64,000 nt of DNA from Alphaproteobacteria bacterium (GCA_965214705.1 OZ243972.1:1088001-1152000), one strand, 5' to 3'. Counted from the stretch's first letter, positions 1-64,000 are shown. The notes: generated by a model from the sequence alone, not told the origin. Made by a program: numbers and translations.

Positions 1-10
1 GCCACCCCCT

Positions 11-16
11 TGTCAA
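11..16 (-). promoter_or_regulatory. Possible sigma70 -35 element for a gene beyond the window edge
   Basis: Minus strand reads CTTGACA 13 nt after the methyltransferase stop; the -10 would lie outside the window. Confidence 0.3.
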
Positions 17-29
17 GCGACGCGGGGAT

Positions 30-1370
30 TCAGAGGCGGCGCAGCTCCACGACCGACTCGTAGAGCGCGCTCCCGTTCGCCTTGCCGGCACGGACGCTGG
101 ACTCGACGATGCTGCTGCCGACCCGCGTCTCGCGGGGAACGTGAATGCCTGCCACCTGGAACCCGCGGGACTTGGCGATGGCGGCGAGGAATCGGTCGGT
201 GGGAATCGGCACCCCCTGCAGGATGGAGTTTCCGATCACCACCAGGGCCGTCGTGCCGGGCCGCAAGCACCAGGCCGCGCCGTCGAGGAAGCGCGCGCAG
301 TCGTTGAAGTAGCGCGCCGCGTAGTTGGCCCAGCCGTTGCCGCCGTAGAGTCCCTTGTCGGGGTTGCGCACACGCACCGCCTCGATGGCCTCCCGAATCG
401 CGTCGTCATCGATGGAGAGGTCGAGGTCGATGCGCTCTTCGTCGCGGGCGTTCTGCCAGTAGGTGCCGACGTTGAGTTCCTCCAGCCGCTTCAGGTCGCG
501 CGGCGCGGCGCAGAACCCCAGCCAATAGAGGTGTGGACGGGTATTGCGGTTGTAGTGGTAGTTGTTGAGGTAGGGCGGCGAGGTGACGAGCAGATCCACG
601 CTTCCCTCGCCCAGTTCGGCGTAGCCCTCGAAGAAGGACTGTTCGAAGACGCGCCCGTCGTCGCGCTCAGGATTCGCCCGTGCACCGCCATACCAATCGA
701 TATCGTCCGCCATCTGAGAGAGCTTGGTTGCGATCACGTCGGCTACGTCGTCGTCTTCCACGTCCGCCCGCCCGACGGATGCCTTGCGACCCAGGCTCGG
801 CTCATAGGAGTAGTTGGAGTAGCTCACCATGGTCGCGGCGAAGGCGAGGCGGAACAGCGCGGCGATGGGCGCATCCAGCGTGGCCATGAAATCGAAGGCC
901 AACAAGACCTTGCGCTCCACCGCCGGGCTGTAGAACGGCGCCCGCGTGCGGAAAGCGGCGGGCGGCGACGCCTTTGGCGCACGGCTCTTGCGCTCGCTCT
1001 CCTCCATGAACGCGACGAAGTCCGCGATGCTGGCGCTGAGCCGCTCCGGCGCCAGCCGATGCGCCCCCAGCTTCGCCCGTGCCGCGAAGGCGGCGTAAGG
1101 ATTGATTTCGAAGCCGATGGCGGCGTGGCCGGCGAGGTCGGCCTCGACCAGAGACGTGCCGACACCGGCGAAGGGGTCCAGCACGACGCCGGCCCCCGGC
1201 CCCGGCAGGTGCCTATCCAAGGCATCTTGGACGAACTGCCGAGAGAAACCCGCGATCCAGGGAACCCACCGGTGCACCGGTGTTTCCCGATTGGCCATGA
1301 AGGCGGGATCACGGAAGGCTCCGCGGCTCTCCTTCCGGCCGGCGGATGCGCTTACCGGCGGCTGCGGCAT
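30..1370 (-). CDS. Amino-group DNA methyltransferase (N4-cytosine-like, alpha motif order)
   Basis: SAM-binding motif VLDPFAGVGT precedes catalytic motif VTSPPY; N-terminal PVHRW; 446 aa. Confidence 0.85.
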   Translation of the reverse strand: MPQPPVSASAGRKESRGAFRDPAFMANRETPVHRWVPWIAGFSRQFVQDALDRHLPGPGAGVVLDPFAGVGTSLVEADLAGHAAIGFEINPYAAFAARAKLGAHRLAPERLSASIADFVAFMEESERKSRAPKASPPAAFRTRAPFYSPAVERKVLLAFDFMATLDAPIAALFRLAFAATMVSYSNYSYEPSLGRKASVGRADVEDDDVADVIATKLSQMADDIDWYGGARANPERDDGRVFEQSFFEGYAELGEGSVDLLVTSPPYLNNYHYNRNTRPHLYWLGFCAAPRDLKRLEELNVGTYWQNARDEERIDLDLSIDDDAIREAIEAVRVRNPDKGLYGGNGWANYAARYFNDCARFLDGAAWCLRPGTTALVVIGNSILQGVPIPTDRFLAAIAKSRGFQVAGIHVPRETRVGSSIVESSVRAGKANGSALYESVVELRRL

Positions 1371-1386
1371 GCCGCCCCGCCGGCGA

Positions 1387-2364
1387 TCAGGGGGTCAGGA
1401 TGGTCGAGCCCGTGGTCTTGCGGCCCTCCAGGTCGCGATGAGCCTGGGCAGCCTCGGCCAGCGGGTAGGTCTGGTGGATCTCGATCTTCACGGCGCCTGA
1501 GCGCACCACATCGAAGAGCGCGCCGGCCGATTCCTCAAGCTCCGGCCGCGTGGCGTTGTAGCCGAAGAGCGTGGGCCGCGTGATGTAGGCGCTCTTGGGC
1601 GCGAGGCGGGCTAGGTTGAAGTCGGTAATCGGGCCGGAGGCGTTGCCAAAGCTCGCGAGCGTGCCTAGCCGGGCCAAGCTGTTGAGCGAGCCCTCCAGCG
1701 TGTCGGCGCCGATGGAATCGTAGACCACGGGCACGCCCTGGCCGTCGGTAATTTCCATCACCCGCGCGGCGAAGTCCTCGGTCCGGTAGTTGACCGGGTG
1801 GTCGCAGCCGTGGGAGCGGGCGAGCGCCGCCTTCTCCTCCGAACCGACGGTGCCGATCACCGTCACGCCCAGGTGCTTGAGCCACTGGCACTGGATCAGC
1901 CCGACGCCGCCGGCTGCCGCGTGCACGAGCACGGTCTCCCCGGCCTTCACCGGGTAGGTGCGGCGGATCAGGTACTCGACTGTCATGCCTTGCAGCATCA
2001 TCGCTGCGCCCTGCTCGAAGCTGATGTCGGCGGGGAGCTCCACCAGCGAGCCTGCCGGCATCACGCGGGCCTCGGAATAGCCGCCGGGCGGCGGCGGGCT
2101 GGCGTAGGCCACGCGCATGCCCGCGGAGACATCGGTGACGGCCTCGCCCACGGCCTCGACCACGCCGGCACCCTCCATGCCGATGGTCCAGGGCAGCGAG
2201 GGCACCGGGTAGAGGCCGGTGCGGTGATAGACGTCGATGTAGTTGAGGCCGATCGCCTCGTGGCGCACCAGCGCCTCGCCGGGGCCGGGATCCAGCAGCG
2301 CCACATCCTCGTAATGCAGCACCTCGGGCCCGCCCGCCTCGTGCATCCGCACAGCCTTGACCAT
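1387..2364 (-). CDS. qor: NADPH:quinone oxidoreductase (zeta-crystallin family)
   Basis: GLNYIDVYHRTGLYP, HAAAGGVG, C-terminal AHRDLEGRKTTGSTIL. Confidence 0.9.
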   Translation of the reverse strand: MVKAVRMHEAGGPEVLHYEDVALLDPGPGEALVRHEAIGLNYIDVYHRTGLYPVPSLPWTIGMEGAGVVEAVGEAVTDVSAGMRVAYASPPPPGGYSEARVMPAGSLVELPADISFEQGAAMMLQGMTVEYLIRRTYPVKAGETVLVHAAAGGVGLIQCQWLKHLGVTVIGTVGSEEKAALARSHGCDHPVNYRTEDFAARVMEITDGQGVPVVYDSIGADTLEGSLNSLARLGTLASFGNASGPITDFNLARLAPKSAYITRPTLFGYNATRPELEESAGALFDVVRSGAVKIEIHQTYPLAEAAQAHRDLEGRKTTGSTILTP

Positions 2365-2409
2365 GGTTCTCCCTTTCCTGTCCGGGGCGCCCGCCCGGCC
2401 GCGCTCGGC

Positions 2410-2883
2410 TCAGACCGGAAGCTGCGGCGGAAGCGCGCGTTCCAATGCGAGAAGCTGGCGCTTGGTATCACAGCCGGCGCCGCCGGAGAACCCGCCGAGC
2501 GTGCCGCCTGCACCGACGACCCGGTGGCAGGGGATGATGAGGGGAATCGGGTTGGCGCCGCAGGCGCCGCCGACGGCGCGAGGGGCGCTGTCGAGCGCAC
2601 GGGCGAGGTCGCCGTAGCTGCGTGTTTGACCATAGGGGATCGCCTGCATCGCCGCCCACACCTTGAGGCGGAAGGACGTGCCCGAGGGCGCGAGCGGTAG
2701 CGTGAACTCGCGCAACGTGCCGGCAAAGTATTCGGTGAGCTGGCGCGCGGCCTCCGCCAGCACGCCGCCGTTCGGGCGAGGTCCGCCGCCAAGGCCGAAG
2801 TCGACGGCGGTGATCGCGTTCTCCTCGGCCGTGATCGTGAGCGGGCCGACGGGGCTATCGATGGTGCAATAGGCGGCGGGCAT
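2410..2883 (-). CDS. ogt: Methylated-DNA--protein-cysteine S-methyltransferase
   Basis: IPYGQTRSYG, RAVGGACGANP and active-site PCHRVV. Confidence 0.92.
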   Translation of the reverse strand: MPAAYCTIDSPVGPLTITAEENAITAVDFGLGGGPRPNGGVLAEAARQLTEYFAGTLREFTLPLAPSGTSFRLKVWAAMQAIPYGQTRSYGDLARALDSAPRAVGGACGANPIPLIIPCHRVVGAGGTLGGFSGGAGCDTKRQLLALERALPPQLPV

Positions 2884-2888
2884 GACCC

Positions 2889-4928
2889 TCAGCCCTCCTC
2901 CGGCACCTGCGCCGCCTCGCGGAGCGCGGCTTTAAGGGCCTGCGGTTCCGTCAACGGCAGGGAGCAGACCGGGCCCACGCACACGTAGGCCGTGGCCATC
3001 CCCTCCTGCTGCCCCTTGCCGAAGGCGGGATGTCCGAGCGGCAGCGCCTCCTTTGGCGCGAGCCGGGTCAGCACACGGTTGGGCAGGCTGGTCGCGAACA
3101 CGGCGTCGAGCAGGGCCTGCGTCCCCCCGTCGGCGCGCGCGCCGCAGACCACCACCTGCACCGCGCGGCGCAGCACCTCGCTGTTGTTGGCAAGCGTGGA
3201 GAGCGGCGAGAAGTTCCGCTCCAGCTCGCCAGAGAACGCCGTGACCAGCGCCTCGGCGCGGTCGCGATAGGCCGCCTCGCCAGTGAGATGGTGGAGACGC
3301 GCGAGCACGCCGACCATGGTGCCGTTGCCGGCGGGCGTCGCGGCGTCGTGGGCAGTCTTGGTGCGGCTGATGCTCTTCTCGGCATCGTCGGGCGCGTAGA
3401 AGTAGCCGCCTTCGTCCGTGTCCCAGTAGTGGGCGTCGAGCACCGCGACCCAGCCGCGCGCGCGCTCCACGTAGGCGCCCTCGCCCGTGGTCTCGGCCAG
3501 CATCAGCGCCGCCCGCGCCATCTCGGCATAGTCGTCCAGGAACTCCACGTCCTTGGAGCGGCCGTGCCGCGCGGCGTGGCGGAGCCTGTCACCGGCCGCC
3601 ATGGGCCCCGCGACGTAGTCGAACGCCTCGACCGACGCGTCGAGCCACGCCGGTGCGCCAAAGACCATGGCGGCGTTGGCGAGCGCTGCGATCATCAGGC
3701 CGTTCCAGTCGGCGAGCACCTTGTCATCCCAGCCGGGGCGCTCGCGGCCTGCGCGGCGTTCCAGCAGGATCGTGCGCATACCGGCGAGGCGGGCCTCGTC
3801 CGGAGCCCCATCGGTGCCGGGCGGCAGGAGCCGGTTGAGGATGGTCTTCCCCTCCCAATTGCCGCCGGCACCGACGTCGTAGACGGCCTTGAAATAGGCC
3901 GCGTCTGCCCCGAGCAGTTCGCCGATCTCGGCCTCGTGCCAGACGTAGAATTTGCCCTCTTCGCCCTCGGAATCCGCATCCAGCGCGCTCGCGAAGGCGC
4001 CCTCGCCCGTCCGCATCTCACGCAGCACCCAGGCTACGGTCTCGGCCGCGCGGGCGGCGAAGAGCGGCTCGCCGGTCTCCTGCCAGACATGGCAGAGCAG
4101 GTCGAGCAGCTGGGCGTTGTCGTAGAGCATCTTCTCGAAATGGGGCGCAAGCCAGCGCTCGTCGGTGGAGTAGCGCGCGAACCCGCCGCCCAGGTGGTCG
4201 TAGATGCCGCCCTGGCACATGCGCTCCATGCTCAGCACCACGGCGGTCTTCATCAACTGCGAGCCAGTACGCAGGTAGCTGCGCCAGAGCAGCTCCAGCA
4301 TGGAACATTGCGGGAACTTTGGCGCACCGCCGATGCCGCCGTGGCGTCCATCGACCTCGCGCAGCAGCGAGAGTGCCATGTTCTCTGTTTGTGCCTCGGT
4401 GACGGGGTCGCCGGGCTTGCTTCGGGCGAGACCTTGCAGCGCTTCGACCAGCGCTGTTCTGTTTTTGTCCACCTTTTCGCGGTCGTTGCGGTAGGTCTGC
4501 TCGATCAGGCTCAGCACGTCCTTGAAGCCGGGCCGACCGAAGCGGGGCTCCAGCGGGAAGTAGGTGCCGCCCCAGAAGGGCTCGGCGTCGGGAGTGAGGA
4601 ACATGGTGAGCGGCCAGCCGCCCTGTTGGCCCATGAGCGCGAGCGCCCGCTGGTAGATGGTGTCGAGGTCGGGGCGTTCTTCGCGGTCCACCTTGATGTT
4701 GACGAAGAGCCGGTTCATCAGCCGGGCGGTCTCTTCGTCCTCGAAGCTCTCGTGGGCCATGACATGGCACCAGTGGCAGGCGGAATAGCCCACCGAGAGC
4801 AGGATCGGCTTGTCGGCCTCCTTGGCTTCCGCCAGCGCCTCGGGCCCCCAGGGGCGCCAATGCACCGGGTTGTCCTGGTGCTGCAGGAGGTAGGGACTGG
4901 TTTCCGCGCGGAGCTGGTTCTCGCTCAT
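2889..4928 (-). CDS. Thioredoxin-domain protein (YyaL/SPATA20, DUF255 family)
   Basis: [41 protein letters not shown]. Confidence 0.9.
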
Positions 4929-5120
4929 GGCCGTTCCCGTCTGGTTCGGGCCGCGCGGCAGGGGGCGGCCTTGGGCGGGAGCATAGGGTGCCGGGGCCTA
5001 AGCCACCAGTCTTGGAGGCTGTTGCAGCCGACCGCAGAGAGAACCTGTTCATGGATCAGGCGGCGGGGTAAGGTCGCGCCCGTCGCCTGACCGCGGATTG
5101 TGCCGCGAGCGAGGGTTGCC

Positions 5121-5393
5121 ATGAAGGTCAAGATCGAGATCGACTGCACGCCGGAGGAGGCCCGTGCCTTCTGCGGGATGCCCGACCTGACGGCGGCCCA
5201 CGACGCCATGACAAAGGGCCTGGAGGCGCGCATGGCGGAGGCGATCGGCCAGATCGACCCCGAAGCGCTGCTGAAATCGTGGCTCCCCGGCGGCCTCAAG
5301 GGCTTCGAGTCCATGCAGAAAGCCTTCTGGGAAGGGTTTGGCCAAGCCAGCGGCGGCGCGCCCAAGGGCGGCAGCGGAGGCGGCGCGGGATGA
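5121..5393 (+). CDS. Small conserved alphaproteobacterial protein (DUF6489-like)
   Basis: MKVKIEIDCTPEEARAFCGMPD N-terminus; ATGA overlap with next gene. Confidence 0.75.
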   Translation: MKVKIEIDCTPEEARAFCGMPDLTAAHDAMTKGLEARMAEAIGQIDPEALLKSWLPGGLKGFESMQKAFWEGFGQASGGAPKGGSGGGAG

Positions 5394-5788
5394 GCCGGGC
5401 GGACCCGCCCCTCTACTACCGGCGCCACGTCTTCTGCTGCGTCAACACCCGCGCGCCCGACCATCCGCGCGGCTGCTGCGGCGCGAAGGACTCGGTCAAG
5501 CTGCGCGCCCACATGAAGGCCAGAGCCAAGCAGCGCGGGCTCTCTGACGTGCGCATCAACGCGAGCCAGTGCCTGGATCGCTGCGAGTTCGGGCCGACCA
5601 TGGTGATCTATCCCGAGGGCGTCTGGTATGCGATCAAGACCGTGGCGGACGTGGACGAGATCATCGAGACCCACCTCGTGGGCGGCGGCCGGGTGGAGAG
5701 GCTGATGCTGATGCCCGACCAACCGTTGCCCGACGAGGCGGATGACTTCGGGGAGCCCAGCCGAGCGGCGGCGAGCGCCGCCTCCTGA
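5390..5788 (+). CDS. Thioredoxin-like [2Fe-2S] ferredoxin
   Basis: HVFCCVN..RGCC..CLDRCEFGPTMVIYPEGVWY; start overlaps upstream stop. Confidence 0.88.
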   Translation: MSRADPPLYYRRHVFCCVNTRAPDHPRGCCGAKDSVKLRAHMKARAKQRGLSDVRINASQCLDRCEFGPTMVIYPEGVWYAIKTVADVDEIIETHLVGGGRVERLMLMPDQPLPDEADDFGEPSRAAASAAS

Positions 5789-5838
5789 CCCGGCGCTGGC
5801 CTGCCGCAAGCTCTCGGGCGGCACCCTCTCCATAGACC

Positions 5839-7173
5839 ATGAGCGGCGACACTATCTTCGCGCTGTCGAGCGGAGGCGCGCGCGCCGCCATCGCGGTGGT
5901 CCGGGTCTCGGGCCCCGCGGCGGCGGAAGCGCTGACGCGGATCGGCGGTGAACCGCTGCCTGCGCCGCGCCGGGCTGTGCTCCGGCGTTTCCGTGAGCCG
6001 GAAACGGGCGAGCCGATCGACCAGGGGCTGGCGCTCTGGTTCCCAGGCCCCGGCAGCGCAACCGGCGAGGACATGACGGAGTTTCACGTGCATGGCGGGC
6101 CCGCCGTCATCGCCGCGCTCTGCGATGCGCTCGCTGCGATCCCCGGCCTGCGCCCGGCCGAGCCCGGCGAGTTCACCCGCCGCGCCTTCGAGGCCGGCCG
6201 CCTTGACCTCACGGAAGCGGAGGGGACCGCCGATCTGGTCGCGGCCGAAACCGAAGCCCAGCGGCGCCAGGCGCTCGCCCAGATGGAAGGCGGGCTGCAT
6301 CGGCTCTACGACGGCTGGCGCGACCAGCTCATGGCGCTCCGGGCCAACGTCGAGGCCGCCATCGATTTCTCGGATCAGGAGCTGGGCGAGGATCCGATGG
6401 CGGCGGCGGCGCCCGGTCTTGCGGCGCTGGAGGCCGAGATCGCGGCGCATCTCGACGATTCCCGCCGGGGCGAGCGCCTGCGCGAAGGCTTTTGCATCGC
6501 CATCGTGGGCGCGCCGAATGCTGGAAAATCCAGCCTTCTCAATCGTTTAGCCGGGCGGGACGCGGCCATCGTTTCGACGCGTGCGGGCACCACCCGCGAC
6601 GTGGTCGAGGTGCGCCTGGATCTTGGTGGTTGGCCTATCACCCTCGCCGACACCGCGGGATTGCGCGAGAGCCAGGATGAGATCGAGAGCGAAGGCGTGC
6701 GCCGCGCCCTCGCCCGCGCAGCCAGCGCCGACCTCTCGCTGGTGGTTTTCGATGGCGCGCTTTGGCCCGAGGCCGATGCCCAGAGCCTCGCGCTGCTGGA
6801 CGACGACGCGCTCGCCGTTCTGAACAAGACCGATCTCTTTTCCGCCCCCGTCCCTGCCGAAATTGATGGCCGCTCGGCGCTGGGGGTCTCTTGCCTCACC
6901 GGCGCCGGCATCGACGCGTTGCTGGAGACACTGGCAAACGAGATCGCGCGGCGTTACCCGCCCGGCGGCGCGCCCGCGCTGACCCGCGCCCGTCACCGGC
7001 AGGCGGTCGTGGAGTGCCGCGACGCACTCGCACGCGCCATCGCCGGGCCCGCGGACGAGCGGCTGGCGGAAGAGCTCCGGCTCGCGGCGCATGCACTCGG
7101 CCGCATCACCGGCCGGGTCGATGTGGAGGCGGTGCTCGACCTCGTATTCCGCGATTTCTGTATCGGCAAATAG
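5839..7173 (+). CDS. mnmE: tRNA modification GTPase MnmE
   Basis: DTIFALSS, GEFTRRAF, GAPNAGKSS, GTTRD, DTAG, NKTD, C-terminal FCIGK. Confidence 0.97.
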   Translation: MSGDTIFALSSGGARAAIAVVRVSGPAAAEALTRIGGEPLPAPRRAVLRRFREPETGEPIDQGLALWFPGPGSATGEDMTEFHVHGGPAVIAALCDALAAIPGLRPAEPGEFTRRAFEAGRLDLTEAEGTADLVAAETEAQRRQALAQMEGGLHRLYDGWRDQLMALRANVEAAIDFSDQELGEDPMAAAAPGLAALEAEIAAHLDDSRRGERLREGFCIAIVGAPNAGKSSLLNRLAGRDAAIVSTRAGTTRDVVEVRLDLGGWPITLADTAGLRESQDEIESEGVRRALARAASADLSLVVFDGALWPEADAQSLALLDDDALAVLNKTDLFSAPVPAEIDGRSALGVSCLTGAGIDALLETLANEIARRYPPGGAPALTRARHRQAVVECRDALARAIAGPADERLAEELRLAAHALGRITGRVDVEAVLDLVFRDFCIGK

Positions 7174-7185
7174 GGCGCTTGGCGC

Positions 7186-7214
7186 TTTACGGACGGGCGC
7201 GCGTGTCCTATAGG
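7186..7214 (+). promoter_or_regulatory. Candidate sigma70 promoter of mnmG
   Basis: TTTACG-17 nt-TATAGG in the mnmE-mnmG gap. Confidence 0.35.
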
Positions 7215-7267
7215 GGGCGCCGTTCCCAATGAGCCGAGCCGCAGACTGGGCGGCCGGGAGGGCGGCC

Positions 7268-9169
7268 ATGGGCCGCGAGCGCTTCGATGTCATCGTGATC
7301 GGGGGCGGCCACGCCGGGTGCGAGGCCGCGGCGGCGGCCGCGCGCGTCGGTGCCGCGACGCTCCTCATCACCCAGAAGCGCGAAACCATCGGCGCCATGT
7401 CGTGCAACCCGGCGATTGGGGGCCTCGCCAAGGGCACGCTGGTGCGCGAGGTGGATGCGCTCGACGGGCTCATGGGCCGTGTCGCCGACGAGGCGGGCAT
7501 TCAGTTCCGCGTGCTCAACCGCAGCAAGGGCCCGGCGGTGCGCGGCCCCCGGGCGCAGCAGGACCGCGCGCTCTACCGCGCAACCATGCAGACGGCGCTT
7601 GCGGCCCAGGCGAACCTCACTATCCGCGAGGGCACGGTGGAGGACCTGGCACTTGATGCGACTGCGCAGGCCCGGCCCCGCGTGCGCGGCGTGGTGCTGG
7701 GGGACGGCGAGCTTATACCGGCACCGCAGGTGGTGCTGACCACCGGCACGTTCCTGCGCGGCCTGATCCACATCGGGGAGCGGCAGATCCCGGCGGGGCG
7801 CGTCGGCGATGCACCGGCGACGGGCCTGGCGTTTACGCTGGATCGGCTGGGCTTCCGTCTGGGCCGGCTGAAGACGGGCACCCCGCCCCGGCTCGACGGC
7901 CGCACCATCGACTGGGGCGCCCTGGAGGCGCAGGAGGGTGACCAGCCGCCGGAACCCTTCTCCTTCCTTACCGACGCCATCACGCGGGCGCAGGTGCGCT
8001 GTCACATCACCGCCACCGGGCCCGAGGGCCACGACGTCATCCGCCGCAACCTCGCGCGCTCGCCCATGTATTCGGGCGCGATCGGGAGCCGCGGGCCCCG
8101 CTACTGCCCTTCCATCGAGGACAAGGTGGTGCGCTTCGCCGAGCGTTCGTCGCACCAGATTTTTCTCGAGCCGGAGGGGCTTGACGACCACACGGTCTAT
8201 CCCAACGGCATCTCGACCGCGCTTCCGGAAGACGTGCAGCGGGCACTGGTGGCGACGATTCCGGGGCTGGAGCGGGCGGCGATCCTGCGGCCGGGCTACG
8301 CCATCGAGTATGACCACGTGGACCCGCGCGAGCTGAGCCCCGCGCTGGAGACCGACCGCGTCGAGGGCCTTTACCTCGCGGGCCAGATCAACGGCACCAC
8401 CGGCTACGAGGAGGCCGCCGCTCAAGGGGTCATCGCCGGCATCAACGCCGCGCGGGCGGCTGGCGGTGGGGAGCCGTTCACGCTCGACCGCGCGGAGGGC
8501 TACATCGGCGTGCTGATCGACGATCTGGTGACGCAGGGGGTGAGCGAGCCCTACCGTATGTTCTCGTCGCGGGCCGAGTACCGTCTGCGGCTCCGGCCGG
8601 ACAATGCGGACCGTCGGCTCACGGAACGGGGCATCGAGGTAGGCTGTGTGGGCGGGAAGCGAGCGCGGCGCTTCGCCGCCAAGAGCGCGGCACTGGCCGA
8701 GACCGAACGCCTTCTCGACTCGCTCGACGCTACGCCCGACACGCTGCGCCACCACGGCATTGCGGCGAACCGGGACGGGCGCCGGCGCAGCGCCCGCGAG
8801 CTGATCGGCTATCCCGATGTGAGCCTGGAGCCACTTGCGATGCTCTGGCCGGCACTGACGGAGCTGGAGCCCGAGATCGTCCAAGCCCTGGAGAACGACG
8901 CCCATTACCGGGGCTATTTGGAGCGGCAGGAGGCGGATATCGCGGCCTTTCGCCGTGACGAGGCGCTCAGGTTGCCGGGGAACTTCCGCTTCGACAGGGT
9001 GGGCGGGCTCTCTCACGAGATGCGCCAGCGCCTCGCCGCTGCGCGGCCCGCGACCCTCGGCGCGGCCGGACGGGTGCCGGGAGTGACGCCGGCGGCGCTG
9101 ACGGCATTGCTCGCCCATGTCCGCAAGACGGAGCACCGCAAGAGTGCGGCGGAGGCCGGGCGCGGCTAG
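7268..9169 (+). CDS. mnmG: tRNA uridine 5-carboxymethylaminomethyl modification enzyme MnmG (GidA)
   Basis: [51 protein letters not shown]; start placed after GGGAG (alternative 7229). Confidence 0.97.
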
Positions 9170-9174
9170 ATCGG

Positions 9175-9804
9175 ATGGAGCCGGGCGAGGCCTTCCGGCG
9201 CGATGTTTCACGTGAAACACGCGAGCGGCTCGAGATCTACGAGACCCTACTCCGGCAACGGCAGCGACGCGTCAACCTGGTCTCGGCCGCGTCGCTGCCC
9301 GCGCTCTGGACCCGTCACTTTCTGGATTCAGCGCAGCTCGCCCCCCTGCTCGCCGACGATTCCGTGGGCCACACAGTCGATGTTGGCAGCGGCGCCGGCT
9401 TCCCCGGCATGGTGCTCGCGATCCTCGACACGGATCGCCGCGTCTCCTTGGTCGAGGCCAACGGCAAGCGCTGCGCCTTCCTGCGCGAGGTAGCGGCCGC
9501 CACCGGCACCGAGGTCTCCGTCATCGAAGGCCGGCTCGAGGCGCCGGAGGTCCGGGCCGCGCTTAGCCCCGCCGGCACGATCGTCGCCCGTGCCTGCGCG
9601 CCGCTGGTCGATTTGCTAGGTCTGGTTTTTCCCGTGCTGGACTCTCATACATATTGTATATTCCCGAAGGGACGCCGCTACCGGAGCGAGCTGGAGGAGG
9701 CCCGCTGCCGCTGGGATTTCGGGGCAGACATCGTCCCCAGCCAGACGGCGGCCGAGGCGCGGATACTGAGGATCAGCGATGTCCAACGGCGCTGCCGCTC
9801 TTGA
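9175..9804 (+). CDS. rsmG: 16S rRNA m7G527 methyltransferase RsmG (GidB)
   Basis: [25 protein letters not shown]; position between mnmG and parA. Confidence 0.95.
9204..9219. promoter_or_regulatory. parS centromere site
   Basis: Perfect palindrome TGTTTCACGTGAAACA inside rsmG, just upstream of parAB. Confidence 0.93.
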
Positions 9805-10626
9805 GCCAGGCGCAGCGGGCGCGCCGGCCCCAACGGGCCGGCCTCGGATCATCGCAGTCGCGAACCAGAAGGGCGGCGTCGGCAAGACCACCACCGCCAT
9901 CAACCTAGGCACCGCGCTCGCGGCTGCGGGACGGCCGGTGCTTCTCTTCGACCTGGACCCGCAGGGGAACGCCAGCACCGGCCTCGGCATCCCGCCGGCG
10001 GAACGCGCGCCCGGCTCCTACGGGCTTCTGCAAGGCGCACCGCTCGCTACGGCCCGGCGGCATACCACGGTGCCGGGGCTTTCCGTGGTGCCGGCGACCC
10101 GCGATCTCGCGGGCGCCGAGATCGAACTCTCCCAAGCCCCCAGGCCGCAGCATTGCCTGAGGGAGGCGCTGGCTCCGGCACTCGCGGACGAGAGCACGCT
10201 GTCCCACGTGCTGATCGACTGTCCGCCATCACTTGGCATGCTAACTGTCAATGCCCTAGTCGCGGCCGACTCGGTGCTGGTGCCGCTGCAGTGCGAGTTT
10301 TTGGCCCTGGAGGGGCTGAGCCAGGTGCTCAGCATCGTCGAGCGCGTGCGCACCGCCTTCAACCCGGCGCTCCACGTGCAAGGCATCGTGCTCACCATGT
10401 ACGACAAGCGGAACAACCTCTCCGCCCAAGTGCGCGACGACGTGCGCACGCACCTGGGCGATGCGGTGTATGAGACCATCATCCCACGCAACGTGCGGGT
10501 TTCGGAGGCACCGTCCTACGGCGTTCCCGTTTTGCTCCACGATTTCCGCTGCCCCGGCGCCCAAGCCTACGCCCACCTGGCCGGCGAGCTGCTGCGGCGC
10601 GAGCGAATTCAGAAGGAGAGCGCAGC

Positions 10627-10630
<4 letters not shown>
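9779..10630 (+). CDS. parA: Chromosome partitioning ATPase ParA
   Basis: [41 protein letters not shown]; start uncertain. Confidence 0.96.
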
Positions 10631-11550
<920 letters not shown>

Positions 11551-11569
11551 GGCGCCAATTAAGCCGTAA

Positions 11570-11625
11570 AATCAGCGCCTTACGGGGGGTATAGACTTTT
11601 AGATGCCTTGCCAATGAATTAGTTG
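11570..11625 (+). promoter_or_regulatory. Two IHF-like sites in an AT-rich patch
   Basis: AATCAGCGCCTTA (11570-11582) and AATGAATTAGTTG (11613-11625), each one mismatch from WATCAANNNNTTR. Confidence 0.35.
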
Positions 11626-11734
11626 CGACTTGTCTCCGGGCGGTGGTCCGATAGCGGTCGGGGATCACGCTCCTCTGCGGCGCGCTCCTCCGCCAGCGCC
11701 GATTATCCAGATGCTCCTGCCCGGCAAAGACCAC

Positions 11735-11809
11735 CTATCCTCCCGCCATCGTCACGGCCTTGTCGGCGTGGTCGGAGCTGTCATACGCCACGAGAATCGT
11801 CCTGAGCAT
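11735..11809 (-). pseudogene. Truncated universal stress protein (UspA) N-terminal remnant
   Basis: GGGAGAG RBS then MLRTILVAYDSSDHADKAVTMAGG-stop (24 aa), matching the Usp ILVAYDGS..A..A start. Confidence 0.7.
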
Positions 11810-12046
11810 CGATCGCTCTCCCATCTAGGCCACGGGTAACCAGCCCGGCGCACGTCCAGACCTGATGGCGTTCTATCTCTTCTCAACGCGTTGGGTTTGA
11901 GACAGATCAATACCCAAGATAACAAGCACGGCCATGCTGGCGCAGGCCCTGTGAACGCCGTGCAGGCCATAACCCTGACAAGAAATGCGGGCTAGACTGC
12001 TGCAAGACGTTTTCCTGTGCGCTCCACGACGGATCGAGGCCCCTCA

Positions 12047-13108
12047 ATGGTGAGTCAATACCGCATCGAAACCCTCTTCCTGTCGCAGGAGGATCTTCTG
12101 CGCGCCGGTTGCCTGGACATGGGGATGGCGATGGAGGCGGCCGAACAGGCCATGCTCGCCTACCAAGAGGGCAACATCATGTTCCCCGAGAAGATCGTGC
12201 AGATCTTCAACCAGGACACCCAGGCCCGCATCAACTGCCTGCCGGCGACGCTGCTGCCGGAGAAGATCTGCGGCGTGAAGTGGGTCTCCGTCTTTCCCGA
12301 GAACCCCGAGGTCCATGGCATACAGAACCTCTCGGCGGTCATGATCCTCTCCGAGATCGAGCACGGCTTCCCCCTTGCCCTGCTGGAGGGGACGCTCTGC
12401 TCCAACATGCGGGTCGGCACCATGGGCGGGATCGCCGCCAAGCACCTCGCCCGCAAGGATTCGCAGAGCATCGCGTTCATCGGCGCGGGCGAACAGGCCA
12501 AGATGCACCTGGTGGCGATGAAGAAGGCGGTGCCCGCGCTCGCCGAGTGCCGCGTCGCCGCGAAGTACGCGCACGAGGAAGAGCAATTCGTGCGCGAGAT
12601 GCAGCCGCTGTTCCCGGACCTCCTATTCGTCGTCACGGGGACGGACCTGCAGCAGGCGGCAGAGGGCGCCGATATCCTGGTCACCGCCACCAGCGCGCAA
12701 GCGCCCCTGCTCAAAGCGGCGTGGATGAAGCCCGGCGCGTTCTACAGCCACGTGGGCGGCTGGGAGGACGAGTACGAGGTTGCCCGCCAGTGCCAAAAGA
12801 TCGTGGTCGACGACTGGGAGACGGTGAAGCACCGGACCCAGACGCTGAGCCGGATGTACAAGGACGGTGCGTTGGCCGACGGCGACATCCACGCGAACCT
12901 CGTCGACATCGTGGCGGGCACCAAGAGCGGGAGGGAAAGCGCGAACGAGCGGACCTATTTCAACGCGGTCGGTCTCGCTTACGTCGACGTGGCGATCGCC
13001 TATGCGATGTACCGGCGCGCCGCGGAGGCCGGGGTGGGGACGCGCCTCGCCATCCAGGACAACATGATCTTCCAGCACGAAGAGCTGGCGAACTGGATCC
13101 GGATGTAG
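12047..13108 (+). CDS. Ornithine cyclodeaminase / mu-crystallin family protein
   Basis: GVKWVSVFPEN, NMRVG, FIGAGEQA, DILVTATS, NAVGLAYVDVA. Confidence 0.88.
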   Translation: MVSQYRIETLFLSQEDLLRAGCLDMGMAMEAAEQAMLAYQEGNIMFPEKIVQIFNQDTQARINCLPATLLPEKICGVKWVSVFPENPEVHGIQNLSAVMILSEIEHGFPLALLEGTLCSNMRVGTMGGIAAKHLARKDSQSIAFIGAGEQAKMHLVAMKKAVPALAECRVAAKYAHEEEQFVREMQPLFPDLLFVVTGTDLQQAAEGADILVTATSAQAPLLKAAWMKPGAFYSHVGGWEDEYEVARQCQKIVVDDWETVKHRTQTLSRMYKDGALADGDIHANLVDIVAGTKSGRESANERTYFNAVGLAYVDVAIAYAMYRRAAEAGVGTRLAIQDNMIFQHEELANWIRM

Positions 13109-13239
13109 TCCACGGGCGACGCGCCCAGCCGAGAGCGGATGCGGGCCACGCGGGCTTGCGGGACTCCTGATTTCGCGCGCAAGACTTTGTCGTACCGCGC
13201 GCGAGACCTTTCAGGCTCGCGCGACTCAGGCGTACGCGA

Positions 13240-14496
13240 CTACGTATTCATCGAGGCGAAGAATTCCTCGTTGGTCTTGGTCGTCTTGAGCTTGTCGACC
13301 AGGAACTCCATGGCATCGACCGTGCCCATGGGCGAGAGGATGCGGCGCAGCACCCACATCTTGGCGAGGGTCGCGCGGTCCACCAGCAGCTCCTCCTTGC
13401 GGGTGCCGGAGCGGGCGATGTCCATGCTGGGCCAAGTGCGCTTGTCGGCGAGCTTGCGGTCCAGAATGATCTCGGAGTTGCCGGTGCCCTTGAACTCCTC
13501 GAAAATCACCTCGTCCATGCGCGAGCCGGTGTCGATCAGCGCGGTCGCGATGATGGTGAGCGAGCCGCCGTGCTCGATGTTGCGGGCGGCACCGAAGAAG
13601 CGCTTGGGCCGCTGCAGCGCGTTGGCGTCCACGCCGCCGGTCAGCACCTTGCCGGAGGACGGCACTACTGTGTTGTAGGCGCGGGCGAGGCGAGTGATCG
13701 AATCCAGCAGGATCACCACGTCGCGCTTGTGCTCCACCAGCCGCTTGGCCTTCTCGATCACCATCTCCGCCACCTGGACGTGGCGCGAGGCCGGCTCGTC
13801 GAAGGTGGAGCTCACCACCTCGCCCTTGACCGAGCGGTCCATGTCAGTGACCTCCTCGGGCCGCTCGTCCACCAGCAGCACGATGAGATAGGCCTCGGGG
13901 TGGTTCTCCTCGATCGAGTGCGCGATGTTCTGCAGCATCATGGTCTTGCCGGTGCGCGGCGGGGCGACGATCAGCGCCCGCTGCCCTTTGCCGAGCGGCG
14001 CCACGATGTCGAGGATGCGGCTGGTGGTGTCCTTCTTCTTGGGGTCGGCGACCTCCATGCTGAAGCGCTGCTCGGGGTAGAGCGGCGTCAGGTTGTCGAA
14101 GTTGACCTTGTGTCGCAGGTTCTCCGGCGGGTCGAAGTTGATGTTGTTGAGCTTGAGCAGGGCGAAATAGCGCTCGCCATCGCGGGGCGCCCTGATCTGG
14201 CCCTCCAGCGTGTCGCCGGTGCGGAGCCCGAAGCGGCGGATCTGGCTCGGGCTCACGTAGATGTCGTCGGGGCCGGGCAGGTAGTTGGACTCCGGCGAGC
14301 GCAGGAAGCCGAACCCATCCTGCAGGGTCTCCAGCACGCCCGAGCCGAAGATCGCCTGATCGTTCTCGGCAAGCTGCCGGAGGATCGCGAACATCAGGTC
14401 CTGCCGACGCATCGAGTTCGCGTTCTCGATCTCGAGCTCTTCGGCATAATCGATCAGTTGAGTCGGGGTTTGGGTCTTGAGCTCTTGCAGATGCAT
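13240..14496 (-). CDS. rho: Transcription termination factor Rho
   Basis: [42 protein letters not shown]; 418 aa. Confidence 0.98.
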
Positions 14497-14649
14497 GACG
14501 GGAGCTGCCGTTGTGGAGCGGAAACCGCACCGCCGGCCGGCGGCACGCTGAGGGCGCAAACCTAGTGAGAACGGCGTGCGGCTATTTTTCCGAGAGAATG
14601 CGCCGAAGACGGGCAGGGAAGCCCGCCCGCTGCGGCGGACGCGTGCATT

Positions 14650-14679
14650 AGCCTATCGGGTGCCGTTCGGCCGTGTCAA
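14650..14679 (-). promoter_or_regulatory. Candidate sigma70 promoter of rho
   Basis: TTGACA-18 nt-TAGGCT about 150 nt upstream of the rho start. Confidence 0.5.
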
Positions 14680-14709
14680 ACGAAGATTCGATGTCGCCAT
14701 TCCCGTTGC

Positions 14710-15813
14710 TCATAGCGCCGGGGGCCGCTTGAACTGTTTGGCGAGCGCGAGGCCCTGGCGCTGGTAGGAAGAGCCGATGCCGTGCCCGTAGAGCTCGGCA
14801 GGGCGTTCGGTCAGCGGCTCGAAGAGGAGGCGGCCGATGGTCTGGCCGTCCTCAATGACAAAGGGCACGTCGTGGGAGCGGACTTCGAGCACCGCGCGCG
14901 TGCCGCCGCCGCCGGCCTCGTCATGGCCGAAGCCGGGGTCGAAGAAGCCCGCATAGTGTGCGCGGAACTCGCCGACCAGCGTGTCGTAGGCCACCATCTC
15001 GGCCGCATGATCCGGCGGGATGCGCACGGATTCCTTCGAGGCCAGGATGTAGAAGTCGTCCGGGTTCAGGATCACCCCGCCGCCGGAGGGGCGCGCTATG
15101 GGCTCCCAGAAGTCGCCGGGCTCGTAGCGGCCGACCACGTCGATGTCGATCAGGTCGGTGTGGCGCTTCGCCTTCCAGCCGACGAGACCGCCGCCGTCGC
15201 CGGCGAGATCGACGGAGAGGGGCAGGCCGCCGGAGAAGCCCCCGCGCGCAACCTCGCCCTCGACCAGCCGTCGCTCCGCATGCAGACGCTCGAGCGCGCC
15301 TTCGGAATAGCCGGAGTCGCCCCGCTTGAAGCGAACCTGGTTGAGCCGGCTACCGGCGCGAACCACGATGCTGAAGGTGCGGGGCGACACCTCAGTGTAG
15401 AGCGGGCCCCGGTAGCCGGCCTGCACCCGGTCGAACTCGTGCGCCTCGTCGGCGATGAGGCGGGTGAAGATGTCGAGGCGCCCGGTAGAGCTCTTGGGGT
15501 TGGCGTGGGCGGCCACGTCGGGCGCGAGCGCCAGACGCTCCATCAGCGGCACGATGTAGACGCAGCCGCGCTCCAGCACGGCGCCGGGCGCGAGGTCGAT
15601 CTCGTGCATGCCGAGGCGCGCGATCTTCGCGCTCACGCTTTCGCGGCCCGGCAGGAAGCTCGCGCGCACGCGGTACGCCTTGGGCCCGAGCCGGAGATCG
15701 AGGCTCGCGGGCTGGATCTGCACCGCGCCGATGGGCTGGTCCGCCGAGACGCCGCCCTGCTCGATCGAGGCCGCGATGGCGGTGCTCGACAGGACCCCGG
15801 CTCGCTCGCTCAT
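14710..15813 (-). CDS. dcd: dCTP deaminase (long alphaproteobacterial type)
   Basis: QIQPASLDLRLG, NPKSSTGRLDIFTR, HYAGFFDPGFG, YQRQGLALAK. Confidence 0.9.
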   Translation of the reverse strand: MSERAGVLSSTAIAASIEQGGVSADQPIGAVQIQPASLDLRLGPKAYRVRASFLPGRESVSAKIARLGMHEIDLAPGAVLERGCVYIVPLMERLALAPDVAAHANPKSSTGRLDIFTRLIADEAHEFDRVQAGYRGPLYTEVSPRTFSIVVRAGSRLNQVRFKRGDSGYSEGALERLHAERRLVEGEVARGGFSGGLPLSVDLAGDGGGLVGWKAKRHTDLIDIDVVGRYEPGDFWEPIARPSGGGVILNPDDFYILASKESVRIPPDHAAEMVAYDTLVGEFRAHYAGFFDPGFGHDEAGGGGTRAVLEVRSHDVPFVIEDGQTIGRLLFEPLTERPAELYGHGIGSSYQRQGLALAKQFKRPPAL

Positions 15814-15832
15814 GGTTCGCTCCCAACCCGGC

Positions 15833-16276
15833 TCAGAAAGGCCTGACGATGACCATGATGACAATAGCGATCATGGCCAGCGTCGGCACCTCGTTCACCC
15901 TGCGATAGAAGCGGGCGCTGCGGTGGTTGCGGTCGGCGGCGAAGTCCCGGCGCCAGCGCGCAAGCAGCCCGTGGAAGGCCGCAAGCAGCACCACCAGGGC
16001 GAGCTTGACGTAGATCCAGATATCGCCCGACCAATCGACAACGCCGGGCTGGGCCAGCAGGGCGCCGCCGAAGCCAAAGCTCGCCACCATGGCCGGGTTG
16101 ACGATGATCCGGAGCAGGCGCCGCTCCATGACCTTGAGCGTCTCCGAGAGCTCGGAGCCCGGCTCGGCGTCGGCGTGATAGACGTAGAGGCGGGGCAAGT
16201 AGAGCATCCCCGCCATCCAGGCGATCACCGCGATCACATGCAGCGCCCTGAGCCACGTATAGAGATCGTCCGCCAT
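15833..16276 (-). CDS. hemJ: Protoporphyrinogen oxidase HemJ
   Basis: LHVIAVIAWMAGMLYLPRLYVYH, MERRL, NEVPT; TGATG coupling to hemH. Confidence 0.95.
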   Translation of the reverse strand: MADDLYTWLRALHVIAVIAWMAGMLYLPRLYVYHADAEPGSELSETLKVMERRLLRIIVNPAMVASFGFGGALLAQPGVVDWSGDIWIYVKLALVVLLAAFHGLLARWRRDFAADRNHRSARFYRRVNEVPTLAMIAIVIMVIVRPF

Positions 16277-17310
16277 CAGCGCGCCGCCAGGGGACAGCCG
16301 CGGTGGGCCGCGGGGCAGATGCGTCCGCCATCCCCGGAGTCGACGCCGGCATCGCGCTGCAGGGCGCGACGCACCAGCCCCGCAAGCCCTTCGATGAAGG
16401 CAGGATGGGTTCCGAGCGCCGGCACGCGGTGATAGGCGGGGACGCCGGCAGCGCGCGCGTGGTCGCGATAAGTGACGTCGAGCTCCACCAGGGTCTCGCT
16501 GTGCTCGGAGACGAAGGCGATGGGCACGACGACCACGGGCACGCGGTCGCGCCCGGCCCGGTCGAGCTCGTCGACGGTGGCGGGCTCCAACCAAGCGAGT
16601 GGTCCGACCTTGCTCTGGTAGCAGACCGTCCAATCCAGGTCGTCGTGGTCGAGGCGATGGGCGATGCGCCGCGCCGTCTCCTCGATCTGCCACTGGTAGG
16701 GATCGCCGCGCGCGACCACGCGCTTGGGTAGGCCGTGGGCCGAGAAGAGCACGCGCGGCGTGCCGGCCTCGGCCGCAGCCGCCAGCAAGGGTTCGATCAG
16801 CGCCGCGTGGGCCGCGATCAGCCCCTCGGCCTGCGGGTAGCAGCAGATGGCGTGCGTCGGTGCCGCGATGCCGGCAGTGCTGGCAGCCTTCCACCAGGCG
16901 TCAAGCGACGAGGCCACGGTGGTGGTGGAGAACTGCGGATAGAGCGGCAGCAGCACGATCCGATCCGGCCGGAAGGCGGCAACCTGTTGCGCCGCCGCCT
17001 CGCTCATCGGGTGCCAGTAGCGCATCGTAACAACCACCTCGACCACACCGAGATCACCGAGAGCAGCCTGCAACGCCGCCGCTTGCGCTTCGGTCTCTTC
17101 GAGCAGCGGCGAACGCCCGCCGATCGTGCGGTAGATTTCGCGGGCTTCGGGGCCACGACGCCTGGCAATCAGCCGCGCGAGCAACCGGCGCACAGGCCCT
17201 GGCGCACCAATGATCGCAGGGTCTCGAAACAGATTGCGCAGGAAGGGTTCGACAGCATCGAGAGAATCCGGCCCGCCCAAGTTCATGAGGACGACGGCGG
17301 TGCGGCTCAT
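16276..17310 (-). CDS. hemH: Ferrochelatase
   Basis: NLGGPDS, MRYWHP, LPLYPQFS, FSAHGLP, FVSEHSETLVELD. Confidence 0.96.
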   Translation of the reverse strand: MSRTAVVLMNLGGPDSLDAVEPFLRNLFRDPAIIGAPGPVRRLLARLIARRRGPEAREIYRTIGGRSPLLEETEAQAAALQAALGDLGVVEVVVTMRYWHPMSEAAAQQVAAFRPDRIVLLPLYPQFSTTTVASSLDAWWKAASTAGIAAPTHAICCYPQAEGLIAAHAALIEPLLAAAAEAGTPRVLFSAHGLPKRVVARGDPYQWQIEETARRIAHRLDHDDLDWTVCYQSKVGPLAWLEPATVDELDRAGRDRVPVVVVPIAFVSEHSETLVELDVTYRDHARAAGVPAYHRVPALGTHPAFIEGLAGLVRRALQRDAGVDSGDGGRICPAAHRGCPLAAR

Positions 17311-18365
17311 CGCCCGTTCCCGCCGGCCCACGCGTGCACGAAATCGCAGAGTTGAGCGACGTGCTCGGGCGGAGTTTGAGGCAGCACGCCCTCGCCGAGG
17401 TTGAACACGAAGGGCTCATGACCGAGCGCATCCAGAATGCGGCTGGCCGCTTTCCGCAGCGCGTCGCCGCCGGCCAGCAGCGCCACCGGATCGAGGTTGC
17501 CCTGAACCGTGCAATGCGGCTGCAGACGTGCCGCTGCCCAAACGGGCGGCACGGTGCTGTCGATGGAGATTGCGTCCACGCCGGTCTCTGCTGCAAAGCG
17601 CTGGCAGGCGATGCCCACGCCACGCGGATAGCCGATAATCGGCGCCGCCGGGTGCGCCGCCTTCACGTCCGCCACGATCATCTTCAGAGGCTCGATGCAC
17701 CAGCGGGTAAGCTCGCTCTCGGGCAAGGCTCCAGCCCAGCTGTCGAATATCTGAACCGCGTGGGCCCCGGCGTCGAGCTGGGCGATCAGGTGCGCCACCA
17801 CCGCCTGGCGCGCGGTCTCGATCAGCCGTCCGAAGCTCTCGGGATCACGATAGGCCCAGCCCTTCGTGGCGGCGAAATCCCGGCTCCTGCCGCCGCCGAC
17901 CATGTAGGTGGCAAGGGTCCAAGGCGCGCCAGCAAAGCCCAGCACCGTCGCGCCGGCAGGCGCCGCCGTCACGACCCGCTCCATCGCCTCGTAGACGGGC
18001 GCAAGATGACGCCTCTGGCGTTCCGCATCGAATTCGGGCAAAAGCCCGCCTTCTGGGATCGCGTCCAGGCGAGGTCCTTCTCCCTCCTCGAACCAGAGCA
18101 TCACGCCCAAGGCTTCAGCAACCACCAGGATATCCGAGAACAGGATAATCCCGTCGAGGGGGAAACGACGCACGGGCTGAAGAGTCGCCTCCGCCGCCCA
18201 AACCGGGTCGTAGCAGAGATCGAGGAAGGACCCGGCCTTCGCCCGCAACGCCCGGTACTCGGGGAGGTAGCGCCCCGCCTGGCGCATGAGCCAGAGCGGT
18301 GGCGGGTGTTGCGCCTCCCCTCGAAGCGCCGAGAGAAGCGGTCTGCTATCCGTATCCACGGTCAC
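17307..18365 (-). CDS. hemE: Uroporphyrinogen decarboxylase
   Basis: WLMRQAGRYLPEY, FSDIL, GFAGAPWTLATY, QGNLDP. Confidence 0.96.
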   Translation of the reverse strand: MTVDTDSRPLLSALRGEAQHPPPLWLMRQAGRYLPEYRALRAKAGSFLDLCYDPVWAAEATLQPVRRFPLDGIILFSDILVVAEALGVMLWFEEGEGPRLDAIPEGGLLPEFDAERQRRHLAPVYEAMERVVTAAPAGATVLGFAGAPWTLATYMVGGGRSRDFAATKGWAYRDPESFGRLIETARQAVVAHLIAQLDAGAHAVQIFDSWAGALPESELTRWCIEPLKMIVADVKAAHPAAPIIGYPRGVGIACQRFAAETGVDAISIDSTVPPVWAAARLQPHCTVQGNLDPVALLAGGDALRKAASRILDALGHEPFVFNLGEGVLPQTPPEHVAQLCDFVHAWAGGNGR

Positions 18366-18779
18366 GAGTCGGCTCTTGTCCCCGGCTTCGTCAGACTATC
18401 TTCATTAAATGACTCTTAAGTAAGAGTGGATGATGTTGTTGGTGTGGATGAGGGGATTGTGGCGTTCATCCCACGGGTCGGGTGAATGATCGCGCGGGTC
18501 GCGCTGTAGACGGGATCGACGTGAAAAAGCGATGAATGGCCAACGCAGCGGCACGTTTCAACGGTTGTGGAGAAACTAGCATAGTGTGGAAGGGCACCTG
18601 GCAGCACCGGTCATGAGAGAGTTATCCCCGTTTTGACGGTTTTGTGACAGGGATGATCGGATAAGCTGAGGATAGATTGGGGGTTGTCTGGCTGGGTGCC
18701 GTTGCCCACGGGTTCCCCACATGAAGGCGCTGAGAAGTCGTGCCGGTGCGGGCGCAGCGCGGAGGGTCGTAGCGGGTTC
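18366..18779. other. Chromosomal replication origin (oriC)
   Basis: hemE-ppsR divergent gap, the established alphaproteobacterial oriC position; DnaA-box-like TGTGGATGA 18443, TGTGGAGAA 18566, TTATCCCCG 18622, TGAGGATAG 18667, TTCCCCACA 18713; AT-rich 18398-18425; GANTC at 18366 and 18411. Confidence 0.85.
18405..18419. promoter_or_regulatory. CtrA-type box containing a CcrM (GANTC) site
   Basis: TTAA-ATGACTC-TTAA = TTAA-N7-TTAA with GACTC in the spacer. Confidence 0.65.
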
Positions 18780-19595
18780 ATGCGAAGGTTTCATCTGCAT
18801 CTGGTCTCGGACGCTACCGGCGAGACCTGTATCACCATAGCGCGCGCGGCGGCAGCGCAATTCCAGGGCGTGGATGCAGTCGAGCACCTGTGGTCGCTGG
18901 TGCGCACCGAGAGTCAGCTGCGGCAAGTTCTCGCCCACGTCGAGGCGGAGCCCGGCGTCGTGATGTTCACCCTCGTCGACCCGCAGCTTCAAGCCCTCCT
19001 GCACGAGGAATGCCGGCGTATCGAAGTTCCGTGCATCCCACTGCTCGACACGGCGATCACAGCGTTGAGCGGCTTCCTCGGCATCGAGAGCCGCAATCAG
19101 CCGGGTAGCCAACACGTCATGGACGAAGCCTATCTCAAGCGCATTGAGGCGATGAACTACGCGCTCGCCCACGACGACGGGCACTCGCCGACATCGCTGC
19201 GGGAGGCGGATATCGTGCTCGTCGGCGTATCGCGGACATCGAAGACACCGACCTGTTTCTATCTCGCCAATCGCGGCCTCAAGGCGGCTAACGTGCCGGT
19301 GGTGCCTGGTAGTCCGCTGCCGCCGGAGCTTGCAGCACCGCAGGGTGCGCTGGTGGTTGGCCTCACCTGTCACCCGGAGCAGCTGATCGATATCCGGCGA
19401 AGCCGCATGCGCATGATCGGGGATATCGGCGAGACCGCCTACGTAGACCCCCTTCAGGTCGAGGAGGAGGTGCGGCAGGCACGACGCTTGTACGCAGAGG
19501 CGGGATGGCCGGTGATCGACGTGACCCACCGCTCGATCGAAGAAACAGCCGCCGCGATTCTTCAGCTATACGACCGCCGCGCCCTCTCCCCCTGA
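18780..19595 (+). CDS. ppsR: Pyruvate, water/phosphate dikinase regulatory protein (kinase/pyrophosphorylase)
   Basis: HLHLVSDATGET, HDDG, GVSRTSKTPT, SIEETAA. Confidence 0.93.
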   Translation: MRRFHLHLVSDATGETCITIARAAAAQFQGVDAVEHLWSLVRTESQLRQVLAHVEAEPGVVMFTLVDPQLQALLHEECRRIEVPCIPLLDTAITALSGFLGIESRNQPGSQHVMDEAYLKRIEAMNYALAHDDGHSPTSLREADIVLVGVSRTSKTPTCFYLANRGLKAANVPVVPGSPLPPELAAPQGALVVGLTCHPEQLIDIRRSRMRMIGDIGETAYVDPLQVEEEVRQARRLYAEAGWPVIDVTHRSIEETAAAILQLYDRRALSP

Positions 19596-19667
19596 GCGGT
19601 TGGCGCGGCGCAGGAAGCGTATATTCTGCGGCGCAGTAAGAGCGAGCCGGGACAGGAAAGCGGACCT

Positions 19668-20309
19668 ATGGCGATGGCTGAGGCGGACCCAGCCTTGCAC
19701 GGAGAGGCCGGCGAACGGAATGTGGTGCTCGCCTCTCAGGCGGCGGTGCGGGCGGCGATGCTGCGGTCGGCAGGCGTCTCCTTCTCGGTCCAGCCGGCGC
19801 GGGTGGACGAGGGTGCGGTCAAGGAGGCCATGCGGGCCGAGGATCCCGAGGGCCACGGGACCGCACGGGCGCTCGCCGCTCTCAAGGCCCGCCGGGTCAG
19901 TACTGGTGTGCCAGGCGCCTTCGTCATCGGCGCGGATCAGCTCCTGGTCTGCGGCGACGAGTGGTTCGACAAGCCGGTGGATGTGGCCGATGCCAGGGGG
20001 CAGCTTCAGCGGTTGCGCGGACGGCGCCACACGCTGGTGACCGCGGTCTCCGTGGTCCGCGACGGGGCCGAGATCTGGGGCGACCTGGCGTGCCCGGCGT
20101 TGACCATGCGTCCTTTCTCCGACGCCTTTCTGGAGCGCTATCTGGAGCGTGCAGGCGACGGAATCCTTGCTTGCGTCGGGGGCTACGAGGCCGAGGGTCT
20201 GGGCGCGCAGCTGCTCGCGGAGATCGAAGGAGATTGGTTCGCGGTGCTGGGCCTGCCGCTGCTGCCACTGTTGGCGTTCCTCCGCGAGCACGGGCTGGTG
20301 GAGACATGA
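19668..20309 (+). CDS. maf: Maf-family nucleoside triphosphate pyrophosphatase
   Basis: VLASQAAVR, VIGADQ, KP, VLGLPLLPL. Confidence 0.92.
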   Translation: MAMAEADPALHGEAGERNVVLASQAAVRAAMLRSAGVSFSVQPARVDEGAVKEAMRAEDPEGHGTARALAALKARRVSTGVPGAFVIGADQLLVCGDEWFDKPVDVADARGQLQRLRGRRHTLVTAVSVVRDGAEIWGDLACPALTMRPFSDAFLERYLERAGDGILACVGGYEAEGLGAQLLAEIEGDWFAVLGLPLLPLLAFLREHGLVET

Positions 20310-21145
20310 TTCTCTCCGGCGCGGCGCGGCTGGCCGGGGTCATGGGCTGGCCGGTGGCGCATTCGCGCTCGCCGCGTATCCACGGTTACTGGCTCGAGGA
20401 GAAGGAGATCGACGGCGCCTACCTGCCACTCGCGGTCCGGCCCGAGAGGCTCGACGCGGCGCTCGCGGCGCTTCCTGCCCTGGGTTTTCGCGGGTGCAAC
20501 CTGACCGCCCCGCACAAGGAGGCTGCGCTCGCGCGCATGGATACGCTGTCGGAGACCGCGCGCCGGATCGGTGCGGTGAACACCGTGACGGTCGGGGACG
20601 ACGGGGCGCTGCACGGCGACAACACCGACGGCTATGGCTTTATCAGCCACCTGCGCCAGGAAGCGCCGGGCTGGGGGACTGGGGCGCCGGTGGCGGTGCT
20701 GGGCGCCGGCGGCGCGGCGCGGGCGGTGTTGGATGCTCTCTCTGCCGCGGGCGTTTCCGAAATCCGCCTGCTCAACCGTACGGGCGCGCGCGCGGCGGCG
20801 CTCGCGGAGGAGGCGGGCGAGACGGTGCATCCCCTGCCGTGGGACCGGCGGACCCACGCGTTGGCGGACTGCGGTTTGCTGGTCAACACCACACAGCTCG
20901 GTCAGGCGGGCAAGCCTGCGCTCGATCTCGCTCTCGACCGGCTGCCGGCCGATGCGGTGGTCTACGACCTGGTCTATGCGCCGTTGGAGACAGACCTGCT
21001 CAAGGCGGCGCGGGCGCGCGGGCATGTGGCGGTGGATGGGCTCGGCATGTTGATCCACCAAGCCCGGCCCGGCTTCGCCGCCTGGTTCGGGGCCGAGGCC
21101 GAGGCCACGGCGGCGCTCCGCTCATTTGCCGCCGAAGGGCTGTGA
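20306..21145 (+). CDS. aroE: Shikimate dehydrogenase
   Basis: GWPVAHSRSP, NLTAPHK, GAVNT, NTDG, GAGGAARA, DGLGMLIHQA. Confidence 0.95.
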   Translation: MILSGAARLAGVMGWPVAHSRSPRIHGYWLEEKEIDGAYLPLAVRPERLDAALAALPALGFRGCNLTAPHKEAALARMDTLSETARRIGAVNTVTVGDDGALHGDNTDGYGFISHLRQEAPGWGTGAPVAVLGAGGAARAVLDALSAAGVSEIRLLNRTGARAAALAEEAGETVHPLPWDRRTHALADCGLLVNTTQLGQAGKPALDLALDRLPADAVVYDLVYAPLETDLLKAARARGHVAVDGLGMLIHQARPGFAAWFGAEAEATAALRSFAAEGL

Positions 21146-21157
21146 CGGGGGCCGGCC

Positions 21158-21826
21158 GTGGTCATCCTCGGCCTCACCGGCTCCATCGGCATGGGCAAGA
21201 CCACCGTTGCGAACGCCCTGCGCGATTCCGGCGCCACCGTCTTCGACGCCGATGCGGCGGTGCACCGGCTGCTTGCGGCCGGTGGCGCTGCGGTGGCGCC
21301 GGTGCTGGCGCGCTTTCCCGATGCCGGGATGGGCGAGGGTGCAGCGCGCGCGGTCGACCGGGGGGTGCTCGGCGCGACGGTCTTCGCGGATCCCGAAGCC
21401 TTGGCGGAACTCGAGGCGATGCTGCACCCCCTGGTCCGTGCGGGCGAGCGGCACTTCCTCTCGGCCAGCCAGCGCCGCGGCTGCCGTCTCGCGGTGCTCG
21501 ACGTGCCGCTGCTGTTCGAAACCGGCGGCGACGCCCGTTGCGACGCGACGCTGGTGGTCTCGGCACCTGCCTTCGTACAGCGCGCGCGGGTGCTGGGCCG
21601 GGCCCGGATGACCGAGGAGCGGCTGGCCGCTATCCTCGCTCGTCAGATGCCGGACTGGGAGAAGCGCCGGCGCGCGGATTTCGTGATCCGCACGGGGCTC
21701 GACAGACGGGTCTCGCGGCTCGCCGCGCGGCGGATCGCGGCCCGCCTCTCCAGCGAGCGCGGCATCCGCTGGCCGCGCTGCTGGGCCGGCGCGCTGGTGC
21801 AGGCTGGAGGACGTGGCCATGCGTGA
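21158..21826 (+). CDS. coaE: Dephospho-CoA kinase
   Basis: GLTGSIGMGKTT, DADAAVH, DVPLLFE, RQMPD. Confidence 0.95.
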   Translation: MVILGLTGSIGMGKTTVANALRDSGATVFDADAAVHRLLAAGGAAVAPVLARFPDAGMGEGAARAVDRGVLGATVFADPEALAELEAMLHPLVRAGERHFLSASQRRGCRLAVLDVPLLFETGGDARCDATLVVSAPAFVQRARVLGRARMTEERLAAILARQMPDWEKRRRADFVIRTGLDRRVSRLAARRIAARLSSERGIRWPRCWAGALVQAGGRGHA

Positions 21827-22496
21827 GGTCGTGCTCGACACCGAGACCACCGGCATCGATCCGGTGGCAGGCCACAGGATCGTCGAGGTCGGTGCGGTCG
21901 AGCTGGTCAACCACATCCCTTCCGGCCGGCGCTTCCAGCGTTATCTGGACCCCGAGCGTGACATGCCGGAGGACGCCGAGCGCGTGCACGGGCTCACCCG
22001 CGCCTTCCTCGCCAAGCACCGGCGCTTCGCCGACGAAGTTGAGGCGCTGCTCGCTTTCATCGACGATGCCAAGCTCGTCATGCACAACGCGCCCTTCGAT
22101 CTCGGCTTCCTCAATGCCGAGCTGGAGCGCATCCGCAGGGCCCCGATCCCGGCGGAGCGGACGGTGGATACGCTCTCCATTGCGCGGCGCAAGTATCCTG
22201 GCGCGCCGGCGAGCCTCGATGCGCTCTGCAAGCGCTTCGGGATCGACCGGTCGATGCGGGAGAAGCACGGCGCGTTGCTGGATGCCGAGCTGCTCACCGA
22301 GGTCTATCTGGAGCTTACCGGCGGCCGCCAGCCTGGGCTCGAGCTGCAGCGGGCGGCGCCGGTGCGGGACGCAGCGCCCGTGCCCCGTGCCGACCGTGCG
22401 GCGCGTGCGCCGCGGCCGCACGAACCCACTGCGGAAGAGGTGGCGGCCCATGCCGCCTTCGTCGCCACCCTCAAAGACCCGATCTGGAACGACTGA
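21819..22496 (+). CDS. dnaQ: DNA polymerase III epsilon subunit
   Basis: MREVVLDTETTG, HNAPFD, HGALLDAELLTEVYLEL. Confidence 0.96.
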   Translation: MREVVLDTETTGIDPVAGHRIVEVGAVELVNHIPSGRRFQRYLDPERDMPEDAERVHGLTRAFLAKHRRFADEVEALLAFIDDAKLVMHNAPFDLGFLNAELERIRRAPIPAERTVDTLSIARRKYPGAPASLDALCKRFGIDRSMREKHGALLDAELLTEVYLELTGGRQPGLELQRAAPVRDAAPVPRADRAARAPRPHEPTAEEVAAHAAFVATLKDPIWND

Positions 22497-22589
22497 GGGG
22501 AGGGGACCGGGGCGGGCGTGGCGCCGCCTCGACACCCTACCGGCAATGCGGCAGGATCGCGCGGCTGTTGCGAAGAGGGAGAGGCCGCC

Positions 22590-23324
22590 ATGACCTACAC
22601 AGTGCTTGCCAGCAATCCGGACACCGGCGAGATCGGAATCGCGTCCACGACAATCACGATCAACTTCAGCCGGACCTTCCCGGTGCACCGGCACCTCGTG
22701 CCCGACCTGACGGAGCGGGGGATCATCGTTGCCCCGATGGCGACCATCCATCCGCAGAACGGCCACCGGCTCTGCGATCTGCGGGATGCCGGGGTCGGCT
22801 GGGACGACATGGAGGCCGAGCTGGAGAAGCACGATGAGCACTGGAGCTGGCGGCAGATCGGCGCGGTGACGGCCACCGGCGAGACCTGGGTCCGCACCGG
22901 GTCTGACGCCTGGAACCACGCGAGCCATGTCGTGGCCGAGGGCTCGATCGCGATGGGCAACTACATGGATGGCCCCGGACCGGTGCAGGCGATGGCCAAG
23001 GCGCTTGAGGACAACCGGGGCGAGGCGATGGACGAAAGGCTGCTGCGCGCCATAGAGGCTGGCAAGGCCGCCGGCGGGCAGGGTCAGCCGGATCTCGGCC
23101 CGGTGCCGGAATCCTGGGCGATGATCCAGGTGTTCAACGGCAAGCAGCCGTGGCCGGCGGTCGACGTGCGGGTGGACTTCGACGTAGACCCGGTGCCGAA
23201 GCTGCGGCGCCTGGTCACGCAGCTCAAGAACATGGACAAGGTGCTGCACACGATGTCGTTCGACCCGTCGCGGACGTTCGACGTCTACGGCGTGGTCTTC
23301 GACATGTACAACGCCCAAGTTTAG
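22590..23324 (+). CDS. DUF1028-like Ntn-hydrolase family protein
   Basis: MTYTVLASNPDTGEIGIAS, WRQIGAV, GN, RLLRAIEAGKAAGG, DVRVD. Confidence 0.75.
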   Translation: MTYTVLASNPDTGEIGIASTTITINFSRTFPVHRHLVPDLTERGIIVAPMATIHPQNGHRLCDLRDAGVGWDDMEAELEKHDEHWSWRQIGAVTATGETWVRTGSDAWNHASHVVAEGSIAMGNYMDGPGPVQAMAKALEDNRGEAMDERLLRAIEAGKAAGGQGQPDLGPVPESWAMIQVFNGKQPWPAVDVRVDFDVDPVPKLRRLVTQLKNMDKVLHTMSFDPSRTFDVYGVVFDMYNAQV

Positions 23325-23360
23325 CTCGGTTCCCCGGCTTCCGGGGCGCAGGCGAGCCTG

Positions 23361-24212
23361 TCAACCGATCCGGGCCATCACCCCGCCGTCGACCGGGAGC
23401 GCCACGCCGGTGATGAAGCGGCCGGCGTCGGAGGCGAGGAAGAGCGAGGCCTGGGCCACGTCCCAGGCGCTGCCCATGCCGCCCCTGAGCGGGCTCCAGG
23501 TGTCGCGGTCGGCGGCGATCTCCTCGCGCGGCTTGCCGTAGCGGCGGGCCTGCGTGTCCACCGCCATGGGCGTGTCCATGTAGCCCGGCAGGATGGCGTT
23601 CACGCGCACACCGTCGGGCGCGCAGTCGAGCGCAAGCTGTCGGGAGAAGGCGATCATCCCCGCCTTGCTGGTCTTGTAGGTGACCGACTTGTAGTCGACC
23701 ACGGCTGCAATCGACGAGATGTTGGTGATCACGCCGCTGCCCTGGCCGCGCATGACCGGGACCACGTGCTTGCAGGCCATCACCGTGCCGCGCAGGTTGA
23801 TCGCCATCACCCGGTCGAAGCTCGCCTCGTCGAGGTCGGCGAGCGGCGAATCCCCGCCGGTGTAAGCGACGCCCACGTTGTTCTGCAGCACGTCGATGCG
23901 CCCGTGCCGCTCGACGACCGAGCGGACGACAGCGAGCAGCGCCTGCTCATCGGTCACGTCGGCGACCATCGCCTCGGCGGCACCGCCTTCCGCCTGGATC
24001 ATGGTGGCAGTTTCCTCGGCGGACTTCCGGTCGCGGTCGAGTGCGACCACGTGCGCGCCGGCGCGGGCGAAGAGCACGCAGGCGGCGCGGCCGTTGCCGA
24101 TCACCGGCCCTGGCGTCTGGCCGGCGCCGGCGACGATCGCGACCCGGCCGTCGAGGCTCAGCGTCGGGCTTTGCCAGGGCGCCGCGATGGCGGCAGGGGA
24201 AGCTTCGGTCAT
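23361..24212 (-). CDS. Short-chain dehydrogenase/reductase
   Basis: GAGQTPGPVIGNG, NNVG, YKTSK, RVNAILPG. Confidence 0.9.
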   Translation of the reverse strand: MTEASPAAIAAPWQSPTLSLDGRVAIVAGAGQTPGPVIGNGRAACVLFARAGAHVVALDRDRKSAEETATMIQAEGGAAEAMVADVTDEQALLAVVRSVVERHGRIDVLQNNVGVAYTGGDSPLADLDEASFDRVMAINLRGTVMACKHVVPVMRGQGSGVITNISSIAAVVDYKSVTYKTSKAGMIAFSRQLALDCAPDGVRVNAILPGYMDTPMAVDTQARRYGKPREEIAADRDTWSPLRGGMGSAWDVAQASLFLASDAGRFITGVALPVDGGVMARIG

Positions 24213-24365
24213 GGCGATACTCAGGCGGTGGCGGAGGCAGCGCGGGAAGGCTGTGAGCGTGCCCGCAGCTTGTCAAGGCAGGCGGTTGCGCCGCGGCGCA
24301 GTGCGTGAGAGCGTGCGCCGCGCTTCACACGCCGCGATCAGACACCGAACCGGGAGCAGTTAGCC

Positions 24366-25202
24366 ATGAAGATCGGCGCCGTCATCTTCGCCACAGACTA
24401 TTGCATCGCGCTGACCGAGCTCGCGCCTGCGCTTGAGGAGCGGGGGTTCGACTCGCTCTTCGTGCCCGAGCACACCCACATCCCCGCCAGCCGGCGCTCG
24501 CCCTGGCGGGGCGGCGGAGAGCTGCCACGGGAATACTCCCACACGCTCGACCCGTTCGTGGGCCTCGCGGCGGCTGCGGCGGTGACCAGCACGCTCCGCC
24601 TCGGCACCGGTATTTGCCTCGTGACCGAGCGCGACCCCATCGTCACGGCGAAGGCGGTGGCGAGCCTCGATCTGGTCTCCGGCGGGCGCTTCGACTTCGG
24701 TATCGGCGCGGGCTGGAATGCGGAAGAAATGGAGCACCACGGCACCCGCTTCGAGACCCGCTTTCGGGTCATGGAGGACCGGGTCAAGGCGATGCAGGCA
24801 CTCTGGGCTGCGGACGAGGCGAGCTACGAGGGCGAGTTCACGTCCTTCGAGCCGAGCTGGTCCTGGCCCAAGCCGGTGCAGAAGCCACATCCGCCGATCC
24901 TGCTGGGCGGCGAGTCCGTGCACACGATGCGCCGGATCATGGACTTCTGCTCGGGCTGGTTCCCGCGCGGCCCGCTTCTGCCCGATCCCGCAGACGGCAT
25001 GGCCAGGCTCCGCGCCGCCGCCGAAGAGGCCGGACGCGACCCGGCCACGGTGTCAGCCACGGTCTTCGGCGCCAAGCCAGAGGAAGGCTATCTCGCGGCC
25101 TGCCGGGAAGCCGGGATGGACCGTGCGCTGCTGATCCTGCCGCCGGACGGACGCGACGGGGTGATGCCGGTCGTCGATCGCTACGCGGCGCTCATCGGCT
25201 GA
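24366..25202 (+). CDS. Luciferase-like (LLM) oxidoreductase, F420-dependent-type family
   Basis: EERGFDSLFVPEHTHIP, AKAVASLDLVSGGR, GIGAGWNAEEM, PKPVQKPHPP. Confidence 0.88.
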   Translation: MKIGAVIFATDYCIALTELAPALEERGFDSLFVPEHTHIPASRRSPWRGGGELPREYSHTLDPFVGLAAAAAVTSTLRLGTGICLVTERDPIVTAKAVASLDLVSGGRFDFGIGAGWNAEEMEHHGTRFETRFRVMEDRVKAMQALWAADEASYEGEFTSFEPSWSWPKPVQKPHPPILLGGESVHTMRRIMDFCSGWFPRGPLLPDPADGMARLRAAAEEAGRDPATVSATVFGAKPEEGYLAACREAGMDRALLILPPDGRDGVMPVVDRYAALIG

Positions 25203-26676
25203 GCGAACGCCGGCCGAGGTGGGCCGGAGTCAACGAGCGAAAAGCCTCTCTCGCAGCCTCGGCGCCGAGTGCCCCCCAGAGCGCGCCGCCGAGCACGGCA
25301 CCCCCAAGCGCACCCCATGGCTTGCGATCCGCAAGCGGCTGCACGGCGCCGCGCCTGCCCTTGACGCGGACCTTGAAGGATTCGGCCGGCGCGGGCACGG
25401 GGAACTGCGTGGTCTTCAGGCTGTAACCAGCCCGGTCGAGGTCGAGGTCAACCTCGTGCAGGATGGTCGCCATAGTCGCGGCGATCTGCACCTCGGCGAA
25501 GCCGTTGCCGAGGCAGCGATGGGGGCCGAGGCCGAAGGGCGCGTAGACGTAGGGCTGCTTGTGCTCCGCCCGCTCCGGCGTGTAGCGGTCGATGTCGAAG
25601 CGCTCGGGCTCGGGGAAGTATTCCGGCAAGTAGTGCGGCACGGCGGTGGCGATGATCAACCGCTCGCCGGCGGGGATGCGATGGCCTGCGAACTCGAAGG
25701 AGTTGGCAGCGGTGCGGATGAGCATCGGGGTCACCGGATACATCCGCATGGTTTCCATGGCCGCGCGGTGCGTCGCGTCCATCTCGCGCAACGCCTGCTC
25801 GGCCGGCGCGTCGCCGTTGAGGAGGGCGTCGGCCTCCTCCCGCACCTTCGCCAGCACGTCCGGGTTGCGCAGCAGCGCGTACAGCATGAAAGCGGAGGTG
25901 CCCGCCACCGTGTCCAGCGCCGCGACGAAGGGGCCCATCGCTGCGATCTTCAGGTCCGCCTCGGGAAAGAACTTCGGGTCGGCGTCGTGCAAGTCCAGCA
26001 GGTCGTCGATCAGGTCCGGCTCCGCGCCGTGCCGCTCCCGCATCGTGCCCGTGTGGCACTCGATCACCTCGTGGTAGAGCTTGTCCACCTGCGCCGAGGC
26101 GCGGCGGAAGCGCGGCGACCAGCGCACATAGGTGCCGGGGACCAGGGTGGCCGAGAGCAGCCCGTGAACGTAGCGGACCAGGTCGTCGTTGTAGGGGCGG
26201 GGCGAAACGCCAGCCACCAGGGTGCCCACCTGGTCGGTAACGATCCGCTGCAGCGCCGGCACCGCAGGCATGGGCCGGTCGGCGGGCCATGCGTCGATCT
26301 CCCGGCGGGCGATGTCAACCAGGCCGTCGATGTGCTCCAAGGCGTACTCGCGGGAATAGCCCCGCCGTAGCGTGCGGCGAAATGCCGCGTGGTCGGGTCC
26401 GTCGGCGCTCAGCGTCGACCGCGCGGCGCCGAACCAGGCGTTGAAGCCGCTCCAGAACTCGAACGAGCGAACGTGCTTCGTGCCCTCCCGCGCGAGGAAG
26501 CGGTTGGCCTCCATCCCTGCCAGCACGGTGAAGCGCCGGTTGAGCAGCCGCATGCCGTAGACCGGCCCGAGTTCCAGGTAACTGTCGGTCATGAAGGCGC
26601 GTATGTCGCGCGCCATGTCGAAGACGCTGCCGACGACCGGCAGGCCCCGCGCCAGCGGAATCGTCGAAGACGCCAT
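25192..26676 (-). CDS. Cytochrome P450
   Basis: I-helix AALDT, ETMR (ExxR), PERF, heme motif FGLGPHRCLG. Confidence 0.92.
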   Translation of the reverse strand: MASSTIPLARGLPVVGSVFDMARDIRAFMTDSYLELGPVYGMRLLNRRFTVLAGMEANRFLAREGTKHVRSFEFWSGFNAWFGAARSTLSADGPDHAAFRRTLRRGYSREYALEHIDGLVDIARREIDAWPADRPMPAVPALQRIVTDQVGTLVAGVSPRPYNDDLVRYVHGLLSATLVPGTYVRWSPRFRRASAQVDKLYHEVIECHTGTMRERHGAEPDLIDDLLDLHDADPKFFPEADLKIAAMGPFVAALDTVAGTSAFMLYALLRNPDVLAKVREEADALLNGDAPAEQALREMDATHRAAMETMRMYPVTPMLIRTAANSFEFAGHRIPAGERLIIATAVPHYLPEYFPEPERFDIDRYTPERAEHKQPYVYAPFGLGPHRCLGNGFAEVQIAATMATILHEVDLDLDRAGYSLKTTQFPVPAPAESFKVRVKGRRGAVQPLADRKPWGALGGAVLGGALWGALGAEAAREAFRSLTPAHLGRRSLSR

Positions 26677-26947
26677 CTCCCAGCCCTCTGCGGTCGTGCC
26701 CCTGCCCCTTGTCCCGCGGGGCGGGCGGGCTACAGGGTACCGCCGCCTGCTCCTATCATGGGGTGGGTGACGACCGAATACCAGCACTTCCGCTATGTCG
26801 GAAGGCGCGCCCCGGTATGTCGCCGGCGGGCGAACCGGGTGGCGCGAGAACTCGGGCTATTCTGGCTTGTCGCTGCCTCTGTCCGGACTGTTCGGGGGTG
26901 CGCCGCCCGTGCTATAGGCGCGCGCCGACTTCAGGGAGAGAAACACG

Positions 26948-27286
26948 ATGGACGTGACGGTCGAGCGGCAGGACAGCGTGTTGATCGCCCGCGTGAACGG
27001 GCGGATCGATCCTAAAGGCGCCGGGTCGCTGGAGACGACGATCACGGCGGCGCTCCAGAATGGCGACCATGCCATCATCCTGGACTTCGAGCAGCTCACC
27101 TATATTGGTAACGTCGGCGTTCGGGCGCTGCGGATCACCGCTAGGGTCCTGCGCGACCGAGACGTCCGCATGGCCGTCTGCGCGCCGCAGGGTGTCGTCG
27201 CCGCGGTCTTCTCAGGCGGCGGTGTGGACAGGCTCATCGCGGTCTACCAGACCAGGGCCGCGGCGCTCGAGGCCCTCGACGACTGA
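26948..27286 (+). CDS. STAS-domain protein (anti-sigma factor antagonist)
   Basis: VNGRID, ILDFEQLTYIGNVGVR; GGGAGAG RBS. Confidence 0.85.
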   Translation: MDVTVERQDSVLIARVNGRIDPKGAGSLETTITAALQNGDHAIILDFEQLTYIGNVGVRALRITARVLRDRDVRMAVCAPQGVVAAVFSGGGVDRLIAVYQTRAAALEALDD

Positions 27287-27511
27287 CTGGGCGCCGCGGT
27301 CTTCTCGGCCGCCCGCCACAGCGAAGGGGAGGATGGCCGCCGAATTGCAGCCCCTCTGGTATGCCACTCGCGCATATGTGACTGCCCGCGGGGTTGGCAC
27401 GCGCTATGATCGTTCGTATCGTTCCGCCCCGTCCGGTAGCAGGGACTGGGCGAGGACATGAGATTTCCCACGGGGGCCCAGAGCGGCGCCCGCCCTCCCA
27501 GGGGGTAGAGA

Positions 27512-27724
27512 GTGGACGCGGCACGTATCGTCATCGAGGTCCTGCAGTACTACGGCTATGTCGGGCTCGCCGTCACGGCCGCGTTTCTGCTCTATGGCAT
27601 CGAGCGGGTGGATGAGGGCGCGCGGCGCTCCTACGCTTTTCGGCCGCTGCTCATCCCCGGCTGCATCGTGCTCTGGCCGCTGGTGATCTGCCGCTGGGTC
27701 GCGGCGGAACGGCAGCGCGGCTGA
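27512..27724 (+). CDS. Small two-helix membrane protein
   Basis: 70 aa, two hydrophobic stretches, FRPLLIPGCIVLWP; first gene of a tight operon. Confidence 0.7.
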   Translation: MDAARIVIEVLQYYGYVGLAVTAAFLLYGIERVDEGARRSYAFRPLLIPGCIVLWPLVICRWVAAERQRG

Positions 27725-27737
27725 GCGGTCCCTCGCC

Positions 27738-27917
27738 ATGCAGCGCCGCCACCGCACTGCCCATGCCTACATGTGGAAGGTTCTCGCGGTCTTCCTGCCC
27801 GCGATGCTGATCGCGGCGCTCGCCATTCGCCAGCACGGGCCGACGGAGAAATCCGCCGTCCAGATCGAAAAGCCCGGAGCGCAAGCCGAAGCGCCCGCCG
27901 CCACGGCGGACGAGTAA
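27738..27917 (+). CDS. Small single-pass membrane protein (59 aa, absent from ORF track)
   Basis: MQRRHRTAHAYMWKVLAVFLPAMLIAALAIRQ...ATADE; fills the gap with 13- and 15-nt spacers. Confidence 0.7.
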   Translation: MQRRHRTAHAYMWKVLAVFLPAMLIAALAIRQHGPTEKSAVQIEKPGAQAEAPAATADE

Positions 27918-27932
27918 GGAGGCGGCTGAGCG

Positions 27933-29015
27933 ATGAGCGTGCGTTACGCGCCGGTCGGCTGGAACCGCAACAAGACCGTCTACGACGTCATGGTGCTCGC
28001 CGCCGCCGTTGCCTACATCCTGCTCTACATCAAGATCGCGCCGGGCTTCCAGGACGTCACCAAGCCGACCAGCGGGGCGATCCTGCGGGCGCAGGCCTTC
28101 GGCACCTGTGCCTTCCTGATGCTCACGTTCATCCTCTGCATCGGGCCGCTCGCACGCCTGGATGCGCGCTTCCTGCCGCTGCTCTACAACCGTCGCCACT
28201 TCGGCGTGATCACGTGCGCCATCGCCTTCACCCATGCCACGCATGTGGTCAGCATCTATTACTCGTTCAGCCCGCTGAACAAGTACGTCGCGGTGCTGGC
28301 GAGCAACACGAGCTACGACCGCTTCCTCGGCTTCCCGTTCGAGACCTTCGGCATCTTCGCGCTCTTCCTGCTGCTGGTGCTCGCGGCCACGAGCCACGAC
28401 TTCTGGCTCAAGTTCCTGACACCGCCGATCTGGAAGGCGATCCACATCTCGGTCTACGTCGCCTATGCGGCGATCGTCTGCCATGTGGCGCTCGGCTCCC
28501 TGCAGTCGAAGCAAAGCCCGCTGCTCGCGGTCATTGTGGGCTTGAGCGTGGTGGCGGTCACCGGCCTGCATCTGGTCGCCGGGCGTATCGAGCGGCAGAA
28601 GGACCGCAACACGGCGGAGAGCGCCGAGGAGAGTACCGACGAGGAGCCCTGGGTCGTCGCCGGCGATGTGGACTCCGTGCCCGATGGCCGCGGCATCGTC
28701 GTGCCGCTGGAGGACGGCGAGCGCGTCGCGGTGTTCCGCTACGACGACAAGCTGTCGGCGCTCGCCAACGTCTGCGCCCATCAGAACGGGCCGCTCGGCG
28801 AAGGGCGCATCATGGACGGTTGCGTGACCTGCCCGTGGCACGGCTTCCACTACCGGCCGGAGGATGGCTGCGCGCCGCCGCCCTTCACCGAGAAGGTCGC
28901 GACCTATCGGCTCAAGCTGGACGGCCGGCGGATCCTGCTCGACCCGCGGGCCAACGAGCCCGGCACCTATGTCGAGCCCGTGCGCATCGCTCCCCCGAGC
29001 GTGACGGAGGCGTAA
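27933..29015 (+). CDS. Ferric reductase/MsrQ-like heme-b membrane domain fused to a C-terminal Rieske [2Fe-2S] domain
   Basis: About 6 TM helices with LYNRRHFGV, ATSHD, WKAIH..CHVALG; Rieske CAHQNGPLGEG..CPWHGF; AAGGAGG RBS. Confidence 0.88.
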   Translation: MSVRYAPVGWNRNKTVYDVMVLAAAVAYILLYIKIAPGFQDVTKPTSGAILRAQAFGTCAFLMLTFILCIGPLARLDARFLPLLYNRRHFGVITCAIAFTHATHVVSIYYSFSPLNKYVAVLASNTSYDRFLGFPFETFGIFALFLLLVLAATSHDFWLKFLTPPIWKAIHISVYVAYAAIVCHVALGSLQSKQSPLLAVIVGLSVVAVTGLHLVAGRIERQKDRNTAESAEESTDEEPWVVAGDVDSVPDGRGIVVPLEDGERVAVFRYDDKLSALANVCAHQNGPLGEGRIMDGCVTCPWHGFHYRPEDGCAPPPFTEKVATYRLKLDGRRILLDPRANEPGTYVEPVRIAPPSVTEA

Positions 29016-29016
29016 C

Positions 29017-29805
29017 ATGGCAGGCAGGGCGCGTGATCCCGGCTTCTTCGTCGGCTACCTGAACAACGTGCCGCGCCCGCTCGCGATCTTCCTGGTGGTC
29101 GGTGCTGCCGTGCTCGTGGGCGGCATGGCTGGACTGGCCTTCGCTCTCGGCACCAACGTCAACGACCCCGGCGACGGCACGTTCGCCCGCAAGCTCGGAA
29201 AACAGGAGATGACCGGGGTTCTGCTGGAGAAGCCCTATCCGATCCTCCGCGTGCGCCCGGACGCGAAAAATCCCGAAGCCCGGACGATCATGCTCACCGT
29301 GCCCGGCAAGCGCAGCGTCAAGCGCCGCGGTCGCAAGCTCTTCGACCAGCTCGTCGACGTGAAGGGCTTCATGTTCCAGCGCGGCGACATCGACATGCTG
29401 CAGGTCCAGGGCAAGGGCGCGCTGAAGGCCGTGGAGGTCGCCGAAGGGGAGCCGCCGCCCGAATTCACCCCGGCGCCCGCAGAATCCCTCGGCCGCTGGC
29501 GCCTCATCGGCGAGATCTGCGACAGCAAGTGCCATCTGGGCGCCATGCGGCCGGGCGACGGGCTCGCGCACAAGGCCTGCGCCAATCTCTGCATCTCCTC
29601 CGGCGCACCGCCGATCTTCGTCACGGCAGACGAAGGCGCGGTCGAGGGCGAGACCTTCCTGCTGATGGCCGATCAGGACGGCGGGCCGCTCCCCGATCAC
29701 TTCGGCGACTATGTGGCGATCCTCATTCAGCTCGAAGGCGAGGTCGAACGGCTCGACGATCTGCTGGTCTTCAAGGTCGATATCGACGCGGCCAAGGTGT
29801 TCTGA
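29017..29805 (+). CDS. Membrane-anchored Cys/His-rich hypothetical protein
   Basis: N-terminal TM; motif GEICDSKCHLGAMRPGDGLAHKACANLC; 1-nt gap to upstream gene. Confidence 0.8.
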   Translation: MAGRARDPGFFVGYLNNVPRPLAIFLVVGAAVLVGGMAGLAFALGTNVNDPGDGTFARKLGKQEMTGVLLEKPYPILRVRPDAKNPEARTIMLTVPGKRSVKRRGRKLFDQLVDVKGFMFQRGDIDMLQVQGKGALKAVEVAEGEPPPEFTPAPAESLGRWRLIGEICDSKCHLGAMRPGDGLAHKACANLCISSGAPPIFVTADEGAVEGETFLLMADQDGGPLPDHFGDYVAILIQLEGEVERLDDLLVFKVDIDAAKVF

Positions 29806-29808
29806 GCG

Positions 29809-30060
29809 ATGAAGCGAGTCGCCTGGATTATCGCCGGCGCGATCGTAACCGCAGGCCTCGGCTACGCCTCCTACTGGGTCTATCTGGAGGTGCAGCAGCA
29901 GGTTCGCGGCACGCTCATTTCAGGCTTCGGCATCTTCGTCGGCGTCATGGGTGCCTTCGCCATGCTCGGCGTGGCCCACATCGTCTTCACCTACGCCGAG
30001 CGCCTGCTGTGCAAGCGCAAGACGCCCCCGGCCGAAGACAAGACTCCAGAGGGCGCGTGA
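29809..30060 (+). CDS. Small two-helix membrane protein
   Basis: 83 aa, two hydrophobic segments, 3-nt gap to upstream gene. Confidence 0.65.
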   Translation: MKRVAWIIAGAIVTAGLGYASYWVYLEVQQQVRGTLISGFGIFVGVMGAFAMLGVAHIVFTYAERLLCKRKTPPAEDKTPEGA

Positions 30061-30113
30061 CGATCGAATAGACGCGGCACGCGAGCCGTTCAGTGGCGGG
30101 AGGCAGGGTCCCC

Positions 30114-31724
30114 ATGAACAAGATCGCGATCAAGACGCTCGACGAGTTGGAAGACCGACAGCCGGCCTACGCGCTGGTCGGCGAGGTCGATCTCTGTGTC
30201 GTGCGCTACGACGATAACGTCTCGGTCTTCTACGGCCGCTGCCTGCACCGGGGCGCGCTCATGGCCGACGGCTACGTCGACGGCGAGAACCTGATCTGCG
30301 GCGTCCACTATTGGGACTACCGCCTCGATACCGGTGTCAGCGAATACAACAACGAGGAAATCCTGCCCAAGTTCGCGTCGTGGATTGAGGACGGCCAGGT
30401 CCTGGTCGATGCGGACGAGATCGGCGCTTGGGAGGAGGACCATCCGCAGCCCTTCAAGCGGGGCGAGTACCTCGGCCTCTACGCCGACACCCACCCCGCG
30501 GCCGAGGAGCCCCACGTTGGGCTGATCCAGGGCTACGCCAAGGACGGTCTCAGCAAGACTGGCCATCATGGCGTCGTGGTGGCCATGGGCGTGCCGCGCC
30601 AGGACCTGCCGAGCTGGGACGATATCCAGTTCATCACGGCGCAACTCCACCGCATGCCGCACCTGGATGACGAGCCTGTCGCCACCGAGGTGGTGATCGG
30701 CCCCAACGCCCAAAAACCGCTCACCCTCGGGATTCCGCTCCTGGTCTCGGACATGAGTTTTGGGGCGCTCTCGGAGCCCGCCAAGGTCTCGCTCGCGCGC
30801 GGCGCCGAGCTTTCCGGCACCGGCATCTGCTCGGGCGAGGGCGGCATGCTGCCGGAGGAGCAGCAGGCGTGCAGCCGCTACTTCTACGAGTATGCCTCGG
30901 GCCGCTTCGGCTTCTCCTGGGACAAGCTGGAGAACGTCCAAGCCTTCCATTTCAAGGGCGGTCAGGGCGCCAAGACCGGCACCGGCGGGCATCTGCCGGG
31001 CAACAAGGTGAGGGGCAAGATCGCCGAGGTGCGGGGGCTGCCGGAAGGCTCGCCGGCGGTCTCGCCGCCGCGCTTCCCGGACTGGACCGACTGGCGCCAG
31101 GTGCGGGACTTCGCCGACGAGGTGCGCAGCCATACCGGCGGCATCCCGATCGGCTATAAGCTCTCGGCCCAGCACATCGAGAAGGACATCGACGCTGCGC
31201 TCGAGGTCGGCGTCGATTACATTATCCTGGATGGCCGGGGCGGCGGCACGGGCGCTGCGCCGCTCATCTTCCGCGACAACATCTCGGTGCCGACCATCCC
31301 GGCGCTGGCGCGGGCGCGCCGCCATCTGGACGCGTCCGAGCGCCAGGACGTGACGCTGGTGATCACGGGGGGCCTGCGCAAGCCCGCCGATTTCGCCAAG
31401 GCGCTGGCGCTCGGCGCGGATGCGGTCGCGGTTTCCAACGCCGCGATCCAGGCGATCGGCTGCCTCGGCATGCGCGCCTGCCACACCAACAACTGCCCGG
31501 TCGGTATCGCGACCCAGAAGCCGAGTCTGACCGCGCGGATCGAGGTCGAGAAGTCGGCGCGGCGCCTTGCCAACTTCTTCGAGGCGAGCGTCGAGCTGAT
31601 GAAGATCATGGCGCGTGCCTGTGGGCATTCGCACCTGAACCAGCTCGCGCTCGACGATCTCGAGACCTGGAAAGAGGATATGGCGCGGCTGTCGGGCGTC
31701 GCCTACGGCGGCGTCGGCGGCTAA
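30114..31724 (+). CDS. Rieske domain fused to a glutamate-synthase FMN-binding domain
   Basis: Rieske CLH..CGVH; SDMSFGALS, SGEGG, KGGQGAKTGTGG, DGRGGGTGAAP; CLGMRACHTNNC ([3Fe-4S]-type); no amidotransferase domain. Confidence 0.88.
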   Translation: MNKIAIKTLDELEDRQPAYALVGEVDLCVVRYDDNVSVFYGRCLHRGALMADGYVDGENLICGVHYWDYRLDTGVSEYNNEEILPKFASWIEDGQVLVDADEIGAWEEDHPQPFKRGEYLGLYADTHPAAEEPHVGLIQGYAKDGLSKTGHHGVVVAMGVPRQDLPSWDDIQFITAQLHRMPHLDDEPVATEVVIGPNAQKPLTLGIPLLVSDMSFGALSEPAKVSLARGAELSGTGICSGEGGMLPEEQQACSRYFYEYASGRFGFSWDKLENVQAFHFKGGQGAKTGTGGHLPGNKVRGKIAEVRGLPEGSPAVSPPRFPDWTDWRQVRDFADEVRSHTGGIPIGYKLSAQHIEKDIDAALEVGVDYIILDGRGGGTGAAPLIFRDNISVPTIPALARARRHLDASERQDVTLVITGGLRKPADFAKALALGADAVAVSNAAIQAIGCLGMRACHTNNCPVGIATQKPSLTARIEVEKSARRLANFFEASVELMKIMARACGHSHLNQLALDDLETWKEDMARLSGVAYGGVGG

Positions 31725-31957
31725 GGGGGACCCACGCCCGCACTGGCAGGTGCCACAAACACCTCACGAACGCCTCGTTCGCAGTCGGAATCTCTGTACA
31801 CTGCACTGCCGTTGCATCTAAAATCGAAGTCGCTTATTCATGGGTTGAAAAGCACGTAAATTTGCATTGTGTCATATGAGATAAAGCACAAACGAACCAG
31901 AGAAACATCCAATGACATGGAGTATACTGCACGTCCACTCCCGTAGATACTCGAGCG

Positions 31958-33139
31958 ATGTCCGATCAAAACCAAATTGATGTAGACGAGTTAAGGAAAA
32001 GACGCGTACCTTGCGTTGTTTCTTTTCTGCACCCATTTCGAATTGTAAATGATTCTGAATCTCCCGACTGGTGCGTCTCGCTGGATCAAGTAAACACTGC
32101 GACATGGGATTATGTCGCTTTGCATGAGATGGTCGGCGGAATCGATGTCGGCCTTGAATCTCCGTATCATATGGTCGTGTGCCGCGATGGCGGCATTGCG
32201 CTGCCATTGATTCCCGAACTCCGGGAGAACCAAGCTGCCGTTGAGTTCTTCAATCGGTGTTTGGCCTCCATTTTGCTGGGAGGGGTCTATTGCGAGGCGA
32301 TTACATCTGACGGTCTTGATTTCGGATCAGTCCTGGATTGGAAATATGTGCGTGTGGCTAGTTGCGCCTCGGCGGCTGCCAATCGATTCCACTTTCTGAT
32401 TCGGGGTCAACATGCTTCTCCAGTGGAAGCGATTGCGCTCGAAGAGCCCAGACAGATTTCGATCGAAGAGCTTGCGAAGGCAGCGCACAAGGGACGCCTT
32501 GTGTTGGAAAACGCCCCAGGCGTTGGCGGCGAATTCTTGCTTAAGGGCGTTACAAGTTACGCGCGGAGAGACTGGGGAACAGCACTCGCCAATTTATGGA
32601 TTGTCGTTGAGCAACTTACATCCCATCTTTGGTCTGAGAGAGTTATAGGACCGGCCAGACAGTCGCAAGTTATTGACGGTCGAATTGATGGCCTTAAAGA
32701 TAACAGGACCTGGACGATCTCTACACGCCACGAAATGTTGTTTCAGACGAATGTTCTCGATGCAGAACTTTACGCGTCTCTTATAGTGGCGAGGAAATCG
32801 AGAAACCAACTATCGCATGACGGGAGGCATCCTAGCGAGAGTGGCGCTACCGCTGCCATATCTTCTGTGAAAAACCTACTACAAGTATTGCTTCCGGGTC
32901 TCGAAATCCCGTTTGTCGACATGGATCTAAGCGATCATGCGATTTCTGATCCCTTTAGGCCTATAGAAACTCCATTATTGAGTCCGAAATATTGGATGGA
33001 TATAAGGAAGCTTCCTGGGGAAACTGAACTCGAAAAACTAGACCCAAGTTGGCACTTTTCCGCTGCCTGTGTTCCCTATTGGTTTGATTCAACGCGATAT
33101 TTTTCTCGGTCGATTCCAACATGGCCCCACATTTTGTGA
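31958..33139 (+). CDS. AT-richer HEPN-motif protein; native C-terminus displaced by an IS
   Basis: Helical C-terminal half WGTALANLWIVVEQ...RKSRNQLSH (RxxxxH); codons from 33043 onward are IS-derived. Confidence 0.7.
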   Translation: MSDQNQIDVDELRKRRVPCVVSFLHPFRIVNDSESPDWCVSLDQVNTATWDYVALHEMVGGIDVGLESPYHMVVCRDGGIALPLIPELRENQAAVEFFNRCLASILLGGVYCEAITSDGLDFGSVLDWKYVRVASCASAAANRFHFLIRGQHASPVEAIALEEPRQISIEELAKAAHKGRLVLENAPGVGGEFLLKGVTSYARRDWGTALANLWIVVEQLTSHLWSERVIGPARQSQVIDGRIDGLKDNRTWTISTRHEMLFQTNVLDAELYASLIVARKSRNQLSHDGRHPSESGATAAISSVKNLLQVLLPGLEIPFVDMDLSDHAISDPFRPIETPLLSPKYWMDIRKLPGETELEKLDPSWHFSAACVPYWFDSTRYFSRSIPTWPHIL

Positions 33140-35202
33140 GATTCTGTCAGCTCATCAGACGGGTCCTCGTGCGGTGGATGGCGGGGTCCACGCCCGCCGC
33201 CGAGGAGATTGCGGCAACCTCGGCGGCCGGGCGCGTGTCCTGGCGGTTGACGATCAAGGTGCCGTCGGTCTGGCGCAGGCGCGTGGTGATCCGCACCCAG
33301 GTCCGCATGCTCTCGCGGATCGACGCCCAGCACTTGTGGATGCCGCGCGCGGCCAGCCGGGTACGGATCAGATGCACGGCGTGGTAGGCCAGCACGGCGA
33401 TCAGCAGGTGGGCCGCGATGCGCCGGTCGAGCTGGTGCCAGATCGGGCGAAGGCCGAGCTCGGATTTCAGGCTCCGGAATGTCGCCTCGATATCCGTGAT
33501 CCGCCAGTACGTCCGCAGGACCGTCTCGATGTCCCAGTCGACGTGGCTGGTGCGCAGCACATAGGCACCGGCGCCCTCATCGGCCTCGTCGTATCGCGGC
33601 CTGCGCTTGAAGCGCACGGCGGTGGCATTGGGGCCGGTTTTCGCCCTCTCGACCGTGATCTCGTAGTGCCTGGCGACGGCGGAGAAGCGCTGCTTGAGGC
33701 GGCCTATGCTCTCCAGCACCTTGTCGTAGCGCTTGAGGCGGCCCTTGACCGGGAGGCCGCCGTGGAGCCTTTCCAGCGCCGCCTCGAAGCGGTTCCGCCT
33801 CAGGCCGATGATCGCGTTCTCGGCCTTCTTCTTGCCCTCGCTGACGACGTAGAGCCGCGCCTCGCCGTCCTCGCTGGCAAGCCGCCAGGCCCGCACCTCG
33901 TGGCGCGCGCTGGTGATCAGCAGGGCCTCGGGTCCGCCCTCGGGCGGCGCAGGCCTGGCACCGCGGCTGACCGCGATCCAGTCGTAGCCCTGCTCGCCCA
34001 GCCACGCGATGTTTTTCTCGGTGGCGATGCCCGCGTCCATGACCACCGTGGGCTTCGGCGCCGTGCCGCCGCACACCGCCTCGAGCCGCGCCAGCGCCTC
34101 GTGCAGCGTGCCCGGCTCGCTCACGTTGCCCGGCAGGATCTCGCAACTGCGCGGGAAGCCCGCGCCGTCGAGCGCCAGCGCCAGCGTGATGAGGGGACAG
34201 TCGTCGCGCTTCTGCTTGGAGCGCCCGAACCTGGGAAGCTCGCCGCCCGTGTGGCCGTGGTAGTGGACGTTGGTGAGATCGTAGAAGGCGATCGTCTCGG
34301 GCAGGTCGAGCAGTGCGCGCTCACGGTTGAACAGCTCCCGCTGGATGGCGGCGCGGTGGCGCCAGAGCAGGTCGCCGATGCGGTAGAGCGTCTTGCGCCG
34401 CAGCGCCTTGCGGTCGCCCTCCAGGCCCAGGAGCTCGGCGGCCGCGCTGTCGTGGCGGAGCCAGCGGCTGGTATCACGCTCGCTGGCGGGATGGACCATC
34501 CTGGCGACGATCAGCGCGCTGGCGATGCGCCCGTCGCGGCCCTTGATGTCGAGGCCGTGGAGGATTTCGGCGAAGCCGAGGGCGTCGAGGGCCTTGAGGC
34601 ACAGGCGCTCGCAGCCGACCGTGCGCGGGTTCTCGTGCTCCAGGGTATCGAGGTCGACGGTGGCGATGTCGGGCTTGCGCGCCTCTTCCTGCATCGCCTC
34701 GACGCGGAACCCCCTGGCCCTGAGCTTGGCGACGATGTCCTCGGCTGCGGCCCGCACATCCGCCTCGCCCTCGAACAGCGGCGGCTTGCCGTGAAGCAGC
34801 GCCTCGGCGAGTTCGGTGACGGCCTTCCACTTCTCGCGCGGCACCGGATAGTCGGTGCCGAGATTGAGCAGCGTCCTGTGGCGCACCTTGTCGCCGACGC
34901 GCTGGGCGAGCACGAGGCGATGGCTTCGGACCGGCTGGCCGGCCTTGTCGGTGTGTGTCCTGGTTGCCTTGATGTACATGGCGGCGCCGTTTCTGCGATG
35001 CCTGTTTCGCATACACGGCGTTCGCGGCATCTGGCAAGAGGGATATCGACTCAACTCCAAAGTCCTGGCCCCACAATTGGCTTCCAGGACCACGAATGGC
35101 AAATGTGGGTCTCAGGTGTCCTCCAACCCCAACATCTAGTGGTTCAGCGCCGCAAAACTGGCTCGAACAGGCTCGGCTGGTCGGAAAAAGTGCCAACTTG
35201 GG
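33043..35202 (-). mobile_element. IS1634-family insertion sequence, 2160 bp
   Basis: Terminal IRs CCCAAGTTGGCACTTTT / AAAAGTGCCAACTTGGG; TAGA duplicated at 33039-33042 and 35203-35206. Confidence 0.9.
33147..34979 (-). CDS. IS1634-family DDE transposase
   Basis: MYIKAT..LLNLG, FYDLTNVHY, FGRSKQKRDDCP, VVMDAGI, IEATFRSLKSELGLRPIWH. Confidence 0.9.
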   Translation of the reverse strand: MYIKATRTHTDKAGQPVRSHRLVLAQRVGDKVRHRTLLNLGTDYPVPREKWKAVTELAEALLHGKPPLFEGEADVRAAAEDIVAKLRARGFRVEAMQEEARKPDIATVDLDTLEHENPRTVGCERLCLKALDALGFAEILHGLDIKGRDGRIASALIVARMVHPASERDTSRWLRHDSAAAELLGLEGDRKALRRKTLYRIGDLLWRHRAAIQRELFNRERALLDLPETIAFYDLTNVHYHGHTGGELPRFGRSKQKRDDCPLITLALALDGAGFPRSCEILPGNVSEPGTLHEALARLEAVCGGTAPKPTVVMDAGIATEKNIAWLGEQGYDWIAVSRGARPAPPEGGPEALLITSARHEVRAWRLASEDGEARLYVVSEGKKKAENAIIGLRRNRFEAALERLHGGLPVKGRLKRYDKVLESIGRLKQRFSAVARHYEITVERAKTGPNATAVRFKRRPRYDEADEGAGAYVLRTSHVDWDIETVLRTYWRITDIEATFRSLKSELGLRPIWHQLDRRIAAHLLIAVLAYHAVHLIRTRLAARGIHKCWASIRESMRTWVRITTRLRQTDGTLIVNRQDTRPAAEVAAISSAAGVDPAIHRTRTRLMS

Positions 35203-35306
35203 TAGAGGCGGAAGCAGGACGGAGAGGGCGCGAGCCTGGGGGCACACGCACCGAACAAGGGGCTCTCCTCGGTGGCGCAGGCCGGAACCGCGGCGGGTGA
35301 CGGGCG

Positions 35307-36365
35307 CTAAAGGCTTTTCGCAAACTCTTTGTTTGCAGCCGGTATCTCGGGAACGGTCCCCAGGTAGGCGTGGCGGGACATGTCCGGCGAGTGCCTGCTC
35401 GCCGGCGGCTGGCGGCCGAGCGCTTCCGCCATGCTGCGGATGTGGTGAGGGGCCGCGCCGCAACAAACGCCGAGATAGTTGATGCCGAGCGCCTGCGCCT
35501 CTCTGGTGAACTCCGCGATCTCGTAGCGGTTGCAGGCGAGGTTATCGAGCCCGGTGGGGAAGGCGCATCCCTCGGGCAGGCAGGCGCAGCCAGGATCGCT
35601 GAGGGAGAGGAAGGTCGGCTCGTCCTCAGTGGTGCGATAGGCCACCGGCAGCGCGGAGACGTGGCAGCTCACCGCTTCGTGGATCGGGCCCAGCAACGGC
35701 AGCATGGTCGCGGGGCCGCGCACGCAGTTGAGGCCGACCACGTCGGCGCCCGCGTCCTCCAGTCGCTTGCAAGCTTCGGCCGGGGTCAGTCCCTCGCGGG
35801 TGTGCGGGTCGCGGAAGATGGCGAGGTTGATCACCGCCGGCAGCCCGGTCTCTTTGATCGCTTCGAGCGCGAGCAGAGCCTCGCCCACGTGGCTGATGGT
35901 CTCGGCGACGAAGAAGTCCACGCCCTCATCGACGGCCCAGCCCACCTGCTCATCGAACATGGCGCGCACAGTCCGCGCGGACTCGGGATCGCCTTCGACG
36001 AAGATGTTGGAATTGCTGACGTTGCCGGCGACCAGGGCATTGCCTTCCTCCGCGACCGACCGCGCAAGGCGGACCGCGGTGCGGTTCATTTGCTCAAGCT
36101 GGTCCTCCTTGCCGATCAGCCTGAGCTTCTCGCGATGGGCGTAATAGGTGAAGGCCAGCATGACGTCCGAGCCCGCGTGCAGGAATTCGCGATGCAGCTG
36201 GATTACGGCGTCAGGATGTTCCAGCACTGCTTCGGGCACGTAGGCGCCGGCGGTGAGATAGCCGCGGCGCTCAATCTCGAACAGATAGCCCTCGGCGCAA
36301 ATGACGGGTCCTGCCGCCAGCCATTCGAGCAGACCCGATCCGATAGGCGGAGCAGCGCGGGTCAT
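35307..36365 (-). CDS. Homocysteine S-methyltransferase (betaine-homocysteine type), copy 2
   Basis: GPVICAEGYLFEIERRGY, Zn ligands GLNC and GVCCG; AAGGAG RBS; 352 aa. Confidence 0.9.
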   Translation of the reverse strand: MTRAAPPIGSGLLEWLAAGPVICAEGYLFEIERRGYLTAGAYVPEAVLEHPDAVIQLHREFLHAGSDVMLAFTYYAHREKLRLIGKEDQLEQMNRTAVRLARSVAEEGNALVAGNVSNSNIFVEGDPESARTVRAMFDEQVGWAVDEGVDFFVAETISHVGEALLALEAIKETGLPAVINLAIFRDPHTREGLTPAEACKRLEDAGADVVGLNCVRGPATMLPLLGPIHEAVSCHVSALPVAYRTTEDEPTFLSLSDPGCACLPEGCAFPTGLDNLACNRYEIAEFTREAQALGINYLGVCCGAAPHHIRSMAEALGRQPPASRHSPDMSRHAYLGTVPEIPAANKEFAKSL

Positions 36366-36428
36366 TGAGGCGATCTCCTTGTTCGCGATGGCCGCGCGGT
36401 CGGGAGCCCCGCGCGCGGGTGACAAGTG

Positions 36429-37487
36429 CTACAGGTTCTCCGCAAAATCCTTGTACACAGACGGGACCTTGTCCGAGGTGCCATAGAAGGCGTGTACGGA
36501 CATGTCGGGCGAGTACTTGCTCCCCGGCGGGCGGCGGCCTAGCGCCTCCGCCATGCTGCGGATGTGGTGGGGGGACGTGCCGCAGCAAACGCCGAGATAG
36601 TTGACGCCGAGCGCCTGCGCCTCCTTGGTGAATTCCTCGATCTCGTAGCGGTTGACGGTGAAAGGATCGAGCGCGGTGGGGAAAGGCTTCTCCCGCGGCA
36701 GGCAGGCGCAATCGGGATCCTCCAGGGACTGGAAAGTCGGCTGGTCGGCGGTGGTGCGGTAGGCCACCGGCAGCGCCGCCACGTGACAACTGACCGCCTC
36801 GCGAATGGGGCCGAGCAGCGGCAGCATGGAGGCCGGACCGCGCGCGCAGTTGAGCCCGACCACGTCGGCCCCCGCGTCTTCCAGGCGCTTTGCCGCTTCG
36901 GCCAAGCTCAATCCGTCCCGCGTGTGCGGGTCACGGTGGACCGCGAGGTTGATTACCGCCGTCTGGTCGGCCGCCTTGATCGCTTCGAGCGCGAGCAGGG
37001 CCTCGCCGACGAAGGAAATGGTCTCGGCAACGATATAGTCCACGCCTTCATCGACGGCCCACTCCACCTGCTCGTCGAACATCGCGCGCACCTCGCGGGC
37101 GGACTCGGCGTCGCCCTCGACATAGATGTTGGAGTTGGACACGTTGCCGGCGACCAGCGCGTCGCTCCCGGCTGCGGCCTCTCGCGCGAGGCGGAGCGCG
37201 GTGCGGTTCAACTCCTCGAGCGCGTCTTCCTTGCCGATCACCCGGAGCTTTTCGCGATGGGCGTAGTAGGTGAAGGCGAGCATGACGTCGGAGCCCGCGT
37301 ACAGGAAGTCGCGATGCAATTGGGCCACGACCTCCGGATGGTCGAGCACCGCTTCCGGCACGTAGGCGCCGGCGGAGAGATAGCCGCGGCGCTCGATCTC
37401 GAACAGATAGCCCTCGGCGCAGATGACGGGCCCTGCTGCCAGCCGCTCAAGAAGGTCCGCTCCGCTCGACACTGCGGAGTCAGTCAT
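36429..37487 (-). CDS. Homocysteine S-methyltransferase (betaine-homocysteine type), copy 1
   Basis: Same motifs as copy 2; 352 aa; GGAGG RBS. Confidence 0.9.
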   Translation of the reverse strand: MTDSAVSSGADLLERLAAGPVICAEGYLFEIERRGYLSAGAYVPEAVLDHPEVVAQLHRDFLYAGSDVMLAFTYYAHREKLRVIGKEDALEELNRTALRLAREAAAGSDALVAGNVSNSNIYVEGDAESAREVRAMFDEQVEWAVDEGVDYIVAETISFVGEALLALEAIKAADQTAVINLAVHRDPHTRDGLSLAEAAKRLEDAGADVVGLNCARGPASMLPLLGPIREAVSCHVAALPVAYRTTADQPTFQSLEDPDCACLPREKPFPTALDPFTVNRYEIEEFTKEAQALGVNYLGVCCGTSPHHIRSMAEALGRRPPGSKYSPDMSVHAFYGTSDKVPSVYKDFAENL

Positions 37488-37500
37488 GGGGCAACCCTCC

Positions 37501-38508
37501 TTATTCGTATCTACCGGCCGGGCCGGGATGTAGCGGTGAATCCTTCACCCGCCAGAGAAAGCGCCGCACGATATCGCCGTAGCCAGCGAACAGGAAGGCG
37601 CCATTATCGGCGAGCACGCGCTCCCGCTCCGCCCTGTAGACATGGGGCAGGTCGTACCAGGCGATGCCGGGCCGCTCGTGATGGAGCGCATGAAAATTGT
37701 TGCCGAGGAAGAGCAGCCTCATCAGCAGGCCGGCCTCCACGATGACCGTGCGCTGGGCCTGCTCCGCCGCAGGTCGATGCTCGGTGTAGGAGCGTAGCAG
37801 GATCAGTCCGGTGCCCGGATAGACGTAGAGCATCACGTAGGCCCAGAGCGGGATGCCGCAGACGACCAGCACCCAGGCCAGCACCAGCGCCGTCAGCACC
37901 GCGTGCGTGGCCCAGATCTGAACGCATCCCGGCTCGCCGCGGATGAGCCGCGTGCCTTCCTCCCGCCAGAAGGCGAGAATCGTCAGCGCCGGACCGAGCA
38001 GCAGCCGGCCCGCCAGCGTGTTGTGGACCCGGAGCAGAGCCCTGTAGATCGGCCCGATGCGCTGCCAGCGCGCTGGCTCCAGGTAGAAGCTCTCGGTATC
38101 CGCCAGCGGGTCCGTGAGGTGCGGCGTGGCATGGTGCGAAAGATGACGGCTGCGGTAGAGGGGAAAGGGCAGCCAGAGCGCGAGCGGCGCCACGGCGAGC
38201 GCGGTGTTGACCCAAGGCCGGCGTGTGGGATGGCCGTGGATGATCTCGTGCTGCAGGCCGCCGTGCCAGCCGACCAACCAGCCGCCCAATGGCAGGACCA
38301 GCCACCAGGGCAGCGCATGGTGGTACCAGGTGAGCGCCAGCCAGCCGCCATAGACCGCCGCCGCCACGAGCCAAGTCGGCCCCTCGATGCGGCGCCAGAG
38401 GACAGGGAGGTCCGCTTGAGCGAGGGGATTGTCGAGGTTTCGTACCACGGTGACCCGGCTGTGGCGGCGACTTCGGTCTACTCTGTGACCCGTCTTGCGG
38501 TGAGACAA
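37501..38508 (-). CDS. Fatty acid desaturase-family membrane diiron enzyme
   Basis: His boxes HEIIH, HLSHH, EH, HALHH; TM helices; start uncertain. Confidence 0.88.
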   Translation of the reverse strand: MSHRKTGHRVDRSRRHSRVTVVRNLDNPLAQADLPVLWRRIEGPTWLVAAAVYGGWLALTWYHHALPWWLVLPLGGWLVGWHGGLQHEIIHGHPTRRPWVNTALAVAPLALWLPFPLYRSRHLSHHATPHLTDPLADTESFYLEPARWQRIGPIYRALLRVHNTLAGRLLLGPALTILAFWREEGTRLIRGEPGCVQIWATHAVLTALVLAWVLVVCGIPLWAYVMLYVYPGTGLILLRSYTEHRPAAEQAQRTVIVEAGLLMRLLFLGNNFHALHHERPGIAWYDLPHVYRAERERVLADNGAFLFAGYGDIVRRFLWRVKDSPLHPGPAGRYE

Positions 38509-38543
38509 CGTGGGAATTCACTCGCTTCGTCATACCGTGCGTC

Positions 38544-38557
38544 AATTCTCAAGAATT
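38544..38557. promoter_or_regulatory. Candidate operator between desaturase and XRE regulator
   Basis: Palindrome AATTCT-CA-AGAATT in the AT-rich divergent gap. Confidence 0.35.
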
Positions 38558-38610
38558 TGTGATAGTTTGCACTGAATGATGATTTTCTCCTCAATGTGGG
38601 GAATTAGCGC

Positions 38611-39465
38611 ATGGATAGGCGTGACACGGCGCAACGGTTCCGTGAGCGGCTGCTCGAGGCCATGGAGAAGGGGCAGGTCAACCGGTCTACGCTCGCCGCG
38701 CGCATCGGCATCGACCGCTCCACGCTCTCGCAGCTTCTATCGGCCGAGGCCGACCGCCTGCCGCGCGCCGACACTGCCGCGGCGATCGCGTCCGCCCTCA
38801 ACGTGAGCCTCGACTGGCTGCTCGGGCTCAGTCAGCACACCAAGCTCGTCGCCGATATTCTGCAGGAATCGGTTGAGGTGAAGCCGAGCGCGGACGAGCC
38901 GGCAGATGAAAGCCTCGCCGCCTGGTACGCCGAGGCCGCCGGCTACAAGATCCGACACGTGCCGACCAGGCTCCCGGACCTGCTAAAGACCGAGGCGGTG
39001 CTGGACTACGAGTACCGCGATTTTGCCGCGAGGTCGGCCGACCGGGCGATCGCCATTTCCCACGGCCGCCTCGCGTATGTGCGGCTACCGGAGACGGACA
39101 TTGAGATCTGCATGTCGCGTCAGTCCATGGAATCCTTCACCCGTGCCGAGGGAATTTGGCGCGACCTTTCATTGTCGGCCAGGCACGAGCAGCTCGATCA
39201 CATGATCGGATTGATCGACGAGCTCTACCCCACGCTGCGCGTGTTCTTCTTCGACGGCCTCACCCATTTCTCCGTGCCCTACACGGTGTTCGGGCCGCAG
39301 CGGACGGTGGTTTATGTCGGGCAGATGTTTTTCGCCTTCAACACGATCGAGCATATCCGCGTGCTTACGCGCCACTTCGACGCCCTGGTGCGGGCCTCGA
39401 CCGTACCGGCCCATGTGGCCGGCGACTTCCTGCGCGAGTTGCGGCGGGAGCTGAACGGGAACTAA
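38611..39465 (+). CDS. XRE-family HTH transcriptional regulator with C-terminal sensor domain
   Basis: RSTLAARIGIDRSTLSQLL..LNVSLDWLLG. Confidence 0.88.
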   Translation: MDRRDTAQRFRERLLEAMEKGQVNRSTLAARIGIDRSTLSQLLSAEADRLPRADTAAAIASALNVSLDWLLGLSQHTKLVADILQESVEVKPSADEPADESLAAWYAEAAGYKIRHVPTRLPDLLKTEAVLDYEYRDFAARSADRAIAISHGRLAYVRLPETDIEICMSRQSMESFTRAEGIWRDLSLSARHEQLDHMIGLIDELYPTLRVFFFDGLTHFSVPYTVFGPQRTVVYVGQMFFAFNTIEHIRVLTRHFDALVRASTVPAHVAGDFLRELRRELNGN

Positions 39466-40778
39466 CGCTCGCGCCGCCAGCGGATTTCGTCGAGGGCGAG
39501 GCGGGCGCGGACGCCCAGGTAGGTGATGGGTGCCGGCGGTAGCGGGTCCGGCTTTCCCTGCGCCTCCAGATCGGCGATGAGCGCATTGTCCTGCCCGGTC
39601 GCCATGTCCGCCGCAAGCACGCCCGAGATGGTGCCCTTGGTGACTCCCACCCCGTTCTGGCAGACGGCGGCGAAGGTGTGAGGCCCCACCTTGCCGAAGC
39701 CCGGCGCGTGGTTGCGCGAGAGGCAGACGTAACCGCGCCAGGTGTGCTCGATCTTCACCTCCGGCAGCATGGGGAAGCGTGCCTCGAAGGCTCGTTGATG
39801 GTCGCGGCGGATCGTCGCCATCTCGGTGTCCGACCGCCTCAGCCTGGGCGCGTAGTAGAAGCGCTGGCGGATCAGGATGCGCCGCTCGGTGGTGTAGCGC
39901 ATGGTGACGCTGATGTGGGAGTTGGCCGGGGTGAGACCCCAGTCCTCCACGCCGCCGAGTGCCTGGTGCTCGGCCTCGGTCAGCGACCGGGTCAGGCTGC
40001 CGTGGGCGGCGAAGGTCAGCAGCTTGCCCTTGAAGGCGTCGAATTGCGGCGCATAGCCGTTGACCGCGAGCACCATGGCCTGGGCGTCCACAGTGCCGCC
40101 GGGGGTGGTCGCGCGAATGCCGTTCCGTTCCTCGATCTCCATCACCGGCGTGTGCTCGTGCAGCGTCACGTTTCCCGGCAGGGTGTCGGCGAGGCCCTTG
40201 GTCAGCCCCGCCGGGTTCATCAGCCGCCCGCCCGGCGTGTAGAGGGCCGACGTGTGATAAGACGTGCCGAGCTCTCGCTTGAGACTGGCGGCGTCAACCC
40301 AGCGATAGGGCTCACCCAGCGAATCAAGTGTGCGCGCGAAGGGCTCCAGGATTTTCTCGCGCCCGAGATCGGTGCGGGCGGCGTGGTACTTGCCGCGATG
40401 GGTGTAGGCGCACTCGATCCCGTTCTGCGCCACACAGGTGTCGAGATAGTCGATTGCCGCCCGGCTGAGGCGGATGTAGCCGTGCGCGCCGGAAAGCTCC
40501 TCGAACTCGCCGCCGACGTTGTGCGGCAGGTCGATGGCGAAGCCCGAGTTGCGCCCGGAGGCGCCTTCGCCCACCTCGTGCGCATCCAGCAACACGATGT
40601 GATCGTCGGGCCGGTTCTCGGCGAGCCGGCGCGCCGCGGCCAGGCCGGCGAAGCCCGCGCCAATCACCAGCCAGTCGGCCCGCACGTCGCCCTTGAGCGC
40701 GAGCGTGGGCTCCCGCGAGGGCAGGATGCGGCTCCAGCCGTTGGTGGCGTCTTCCTTGGGTAGAATCTTGACTGCCAT
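39462..40778 (-). CDS. FAD-dependent oxidoreductase (DAO/PuuB-like)
   Basis: VIGAGFAGLAAA, GASGRNSGF, CQNGVGVTKGT. Confidence 0.88.
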   Translation of the reverse strand: MAVKILPKEDATNGWSRILPSREPTLALKGDVRADWLVIGAGFAGLAAARRLAENRPDDHIVLLDAHEVGEGASGRNSGFAIDLPHNVGGEFEELSGAHGYIRLSRAAIDYLDTCVAQNGIECAYTHRGKYHAARTDLGREKILEPFARTLDSLGEPYRWVDAASLKRELGTSYHTSALYTPGGRLMNPAGLTKGLADTLPGNVTLHEHTPVMEIEERNGIRATTPGGTVDAQAMVLAVNGYAPQFDAFKGKLLTFAAHGSLTRSLTEAEHQALGGVEDWGLTPANSHISVTMRYTTERRILIRQRFYYAPRLRRSDTEMATIRRDHQRAFEARFPMLPEVKIEHTWRGYVCLSRNHAPGFGKVGPHTFAAVCQNGVGVTKGTISGVLAADMATGQDNALIADLEAQGKPDPLPPAPITYLGVRARLALDEIRWRRER

Positions 40779-40837
40779 GGGCTGGCCTCCGCGCGCGTGA
40801 TCGTGCCCGCCCGCTTATCCCACTACGCGGGCAAATT

Positions 40838-41677
40838 CTAGTTCGCGTTAGGGATGAAGAGGCGCTCGCCGTCGATGGTGAAGCCGTCGATCGCCGCTTG
40901 GCCTGCGGGCGAGATCAGCCAGTTGGCGAAGCGCCGGGCGGGCTCGGCCTTCACGTGCGGGTGCCGTTCCGGGCTCACCAGGGTGACGCCGTACTGGTTG
41001 CGCAGCCCGGCATCGCCATCCACCAGAATGCGCAGATCGAGCCCGCTCCGCATGGAGAGCCAGGTGCCGCGGTCGGCAAGCGTGTAGGCCTCCATCATCG
41101 TCGCCGTGTTGAGCGTCGCCCCCATGCCTTGGCCCGCCTCGCGATACCAGGTGCCCGACGCGCCGGTGGGGTCCACGCCGGCAGCCACCCAGAGCGCGCG
41201 CTCGCGCCGGTGGGTGCCGCTGTCGTCGCCTCGGCTAACGAAGGGCGCTTCCACCGCCGCGATGCTGGCGAGCGCCGCCGCTGCGTCTCCCGTGCCAGCG
41301 ATCCCGGCCGGATCGCTTGCCGGCCCCACCACCACAAAGTCGTTGTACATCAGGTCGAAGCGCGCGCTGCCGTAGCCCTCGGCAACGAAGGCCTCCTCGG
41401 ACGGCCTGTCGTGCACCAGCAAGAGGTCCGCATCGCCGTTCCGCGCGAGCCGAAGCGCCTGGCCGGTGCCGACCGCGACAACCCGCACCTCGATCGCGGT
41501 CTCCGCCTCGAACAGCGGCAACAGGTGGTCGAAGAGGCCGGCGTTCTGGGTCGACGTGGTCGAGGCGACGGTGATGAATTCGCCGGCCCGCGCGCCCGGC
41601 GCTGCGAACAAGAGCGCGAGGGCGAACGCCGCGCAGAGTCGGAAGACGCGGCCTCGAGAACGGCCGGGCAGTCGCAT
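40838..41677 (-). CDS. tupA: Tungstate ABC transporter substrate-binding protein
   Basis: Signal peptide, ASTTSTQNAGL, VGTGQAL, MYNDFVVVGP, FVSRGDDSGTH. Confidence 0.9.
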   Translation of the reverse strand: MRLPGRSRGRVFRLCAAFALALLFAAPGARAGEFITVASTTSTQNAGLFDHLLPLFEAETAIEVRVVAVGTGQALRLARNGDADLLLVHDRPSEEAFVAEGYGSARFDLMYNDFVVVGPASDPAGIAGTGDAAAALASIAAVEAPFVSRGDDSGTHRRERALWVAAGVDPTGASGTWYREAGQGMGATLNTATMMEAYTLADRGTWLSMRSGLDLRILVDGDAGLRNQYGVTLVSPERHPHVKAEPARRFANWLISPAGQAAIDGFTIDGERLFIPNAN

Positions 41678-41694
41678 GGGTAGCGTTCTCTGGG

Positions 41695-42450
41695 TCAGGC
41701 TCTGGGCGGGGTGAGCTCGCGGCGCTCCCACCACAAGAGTTCTCCGCGCAGGAAGGCGCTGGCGAGCTCGTTCTGGGGCCCCGCGAAGAAAGTGTCGGCC
41801 GCCGCGTGCTCCAACAGGCGACCGCGATGCAGGAACATCACCTCGTCCGCAAGCCGCCGCGCCTGGCCGAGATCGTGGGTGGTCATGATGATCTTGGTGC
41901 CCTCCTGGGCCATCGCCTCGATCACGCCCTCTATCACGTGGGTCGCCGCCGGGTCGAGATTGGCGGTCGGCTCGTCGAGGAAGAGCACCTGCGGGTGCAG
42001 CGCCCACGAGCGCGCGAGCGCGAGGCGCTGCTGCTCGCCGAAGGAGAGAACGCGCGCCGGCACCCGCGCAAAGGCGCCGAGCCCGGTGCGCTCCAGCGCG
42101 TCCGCGATGAGTTGCCGGCGCTCGGGCCGGGGGATGCGGCGCAGGCTGAGCGCGAAGTCGATATTGGCGGCGACCGAGCGGCGCAGCATCACCGGCCGCT
42201 GCATTACCATCGCCTGGAAGCGCAGCGGATCGCGGCCGGCCGCGCCATGCCACAGCACCTCGCCCTCGCTCGGTGCGATCAACCCGTGGCAGAGCCGGAG
42301 CAGGAGACTCTTTCCGGCACCGTTGGGCCCCATGATGATCGTCTTCGGCCCTGCGGCGACGCGGACCGAAATTGTCTTGAGCAGCCGCTGCCGGTCGCGC
42401 TCGAAGCTCACGCCGCGAAGCTCCAGCGGCAGAATCGAGGTGGTCGTCAT
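41695..42450 (-). CDS. tupC: Tungstate ABC transporter ATPase
   Basis: GPNGAGKS, LSFGEQQR, LDEPTANLDP. Confidence 0.88.
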   Translation of the reverse strand: MTTTSILPLELRGVSFERDRQRLLKTISVRVAAGPKTIIMGPNGAGKSLLLRLCHGLIAPSEGEVLWHGAAGRDPLRFQAMVMQRPVMLRRSVAANIDFALSLRRIPRPERRQLIADALERTGLGAFARVPARVLSFGEQQRLALARSWALHPQVLFLDEPTANLDPAATHVIEGVIEAMAQEGTKIIMTTHDLGQARRLADEVMFLHRGRLLEHAAADTFFAGPQNELASAFLRGELLWWERRELTPPRA

Positions 42451-43154
42451 CGCGGCCGTCCCTGCGCCAGCGTGCCGCGCAGCAGCGCGGCGGCGGCGCT
42501 CACCGCGATCGAGAGCGCCACCAGGACGATGCCGAGGCCAAGCGCCAGCGCCAGGTCGCCCTTGGAAACCTCAAGCGCGATCGCCGTGGTCATGACGCGG
42601 GTCACGTGGTCGATGTTGCCGCCCACGATCATCACCGCACCGACCTCCGCGATGGCGCGGCCGAAGCCCGCGAGTACGGCGGTAAGCAGGCTCACGCGCC
42701 CGTCCCAGAGCAGCGCCATCAGCGCGCGCCGCGGCGTCGCACCCAGCGAGCGGAGCTGCTCCTCGTACTCGACCCACAGATCCTCGATCACCTGCCGGGC
42801 GAGCGCCGCGATGATCGGGGTCACCAGCAGCACCTGGGCGATGACCATCGCGGTCGGCGTGAAGAGCAGCCCGAGCACGCCGAGCGGGCCTGCGCGCGAG
42901 AGCACGAGGTAGACCAGCAAGCCCACCACCACCGGCGGCAGGCCCATCAAGGCGTTGAGGATGACGACGATCGCCCCTCGGCCGGGGAAGCGGAAGAGCG
43001 CCACCGCCGCGCCCAGGGGCAGGCCGATGACGCTCGCCACCGCCACGGCGCCGACGCTGACCTGGAGCGAAAGCAGCACGATCTCGCCCAGGTCGCTGTC
43101 GAGGTGATAGACGAGGGAGAAGGCCGCCGCGAAGGCCTCGGCGATGTCGGTCAC
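42447..43154 (-). CDS. tupB: Tungstate ABC transporter permease
   Basis: NALMGLPPVVVGL, AGFGRAIAEVGAVMIVGGNI, TRVMTTAIALE. Confidence 0.92.
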   Translation of the reverse strand: MTDIAEAFAAAFSLVYHLDSDLGEIVLLSLQVSVGAVAVASVIGLPLGAAVALFRFPGRGAIVVILNALMGLPPVVVGLLVYLVLSRAGPLGVLGLLFTPTAMVIAQVLLVTPIIAALARQVIEDLWVEYEEQLRSLGATPRRALMALLWDGRVSLLTAVLAGFGRAIAEVGAVMIVGGNIDHVTRVMTTAIALEVSKGDLALALGLGIVLVALSIAVSAAAALLRGTLAQGRPR

Positions 43155-43303
43155 GCTGGCGTCCTACCGCCCTCTGAGGTGAGTGCCGGCCGCCGCGAGG
43201 CGCCGGTACATGCCATGGTCCCAACAGCGCGCGCGGAACGCAACCGCCCGCCGCCTCACCGCACTGAGGGCGCGCGGGCCGCGAATACGGCGAGCGAGCC
43301 GGG

Positions 43304-44383
43304 CTACGCGACCTTGGGCAGCACCTCGTTCTTGAGCAACGCCATGGACTGGTGCCAGTCTTCGTAGGGCTCCCAGTCGTGGCCCATGGCGAGCAGGGTG
43401 CCGAAGGGACCGATCTCGCCCCTGAGGTCGTTCAGCTTCTGCGCCACCTCGTCGACACTGCCCACGATGAAGACGTTGTCCACCAGGTAGTCGATGGTCA
43501 CGTCGCTGTCTGCCATGTCCTGATCGTTCTTCAGCAACTTGAGCATGCCGACTTTAGGCAGGAGCCGGAAGAAGTAGTCGCGGAAATCGCGGGCGAGGAC
43601 CCCTTCGCACGCGAGCTTGCGGGCCTTGGCGCTGGTTTCCGCCACCACGACCTCGCGGGCCACGCGCCACTCGCTGGCGTCGGGGGCGCGGCCCGCCTCC
43701 TCAGCGCCGTCGGCGATCGCGTCCCAATGGGTCTTGAGCAGCACCGGGGGCACGAGGTTGATGGACATGGGCATCCAGCCCTTCACCGCGGCCATCTTGA
43801 GCGTGGACGAGCGTGGCGAGACGCCGGCGACGCCGATCGGCGGATGCGGCTTCTGATAGGGGCGAACATGCGCACGCAGCCCGTAATCGGTAACGGTCTC
43901 GGGGATGAGGAAGCGAAAGCCGTCGCTCTCGTAGACGCCGGGCTCGGGGTCGGTCCACAGCTTCAGGATCGTGTCGAGCGCGGCACGGGTGTAGCTCTGG
44001 TTGTTGATGGCGGGGTTCTCGCCCCAGTAGCCGAAGACCTGCATGTCGCCGGGAAAGCTGCCGGTGCCGACGCCCCAGTTGAAGCGGCCCTCCGCCATGT
44101 GATCCAGCTGCGCGATCCGGTGGGCGAGCACGAAGGGATCGTGGTTCGGGATGCAGCTGACGCCTGTGCCCAGCCTGATCTGCTTGGTCAGCGGGATCGC
44201 CTGCGCGATGAGCAAGTCCGGCGCCGGGATGTTCTCCCACTCCGACGTGAAGTGCTCCCCGATCCAGACCTCGGCATAACCCAGCTCGTCGAGCTTGACG
44301 ATCTGGTCCAGGTCCGCCTTGAGCGTCTCGGTGAAGTTCGCGCCCGGCGGGTGCAGCGGCATGGTGAAGAGACCGAGTTGCAT
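43304..44383 (-). CDS. LLM-class flavin-dependent monooxygenase
   Basis: GLFTMPLHPP, WIGEHF, RIAQLDHMAEGR, PYQKPHPP. Confidence 0.88.
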   Translation of the reverse strand: MQLGLFTMPLHPPGANFTETLKADLDQIVKLDELGYAEVWIGEHFTSEWENIPAPDLLIAQAIPLTKQIRLGTGVSCIPNHDPFVLAHRIAQLDHMAEGRFNWGVGTGSFPGDMQVFGYWGENPAINNQSYTRAALDTILKLWTDPEPGVYESDGFRFLIPETVTDYGLRAHVRPYQKPHPPIGVAGVSPRSSTLKMAAVKGWMPMSINLVPPVLLKTHWDAIADGAEEAGRAPDASEWRVAREVVVAETSAKARKLACEGVLARDFRDYFFRLLPKVGMLKLLKNDQDMADSDVTIDYLVDNVFIVGSVDEVAQKLNDLRGEIGPFGTLLAMGHDWEPYEDWHQSMALLKNEVLPKVA

Positions 44384-44461
44384 CGAACACACTCCAACAT
44401 TGAGGCTCACGGATGCACGCAGCATAGCGAGCGCGCCGTTGTGCCGCCAACCGGGGCGGCG

Positions 44462-45415
44462 TCAGCTCGGCGGCGGGGCGCCGGCCTTGGCGGCGATGGT
44501 CTCCCGCGCCACCCTGGCCTCGCGATAGGCGAGGTAGAGCGTGCTCACGAAGATGACGATGCCGCCGATCCAGACATAGAGCACCGGCACCTCGTTGAAG
44601 AGCAAATAGCCGTAGAGCGACGCCCAGATCAGGCGGAGGAAATCGACCGGGAGTACGACCGTGGCATCGGCCTCGCGGAAGGCCTGGGCGAGGCAGAGAT
44701 GGGCGAGGGTGCCGAAGCTCCCCATCAGCGCGAACCAGCCGAGGTCTTCGAGCGAGGGCCATTGCCAGACGAAGGCCGCTGCGATCGACGAGAGCGTCGT
44801 GAGGAAGACCGCCATGTAGGCGGTCATCGTGAGACTCGATTCCGTGCGGGACAGCAGCTTGATGATGATCATCGCGCCGGCCCAGACGGCAGACGAGCCG
44901 AGCACCAGCAGCGAGCCGGGGTCGAGCGCCACCATCCCCGGACGAACAATGATCAGCGCCCCGGCGAAGCCCGCGATGAGTGCGACGATGCGACGGACGC
45001 GCACCACCTCGCCCAGCAGCAGCACCGCGCCCACGGTGACGAAGAGCGGCGCGGTGAAGCTCAGTGCCGCGACGGTGCCGAGCGGCGTGATCGGGACCGC
45101 ATAGAAGAACATCATCATGGCCGAGACGTGGATCGCCCCGCGTGCGGCGTGGAGCGGGAGCTTCTGCGTGCGCAGGGCGCTGAGGCCGTGGCGCAGCAGA
45201 AAGGGTGCGATGAACAGCAGGCCGAAGAGATTTCGGAAGAACGCGATTTCGAAGGCATGCTGCTCGCTCGATGCGATGCGGATCACTGCGTGCATCGACG
45301 CGAAGCCGATGGTGGCCCCCAGCAGCAGCAACATGCCGCGCGCCGGCGGCGGCAGGGTGTAGTAGGCGGCGAGCAGCTGCGCGAGCGGCCCGGCCCGCGG
45401 AGGCTCAGCCCGCAT
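44462..45415 (-). CDS. DMT/EamA-family transporter
   Basis: About 10 TM helices, EIAFFRNLFG, FTAPLF, LGEVVRVRR; start uncertain. Confidence 0.88.
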   Translation of the reverse strand: MRAEPPRAGPLAQLLAAYYTLPPPARGMLLLLGATIGFASMHAVIRIASSEQHAFEIAFFRNLFGLLFIAPFLLRHGLSALRTQKLPLHAARGAIHVSAMMMFFYAVPITPLGTVAALSFTAPLFVTVGAVLLLGEVVRVRRIVALIAGFAGALIIVRPGMVALDPGSLLVLGSSAVWAGAMIIIKLLSRTESSLTMTAYMAVFLTTLSSIAAAFVWQWPSLEDLGWFALMGSFGTLAHLCLAQAFREADATVVLPVDFLRLIWASLYGYLLFNEVPVLYVWIGGIVIFVSTLYLAYREARVARETIAAKAGAPPPS

Positions 45416-45665
45416 GTCGGGTCATGGTCTGCGCGGCGTCGTCAGGCCGACAGAGCAGGAAAGCCGCGCAGCGCGATGTGGTGCATCGGGCAAGCGGTTT
45501 GACGCACTCTGTCGGCCTAAGGACGCCGCCCTTCGGGTCGCGCCCAGGCGCCCGCCCACGTCGTCGCGGGCCTCAACCGTATTCCCCGATACGCTTTTCG
45601 GCCCGCTCCTTGCGGATCGAACGCCTGGACGCGACGCAGGCCGTGACCCTGGTGAGAAGTGCGGG
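45409..45665. repeat. Nested inverted-repeat (three-way junction) element; MITE-like or structured ncRNA
   Basis: Stems 45419-45433/45635-45649, 45433-45455/45507-45529 (21/23), 45537-45550/45622-45635 (13/14), outer 45409-45415/45659-45665. Confidence 0.65.
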
Positions 45666-46055
45666 TTAAGGACGCGGCTTCTCCTCGGTCGGGCCGCCCG
45701 CCTCCTTCCACGCGCCGAAGCCGCCGGCGATGTGCGCAACTGGCGCGAGGCCCATGTTCTGCGCCGCCTGCGTGGCCAGAGCCGAGCGCATGCCGCCCGC
45801 GCAGAAGAAGACGAACTTCTTGCCGCTCGCGAAGAAGGGCTTGTGGTAGGGGCTCTCGGGATCGATCCAGAACTCGATCATGCCCCGCGGCACATGGCGC
45901 GCGCCGGGGACGGCCCCCTCGCGCCACAGCTCCCGAATGTCACGGATGTCGACGAGCTCGACGCCCTCGTCGTCCACCAGCGCGATGGCGTCGGCGGCCG
46001 AGAGCGTCTCGATCTCGGCCTCGGCCACGAGCTGCTTGATTCCCTTGGTAATCAT
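45666..46055 (-). CDS. Single-domain rhodanese-like protein
   Basis: VDIRDIRE, PRGMIEF, FCAGGMRSALA, GGFGAW; GGAGGAG RBS. Confidence 0.9.
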   Translation of the reverse strand: MITKGIKQLVAEAEIETLSAADAIALVDDEGVELVDIRDIRELWREGAVPGARHVPRGMIEFWIDPESPYHKPFFASGKKFVFFCAGGMRSALATQAAQNMGLAPVAHIAGGFGAWKEAGGPTEEKPRP

Positions 46056-46139
46056 GGCTCCTCCCTGCGGTGCCCTGGAGCGCCGCGATGATGGCCGATG
46101 CCGGCTGCCGGCACCAGCGCTGCGCACCTTCGGTTTGCG

Positions 46140-47102
46140 TTACGCCGCGTCTCCTGGCCTCGACGACGTCTCCAGTGCCGCCAGTAGTGCGAGAAGCCGC
46201 GTATCGCGCTCGGCCGCGAGCGTCGGGATCGATTGGCCGTCCAGCATGTCGTCCACCGCGTGGCTCATGGTCTCGATCGCGGCCTCATCAAGGCGCGGCG
46301 TGCCGGAATCCGCCCACCAGCGTTCCAGCCCCGGCCCGAAGTGGTTGAGCGCCCCGCGCGTGCCGCCCTCGCCGCCGGCTAAGTGCATGGTGAGGAACGG
46401 CCCCATGAAGGCCCAGCGGAGCCCTGGGCCGTGGGAAACCGCCGCGTCGATATCGGCGGCGCTGGCTGCGCCCGAAAGCAGCAGATGAAAGGCCTCGCGC
46501 AGGAGCGCTGCCTGCAGCCGGTTGGCGATGTGGCCCGGCACCTCGCGCTCCACCCGGATCGCCCGCTTGCCGTGGGCGTTGTAGAAGGCGAGCGTCCAGT
46601 CGACCGTGGCCGGGTCGGTGTCGCGCCCGCCCACCACCTCGACCAGGGGGACGAGATGGGGCGGGTTGAAGGGGTGGCCGACGACGAAGCGCGGGCCGCT
46701 GCGCAGGCCCTCCTGAAGCTCGCTGATCAGCAAGCCCGACGTGCTCGATGCGAGCACCGCGTCCGGCGTGAGCGCCCCGTCGATGCGCCGGTAGAGCGCG
46801 CGCTTGAGGGCCGTGTCTTCCGGCGCGTTCTCCTGCACGAAGACCGCGCCGTCCACGGCGTCCTCGGGGTCTGCGACCACGCGAACCCGGCCGGGATCGG
46901 CGCCATTCGCCAGGCCGAGCCGTTCCATCGCGGGCCAGGTAGCGTCGACGAAAGCGCGGAGGCGCTCAGCGGTGCCGGGCGCCGGATCCCAGGCCGTGAC
47001 CGAGAAGCCGCGCGCCAGAAAATACGTCGCCCAACTCGCGCCGATGGTGCCGGTGCCGAGCAGTGCGATCGTGCTGACCGCCGCAGGTGCGGGCCGTGCC
47101 AT
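46140..47102 (-). CDS. 3-hydroxyacyl-CoA dehydrogenase family (carnitine dehydrogenase-like)
   Basis: GTGTIGASW, QENAPE, SSTSG, GHPFNPPHLVPLVEVV, GPGLRWAFMGP. Confidence 0.88.
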   Translation of the reverse strand: MARPAPAAVSTIALLGTGTIGASWATYFLARGFSVTAWDPAPGTAERLRAFVDATWPAMERLGLANGADPGRVRVVADPEDAVDGAVFVQENAPEDTALKRALYRRIDGALTPDAVLASSTSGLLISELQEGLRSGPRFVVGHPFNPPHLVPLVEVVGGRDTDPATVDWTLAFYNAHGKRAIRVEREVPGHIANRLQAALLREAFHLLLSGAASAADIDAAVSHGPGLRWAFMGPFLTMHLAGGEGGTRGALNHFGPGLERWWADSGTPRLDEAAIETMSHAVDDMLDGQSIPTLAAERDTRLLALLAALETSSRPGDAA

Positions 47103-47250
47103 GGGAGCCTCCTTCGCCTGCCGGCGGGACGTTCACGGAGTGGTTCAGTCGAATTAAGGGCTGGGCGCTGCCGCCCGGCGCTGTATATACCGATCGAGCC
47201 CGGCAATCGAGGGAACGGGGCGCGGCAGTGCGCTGCCGAGGGAGGACGTG

Positions 47251-47670
47251 ATGGCGGACAAGGTGGTGAAGACGGATGCGGAATGGCGTGCGGCGCTGAC
47301 CGAGGAACAGTATTACGTGACCCGGAAGGGGGGCACCGAGCGGCCCTTCACGGGTGCCTACTGCGACGAGAAGACGCCTGGCGAGTATGCCTGCGTCTGC
47401 TGTGGCGCCGCCCTCTTCAGCTCCGGCGACAAGTTCGATTCCGGCACCGGCTGGCCGAGCTTCACGAGGCCGGTCGATCCGGGGAACGTCGGCTCGTTGG
47501 AGGACATGAGCTACGGCATGCGCCGGACCGAGGTGGTGTGCAGCCGGTGCGACGCGCATCTGGGCCACGTCTTCCCGGACGGGCCGGCGCCCACGGGCTT
47601 ACGCTACTGCATGAACTCCGCCGCGCTCGTGCTTACACCCAAGGACGACGGCGGGGCGGGAGGGACTTAG
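47251..47670 (+). CDS. msrB: Peptide methionine sulfoxide reductase B
   Basis: [39 protein letters not shown]. Confidence 0.96.
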
Positions 47671-47682
47671 CCAAGCCGGGAC

Positions 47683-48609
47683 TCAGGCGTCTCTCGACGA
47701 CGCGGTCTCCCGCACGATTCCCCGGAAGCGCCCGAACGGCGAGAGGTCGTCGGAGGAGCGCCGCGACACCATTCCGGTGCGGTGACGATAGGTGCCGAAC
47801 GTCACCGGCAGGGGCTTGAGTGGATGTCCGGGCAAACGCTCCAGGAAGGTCAGCGACAGCCAGGAGAGGTAGGGGCCTGCCGCCATCAGGAACAGTCCGG
47901 CGGAACCGGCGCGTGTGACGGTCTTCACCCGCTGGCCGGTTCTCTCGTAGAGCTGGTCGAGGACTCCGGCCAGCGAAGGCCGACCGTTGGCGGCGTCCGC
48001 CCGCATGGGTGCGTCGAAGTCGATCCACGGGTATTGGACAAGCGCGTCATCGCTCACCGTTCCGGAATGGAGCGGATGGTCCTTGTGGGCGACGATGCCC
48101 CACGTCATGTCGATGAAGCGTTCGCTCTTGAGGAACTGCGGCAAGGGTTCGTTGCTGTTGATTCCGCCGCAGTGGATGTCGCTATCGCCGTTGGCCAGGA
48201 GGCGAACACCTTCGGTCATTGGAAGGGTCTTCAGCTTGAGTTCCACGCCGGGGCAGGTCTCGTGGAACTTGGCGATCGCATCGGGAAGCACGGCCCGCAT
48301 CCACATGGGGCCAGCCGTGACGCGCAAGCTGCCAGTGCGGCCCGCGAGCGTGGCGGTGATCTTCTCTTCGGCAGCTTCGATTTCGTAGAGGATATGGCGT
48401 GCCAGATCCGCGACGACGGCGCCGAGCGGCGTGAGCCGAACGCCCGTGGACATGCGGTCGAACAGCCGGCCTCCGAACTGGCGCTCGAGCCGTGCGACCA
48501 CGCGCGAGAGGGCGGGTTGCGTGATGCCGAGCTTGTCGGCGGCGGAGAGGATGGCGCCTGTCTCGGCAACGGCAAGGAACTTGATCAGATCGTTGCGCTT
48601 CTCAAACAT
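47683..48609 (-). CDS. LysR-family regulator
   Basis: FLAVAETGAILSAADKLGITQPALSR, LFDR..GVRLT. Confidence 0.92.
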   Translation of the reverse strand: MFEKRNDLIKFLAVAETGAILSAADKLGITQPALSRVVARLERQFGGRLFDRMSTGVRLTPLGAVVADLARHILYEIEAAEEKITATLAGRTGSLRVTAGPMWMRAVLPDAIAKFHETCPGVELKLKTLPMTEGVRLLANGDSDIHCGGINSNEPLPQFLKSERFIDMTWGIVAHKDHPLHSGTVSDDALVQYPWIDFDAPMRADAANGRPSLAGVLDQLYERTGQRVKTVTRAGSAGLFLMAAGPYLSWLSLTFLERLPGHPLKPLPVTFGTYRHRTGMVSRRSSDDLSPFGRFRGIVRETASSRDA

Positions 48610-48641
48610 CTGTGGTCCGCGTCCTTCGCGACTTAGCTGCA

Positions 48642-48656
48642 CATAACTCACCTATG
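48642..48656. promoter_or_regulatory. LysR-type recognition box
   Basis: CATA-N7-TATG dyad 33 nt upstream of the LysR start. Confidence 0.45.
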
Positions 48657-49241
48657 CATGTGGCAACCATGGCAAAATTCGTCCAGAAAGGAATTCTAAC
48701 GCTCTCGATAAGAAGCTCTTATGAATTTACCTGAGGTTACGGACATATTGTTTGATAATCTTCGCATAATAATGATCGAGTCCTTGAATTTCTGCATCGA
48801 TAATGTCAGTCGGACGATTGGCATGACGACTTGGTAGGTTGGCATATCCGATTTGCGTGTAAATGGATATACCACTAATATTGTTTGATTTTTGACAATG
48901 ATGCGTGGGAGTGAAGAGGAGGAATTCGACAGTTGCCGTGGCTTCCCGGGATCGATCTCGCAGAAAAATTTATGGTCTTGAACGTTAGAGATAGCTCAAG
49001 AGGCGTTCATGATAACGGGCACATGGTGAGCGGCTCCCAAAATCAAAACGTCGCTACTATGCTCATCAGGCATGTGCTTTTCTTAAGGGCGTATCCCACA
49101 CACATCAACGGGGTGGTGCGCTTCTCGCCGGGCGCGCGCAAATATCATCTTGCATCGCACGTCGTCGACTTGGCGAAGATCCGGCGGCGATGTCTCGCGA
49201 GGGCAACCGGCAAGGAGCGGCGCGCCGCCCCGCGGTGCGTT

Positions 49242-50171
49242 CTACTCTTCGTCCTGGGACGACGCACTTTGCTCCAAGAACGAGAGACAGAGCCGTGCGA
49301 TGGGTCTGACGCGACCCTGGTCCGTGAGCGCGGCGCAAAAGTGATTGTCGCGTTCGATATAGCCATCGCCGAGCGCGACCAGGGCGCCGGTTTCGAGATG
49401 CTGATCGACGAAGTTTTTCCAGCCGAGCGCGATGCCCTGCCCCTCGACAGCCGCCTCAAGCGAATAGACGTAATTGTCAAAGCTCACGAACCGAGGCGAG
49501 GGCTCGGGGCGCCCAGCGGCTTGAAACCAGTCCTCCCACGACGCCCAGTTCTCACTAGCGCTGCCAGGTTCGAGAAACGAGAGACCACTCCAGCCGCTCA
49601 CGGGGCCATTCAGCGTATCCGAATGGGTTGCAGCGTATTCGGGGGCACAGACCGGCCTCACCGCTTCCGCAAAAAGCACCACTGCGCCTTCCCCTCGAAT
49701 GGTGGCCTCCCAGTCCAGAACTACGTCGGGAACCGAATCGAGTGGCAGGTTCTGCGAGTAACGATGAAAAATTACGGTTTGAATTTGAGTGCGCTCGCCG
49801 AGTGCTTCGCGCAGCGCATTGTGTCGCGGTCTCAGCACGTAGTGCGACACCGGGTTGGAACACGCGATCACCACTCGTTCGCCCGATGAAGCCTCGGCGA
49901 TCTCGGAGGTGGCCTTGTCGATCATACCGAGCGCAGGGGCGACGCCTGTATGGAAGCGCCGTCCGGCTTCGGTCAGCTTCACTCCGGTTCGGGATCGTTC
50001 GAACAGCTTGGCGCCATTCTTCTCTTCGAGGTTTGCGATATGGCGACTGATTGCGGGTTGCGATGTGCCCAGCTCCTTGGCCGCTCCGGCGAAACTGCCG
50101 GTCCGCGCGGCGCATTCGAAGGCGATGAGGGCCGCCGTCGGTGGGATTCGATAGGGACTGGACTTAGGCAT
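49242..50171 (-). CDS. LysR-family regulator (GcvA-like)
   Basis: PPTAALIAFECAARTGSFAGAAKELGTSQPAISRHI, EAAVEGQGIALGW. Confidence 0.92.
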   Translation of the reverse strand: MPKSSPYRIPPTAALIAFECAARTGSFAGAAKELGTSQPAISRHIANLEEKNGAKLFERSRTGVKLTEAGRRFHTGVAPALGMIDKATSEIAEASSGERVVIACSNPVSHYVLRPRHNALREALGERTQIQTVIFHRYSQNLPLDSVPDVVLDWEATIRGEGAVVLFAEAVRPVCAPEYAATHSDTLNGPVSGWSGLSFLEPGSASENWASWEDWFQAAGRPEPSPRFVSFDNYVYSLEAAVEGQGIALGWKNFVDQHLETGALVALGDGYIERDNHFCAALTDQGRVRPIARLCLSFLEQSASSQDEE

Positions 50172-50320
50172 AACGTAATCGATACAAGCATAATCCAAGA
50201 AGCGCAACGTACTTTGGGAAAGCTATGCTTGGGGAGATCAAATATATAACTAAAAATTATACACATACGTGAAGAAGAGCACCCATGAAATATGCTGAAA
50301 TACATAGTAATATAACTTAA

Positions 50321-50596
50321 GTGAATGTATCCTGCGCAGACTTCTATACCGAGGCGATCGACATCCCCGTCCTGCCGATGCTCGCCAAGCGGCTCTTCTT
50401 CAAGTTCCACAGCCTGTACGACACGATGCGCCTGCCGGAGAAGCGTGCCGCCTGCTTCGCTTTCGTGCATGACGAGTTGGCCTCCGGCGCGTCGAGGCCG
50501 ATCATCGACCGGACCTTCCCGCTCGAGCAGATCGCGGGTGCGCCTCGCTACATGGAAACCAACACGCAGCGCGGCAAGATCGTGGTTACGACCTGA
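50321..50596 (+). pseudogene. C-terminal fragment of a zinc-type alcohol dehydrogenase/quinone oxidoreductase
   Basis: RPIIDRTFPLEQIAGAPRYMETNTQRGKIVVT is the MDR C-terminus; N-terminal two thirds absent; abrupt GC rise near 50330. Confidence 0.75.
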
Positions 50597-50650
50597 CCTG
50601 CGCCGAGACCCGTTCTCTCACAGCGGTCGCGGCGACAAGTCGGACGCGCT

Positions 50651-51136
50651 CTACGTCTCGAACGCCAGATCGGCGGGAGAAATCAGCACGCCGAACTGAA
50701 TGCACCAGATGACGACGCTCGGATACTCCTTCAGATCGACACCCTTGGGGATGGGATATTTCTGGCTGCCCTCGAACGCGCGCAATTTGCCAAGGTCGAT
50801 GTACATCGTCGACTTGACGTCGGAAGATTCACGGATTTCTTCGCGCGGGACGAGATAGACGTGAAAGGCGGGTCCCGGTCCAACTTTGAAGTCCTCCTCA
50901 AGGAATACCAGCTCTTCATAGACCGTAACCCGCCCCTCACCGTAGTGGATCGGGTCCGAGGGATTTGCGTGAATAAACGTGCCTTGAGCGACGACGTCGG
51001 TCTGCTCTTCGGCCGTGAGAGTCTCCATCGCAGGCGGCGGCGGAAACACGTAAGGAAATATGAAGAAGCCAACGGCCACGCCGAAGGCCGTACCCAAGAC
51101 GCCCCCAATGAAGAAGGCGATAATCCATTTCCGCAT
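50651..51136 (-). CDS. DM13-domain membrane-anchored protein
   Basis: N-terminal TM, GPGPAFHVYL, DLGKLRAFEGSQKYPIP, VVIWC..F; AGGAGG RBS. Confidence 0.85.
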   Translation of the reverse strand: MRKWIIAFFIGGVLGTAFGVAVGFFIFPYVFPPPPAMETLTAEEQTDVVAQGTFIHANPSDPIHYGEGRVTVYEELVFLEEDFKVGPGPAFHVYLVPREEIRESSDVKSTMYIDLGKLRAFEGSQKYPIPKGVDLKEYPSVVIWCIQFGVLISPADLAFET

Positions 51137-51602
51137 CGTCACCTCCTGCGGTGATCGTTGCTACGGGTTCGCCCAGTTCGGCTCGGGCATTCAGCTAGAT
51201 AGGCGCGCATGATAGGTCGTGATTGCCGAAGCATACAGGCAAGAGATCGTGCATGAATTGGTAACCGAAGATCACTCGTATAGAGAGTGGTTCTGCGCCT
51301 CTGCGCTTTCAAGGGGTGGCATCCCGCAGGCACCCTAGTTTCTGGTTGACTACCGGTCGCCGCCGAGGCTTCCTCGACTGGCACCCGTCGCCGCCTTTCG
51401 CCTCGCGCCCCGATCATCGCCCCGCCGATGTTGTTATGGGCATGATGCGATGCAGTGTCGCAAGCGCGGTGTTATTATCATCTTTGCCAGCTGCACCCAT
51501 CCCGAGGTCCTTGTACGACCTGCTGCGGACCGCAGCGACGAGAGCGGCGGCGACTGACCGGGTTAATCGGTTTGCTGCGCCACGCCAGAGGGAGGACGAC
51601 CA

Positions 51603-52808
51603 ATGGACAAGACCAACTCGAAATCGAATTCTGTGCCACACCAGAAGCGCCGCGTGTCGCGGCGAAACGTGCTCAAGGGCGCCGCGGCGTTGACGGCCGC
51701 CGGATTCACCTGGAAGAGCATCGGTCCTTTCGTGCGTGACGCGGAGGCGGCGACGCTGGAGCTGCGCTGGCTCGGCTGGGAGCACTACAACGTCAAGAGC
51801 CTGACCGCCGAGTTCGAGAACCGGCACGACGTCAAGATCAGCGCCGGGTTTTTCGACGGCAATTCCGAAGCCTGGAACAAGCTGCGCGCCGGCGGCACCC
51901 AGGATTTCGACCTGGTGATGGCGGACGGCTTCTGGCCGCGCCTCTATGCCAAGCAGGGTCTGGTACAGGCGGTCGACTATTCGAAGCTGGACCTGAGCAA
52001 CGTCTTCGACGACTTCGTGCCGCCAAAGTTCACGTTGCTGCGTGCCGAGGACAGCGAGGACATGATCGCCGCACCGAACTGCTGGGGCGGATATGGCTTC
52101 ACCGTCAACACCGACAAGGTTGCGGCCGAGGATCAGGAATCGGTGAACCTCCTGTTCAACGAGAAGTACGAGGGGCATCTCTCGACCAGCGCGCGCTTCG
52201 AGGAGAACATCGCGCTGGCCGGCATCCTCGCCGCGCACAACATGGGCACGCAGGACAGCCCGCGGCCTGATGGCAAGAGCTTCAATCCTTACGTGCTATC
52301 GGATGAGGAACTCGAAGAGTGCAAGCGCCTCCTGATCAAGCAGAAGGGGCTGCTGGTCAATCGCTGGAACGACGAGGACACGCTGGAGCGGCTACTGCGC
52401 GCCCAGGTGGTGTGGGCATCGCCCGAGTGGTCCGGCATCTACCGGCGTATTCACTTCGACAAGCTGGACGGCAATTCGGATCTCAACATGCGTCACGTCC
52501 TCAAGCCTACGGAAGGTGGGCTCGGCTGGGTGGACCAGTGGTCCATCACATCGGGCGTGACCGACAGCGAGAAGCTGGAGATCGCGCACAAGTGGATCGA
52601 CTTCCGGCTCGAGCGCGAGGCCATGAAGACGGTGGCGGTCGAAATCGGCTGGGCGCCCACGGTCGACGTTCGCGACATGCTGCCGGAGCGCTACGTTGAC
52701 ACCCTGTTCCTGAATGAGACCGAGTCAATCCACGGGCTCTATCAGTTCGATGCGCCCTCCTCGCCTGAGAAGTGGGAGCGCATCTGGTCGGCAGTGGAAG
52801 CGGCCTAA
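51603..52808 (+). CDS. Tat-exported ABC substrate-binding protein (PotD/PotF-like)
   Basis: SRRNVLK twin-arginine signal, LGWEHY, KLRAGG, EGGLGWVD, AHKWIDF. Confidence 0.85.
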   Translation: MDKTNSKSNSVPHQKRRVSRRNVLKGAAALTAAGFTWKSIGPFVRDAEAATLELRWLGWEHYNVKSLTAEFENRHDVKISAGFFDGNSEAWNKLRAGGTQDFDLVMADGFWPRLYAKQGLVQAVDYSKLDLSNVFDDFVPPKFTLLRAEDSEDMIAAPNCWGGYGFTVNTDKVAAEDQESVNLLFNEKYEGHLSTSARFEENIALAGILAAHNMGTQDSPRPDGKSFNPYVLSDEELEECKRLLIKQKGLLVNRWNDEDTLERLLRAQVVWASPEWSGIYRRIHFDKLDGNSDLNMRHVLKPTEGGLGWVDQWSITSGVTDSEKLEIAHKWIDFRLEREAMKTVAVEIGWAPTVDVRDMLPERYVDTLFLNETESIHGLYQFDAPSSPEKWERIWSAVEAA

Positions 52809-52852
52809 GCCGGAAAAGAATTGAGTGGAACGAACTCACCACAACACGGTGC

Positions 52853-52884
52853 AGAGGGATCGGACCCAACGGTCCGGTCCCTCT
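52853..52884 (+). terminator. Intercistronic stem-loop after the binding-protein gene
   Basis: 14-bp stem AGAGGGATCGGACC-caac-GGTCCGGTCCCTCT. Confidence 0.55.
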
Positions 52885-52970
52885 CTTGCTATGGTGGCAC
52901 GTCTTGCCGGATCGCGGCCTAGGGACGCGCGGCGCATAGCAGCGCTGACGATAGCGGGAGTCTGGGCGGG

Positions 52971-54065
52971 ATGAGCGACCAGGCAATCTTGCGCATCGAG
53001 GCGGTCGAGAAGTGCTTTGGCGCGGTTCGCGCGGTCGACGGCGTGAGCCTCGAGGTCGGCCGCCGCGAGTTTTTTGCGCTGCTGGGGCCCAGCGGTTCGG
53101 GCAAGACCACGCTGTTGCGCATCGTTTCCGGCCTGGAGGCGCCCGATCGCGGTCGGGTGGAGATCGGCGGCACGGACGTGACCAGGCTGCCGCCCTATCT
53201 GCGCCGCATCGGCATGGTGTTCCAGGACTTCCTTCTGTTCCCGCACCGCACGGTGGCGGAGAACATCACGTTTCCGCTCAAGATGCAGGGCCGGAACGCG
53301 GCCGAGCGAGAGGAACAGCTCGACTGGATACTCGGGTTTGTCCGCATGGAAGGGCTGGGGGACCGCTTCCCCCATCAACTCTCGGGCGGGCAGAAGCAAC
53401 GCGTCGCGCTCGCGCGCGGGCTGGTCTCGCGGCCCGAGCTTCTGCTGCTCGACGAGCCGTTGGCCAACCTCGATCGCGAGCTGCGCAAGGAGATGGAAAT
53501 CGAGGTGCGTCGCTACCAGGAGGAGCTCGGCATCCCCTTCGTCTACGTGACGCACAACCAGGAAGAGGCGCTCACCATGAGCGACCGCATGGCGGTGATG
53601 CATCAGGGCGTGCTGGAGCAGATCGGACCCAAGCTGGAGGTCTACAACGCGCCGGCTACGCGGTTCGTCGCCTCCTTCGTCGGTGCGCCGAACAAGCTCT
53701 CCGGGCGCGTGATCGAGGGCGAAGGCGCGCGCCTCTGCATCGACTGGGACGGCATCACGCTGATCGGACGTTCCGTCGGCGACGCCCGGCCGGGCGATGC
53801 GGTGGAGATTTATCTCAAGAGTGAACGGATCGCGCTCAGCGCTTCGGCAGATGGCATCCATCACGAGAACCGGATCGAAGGGACGGTGCGCGACATCATC
53901 TTCAAGGGCCAGTTCGCTGACTACATCGTGCGCGCCGGTAACGAGGCGGAGCTGGTCGTGAGCGGGCCGCCCAGCATCGCCGGCGTCGACCGTGGCTCCC
54001 CCGTGAGCCTGGGCTGGGCGGTCGAGGCGGCCGACGTGTTCTTGGCCGGGGACGGCGCGCCGTGA
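52971..54065 (+). CDS. Polyamine-type ABC transporter ATPase (PotA-like)
   Basis: [39 protein letters not shown]-like tail. Confidence 0.92.
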   Translation: MSDQAILRIEAVEKCFGAVRAVDGVSLEVGRREFFALLGPSGSGKTTLLRIVSGLEAPDRGRVEIGGTDVTRLPPYLRRIGMVFQDFLLFPHRTVAENITFPLKMQGRNAAEREEQLDWILGFVRMEGLGDRFPHQLSGGQKQRVALARGLVSRPELLLLDEPLANLDRELRKEMEIEVRRYQEELGIPFVYVTHNQEEALTMSDRMAVMHQGVLEQIGPKLEVYNAPATRFVASFVGAPNKLSGRVIEGEGARLCIDWDGITLIGRSVGDARPGDAVEIYLKSERIALSASADGIHHENRIEGTVRDIIFKGQFADYIVRAGNEAELVVSGPPSIAGVDRGSPVSLGWAVEAADVFLAGDGAP

Positions 54066-54943
54066 AGGGGCGTCGAGCGCTCCTGCTCGATCCGCGCGTC
54101 CGCTTTGCGACGCTGGTAGGGCCGGGCGCGCTCTTCATCGTCCTCTTCCTGCTGATACCGCTGCTCTCGATCGTGGTCTTCAGCTTCTGGCGGACCGAGA
54201 GCTACGAGCTGATTTCCGACTGGAACGTGAACAACTACGAGGCGGTCCTGGGCGAATGGATCTACCTCAAGTTCCTGCTGAAATCACTCGCCATGGCCGC
54301 CGCGGTCTCCGCCATCTGCCTCGTTTATGCCTGGCCCTGTGCGTACCTGATTGCCAAGCACGGCGGCCGCTACAAGCTGGTCCTCGTGCTCCTCACAGCA
54401 GCCCCGTTCCTGACGGGAATCCTGCTACGAATTACCGCGATGCAGCAGATCTTGGGGCCAATCGGGCTGGTCAACATGGCGCTGATGGAGCTGGGTGCGC
54501 AGCCGATCCAGGTGCTGATGTACACCAACATCGCCAGCGCAGTGGGTCTGATTTATCTCTGGATCCCCTTCATGCTGCTGGCGATCTACCTCTCCCTCTT
54601 CAACTTCAACTTCGAACTGCTGGAAGTGGCGAAGGTGAACGGCGCAAGACCGTGGCGGGCGTTCTTCGAGGTGACGTGGCCGCTCAACTGGATGGGAACT
54701 GCGATCGGGATCGTGCTGGTCTTCATTCCCACCTTCGCCGCGTCCGTGACGCCGCGCTTCCTGGGCGGGCCCGACGGCTCGATGTTCGTCAACCGTCTCG
54801 AACATCAATTCGGATCCGCCGGCACGTGGGCATTGGGCTCAGCCATGGGGGTGGTGATGTGCGTGGCCTCGCTCGCCGTCATCTTCGTGCTGTGGCGTAC
54901 GGTCCGGCTGCGCCGGGCGGGATTCACGGGCGCAGGGGCCTGA
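54062..54943 (+). CDS. Polyamine-type ABC permease (PotB-like)
   Basis: TM helices, LLEVAKVNGA EAA-like loop, PRFLGGP. Confidence 0.88.
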   Translation: MKGRRALLLDPRVRFATLVGPGALFIVLFLLIPLLSIVVFSFWRTESYELISDWNVNNYEAVLGEWIYLKFLLKSLAMAAAVSAICLVYAWPCAYLIAKHGGRYKLVLVLLTAAPFLTGILLRITAMQQILGPIGLVNMALMELGAQPIQVLMYTNIASAVGLIYLWIPFMLLAIYLSLFNFNFELLEVAKVNGARPWRAFFEVTWPLNWMGTAIGIVLVFIPTFAASVTPRFLGGPDGSMFVNRLEHQFGSAGTWALGSAMGVVMCVASLAVIFVLWRTVRLRRAGFTGAGA

Positions 54944-54944
54944 C

Positions 54945-55763
54945 ATGGCCGCGGTGAATCCAGGCGCGCGCTTCGTGATCGGCGGCCAGACCGCGATGCT
55001 GCTGGCGCTCTACCTGTTCCTCTACTTCCCCATCTTCTACATCGGCTACCTCTCGATCATGGAGAATAACGTGTGGCCGTTCCCGCCGGTCTTCACCGGG
55101 GAGTGGTACGACCGCCTCATGATCATGAGCGACTTTCACGTGGGGCTTTTAAACAGCGTGCTCATCGGTGTCGGCACGGCCTCGCTTTCCACGCTGTTCG
55201 CCACGGCCGCCGCGATCGGAATCCTGCGCTATCCGATCCGGCGCCGGGGGGTGATCGTCGTCCTGTTTCTTGCGCCGCTCTTCGTCGCCCAGATCCTGAT
55301 CGGGATCTCGACCCTGATGTTCAATCGCAACGTGCTCGGGATTCCAGGCAACATCGAATCGGCGATTGTGGCCAACACGGCCTACAGCGTGTCGTTCGCG
55401 TTCCTCGTAATCCTGGCGCAGCTCGTGCGCTACGACTGGCGCTTCGACGAGGTCGCCCAGGTGTTCGGCGCGCGGCCGTTTCGCACCTTTCGGGAAGTCA
55501 CGTTCCCCAACATCTGGCCGGCCGTGCTCGGCGCCTTCATCATCAGCTTCATTCTGGGCTTCAACAACTTCGAGATCACGTTCTACAACGTGGCTGCGAT
55601 CCCGACGCTCCCCACCATCGCCTGGGGAACGCTGCGCCACGGAATCGAGCCGGAGCTTTATGCGCTGGCCACCATCGTGAACGCGCTGGTCTTCTTGCTC
55701 CTTTTCATCATCTATCTGCTGATCCGCGTCGGCGCGCTCCGTCTCGGCGTGCCCGACGACTGA
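54945..55763 (+). CDS. Polyamine-type ABC permease (PotC-like)
   Basis: YLFLYFPI, DEVAQVFGA, TLPT..LRHGIEPELYA. Confidence 0.88.
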   Translation: MAAVNPGARFVIGGQTAMLLALYLFLYFPIFYIGYLSIMENNVWPFPPVFTGEWYDRLMIMSDFHVGLLNSVLIGVGTASLSTLFATAAAIGILRYPIRRRGVIVVLFLAPLFVAQILIGISTLMFNRNVLGIPGNIESAIVANTAYSVSFAFLVILAQLVRYDWRFDEVAQVFGARPFRTFREVTFPNIWPAVLGAFIISFILGFNNFEITFYNVAAIPTLPTIAWGTLRHGIEPELYALATIVNALVFLLLFIIYLLIRVGALRLGVPDD

Positions 55764-55777
55764 ACCTTGTTGCTGGC

Positions 55778-56896
55778 TTACGCCGGCAAGCGATAGTCGC
55801 GGATGACGTCCGGGTCGGGCTCGGCACCGAGGCCGGGACCGGTGGGGATGCGGAAGTGGCCATTCTCGTCCGGTGAAACGAACTCCGGATAGAGCGTCGC
55901 CTCAAGCCGCGTATAGAAGCGCTCGGCCCAGCCCCCGCCGGGGCGCCCGGTGAGCGGCATCGCCCCGAAAAGCTGCAGGGTCGCGAGCCAGCCGGGGCCG
56001 AAGTAGGGCGAGTGCGGCATTACCGTCACGCTGTAACCCTCGGCCAGCGCGAGCACCTTGAGGAACTCGGTGATGCCGCCCACTTTGGTCACGCTGGGCT
56101 GCACGTAGCGCACCGCGCCGGCATCCAGCATCCGGCGAAACTCGAATGCGGTGCAGGCATTCTCCCCGCAGGCGAGATCGATGCCCGACTCCTGCTGCAG
56201 CCGCGCCAGCGCCCCAAAGTCCTCCGGTGGGAAGATGGGCTCCTCCAACCAGTAGAGGTCGTAGGGTTTGAACCGTTCCGCCATCGCGCGCGCCTCGGCC
56301 GGCGTCCACGGGCAGTTCGTGTCCGTGCAGAGCGGCATGTCGGCGCCCATTGCTTCGCGCGCCGCCGCGATCTCAGGCTCGCCCGTCTCGTGGAGCTTGA
56401 TGGCGGGGTAGCCCTCGTCGAGGGCGGCGCGTACGGTCGCAGCGACCAGTTCCCGGTCCCGGTACTTGAGCAGGCTCGCGTAGCCGGGGACCAGCGGCGG
56501 TGTGGCGGGCCCGCCGAGGAGTTGTGCCAGCGGCAGCCCCGCCCTCTTGCCCGCGAGGTCCCAGAGCGCGATGTCGATGGCGGAGATGCCGAACATGGTG
56601 ATGCCGTAGCGGCCAAAGAGATGCAGCGCCTGCTGCAGCTCTCGGTTGAGCGAGGCGATGCCCGTAGCGTCTCGCCCGATCAGGATCGGCGCCACCGTCG
56701 AGTCGATAACCGCCTGGAGCGCCGACATGCAGTTGTAGCTGAAGCCTTCGCCCCAGCCGGTGGCACCGTCCTCGGTCTCGACCCGCACCAGGAGGATGCT
56801 GAGCCCTTGCCACGCCTGCCCACCCCAGGCCGGCGGCGGGCCGCCGTGATCGTGGGGGATGGCGAGGGGGATGGTTTCGATGCGGGTAATCTTCAT
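55778..56896 (-). CDS. Mandelate racemase/muconate lactonizing enzyme family
   Basis: GWGE, SAIDIALWDL, KLH, DTN, WLEEP, GEN, PTGPGLG. Confidence 0.9.
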   Translation of the reverse strand: MKITRIETIPLAIPHDHGGPPPAWGGQAWQGLSILLVRVETEDGATGWGEGFSYNCMSALQAVIDSTVAPILIGRDATGIASLNRELQQALHLFGRYGITMFGISAIDIALWDLAGKRAGLPLAQLLGGPATPPLVPGYASLLKYRDRELVAATVRAALDEGYPAIKLHETGEPEIAAAREAMGADMPLCTDTNCPWTPAEARAMAERFKPYDLYWLEEPIFPPEDFGALARLQQESGIDLACGENACTAFEFRRMLDAGAVRYVQPSVTKVGGITEFLKVLALAEGYSVTVMPHSPYFGPGWLATLQLFGAMPLTGRPGGGWAERFYTRLEATLYPEFVSPDENGHFRIPTGPGLGAEPDPDVIRDYRLPA

Positions 56897-56929
56897 GGGT
56901 GTATCCCGAATGCGCGCTGTCGCGGTTGG

Positions 56930-57655
56930 TCAGGGCAAGTCGCCGATCAAGTCGCGGATGTGGCCCGGCGGCGGTGGCGGCAGCGCGACGCCGAAGCGGC
57001 GCTTCAGCGCGTCGGCAATGAGCTCGAAGCAGGCGCCGTAGCGCACGACCTCAAAAGTCTCCAAGTCGAGCAGAGTCGATGAGGCCCGATACAGGTGATA
57101 GAGGCGAAGCCCATGGTCGATGACGATGTCGGCGATCGCGATCAACTCGGGCTCGATGTCCTCGACCCGGAACTTCGTGCCGGAGAGCGAGAGGTTCGCC
57201 GACGAGCCGAACAGCGGATGCTGCGCCCCGCGACTGAGCCGCGTGATCGCCGCGTGGAAGGGGCCCGCGTTGAGCAGCATCAGCACGGTGCCGGCGCTGG
57301 TGGAGGCGGCGAGCGCGTCCGGCTCCATCTTGCGCAGGATGGGGTGATCCATGCGCGCTGGCGCAATGGCGCCGAGCGGCAGGTCAAGGTCTTCGATCAG
57401 GGTGCTGGCGACGTCCCACCCCTTCTGATCGAGCACGTGAAGCTCGCGGTGCAGGGCCATGTCGCCGAGCATCGCGTTCAGCTTCGACGGCGCGCGCCGC
57501 TTGGTCTCGAAGATCGTCTTCAGCGCCGCGGCCGACCCGCCGATGGCGGAATAGCCGACGCTCATGGGCAGAATGGCGATCCCACCCTGCTCCAGAACGG
57601 CGAAGGCCCGCTCGGCGTCGTGCTGAACGTCGGGTCTTCCCTCCACAGCCGGCAT
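56930..57655 (-). CDS. Divergent Sua5/YrdC (TsaC-like) protein
   Basis: GGIAILP..VGY, IFETKRR..K, GSSANLS, SSTLLD, VVRYGA. Confidence 0.75.
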   Translation of the reverse strand: MPAVEGRPDVQHDAERAFAVLEQGGIAILPMSVGYSAIGGSAAALKTIFETKRRAPSKLNAMLGDMALHRELHVLDQKGWDVASTLIEDLDLPLGAIAPARMDHPILRKMEPDALAASTSAGTVLMLLNAGPFHAAITRLSRGAQHPLFGSSANLSLSGTKFRVEDIEPELIAIADIVIDHGLRLYHLYRASSTLLDLETFEVVRYGACFELIADALKRRFGVALPPPPPGHIRDLIGDLP

Positions 57656-57676
57656 TGGCTCGCGCGTCGCGCGTGT

Positions 57677-58078
57677 TCAGCTCCCGTGCGTGCCCAACTC
57701 GATCAGCTCGACCTTGTAGCCGTCCGGGTCCTCCACGAAGGCGATCACCGTGGTCCCGCCTTTCACCGGCCCCGCCTCGCGCGTGATGTTGCCGCCCGCT
57801 TCCCGGATCCGCTCGCAGGTTTCGGCGACATTGTCCACGCCGAGCGCGATGTGCCCGTAGGCGGAGCCGAGGTCGTAGTCCGACACGCCGTGGTTGTAGG
57901 TCAGCTCCAGCTCGGCCTCGCCGTTCTTGTTGCCGCCGTTGAAGGCGACGAAGGCAAGCGAATACCCCTGGTCGGGCCGCTCGGTGGTGCGCAGCAGGTC
58001 CATGCCGACGACCTTGGTGTAGAAATCGACGGAGCGCTGCATATCGCCCACGCGGAGCATGGTGTGAAGAAGCTGCAT
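57677..58078 (-). CDS. gloA: Lactoylglutathione lyase (glyoxalase I)
   Basis: [48 protein letters not shown]. Confidence 0.95.
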
Positions 58079-58178
58079 GGTCATTCTCCCTGGATGGCGG
58101 CGCGGCAGAGTATGCGATCGGGCGTGCGGACCGCCAGCCCGTTTCGTCTCGCCAGGCTGTCTCGCTCCCGTGATGTCC

Positions 58179-58997
58179 TCAGTTTGCGTGCAGGACGGCG
58201 TTCAAGAACTGCTGCGTCCGTTCCCGCTCGGGGTTCTCGAACAACTTGGTCGGCGTTCCCTGCTCTTCAATAGCCCCGTCGAAGAAGAAGCAGACGCGGT
58301 CTGAGATTTCCTTGGCGAAACCCATCTGGTGGGTGACCATCAGCATGGTGAGGTTGTGGGTGTCCACCAGGTGCTTGATCACGCTGGTCACCTCGCTGAT
58401 GACCTCGGGGTCCAGCGCCGACGTCACCTCGTCGAAGAGCATGACCTTGGGTCGCATCGCGAGCGCCCGGGCAATGGCGACCCGCTGTTGCTGCCCGCCG
58501 GAGAGGCGAGAGGGATGCTGATCGCGCTTCTCGATCATCCCGACCATGTCGAGCAGCTCGAGCGAGCGCTCCTCCGCCTCCTTGCGAGACAAACCCAAGA
58601 CCTGTACGGGCCCCTCCATGCAATTGCCGAGCGCCGTCATGTGCGGGAACAGGTTGAAGTGCTGGAAGCACATGCCGATCTTGCTGCGGATACGGCGGAG
58701 GTGCGCCGAACTTGCCGGTACGAGCCGTCCGTTGCGTTCCATGTGGGTCAGCGGCTCCCCCTCGACGTAGATGACGCCGTCGTCGATGGTCTCGAGAGTC
58801 ATCAACATGCGCAGAACTGTCGTCTTGCCGGAGCCCGAGGGGCCGATGATCGTGACCATTTCGCCGGCGGAAACGTCGATGTCGAGCTGGTTCAGGACGA
58901 CGAGTGAGCCGTATCTCTTGGTCACGTTCTGAAACCTGACCATCGGGATGCCGTCGCCTTCCAGGCTCAACGGGTAGCTCTCCATGCTCACGCTCAT
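58179..58997 (-). CDS. ehuA: Ectoine/hydroxyectoine-type ABC ATPase
   Basis: [40 protein letters not shown]. Confidence 0.82.
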
Positions 58998-59662
58998 TTC
59001 GTCATTCCCAGCGTCCGCCGCACCCATCTTTCGAACACGTTGATCGCGAAGGCGGACGGCAACGAGACTGCGAGGAAGATCGCGCCGACCATGGTGTAAG
59101 GCTCCAAGTACCTGTCGCTCTCGGCACCGACGGCCGTGGCCGTGTGCATCAGCTCGGCCACGCCGATCACCGACAGCATCGGCGTGTCTTTGAAAATGCC
59201 CACCAGATAGTTCCCCATCCCAGCCACCGCCGGCGGCAACGCCTGCGGGATGACGATGCGCCGATACGTGGTGACGATCGGCAGGTTGATCGCCTTCGCG
59301 GCTTCCCACTGGCCTTTGGGCACGCTCTCGATGCCACCGCGGTAGACCTCGGACAGATAGGCGCCGTAGTGCACCCCGATGGCGATCAGCCCCGCGGTCC
59401 AGGGCGAGAGCGTGAGCCCGAACTGCGGGCCGACGTAGTAGACGAAGAAGATCTGCAGGAGCAGCGGCGTCGAGCGAATGAGCTCGACGAATTCCCGGAC
59501 GACCAGGGTCAAGGGGAGAAACGGCGTGCGCTGGGCCAGAACGAAGACCAGCCCCAGAATGATCGCGATCGTGTAGCCGCCGCCGGCGGCGATCAGGGTC
59601 TTCCCCGTCGCGTCGACGAAGCGCGGCGCGAGCTCCCACACCCAATCCCATCGCCACTCCAC
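58994..59662 (-). CDS. ehuD: Ectoine-type ABC permease
   Basis: MEWRWDW, RSTPLLLQ, HYGAYLSEVYRGGI, GNYLVGIFKDTP. Confidence 0.8.
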   Translation of the reverse strand: MEWRWDWVWELAPRFVDATGKTLIAAGGGYTIAIILGLVFVLAQRTPFLPLTLVVREFVELIRSTPLLLQIFFVYYVGPQFGLTLSPWTAGLIAIGVHYGAYLSEVYRGGIESVPKGQWEAAKAINLPIVTTYRRIVIPQALPPAVAGMGNYLVGIFKDTPMLSVIGVAELMHTATAVGAESDRYLEPYTMVGAIFLAVSLPSAFAINVFERWVRRTLGMTK

Positions 59663-59666
59663 GGCG

Positions 59667-60332
59667 CTAGACCTTTCCGATCCGCCGATTCATCAGACGC
59701 TCCAGCCCCCGCATGCCGGGCGTCACGAAGAAGCGGGCAATCACGTAGTAGATGACGATGGCAGTGCCGAACGCTTCGGCCGAGAGGAAGGTGGTGATGT
59801 TGATCTGACGGACCTCGAACATCAGGTCGGCAACCGCAATCAGCGCCACCAGAGCCGTGCCCTTGAGGATTTCGATGATGAGGTTACCCCAGGGCGGCAG
59901 CATGATGATGAAGGCTTGGGGAAGGATGATTCGCCTCATCCGGTTATGGGGCGCCATGTTCAAGGCCAGTGCGGCCTCCCATTGGCCCTTGGGCACGGCG
60001 AGGACGGCGCCCCGCACAAGCTCAGCACCATAGGCGCCCATATTCAGTCCCACCGCGAGGAAACCGGCCGTGAACTTGTCCAGGGTGATGCCGAAGAGCG
60101 GCAGAACGAAGAAAATCCAGAAAAGCTGCACGAGCAGAGACGTGCCGCGAAAGAACTCGATGTAGGCGACCGCGACGGCGCGCACCACGGGGCTCCGCGC
60201 GAGGCGCATCAGCCCGAAGGCGAGCGCGGCGACGACCGCGACGAATGTGGCCAGGAAGAACTGGTAGATCGTGACGATGGTGCCGTCGATCAGCCGGCCG
60301 CCGTACACGTCCAGGAATTCAATGTATGTCAT
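59667..60332 (-). CDS. ehuC: Ectoine-type ABC permease
   Basis: YIEFFRGTSLLVQLFW, GAYGAELVRGA, PPWGNLIIEILKGT. Confidence 0.8.
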   Translation of the reverse strand: MTYIEFLDVYGGRLIDGTIVTIYQFFLATFVAVVAALAFGLMRLARSPVVRAVAVAYIEFFRGTSLLVQLFWIFFVLPLFGITLDKFTAGFLAVGLNMGAYGAELVRGAVLAVPKGQWEAALALNMAPHNRMRRIILPQAFIIMLPPWGNLIIEILKGTALVALIAVADLMFEVRQINITTFLSAEAFGTAIVIYYVIARFFVTPGMRGLERLMNRRIGKV

Positions 60333-60372
60333 TGCGACGGGTCTTCGTTGCCCAGCGTCGCGCGGAACGGGA

Positions 60373-60409
60373 GGGGGACCGGCGCGCTTGGACGCGCGCC
60401 GGTTTCCCC
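60373..60409 (-). terminator. Intercistronic hairpin after the binding-protein gene
   Basis: ACCGGCGCGC-6 nt-GCGCGCCGGT perfect 10-bp stem with G/C extension. Confidence 0.5.
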
Positions 60410-60419
60410 GAGTCGGTGG

Positions 60420-61271
60420 CTAGGAGTCGGTTACCGGGCGATTGACGCAGATCCACTCTGTCGCGACATCGCCGGGAACATTCGACCGCGTGTAGTCATA
60501 GGGTGCGACGTTGGCCAGCATCTCGTCGGAGCCGATATAGCCTTCCATCGCCGCGTTGAATGCTTCGCGGAAGCCGTCGTCATCCTGATGGAAGCCGATG
60601 CCGACCCAGTTGAAGGTCCACTGGGGCAGGGCATTGGTGTCGGTCGCATCGATGTCGTCGGCTTCGCGAGCGATCTTGTCCGCCTCCGCCGACGTCATGG
60701 CGCCGGCGTCCGCTCGCCCTGCGCGGACCGCGGCAAGGGCTTCGGTGATACCGGGCACCTGCATGATCTTGTCCTCAGGGATGCCCTCGCTACGCGCCTC
60801 TTCGATATTGATGTAGCCGGTCACCCCGACCATCATGGCGCCGGCATTCTTGATGTCCTGGTAGGTTTGAATCCCCATGGGATTGCCGGCCGGCACGATG
60901 AAGGCGTTTCCGAACTGCCCGATCGGCTCGGAGAAGTCGATGTTCTCGCAGCGGGCCCTGAGGATGTACATGCCGCCGGTGATGATATCGACGCGCTCGG
61001 CGACCAGGCTGGGAATGAGCCCGCTCCAGTCCGTCACCACCGGCTCGACGTTGGTGTGGCCCATCCTCGCCAGCACATCGGTGGTGATGACGTTGACGAA
61101 GCCGAGCGGCGAGCCGTCCTCGCCCGGGTGCGCCCATGGCGGGGCGTTGGCGAAGCCGAGCCGAATGGGTTCGCCTGCGGCGACCCTGTCTTCAAGTGGG
61201 CCGGCTTGAACGGAGCCGACGGCCAGAGCCAGCGCGATGGCGACGGCGCCTGCGGTAAGTTTCCATTTCAT
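60420..61271 (-). CDS. ehuB: Ectoine-type ABC substrate-binding protein
   Basis: Signal peptide, IRLGFANAPPWA, LIPSL..RVD, GMYILRARC, VPAGNP. Confidence 0.8.
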   Translation of the reverse strand: MKWKLTAGAVAIALALAVGSVQAGPLEDRVAAGEPIRLGFANAPPWAHPGEDGSPLGFVNVITTDVLARMGHTNVEPVVTDWSGLIPSLVAERVDIITGGMYILRARCENIDFSEPIGQFGNAFIVPAGNPMGIQTYQDIKNAGAMMVGVTGYINIEEARSEGIPEDKIMQVPGITEALAAVRAGRADAGAMTSAEADKIAREADDIDATDTNALPQWTFNWVGIGFHQDDDGFREAFNAAMEGYIGSDEMLANVAPYDYTRSNVPGDVATEWICVNRPVTDS

Positions 61272-61510
61272 TTGAAGTCTCTCCCTCTGTTTTCTTGCCG
61301 GCCCGAGCTATCCAAGTTTGGATGGCCGGACCTGGCGGCTTATGCCCGCTGCGCGTTTGGCGTCTTTTCGGGGGCAATGGGACGTCTTGCGTCTTTCCTC
61401 CGTCTTGATGGCGAATTCAGAACTTCAAAGGCCGCGTGCGCGGTGTGGCACTGTCAGAAGTTGCGTGTCCTTTAGGCACGGCGAATTCGGGCCTGATCAC
61501 GACCCCGCGC

Positions 61511-62626
61511 TCATCGCAGGCTCTTCAGCACGAGCTCCTGGAAGCTTCGCACCGAGTCCTCCCACACCGGGGAAAGCACGCCGCCGTCGTCGGCGACGAC
61601 GGACTCGCGTCCTTGCTGGAGCCGCTCGCAGATCACCTGGTCCTCCAAGTGCACGTCGCGCCAGAGCGCCGCGAGTTGCTCCGCCTCTTCGGCCGATGGC
61701 GGCTCTGGCTTGAGGCTGTAGACGGCGCGGCGCTGGAGCGTGAGGTCGGGCGCGAGCGGCACGTCCAGGTGCACGCCAACCTGATCCGGGTGGTAAATCC
61801 CTAGCGAGAAGTTGGGGAAGATCGTGAGGTAGCGGGAATCCGCCGAAAGCGTGTCGTCCCGCTTCGCCGTGCTGGAGACATCCACGGCGCAGCCCAGGCA
61901 GCCCGGCTCGTTCAGGGTGTAGTGGTCGGTCAGCGGCTGCTCGGTGGTCGTCGCGTGCACGAAGGGCACGTGATAGGGCTCGATGAAGTTCTCCATCAGG
62001 AGCTTCCAGTTCGCGGCGATCTCGCCCAGATCGACCGTGACCACGTGCTGCATCCGGTCGAGGTCGAGCCCGTTGAACTGGCTCCGGAGCGGGGCGACGA
62101 TGTCTTCGAGCGGCGGCGCCTGACCGTCCAGGTTGACGAAGATCCAGTCGTGCCAGGTCGCCACCCGCACCGGGACCAGCCCGTGCTGCGCGCGGTCGAA
62201 GCCGGCCGGCACCGCGCGCGGGTCGTGCCCGCCGAAGTAGGGAGCGACGTGCAGCGCGCCGTCGAGCTTATAGGTCCAGGAGTGATAGGGGCATTGGATG
62301 GCGGGCCCCACGTTGCCGGGCCCCTCGACGAGCTTGAGGCAGCGATGGCGGCAGACATTGTGGAATGCCCGCACTTCTCGATCGTCGCCGCGCACCAGCA
62401 GCACCGGCTTGCCCGCCACGGTAACCGGCACCACGTCGCCCGGCTGCGCCAGCTCGTGCGCCAGGCCGGTGAATACCCACGATTCAGTGAAAATCCGCTC
62501 GTTCTCGAGTGCGAAGACGGCCTCGCTCGTATAGGCCGCTGCCGGCAAGCCGCGCGCCACAGCTCCTGGAGCCTCGAACGCAGCAAGCGCCTCCTCTCCC
62601 AGGATCGATTGCAGCGACAGGCTCAT
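61511..62626 (-). CDS. Rieske non-heme iron oxygenase alpha subunit (choline monooxygenase/N-demethylase-like)
   Basis: NVCRHR..CPYHSW, NWKLLMENFIEPYHVPFVH, EDQVICERLQQG; GGAGGT RBS. Confidence 0.9.
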   Translation of the reverse strand: MSLSLQSILGEEALAAFEAPGAVARGLPAAAYTSEAVFALENERIFTESWVFTGLAHELAQPGDVVPVTVAGKPVLLVRGDDREVRAFHNVCRHRCLKLVEGPGNVGPAIQCPYHSWTYKLDGALHVAPYFGGHDPRAVPAGFDRAQHGLVPVRVATWHDWIFVNLDGQAPPLEDIVAPLRSQFNGLDLDRMQHVVTVDLGEIAANWKLLMENFIEPYHVPFVHATTTEQPLTDHYTLNEPGCLGCAVDVSSTAKRDDTLSADSRYLTIFPNFSLGIYHPDQVGVHLDVPLAPDLTLQRRAVYSLKPEPPSAEEAEQLAALWRDVHLEDQVICERLQQGRESVVADDGGVLSPVWEDSVRSFQELVLKSLR

Positions 62627-62650
62627 GGCGACCTCCGTCAAAGCGCCGGG

Positions 62651-63175
62651 CTAGGGCACGTTGCGCTTGAGCAGGAACTGGTTCTTGAACATGCCGAGCC
62701 GGGTCATGACCTCGACGTGCGCGATGTCGGGCTGACCGTGTATGTGATCGTTCAGGAAGTTCGCGAGCTCGGTTTCCTCGTCGCACACGACCTCGACCAG
62801 CAGGTCGAACCGGCCGCTGACCCACATGACGTAGACGACGGCTTCGTGAGGATCGAGCCGCTCGGCGACTGCGGTGGGTGCCACGCCCGGCGCGGTCTTG
62901 ATGCCGAGCATCGCGTCGGACTCGTAGTCGACGGCCACCGGGTCGACCACCGCCACGATGCGGAGCATGCCGGCGTCCCGCATCCTGGTGACGCGGTTGC
63001 GGACCGTCCCGCCCGACACGCCGAGTTTCTGCCCGATCTCGTCGTAGGTGGCCCGCCCGTCGTCCTGGAGCAGGCGAATGATCTGCTGGTTGAGATCGTC
63101 GTGAGGCGAGGAGAGCGGCGAGACATTGCCGCCGTCATTCGCTGCCTGAAACGCCTGCTGCGTAGGTCGGGACAT
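62651..63175 (-). CDS. Lrp/AsnC-family regulator
   Basis: DDLNQQIIRLLQDDGR, LGVSGGTVRNRV, SGRFDLLVEV. Confidence 0.92.
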   Translation of the reverse strand: MSRPTQQAFQAANDGGNVSPLSSPHDDLNQQIIRLLQDDGRATYDEIGQKLGVSGGTVRNRVTRMRDAGMLRIVAVVDPVAVDYESDAMLGIKTAPGVAPTAVAERLDPHEAVVYVMWVSGRFDLLVEVVCDEETELANFLNDHIHGQPDIAHVEVMTRLGMFKNQFLLKRNVP

Positions 63176-63359
63176 GCGCTCTGCTCCTGGCGCCGCTGGC
63201 TGGGGAGCGCGGCGGACGTTGCCATATCCTCAACGTAGCGTTTATGATGTGATGAATCCGCAGCAATGGTCAACCATAATTCATGAAATTTAAATCATAG
63301 AGATCGGTGCGTCGGATTCGTTATCGTCATCGATCGCCATGCAGGGAGGCAAGCACCCG

Positions 63360-64000
63360 ATGACCGCGATACCAGGAAGCCTGGCCGAGGCACTGCCCGA
63401 CGTCGAACGCGTCCGTGAGGAGAAGACGAGGCTCTTCGAGGCGGGAGTCCGCTACGTTTTCTCCTGTTGGATCGACATGCACGGCCTGCCCAAGACCAAG
63501 CCGGTGCCGATCAGCGATTTCGAGAACCTGTGCATGGGCAAGGGGCCGCAGTTTGCCGTGCATTCGATCTCCTTCGTGCCCGAGCTCGGCGCGGCGGACT
63601 CCGACCAGATCCCGGTGCCGGACCTCGACTCCTTGGTCATCTGCCCGTGGGATCGCACCTGCGCCTGGATGTTCGCCGACCTCTGGTGGGAGGACGCGCC
63701 CTACAACCTCTGTCCTCGTCTGGCGCTCAAGCGCGTCATCGACGACACCGCAGCGAAGGGATTTATGGGTTTCGCGGGCATCGAGCCCGAGTTCATCGTG
63801 ATGCGCTGGCGCGACGGCCAGCCGGTCAAGGCATTCGACAACGACCCGCTCCCCGGCGAAGGCGTGCGGCCGAGACGCCAGGCGTTCGGCTACGACATCG
63901 AGTACACGATCGATTCCATGGGCTTCCTCGGCGCGGTCATCGACATCCTCGAGGACCTCGGCTGGGGGCTGAAGGATGTGGTGTGCGAGGGGGCGTATTC
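63360..64000 (+). CDS. Glutamine synthetase-family ligase (GlnT/GmaS/PuuA-like), partial at window end
   Basis: GGGAGG RBS; open frame with WIDMHGLPKTKPVP, PDLDSLVICPW, CPRLALKR, GIEPEF; absent from ORF track because no stop lies in the window. Confidence 0.88.
   Translation, partial: MTAIPGSLAEALPDVERVREEKTRLFEAGVRYVFSCWIDMHGLPKTKPVPISDFENLCMGKGPQFAVHSISFVPELGAADSDQIPVPDLDSLVICPWDRTCAWMFADLWWEDAPYNLCPRLALKRVIDDTAAKGFMGFAGIEPEFIVMRWRDGQPVKAFDNDPLPGEGVRPRRQAFGYDIEYTIDSMGFLGAVIDILEDLGWGLKDVVCEGAY

Follow-up and report, generated by a model that had tools for sequence, protein, structure and literature searches.

Glutamate synthase normally works in the reductive direction under physiological conditions, and pyruvate oxidase (PoxB) catalyzes an irreversible, electron-donating reaction, handing its electrons to membrane ubiquinone. 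Passages of PMC12525009 describe the membrane protein MsrQ as an exporter of cytoplasmic electrons, with a heme at about −250 mV and an FMN at about −340 mV, for which ubiquinol would be an unfeasible donor; the heme ligands and FMN-pocket residues of MsrQ are used below as they are defined there. A passage of Zhang et al. 2013 (PMC3591440) gives metal reduction as a classical FRD function, and an FRD-plus-Rieske architecture appears in one of its figure legends.

The locus described here lies in a 64,000-nucleotide window (the whole stretch of alphaproteobacterial DNA that was analyzed) and encodes a functionally unstudied bacterial membrane system. The system is real and widely conserved, and it probably carries electrons from an internal iron-sulfur center, through a membrane heme, to a novel protein on the outside. 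A reading of the window made beforehand from the sequence only had recognized no characterized complex of such composition, and full-text literature searches likewise found no functional study of one. That sequence-only reading was partly supported: co-occurrence of the genes and the composition stood and the domains fit a path from Rieske center to heme to periplasmic partner, but the six-gene unit and the two-heme wire did not hold.

Organization of the locus

Six co-oriented ORFs (g1 to g6) occupy positions 27512 to 31724 of the + strand, with gaps of 13, 15, 1, 3, and 53 nt, as first reported and as borne out by the ORF listing. The domains and motifs predicted at that stage (the heme domain, two Rieske domains, a Cys/His site, an FMN domain, and a [3Fe-4S]-type motif) were present according to Pfam, NCBIfam, and ligand conservation. 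The operon was also correctly described as containing neither an FNR domain nor MsrP. In Pfam searches, g3 matched only Ferric_reduct and Rieske, with no FAD/NAD(P)H dehydrogenase domain, and no Oxidored_molyb match, oxygenase, or ferredoxin reductase was detected among the six ORFs. Metatranscriptome contigs from two runs, belonging to relatives (88 to 99% alike) and possibly reflecting DNA carry-over, covered 27 and 22 of the 30 bins between positions 26800 and 32000 and spanned the g2-g3 and g5-g6 junctions. These contigs are a hint of operon expression.

The g3 protein, a heme-Rieske fusion

The g3 gene (27933 to 29015) encodes a 360-residue protein comprising a six-helix ferric-reductase/MsrQ-like heme b domain (residues 1 to 216) and a predicted cytoplasmic Rieske [2Fe-2S] domain (residues 240 to 325; nt 28650 to 28907). 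Pfam Ferric_reduct matched residues 57 to 181 (E = 8e-12; 45.7 bits versus a gathering score of 28), and the Rieske match was above the cutoff (E = 5.7e-14). A hydropathy scan revealed six transmembrane segments (residues 19 to 37, 55 to 73, 90 to 108, 134 to 152, 169 to 187, and 197 to 215), indicating that both ends of g3 are on one side of the membrane. An N-in/C-in orientation would follow from the topology of the FRD family; the charge bias is mild, with loop K/R counts of 3 at the N terminus, followed by 2, 4, 2, 2, and 1.

Alignment with E. coli MsrQ by hhalign (probability 72%, E = 3.4e-5) paired R87/R88 of g3 with R77/R78, H101 with H91, W167 with W147, H171 with H151, and H184 with H164. 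Among 61 sequences, H101 and H184, the outer-heme pair of TM3 and TM5, were invariant, as were R87, R88, W167, and H171, which match the flavin-pocket residues of MsrQ. The Arg-Arg pair of TM3 is located 14 and 13 residues ahead of the heme His, as in MsrQ. A single bis-His heme site (H101/H184) is supported by the alignment, and the cytoplasmic site of g3 looks like the flavin pocket of MsrQ, not like a second heme. At the position of the NOX inner-heme His, g3 has the invariant R87, and H89 is two residues out of register. The initial proposal of an MsrQ-like protein relaying electrons through hemes was sustained for the likeness to MsrQ but not for the two-heme wire, which gave way to one heme and a flavin-type pocket. 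On the inner side of g3, three further invariant histidines (H89, H155, and H213) are not accounted for, and a noncanonical second heme is possible.

By sequence, g3 is MsrQ-like and is not an MsrQ ortholog, its score against the NCBIfam MsrQ equivalog NF003831 (32.5 bits, E = 5.9e-8) not reaching the cutoff of 130. The profile of the transmembrane domain retrieved no solved FRD structure by sequence. The Rieske ligands, C281-A-H283 and C300-P-W-H303, were invariant in the 61 sequences, and the best solved relative of this domain was 2E4P (E = 2.8e-9).

The g4 protein and the small membrane proteins

The product of g4 (29017 to 29805; 262 residues) is predicted to be an N-terminally anchored periplasmic protein with two β-barrel (OB-like) domains. 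The net charge is +1.8 before the helix and −0.6 after it (61 sequences), a bias that indicates an N-in/C-out orientation. A conserved Cys/Met/His cluster at residues 168 to 192 (nt 29518 to 29592), C168-x3-C172...M177...H185-x2-C188-x3-C192, was invariant or nearly so in the 61 sequences; its cysteines could instead form structural disulfides. No family was found for g4 in Pfam or NCBIfam. Its homologs numbered 951, and all source names shown among the best 120 were "hypothetical protein," most entries being unnamed. The AF2 model (pLDDT 86.7) displayed the two barrels and had no PDB match at E ≤ 1e-3 by Foldseek, the best VIA Z score (7.6) being obtained with generic OB folds over residues 54 to 150. 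Similarity to SilF (VIA Z, 6.2 to 6.4) and CusF (Foldseek E of about 0.08 to 0.09) extended only over residues ~58 to 140 and was in the range of unrelated OB folds; this comparison reached the first domain and barely covered the second, which contains the Cys/His/Met cluster.

The g1 gene (27512 to 27724; GTG start) encodes a membrane protein of 70 residues that has two hydrophobic stretches as well as the conserved loop GI(D/E)R(I/V)DE.AR..Y.FRPLL.P....WP.V..RW. The g2 gene (27738 to 27917) encodes a single-pass membrane protein of 59 residues whose basic N terminus (QRRHRTAH) and acidic tail would be located inside and outside, respectively, based on hydropathy and charge bias. Neither protein matched a Pfam or NCBIfam family. 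In other lineages, g2 corresponds to the C-terminal third of a fused g1-g2 protein, which formed one ORF of at least 100 residues in 43 of 79 loci; g2 was a separate tblastn match in 32 of 80. The g5 gene (29809 to 30060) encodes a small protein of 83 residues with two hydrophobic stretches, of which one contains a hydropathy window above the threshold (residues 32 to 50) and the other is N-terminal. This protein is a shortened ortholog of the 87- to 114-residue protein found after g4 elsewhere, with the common motif (Q/W)(V/L)RGT, and its only family match, to DctQ, was below the threshold (E = 0.026; 14.9 bits versus a cutoff of 28.3).

A conserved core and an optional client

Gene neighborhoods were compared among 80 related loci, which represent several orders of Alphaproteobacteria, and co-occurrence was analyzed in a 300-genome sample of the class. 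The g1 gene was beside g3 in 79 of the 80 loci and g4 in 78, the single g1 miss and the two g4 misses all being at contig ends. Such an arrangement is not due to chance. A g5-type gene followed g4 in 53 of the 80 loci. In the class sample, the 12 genomes with g3 were also those with g4, the two genes being neighbors in every one (12/12); neither was found in the other 288. The neighborhood analysis of the heme-Rieske fusion, proposed beforehand as a check, thus showed that the genes co-occur elsewhere. Among the 150 best representatives of the family, three (P0306, P0361, and P0388) were natural g3-g4 fusions. In these, FRD is followed by Rieske, the F(F/Y)VGY motif, a transmembrane helix, and the g4 domain, an order that places the membrane between the Rieske and g4 domains. 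Both kinds of fusion, g1-g2 and g3-g4, support association of the gene products.

In 41 of the 80 loci, g6 adjoined the core; its position was downstream of g5 in some cases and directly upstream of g1 in others. It was present in 6 of 12 core-positive versus 4 of 288 core-negative genomes. Conversely, 6 of the 12 core carriers had no g6, and of the 10 genomes with full-length g6, 4 had no core, 3 of these encoding the Rieske-ThDP enzyme described below. In the core genomes without g6 or this enzyme (6/12), no other Rieske ORF was found within about 8 kb. The conserved core is g1-g5 and g6 is an optional client, so the six genes do not form the self-contained chain initially proposed.

The g6 enzyme and the Rieske-ThDP enzyme

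The g6 ORF opens at a GTG (30093), and the ATG at 30114 agrees with the MNK... start of homologs. The resulting 536-residue protein (30114 to 31724), which has no transmembrane segment according to the hydropathy scan, is a soluble Rieske plus glutamate-synthase-type FMN enzyme. The Rieske match (residues 5 to 75; nt 30126 to 30338) was above the Pfam cutoff (E = 1.3e-10), and its ligands, C43-L-H45 and C62-G-V-H65, were invariant in 23 sequences. Glu_synthase (PF01645) matched residues 194 to 504 (nt 30693 to 31625; E = 1.6e-88), and residues ~210 to 511 could be aligned with the FMN domain in GltS large chains of solved structure (E between 5.5e-34 and 8.9e-28). The C-x5-C-x4-C-P motif (C450, C456, and C461; nt 31461 to 31496), at least 90% conserved, aligned with the cysteines of the [3Fe-4S] cluster in 7MFM and 2VDC. 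Pfam detected neither a GATase_2 amidotransferase nor a GXGXG domain in g6, Glu_syn_central was under its cutoff (18.8 versus 22.8 bits), and the NCBIfam GltS large-subunit model gave 125 bits versus a cutoff of 1047. Homologs of g6 are 71 to 94% identical across genera. In close homologs devoid of the Rieske domain (66 to 73% identity), two CDGSH [2Fe-2S] domains replaced it in 3 of 3, indicating that the N-terminal domain behaves as an exchangeable one-electron relay. Liv-type amino-acid ABC transporters are neighbors of g6-family genes in two contexts, one of which also contains an Asp/Glu racemase; in a third context, the neighbors are a Na:alanine symporter and an asparaginase. These amino-acid uptake genes suggest a role in catabolism.

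A second Rieske-fused enzyme (660 residues), found in 30 of the 80 loci, combines an N-terminal Rieske domain with all three ThDP-enzyme domains. Its closest solved relative is pyruvate oxidase/PoxB (PDB 3EYA/3EY9; E = 1.1e-57 for 3EYA), and it scored below every NCBIfam cutoff, including that of "pyruvate oxidase" (365 versus 742 bits). Nine of the 10 genomes of the class sample with full-length g6 also encoded this enzyme, the lone exception being 67% complete; three of the nine had no membrane core. In the core-less genome G175, the two are neighbors in divergent orientation, and both are present at 24 of the 80 loci. Contrary to the assignment of g6 to a six-gene unit, g6 thus travels more faithfully with the Rieske-ThDP enzyme. 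In this genome, no counterpart was found with the query used, and its 12 closest loci likewise have g6 and the core and no ThDP enzyme.

Proposed electron path and alternatives

The reading that we favor, to which we give about an even chance, is that g1-g5 form one membrane complex acting as an MsrQ-like electron exporter, with g6 as a detachable amino-acid-oxidizing client. The domain content and predicted topology fit a path from a cytoplasmic Rieske center through a membrane heme to a periplasmic partner, and the topology check suggested beforehand, based on the six helices of g3 and the charge bias of g4, agrees with this path. The gene set, the domains and ligands with their conservation, the two kinds of fusion, and the MsrQ-type residue pattern are observed; we infer the topology, from hydropathy and charge bias, as well as a physical complex, the way the electrons flow, and the substrate of g6. 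Single electrons would enter at the Rieske domain of g3 and pass to the inner-face flavin-type pocket (R87, R88, W167, and H171), to the bis-His heme b near the outer face (H101/H184), and then to the periplasmic Cys3/His/Met site of the anchored g4, which would fill the place of the molybdoenzyme MsrP in MsrPQ. The g1/g2 and g5 proteins would be small accessory subunits, and g4 may in the end reduce a redox substrate in the periplasm or a metal ion. The FMN/[3Fe-4S] domain of g6 would convert an amino-acid-like substrate to the imino/2-oxo acid, in the reverse of a glutamate-synthase half-reaction, and its N-terminal Rieske domain would pass electrons to that of g3. Elsewhere, the Rieske-ThDP enzyme would be a second client, possibly using the 2-oxo acid from g6. 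The PoxB likeness of this second client and the amino-acid uptake neighbors favor the oxidative direction at g6. We likewise infer this direction and the fate of the electrons, for which g4, the quinone pool, and other acceptors are considered below.

Several observations run counter to this reading. Half of the core carriers have neither g6 nor the ThDP enzyme, and identity between the two Rieske domains (g3 and g6) is only ~25%. The three genomes with g6 and the ThDP enzyme but no core fit direct transfer from the latter enzyme to g6, which would then be a reductase, the normal direction for glutamate synthase. According to this rather unlikely alternative, electrons from 2-oxo-acid decarboxylation by the ThDP enzyme would flow from Rieske to Rieske domain and on to the [3Fe-4S]/FMN centers of g6, reducing an imine to an amino acid, and the membrane module would be an optional overflow or alternative partner. 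The near-constant company of the two enzymes (9 of 10 genomes), their divergent adjacency in G175, and their joint presence at 24 loci all favor it. However, this genome and its 12 closest loci combine g6 with the core and no ThDP enzyme, and g6 would here take electrons from the membrane module or another Rieske reductase. Electron import via an FRD/MsrQ-type domain would oppose the membrane potential, and no member of the family is known to do this. The absence from g6 of the amidotransferase and GXGXG domains that glutamate synthase has and the neighboring amino-acid uptake genes also argue against a reductase.

The favored reading of an exporter delivering electrons to g4 can also be questioned at its outer end. 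Export by the core could instead serve an orphan MsrP or metal ions (Cu2+/Fe3+, as for FRE/STEAP), g4 being a metal-binding adaptor and g6 one of several interchangeable inputs, which we consider distinctly unlikely. This genome encodes a bona fide MsrP (NCBIfam, 404 bits; cutoff, 207) about 900 kb from the operon, no msrQ-like ORF was found downstream of msrP, and g3 is the sole PF01794 (Ferric_reduct) or MsrQ-model match in its 7.9 Mb. G298 and G220 show the same picture, which was thus seen in 3 of the 5 core-positive genomes to which the MsrQ model was applied, this genome included, a count that covers core-positive genomes only. Every tested MsrQ cofactor residue is kept in g3, metal reduction is a classical activity in the cited passage of PMC3591440, and the first domain of g4 resembles OB folds, among them those of CusF and SilF, Cu/Ag chaperones of the periplasm, but with generic scores expected of unrelated proteins. 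Moreover, msrP was unlinked to the module in 6 of 6 genomes examined, and the strictly co-inherited, sometimes fused partner is g4, not MsrP. It is improbable that the module acts as a membrane anchor delivering electrons from Rieske-tagged dehydrogenases to the quinone pool, like the SdhCD anchor or PoxB, with no transmembrane transfer and a structural g4. The solved protein closest to the second client, PoxB, does deliver electrons to membrane ubiquinone. Passages of PMC12525009 also report that MsrQ binds a quinone, but not as the redox partner of its heme (about −250 mV). No quinone-site motif was identified, and this proposal leaves unexplained why a periplasmic protein with a Cys/His/Met site is strictly conserved and, in some cases, fused to g3. 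Finally, the core can be found without g6 and g6 without the core, as mere neighbors would be, but the absence of any functional system is hardly credible, since gene order is kept across several orders (78 to 79 of 80 loci), two independent gene fusions exist, and spacing is tight or overlapping. For g1-g5, gene order, fusions, and spacing contradict it.

Comparison with known systems

The MsrPQ (YedYZ) system of E. coli has in common with g3 a six-helix FRD-type domain with the same heme ligands and inner-pocket residues. In both systems, a dedicated partner gene with a predicted periplasmic product is beside that of the membrane subunit, and electron flow out of the cytoplasm into the periplasm is presumed for g3 by analogy. 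Unlike MsrQ, which depends on the soluble flavin reductase Fre, g3 has a fused cytoplasmic Rieske domain. The partner differs as well, g4 being an anchored two-barrel Cys/His/Met protein with no Moco domain, and the small subunits g1/g2 and g5 are additional. Within the NOX/FRE/STEAP FRD superfamily, to which the Ferric_reduct score above gathering assigns g3, the protein differs from NOX/FRE by the lack of an FAD/NADPH dehydrogenase domain. The inner-heme His position of NOX is occupied by an Arg, as in MsrQ and STEAP, and g3 has the features of the MsrQ/STEAP subgroup (one heme plus flavin) and not the four canonical histidines of NOX/FRE.

The g6 enzyme shares its FMN domain and three cluster cysteines with the glutamate synthase alpha subunit and its stand-alone relatives (such as the FMN subunit of N-methylglutamate synthase). 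In contrast to glutamate synthase, g6 carries an N-terminal Rieske domain in place of the amidotransferase, has no GXGXG domain, and has no central-domain match above the threshold. The Rieske-ThDP enzyme has the same three ThDP domains as PoxB (pyruvate:quinone oxidoreductase), to which an N-terminal Rieske domain is added. The Rieske-type ferredoxins of aromatic-ring dioxygenases (such as BphF), the best solved relatives of the g3 Rieske domain, have the same CxH...CxxH ligands as this domain, whereas the Rieske domains described here are fused to a membrane heme domain or to flavoenzymes.

Results

Six co-oriented genes of the + strand (g1 to g6) occupy positions 27512 to 31724 of the window, with intergenic gaps of 13, 15, 1, 3, and 53 nt in the ORF listing. 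g1, g2, and g5 encode small membrane proteins of 70, 59, and 83 residues, respectively, g3 encodes a protein of 360 residues, and g4 encodes a membrane-anchored Cys/His/Met protein of 262 residues. The g6 ORF is open from GTG 30093, and ATG 30114, which is the start in homologues, affords a protein of 536 residues. Pfam analysis revealed a Ferric_reduct domain (residues 57 to 181; E = 8e-12) and a Rieske domain (residues 240 to 325; E = 5.7e-14) in g3, and a Rieske domain (residues 5 to 75; E = 1.3e-10) and the glutamate synthase FMN domain PF01645 (residues 194 to 504; E = 1.6e-88) in g6. g1, g2, and g4 matched no family of Pfam or NCBIfam, and g5 gave only a DctQ match below the threshold (E = 0.026).

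A promoter scan returned one weak sigma-70-like site (27394 to 27422) and a terminator scan returned no + strand terminator inside the operon, the counts being close to the shuffled expectation in both scans. A hint of co-transcription is provided by contigs of two metatranscriptome runs (88 to 99% alike), which lie on 27 and 22 of the 30 bins of the region 26800 to 32000, one contig bridging g5 and g6 and another bridging g2 and g3. These contigs come from relatives and may reflect DNA carry-over, and the uncovered bins (e.g., 27148 to 27495 in run X1) are no evidence of transcript ends. The runs are labelled sponge and coral metagenome; judged from these labels, the carriers may be host-associated marine bacteria.

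A STAS-domain protein of 112 residues is encoded 225 nt upstream of g1 (26948 to 27286, + strand; Pfam E = 1.6e-16). Of the 14 closest loci (L001 to L014), 13 keep its gene at that place; the gene is not conserved there in more distant loci and may encode a clade-specific regulator. The upstream neighbors located between 23361 and 26787 code for an SDR (23361 to 24212, - strand), a luciferase-like monooxygenase (24366 to 25202, + strand), and a cytochrome P450 (25192 to 26787, - strand), and homologous ORFs are confined to loci from the same clade as the window. Directly 3′ of g6, the G+C content falls to about 58% in a segment (31800 to 35102) that contains a 393-residue ORF without a Pfam match (31958 to 33139) and a DDE transposase gene (33147 to 35102, - strand) and is likely an insertion at the operon 3′ end.

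Searching the genomes of 185,579 species with g3 yielded 248 relatives, and 80 loci were kept. Their labels are alphaproteobacterial or unresolved Pseudomonadota, except for L028 (Nitrosovibrio) and L045 (Bifidobacterium), and the groups represented include Rhodospirillales MAGs, Hyphomicrobiales, Parvibaculaceae, and Rhodobacterales. Roseovarius conchicola and Jannaschia faecimaris DSM 100420 are culturable bacteria among the carriers, and Roseibium spp. appear among the source names of the g4 and g6 homologues. Neighbors were counted by tblastn within 6 kb on either side, the flanks being incomplete in 26 loci. g1 was found beside g3 in 79 of the 80 loci and g4 in 78, with both misses at contig edges, whereas a g5-type gene was found in 53 loci, g6 in 41, a 660-residue enzyme combining a Rieske domain with a pyruvate-oxidase-like ThDP enzyme in 30, and a CPA-type cation/proton antiporter gene in 13. 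In 43 of 79 loci, a single fused protein of about 120 to 125 residues takes the place of separate g1 and g2 proteins. The protein encoded 3′ of g4 elsewhere has 87 to 114 residues; g5 is its shortened orthologue and has an RGT motif in common with it.

An even draw from the class gave 300 further genomes, 12 of which contain g3. Exactly the same 12 contain g4, adjoining g3, and the remaining 288 lack it. The g4 profile gave 10 matches, all assigned to the same class, in a phylum-level sample of 400 genomes, a count that gives no measure of the spread to other classes or phyla. An HMMER pass of the profile over 1.84 billion representatives put the size of the g4 family at 2,044 representative proteins or clusters at E ≤ 1e-3 (1,594 at E ≤ 1e-10); among the best 150 of these 2,044, three (P0306, P0361, and P0388) combine Ferric_reduct, Rieske, and g4 domains in one polypeptide. 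The two independent fusions (g1-g2 and g3-g4) and the near-perfect synteny argue that the conserved core, g1 to g5, would form one complex. The gene order, spacing, and domains listed by the sequence-only reading were confirmed by the ORF listing, Pfam, and alignments, and the genes also co-occur in other genomes.

The assembly of the window's genome (G000) comprises 7.92 Mb in 3 contigs, with 98.47% completeness and 8.72% contamination. Two genomes of its family, of 3.3 Mb each, are without g3, g4, and g6. An internal stop was detected in one g4 gene (L040:7062-7829) and an in-frame TAG in one Rieske-ThDP gene (G175:C119:3629-5593); both could stem from errors in the MAGs or from decay of the gene copies.

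Passages of PMC12525009 assign residues H91 and H164 of MsrQ to the ligation of a single outer heme and residues R77, R78, W147, and H151 to the lining of an FMN pocket, R77 occupying the position of the inner-heme histidine in NOX. Alignment of g3 with E. coli MsrQ (from NC_000913.3) by hhalign (probability of 72%; E = 3.4e-5) matched R87, R88, H101, W167, H171, and H184 of g3 with R77, R78, H91, W147, H151, and H164 of MsrQ, respectively. Because all six aligned residues are invariant, g3 is predicted to be an MsrQ/STEAP-like protein with one outer heme and a flavin-type inner pocket rather than a canonical di-heme ferric-reductase domain (FRD), and a two-heme reading of the membrane domain was not retained. 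Nonetheless, g3 is not an orthologue of MsrQ, since it scores 32.5 bits versus a cutoff of 130. Residues H89, H155, and H213, which lie on the inner side, are also invariant and could conceivably belong to a non-canonical second heme. Comparison of the g3 transmembrane-domain profile with PDB sequences gave a chance antibody match only, and the FRD fold of g3 is derived from sequence profiles. Passages of the same source indicate potentials of about -250 mV for the heme and about -340 mV for the FMN of MsrQ, and a supply of electrons from the cytoplasm, not from ubiquinol. By analogy, these potentials and this electron source support an outward electron flow through g3.

The six hydrophobic segments of g3 leave both protein ends on one side of the membrane, and an N-in/C-in orientation, as in the FRD family, would place the Rieske domain in the cytoplasm. 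At the N-terminus of g4 lies a single helix, with a net charge of +1.8 before and -0.6 after it (61 sequences); in the g3-g4 fusions, this helix directly follows the Rieske domain. Together, the segments of g3, the charge bias, and the fusion order put the body of g4 in the periplasm in the predicted topology.

The AF2 model of g4 (pLDDT, 86.7; pTM, 0.76) comprises a helix and two β-barrel domains. Foldseek returned no match to this model in the PDB at E ≤ 1e-3, and the VIA-align matches were all to generic OB folds, with a best Z of 7.6 and coverage of residues 54 to 150. The conserved cluster consists of C168-x3-C172, M177, and H185-x2-C188-x3-C192; the first Cys is lost in distant members, leaving a Cys3/His/Met set. 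A c-type heme site at the C-D-S-K-C-H motif was considered and rejected, since its His is not conserved (consensus C-D-G-K-C-Y/x). Comparison of the g4 profile with PDB sequences gave nothing meaningful, and Pfam comparison of 61 members gave weak matches to DUF5818 (7/61) and DUF5666 (2/61). The clusters returned by an Atlas search share no Pfam family; the best of them carries the automatic name "DUF5666 domain-containing protein," and the source names of the family were all "hypothetical protein" among the matches listed.

The FMN domain of g6 matches those of solved glutamate synthases (7MFM, E = 5.5e-34; 2VDC, E = 1.6e-28), and its C450-x5-C456-x4-C461-P motif aligns with the [3Fe-4S] cysteines of these structures. 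Among 23 homologues, the three cysteines and the Rieske ligands show little or no variation. Homologues from different genera show 71 to 94% identity, and the only names that they bear are "glutamate synthase-related" and "Rieske domain-containing." In the window's clade, the gene is located 3′ of g5; Hyphomicrobiales and Rhodobacterales have it immediately 5′ of g1. Five genomes had no g6 in the 6 kb around g3, and four of them encode a full-length orthologue farther off, at distances from 17 kb to about 1 Mb. In two genomes, genes of the g6 family adjoin Liv-type amino acid ABC transporters, with an Asp/Glu racemase also present in one of the two, and in a third they adjoin a Na:alanine symporter and an asparaginase. 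The CPA antiporter gene (K+/H+ antiporter-like, Na_H_Exchanger) lies directly upstream of g6 in the 13 loci and in three further contexts. It occupies this position at L108:5363-6616, L107:4920-6203, and L111:6016-7287, and also in G175, a genome without the membrane core; at L046:4471-5607, it lies directly upstream of g1.

The Rieske-ThDP enzyme, a second candidate client of the core, contains all three ThDP-enzyme domains and most resembles E. coli PoxB (3EYA, E = 1.1e-57), with a score of 365 bits against the NCBIfam "pyruvate oxidase" model (cutoff of 742). Its Rieske domain is 33 to 40% identical to that of g3, whereas the Rieske domains of g3 and g6 are only about 25% identical. A recent duplication of a single domain as the source of all three was considered and not retained. 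In G000, no counterpart was found with the query used: all ThDP matches start after query residue 110, and the sole match to its Rieske part is g3. Three g6 homologues with 66 to 73% identity over the FMN domain have two CDGSH [2Fe-2S] domains instead of the Rieske domain (L134:7776-9440, - strand; L135:6291-8048, + strand; L136:813-2321, - strand). An 865-residue ThDP enzyme (L115:7321-9918, + strand) carries Fer4_19, two CDGSH, and Rieske domains in series before the ThDP domains. This replacement and this serial arrangement suggest that the N-terminal domains of g6 and of the ThDP enzyme behave as exchangeable one-electron relays.

The core, full-length g6, and the Rieske-ThDP enzyme were present in 12, 10, and 13 of the 300 genomes of the class sample, respectively. 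All three occurred together in six genomes, the core alone in six, g6 with the ThDP enzyme in three, g6 alone in one (67% complete), and the ThDP enzyme alone in four. Loci with the core alone lacked a further Rieske ORF over about 8 kb. The core thus occurs without g6 in 6 of 12 genomes and g6 without the core in 4 of 10, which does not bear out the proposal that the six genes form a self-contained chain.

Discussion

The mechanism that we propose, with about an even chance of being correct, is that oxidation by g6 is connected by Rieske relays and g3 to periplasmic g4. The FMN of g6 would oxidize an amino acid-like substrate and pass electrons via the [3Fe-4S] cluster and the Rieske center of g6 to the Rieske center of g3. 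Electrons would then reach the inner pocket and the outer heme of g3 and, finally, periplasmic g4 at its Cys3/His/Met site.

The co-occurrence of g6 with the Rieske-ThDP enzyme in 9 of 10 genomes could alternatively mean that g6 is a reductase fed by that enzyme, but G000 combines g6 with the core, and the ThDP enzyme was not found there; we regard this direction of flow as unlikely. The periplasmic acceptor could also be something other than g4. G000 encodes a bona fide MsrP (404 bits versus a cutoff of 207 for NCBIfam NF003767) outside the window, on contig C1 (about 213,100 to 214,350; L139:1303-2550, minus strand), with no msrQ adjoining and no msrQ-like ORF downstream, and g3 is the only match to the Ferric_reduct or MsrQ model in this 7.9-Mb genome. 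G298 and G220 similarly have an orphan MsrP, so that this situation holds for three of the five genomes with the core to which the MsrQ model was applied. However, msrP was not linked to the module in any of the six genomes examined, and an acceptor other than g4 appears doubtful to us. Delivery of electrons to the quinone pool is quite improbable, and we give practically no credence to the genes being chance neighbors.

Beyond the route from g6 to g4, we tentatively envision a modular form of electron export, a broader reading that we consider possible though not the likelier outcome. Flavoenzymes acting on amino acids and 2-oxo acids would dock, via exchangeable [2Fe-2S] plugs of the Rieske or CDGSH type, on a Rieske-tipped MsrQ-like conduit powering g4, a new periplasmic Cys3/His/Met family. 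If so, a new periplasmic reductase chemistry would be fed directly by the oxidation of central metabolites, bypassing NAD(P)H and quinones.

A figure legend of Zhang et al. 2013 (PMC3591440) names Rieske as one of the fusion partners of bacterial FRDs. Full-text literature searches yielded no functional study of the g1-to-g6 system and no characterized complex of this composition, as the sequence-only reading had supposed. Finding the reduction target of g4 would define a new periplasmic redox function. If g6 and the ThDP enzyme do feed the conduit, the oxidation of amino acids and 2-oxo acids would be connected to the periplasm without NAD(P)H and possibly without quinones.

FRD/MsrQ-type proteins are a known outward route for electrons, which they deliver to oxygen (NOX), metals (FRE and STEAP), or a repair enzyme (MsrP). 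The system described here has the same conduit but differs from these known systems by a built-in iron-sulfur input, by a strictly co-inherited periplasmic partner, g4, of no known family, and, in many genomes, by dedicated soluble flavoenzymes with matching iron-sulfur domains.
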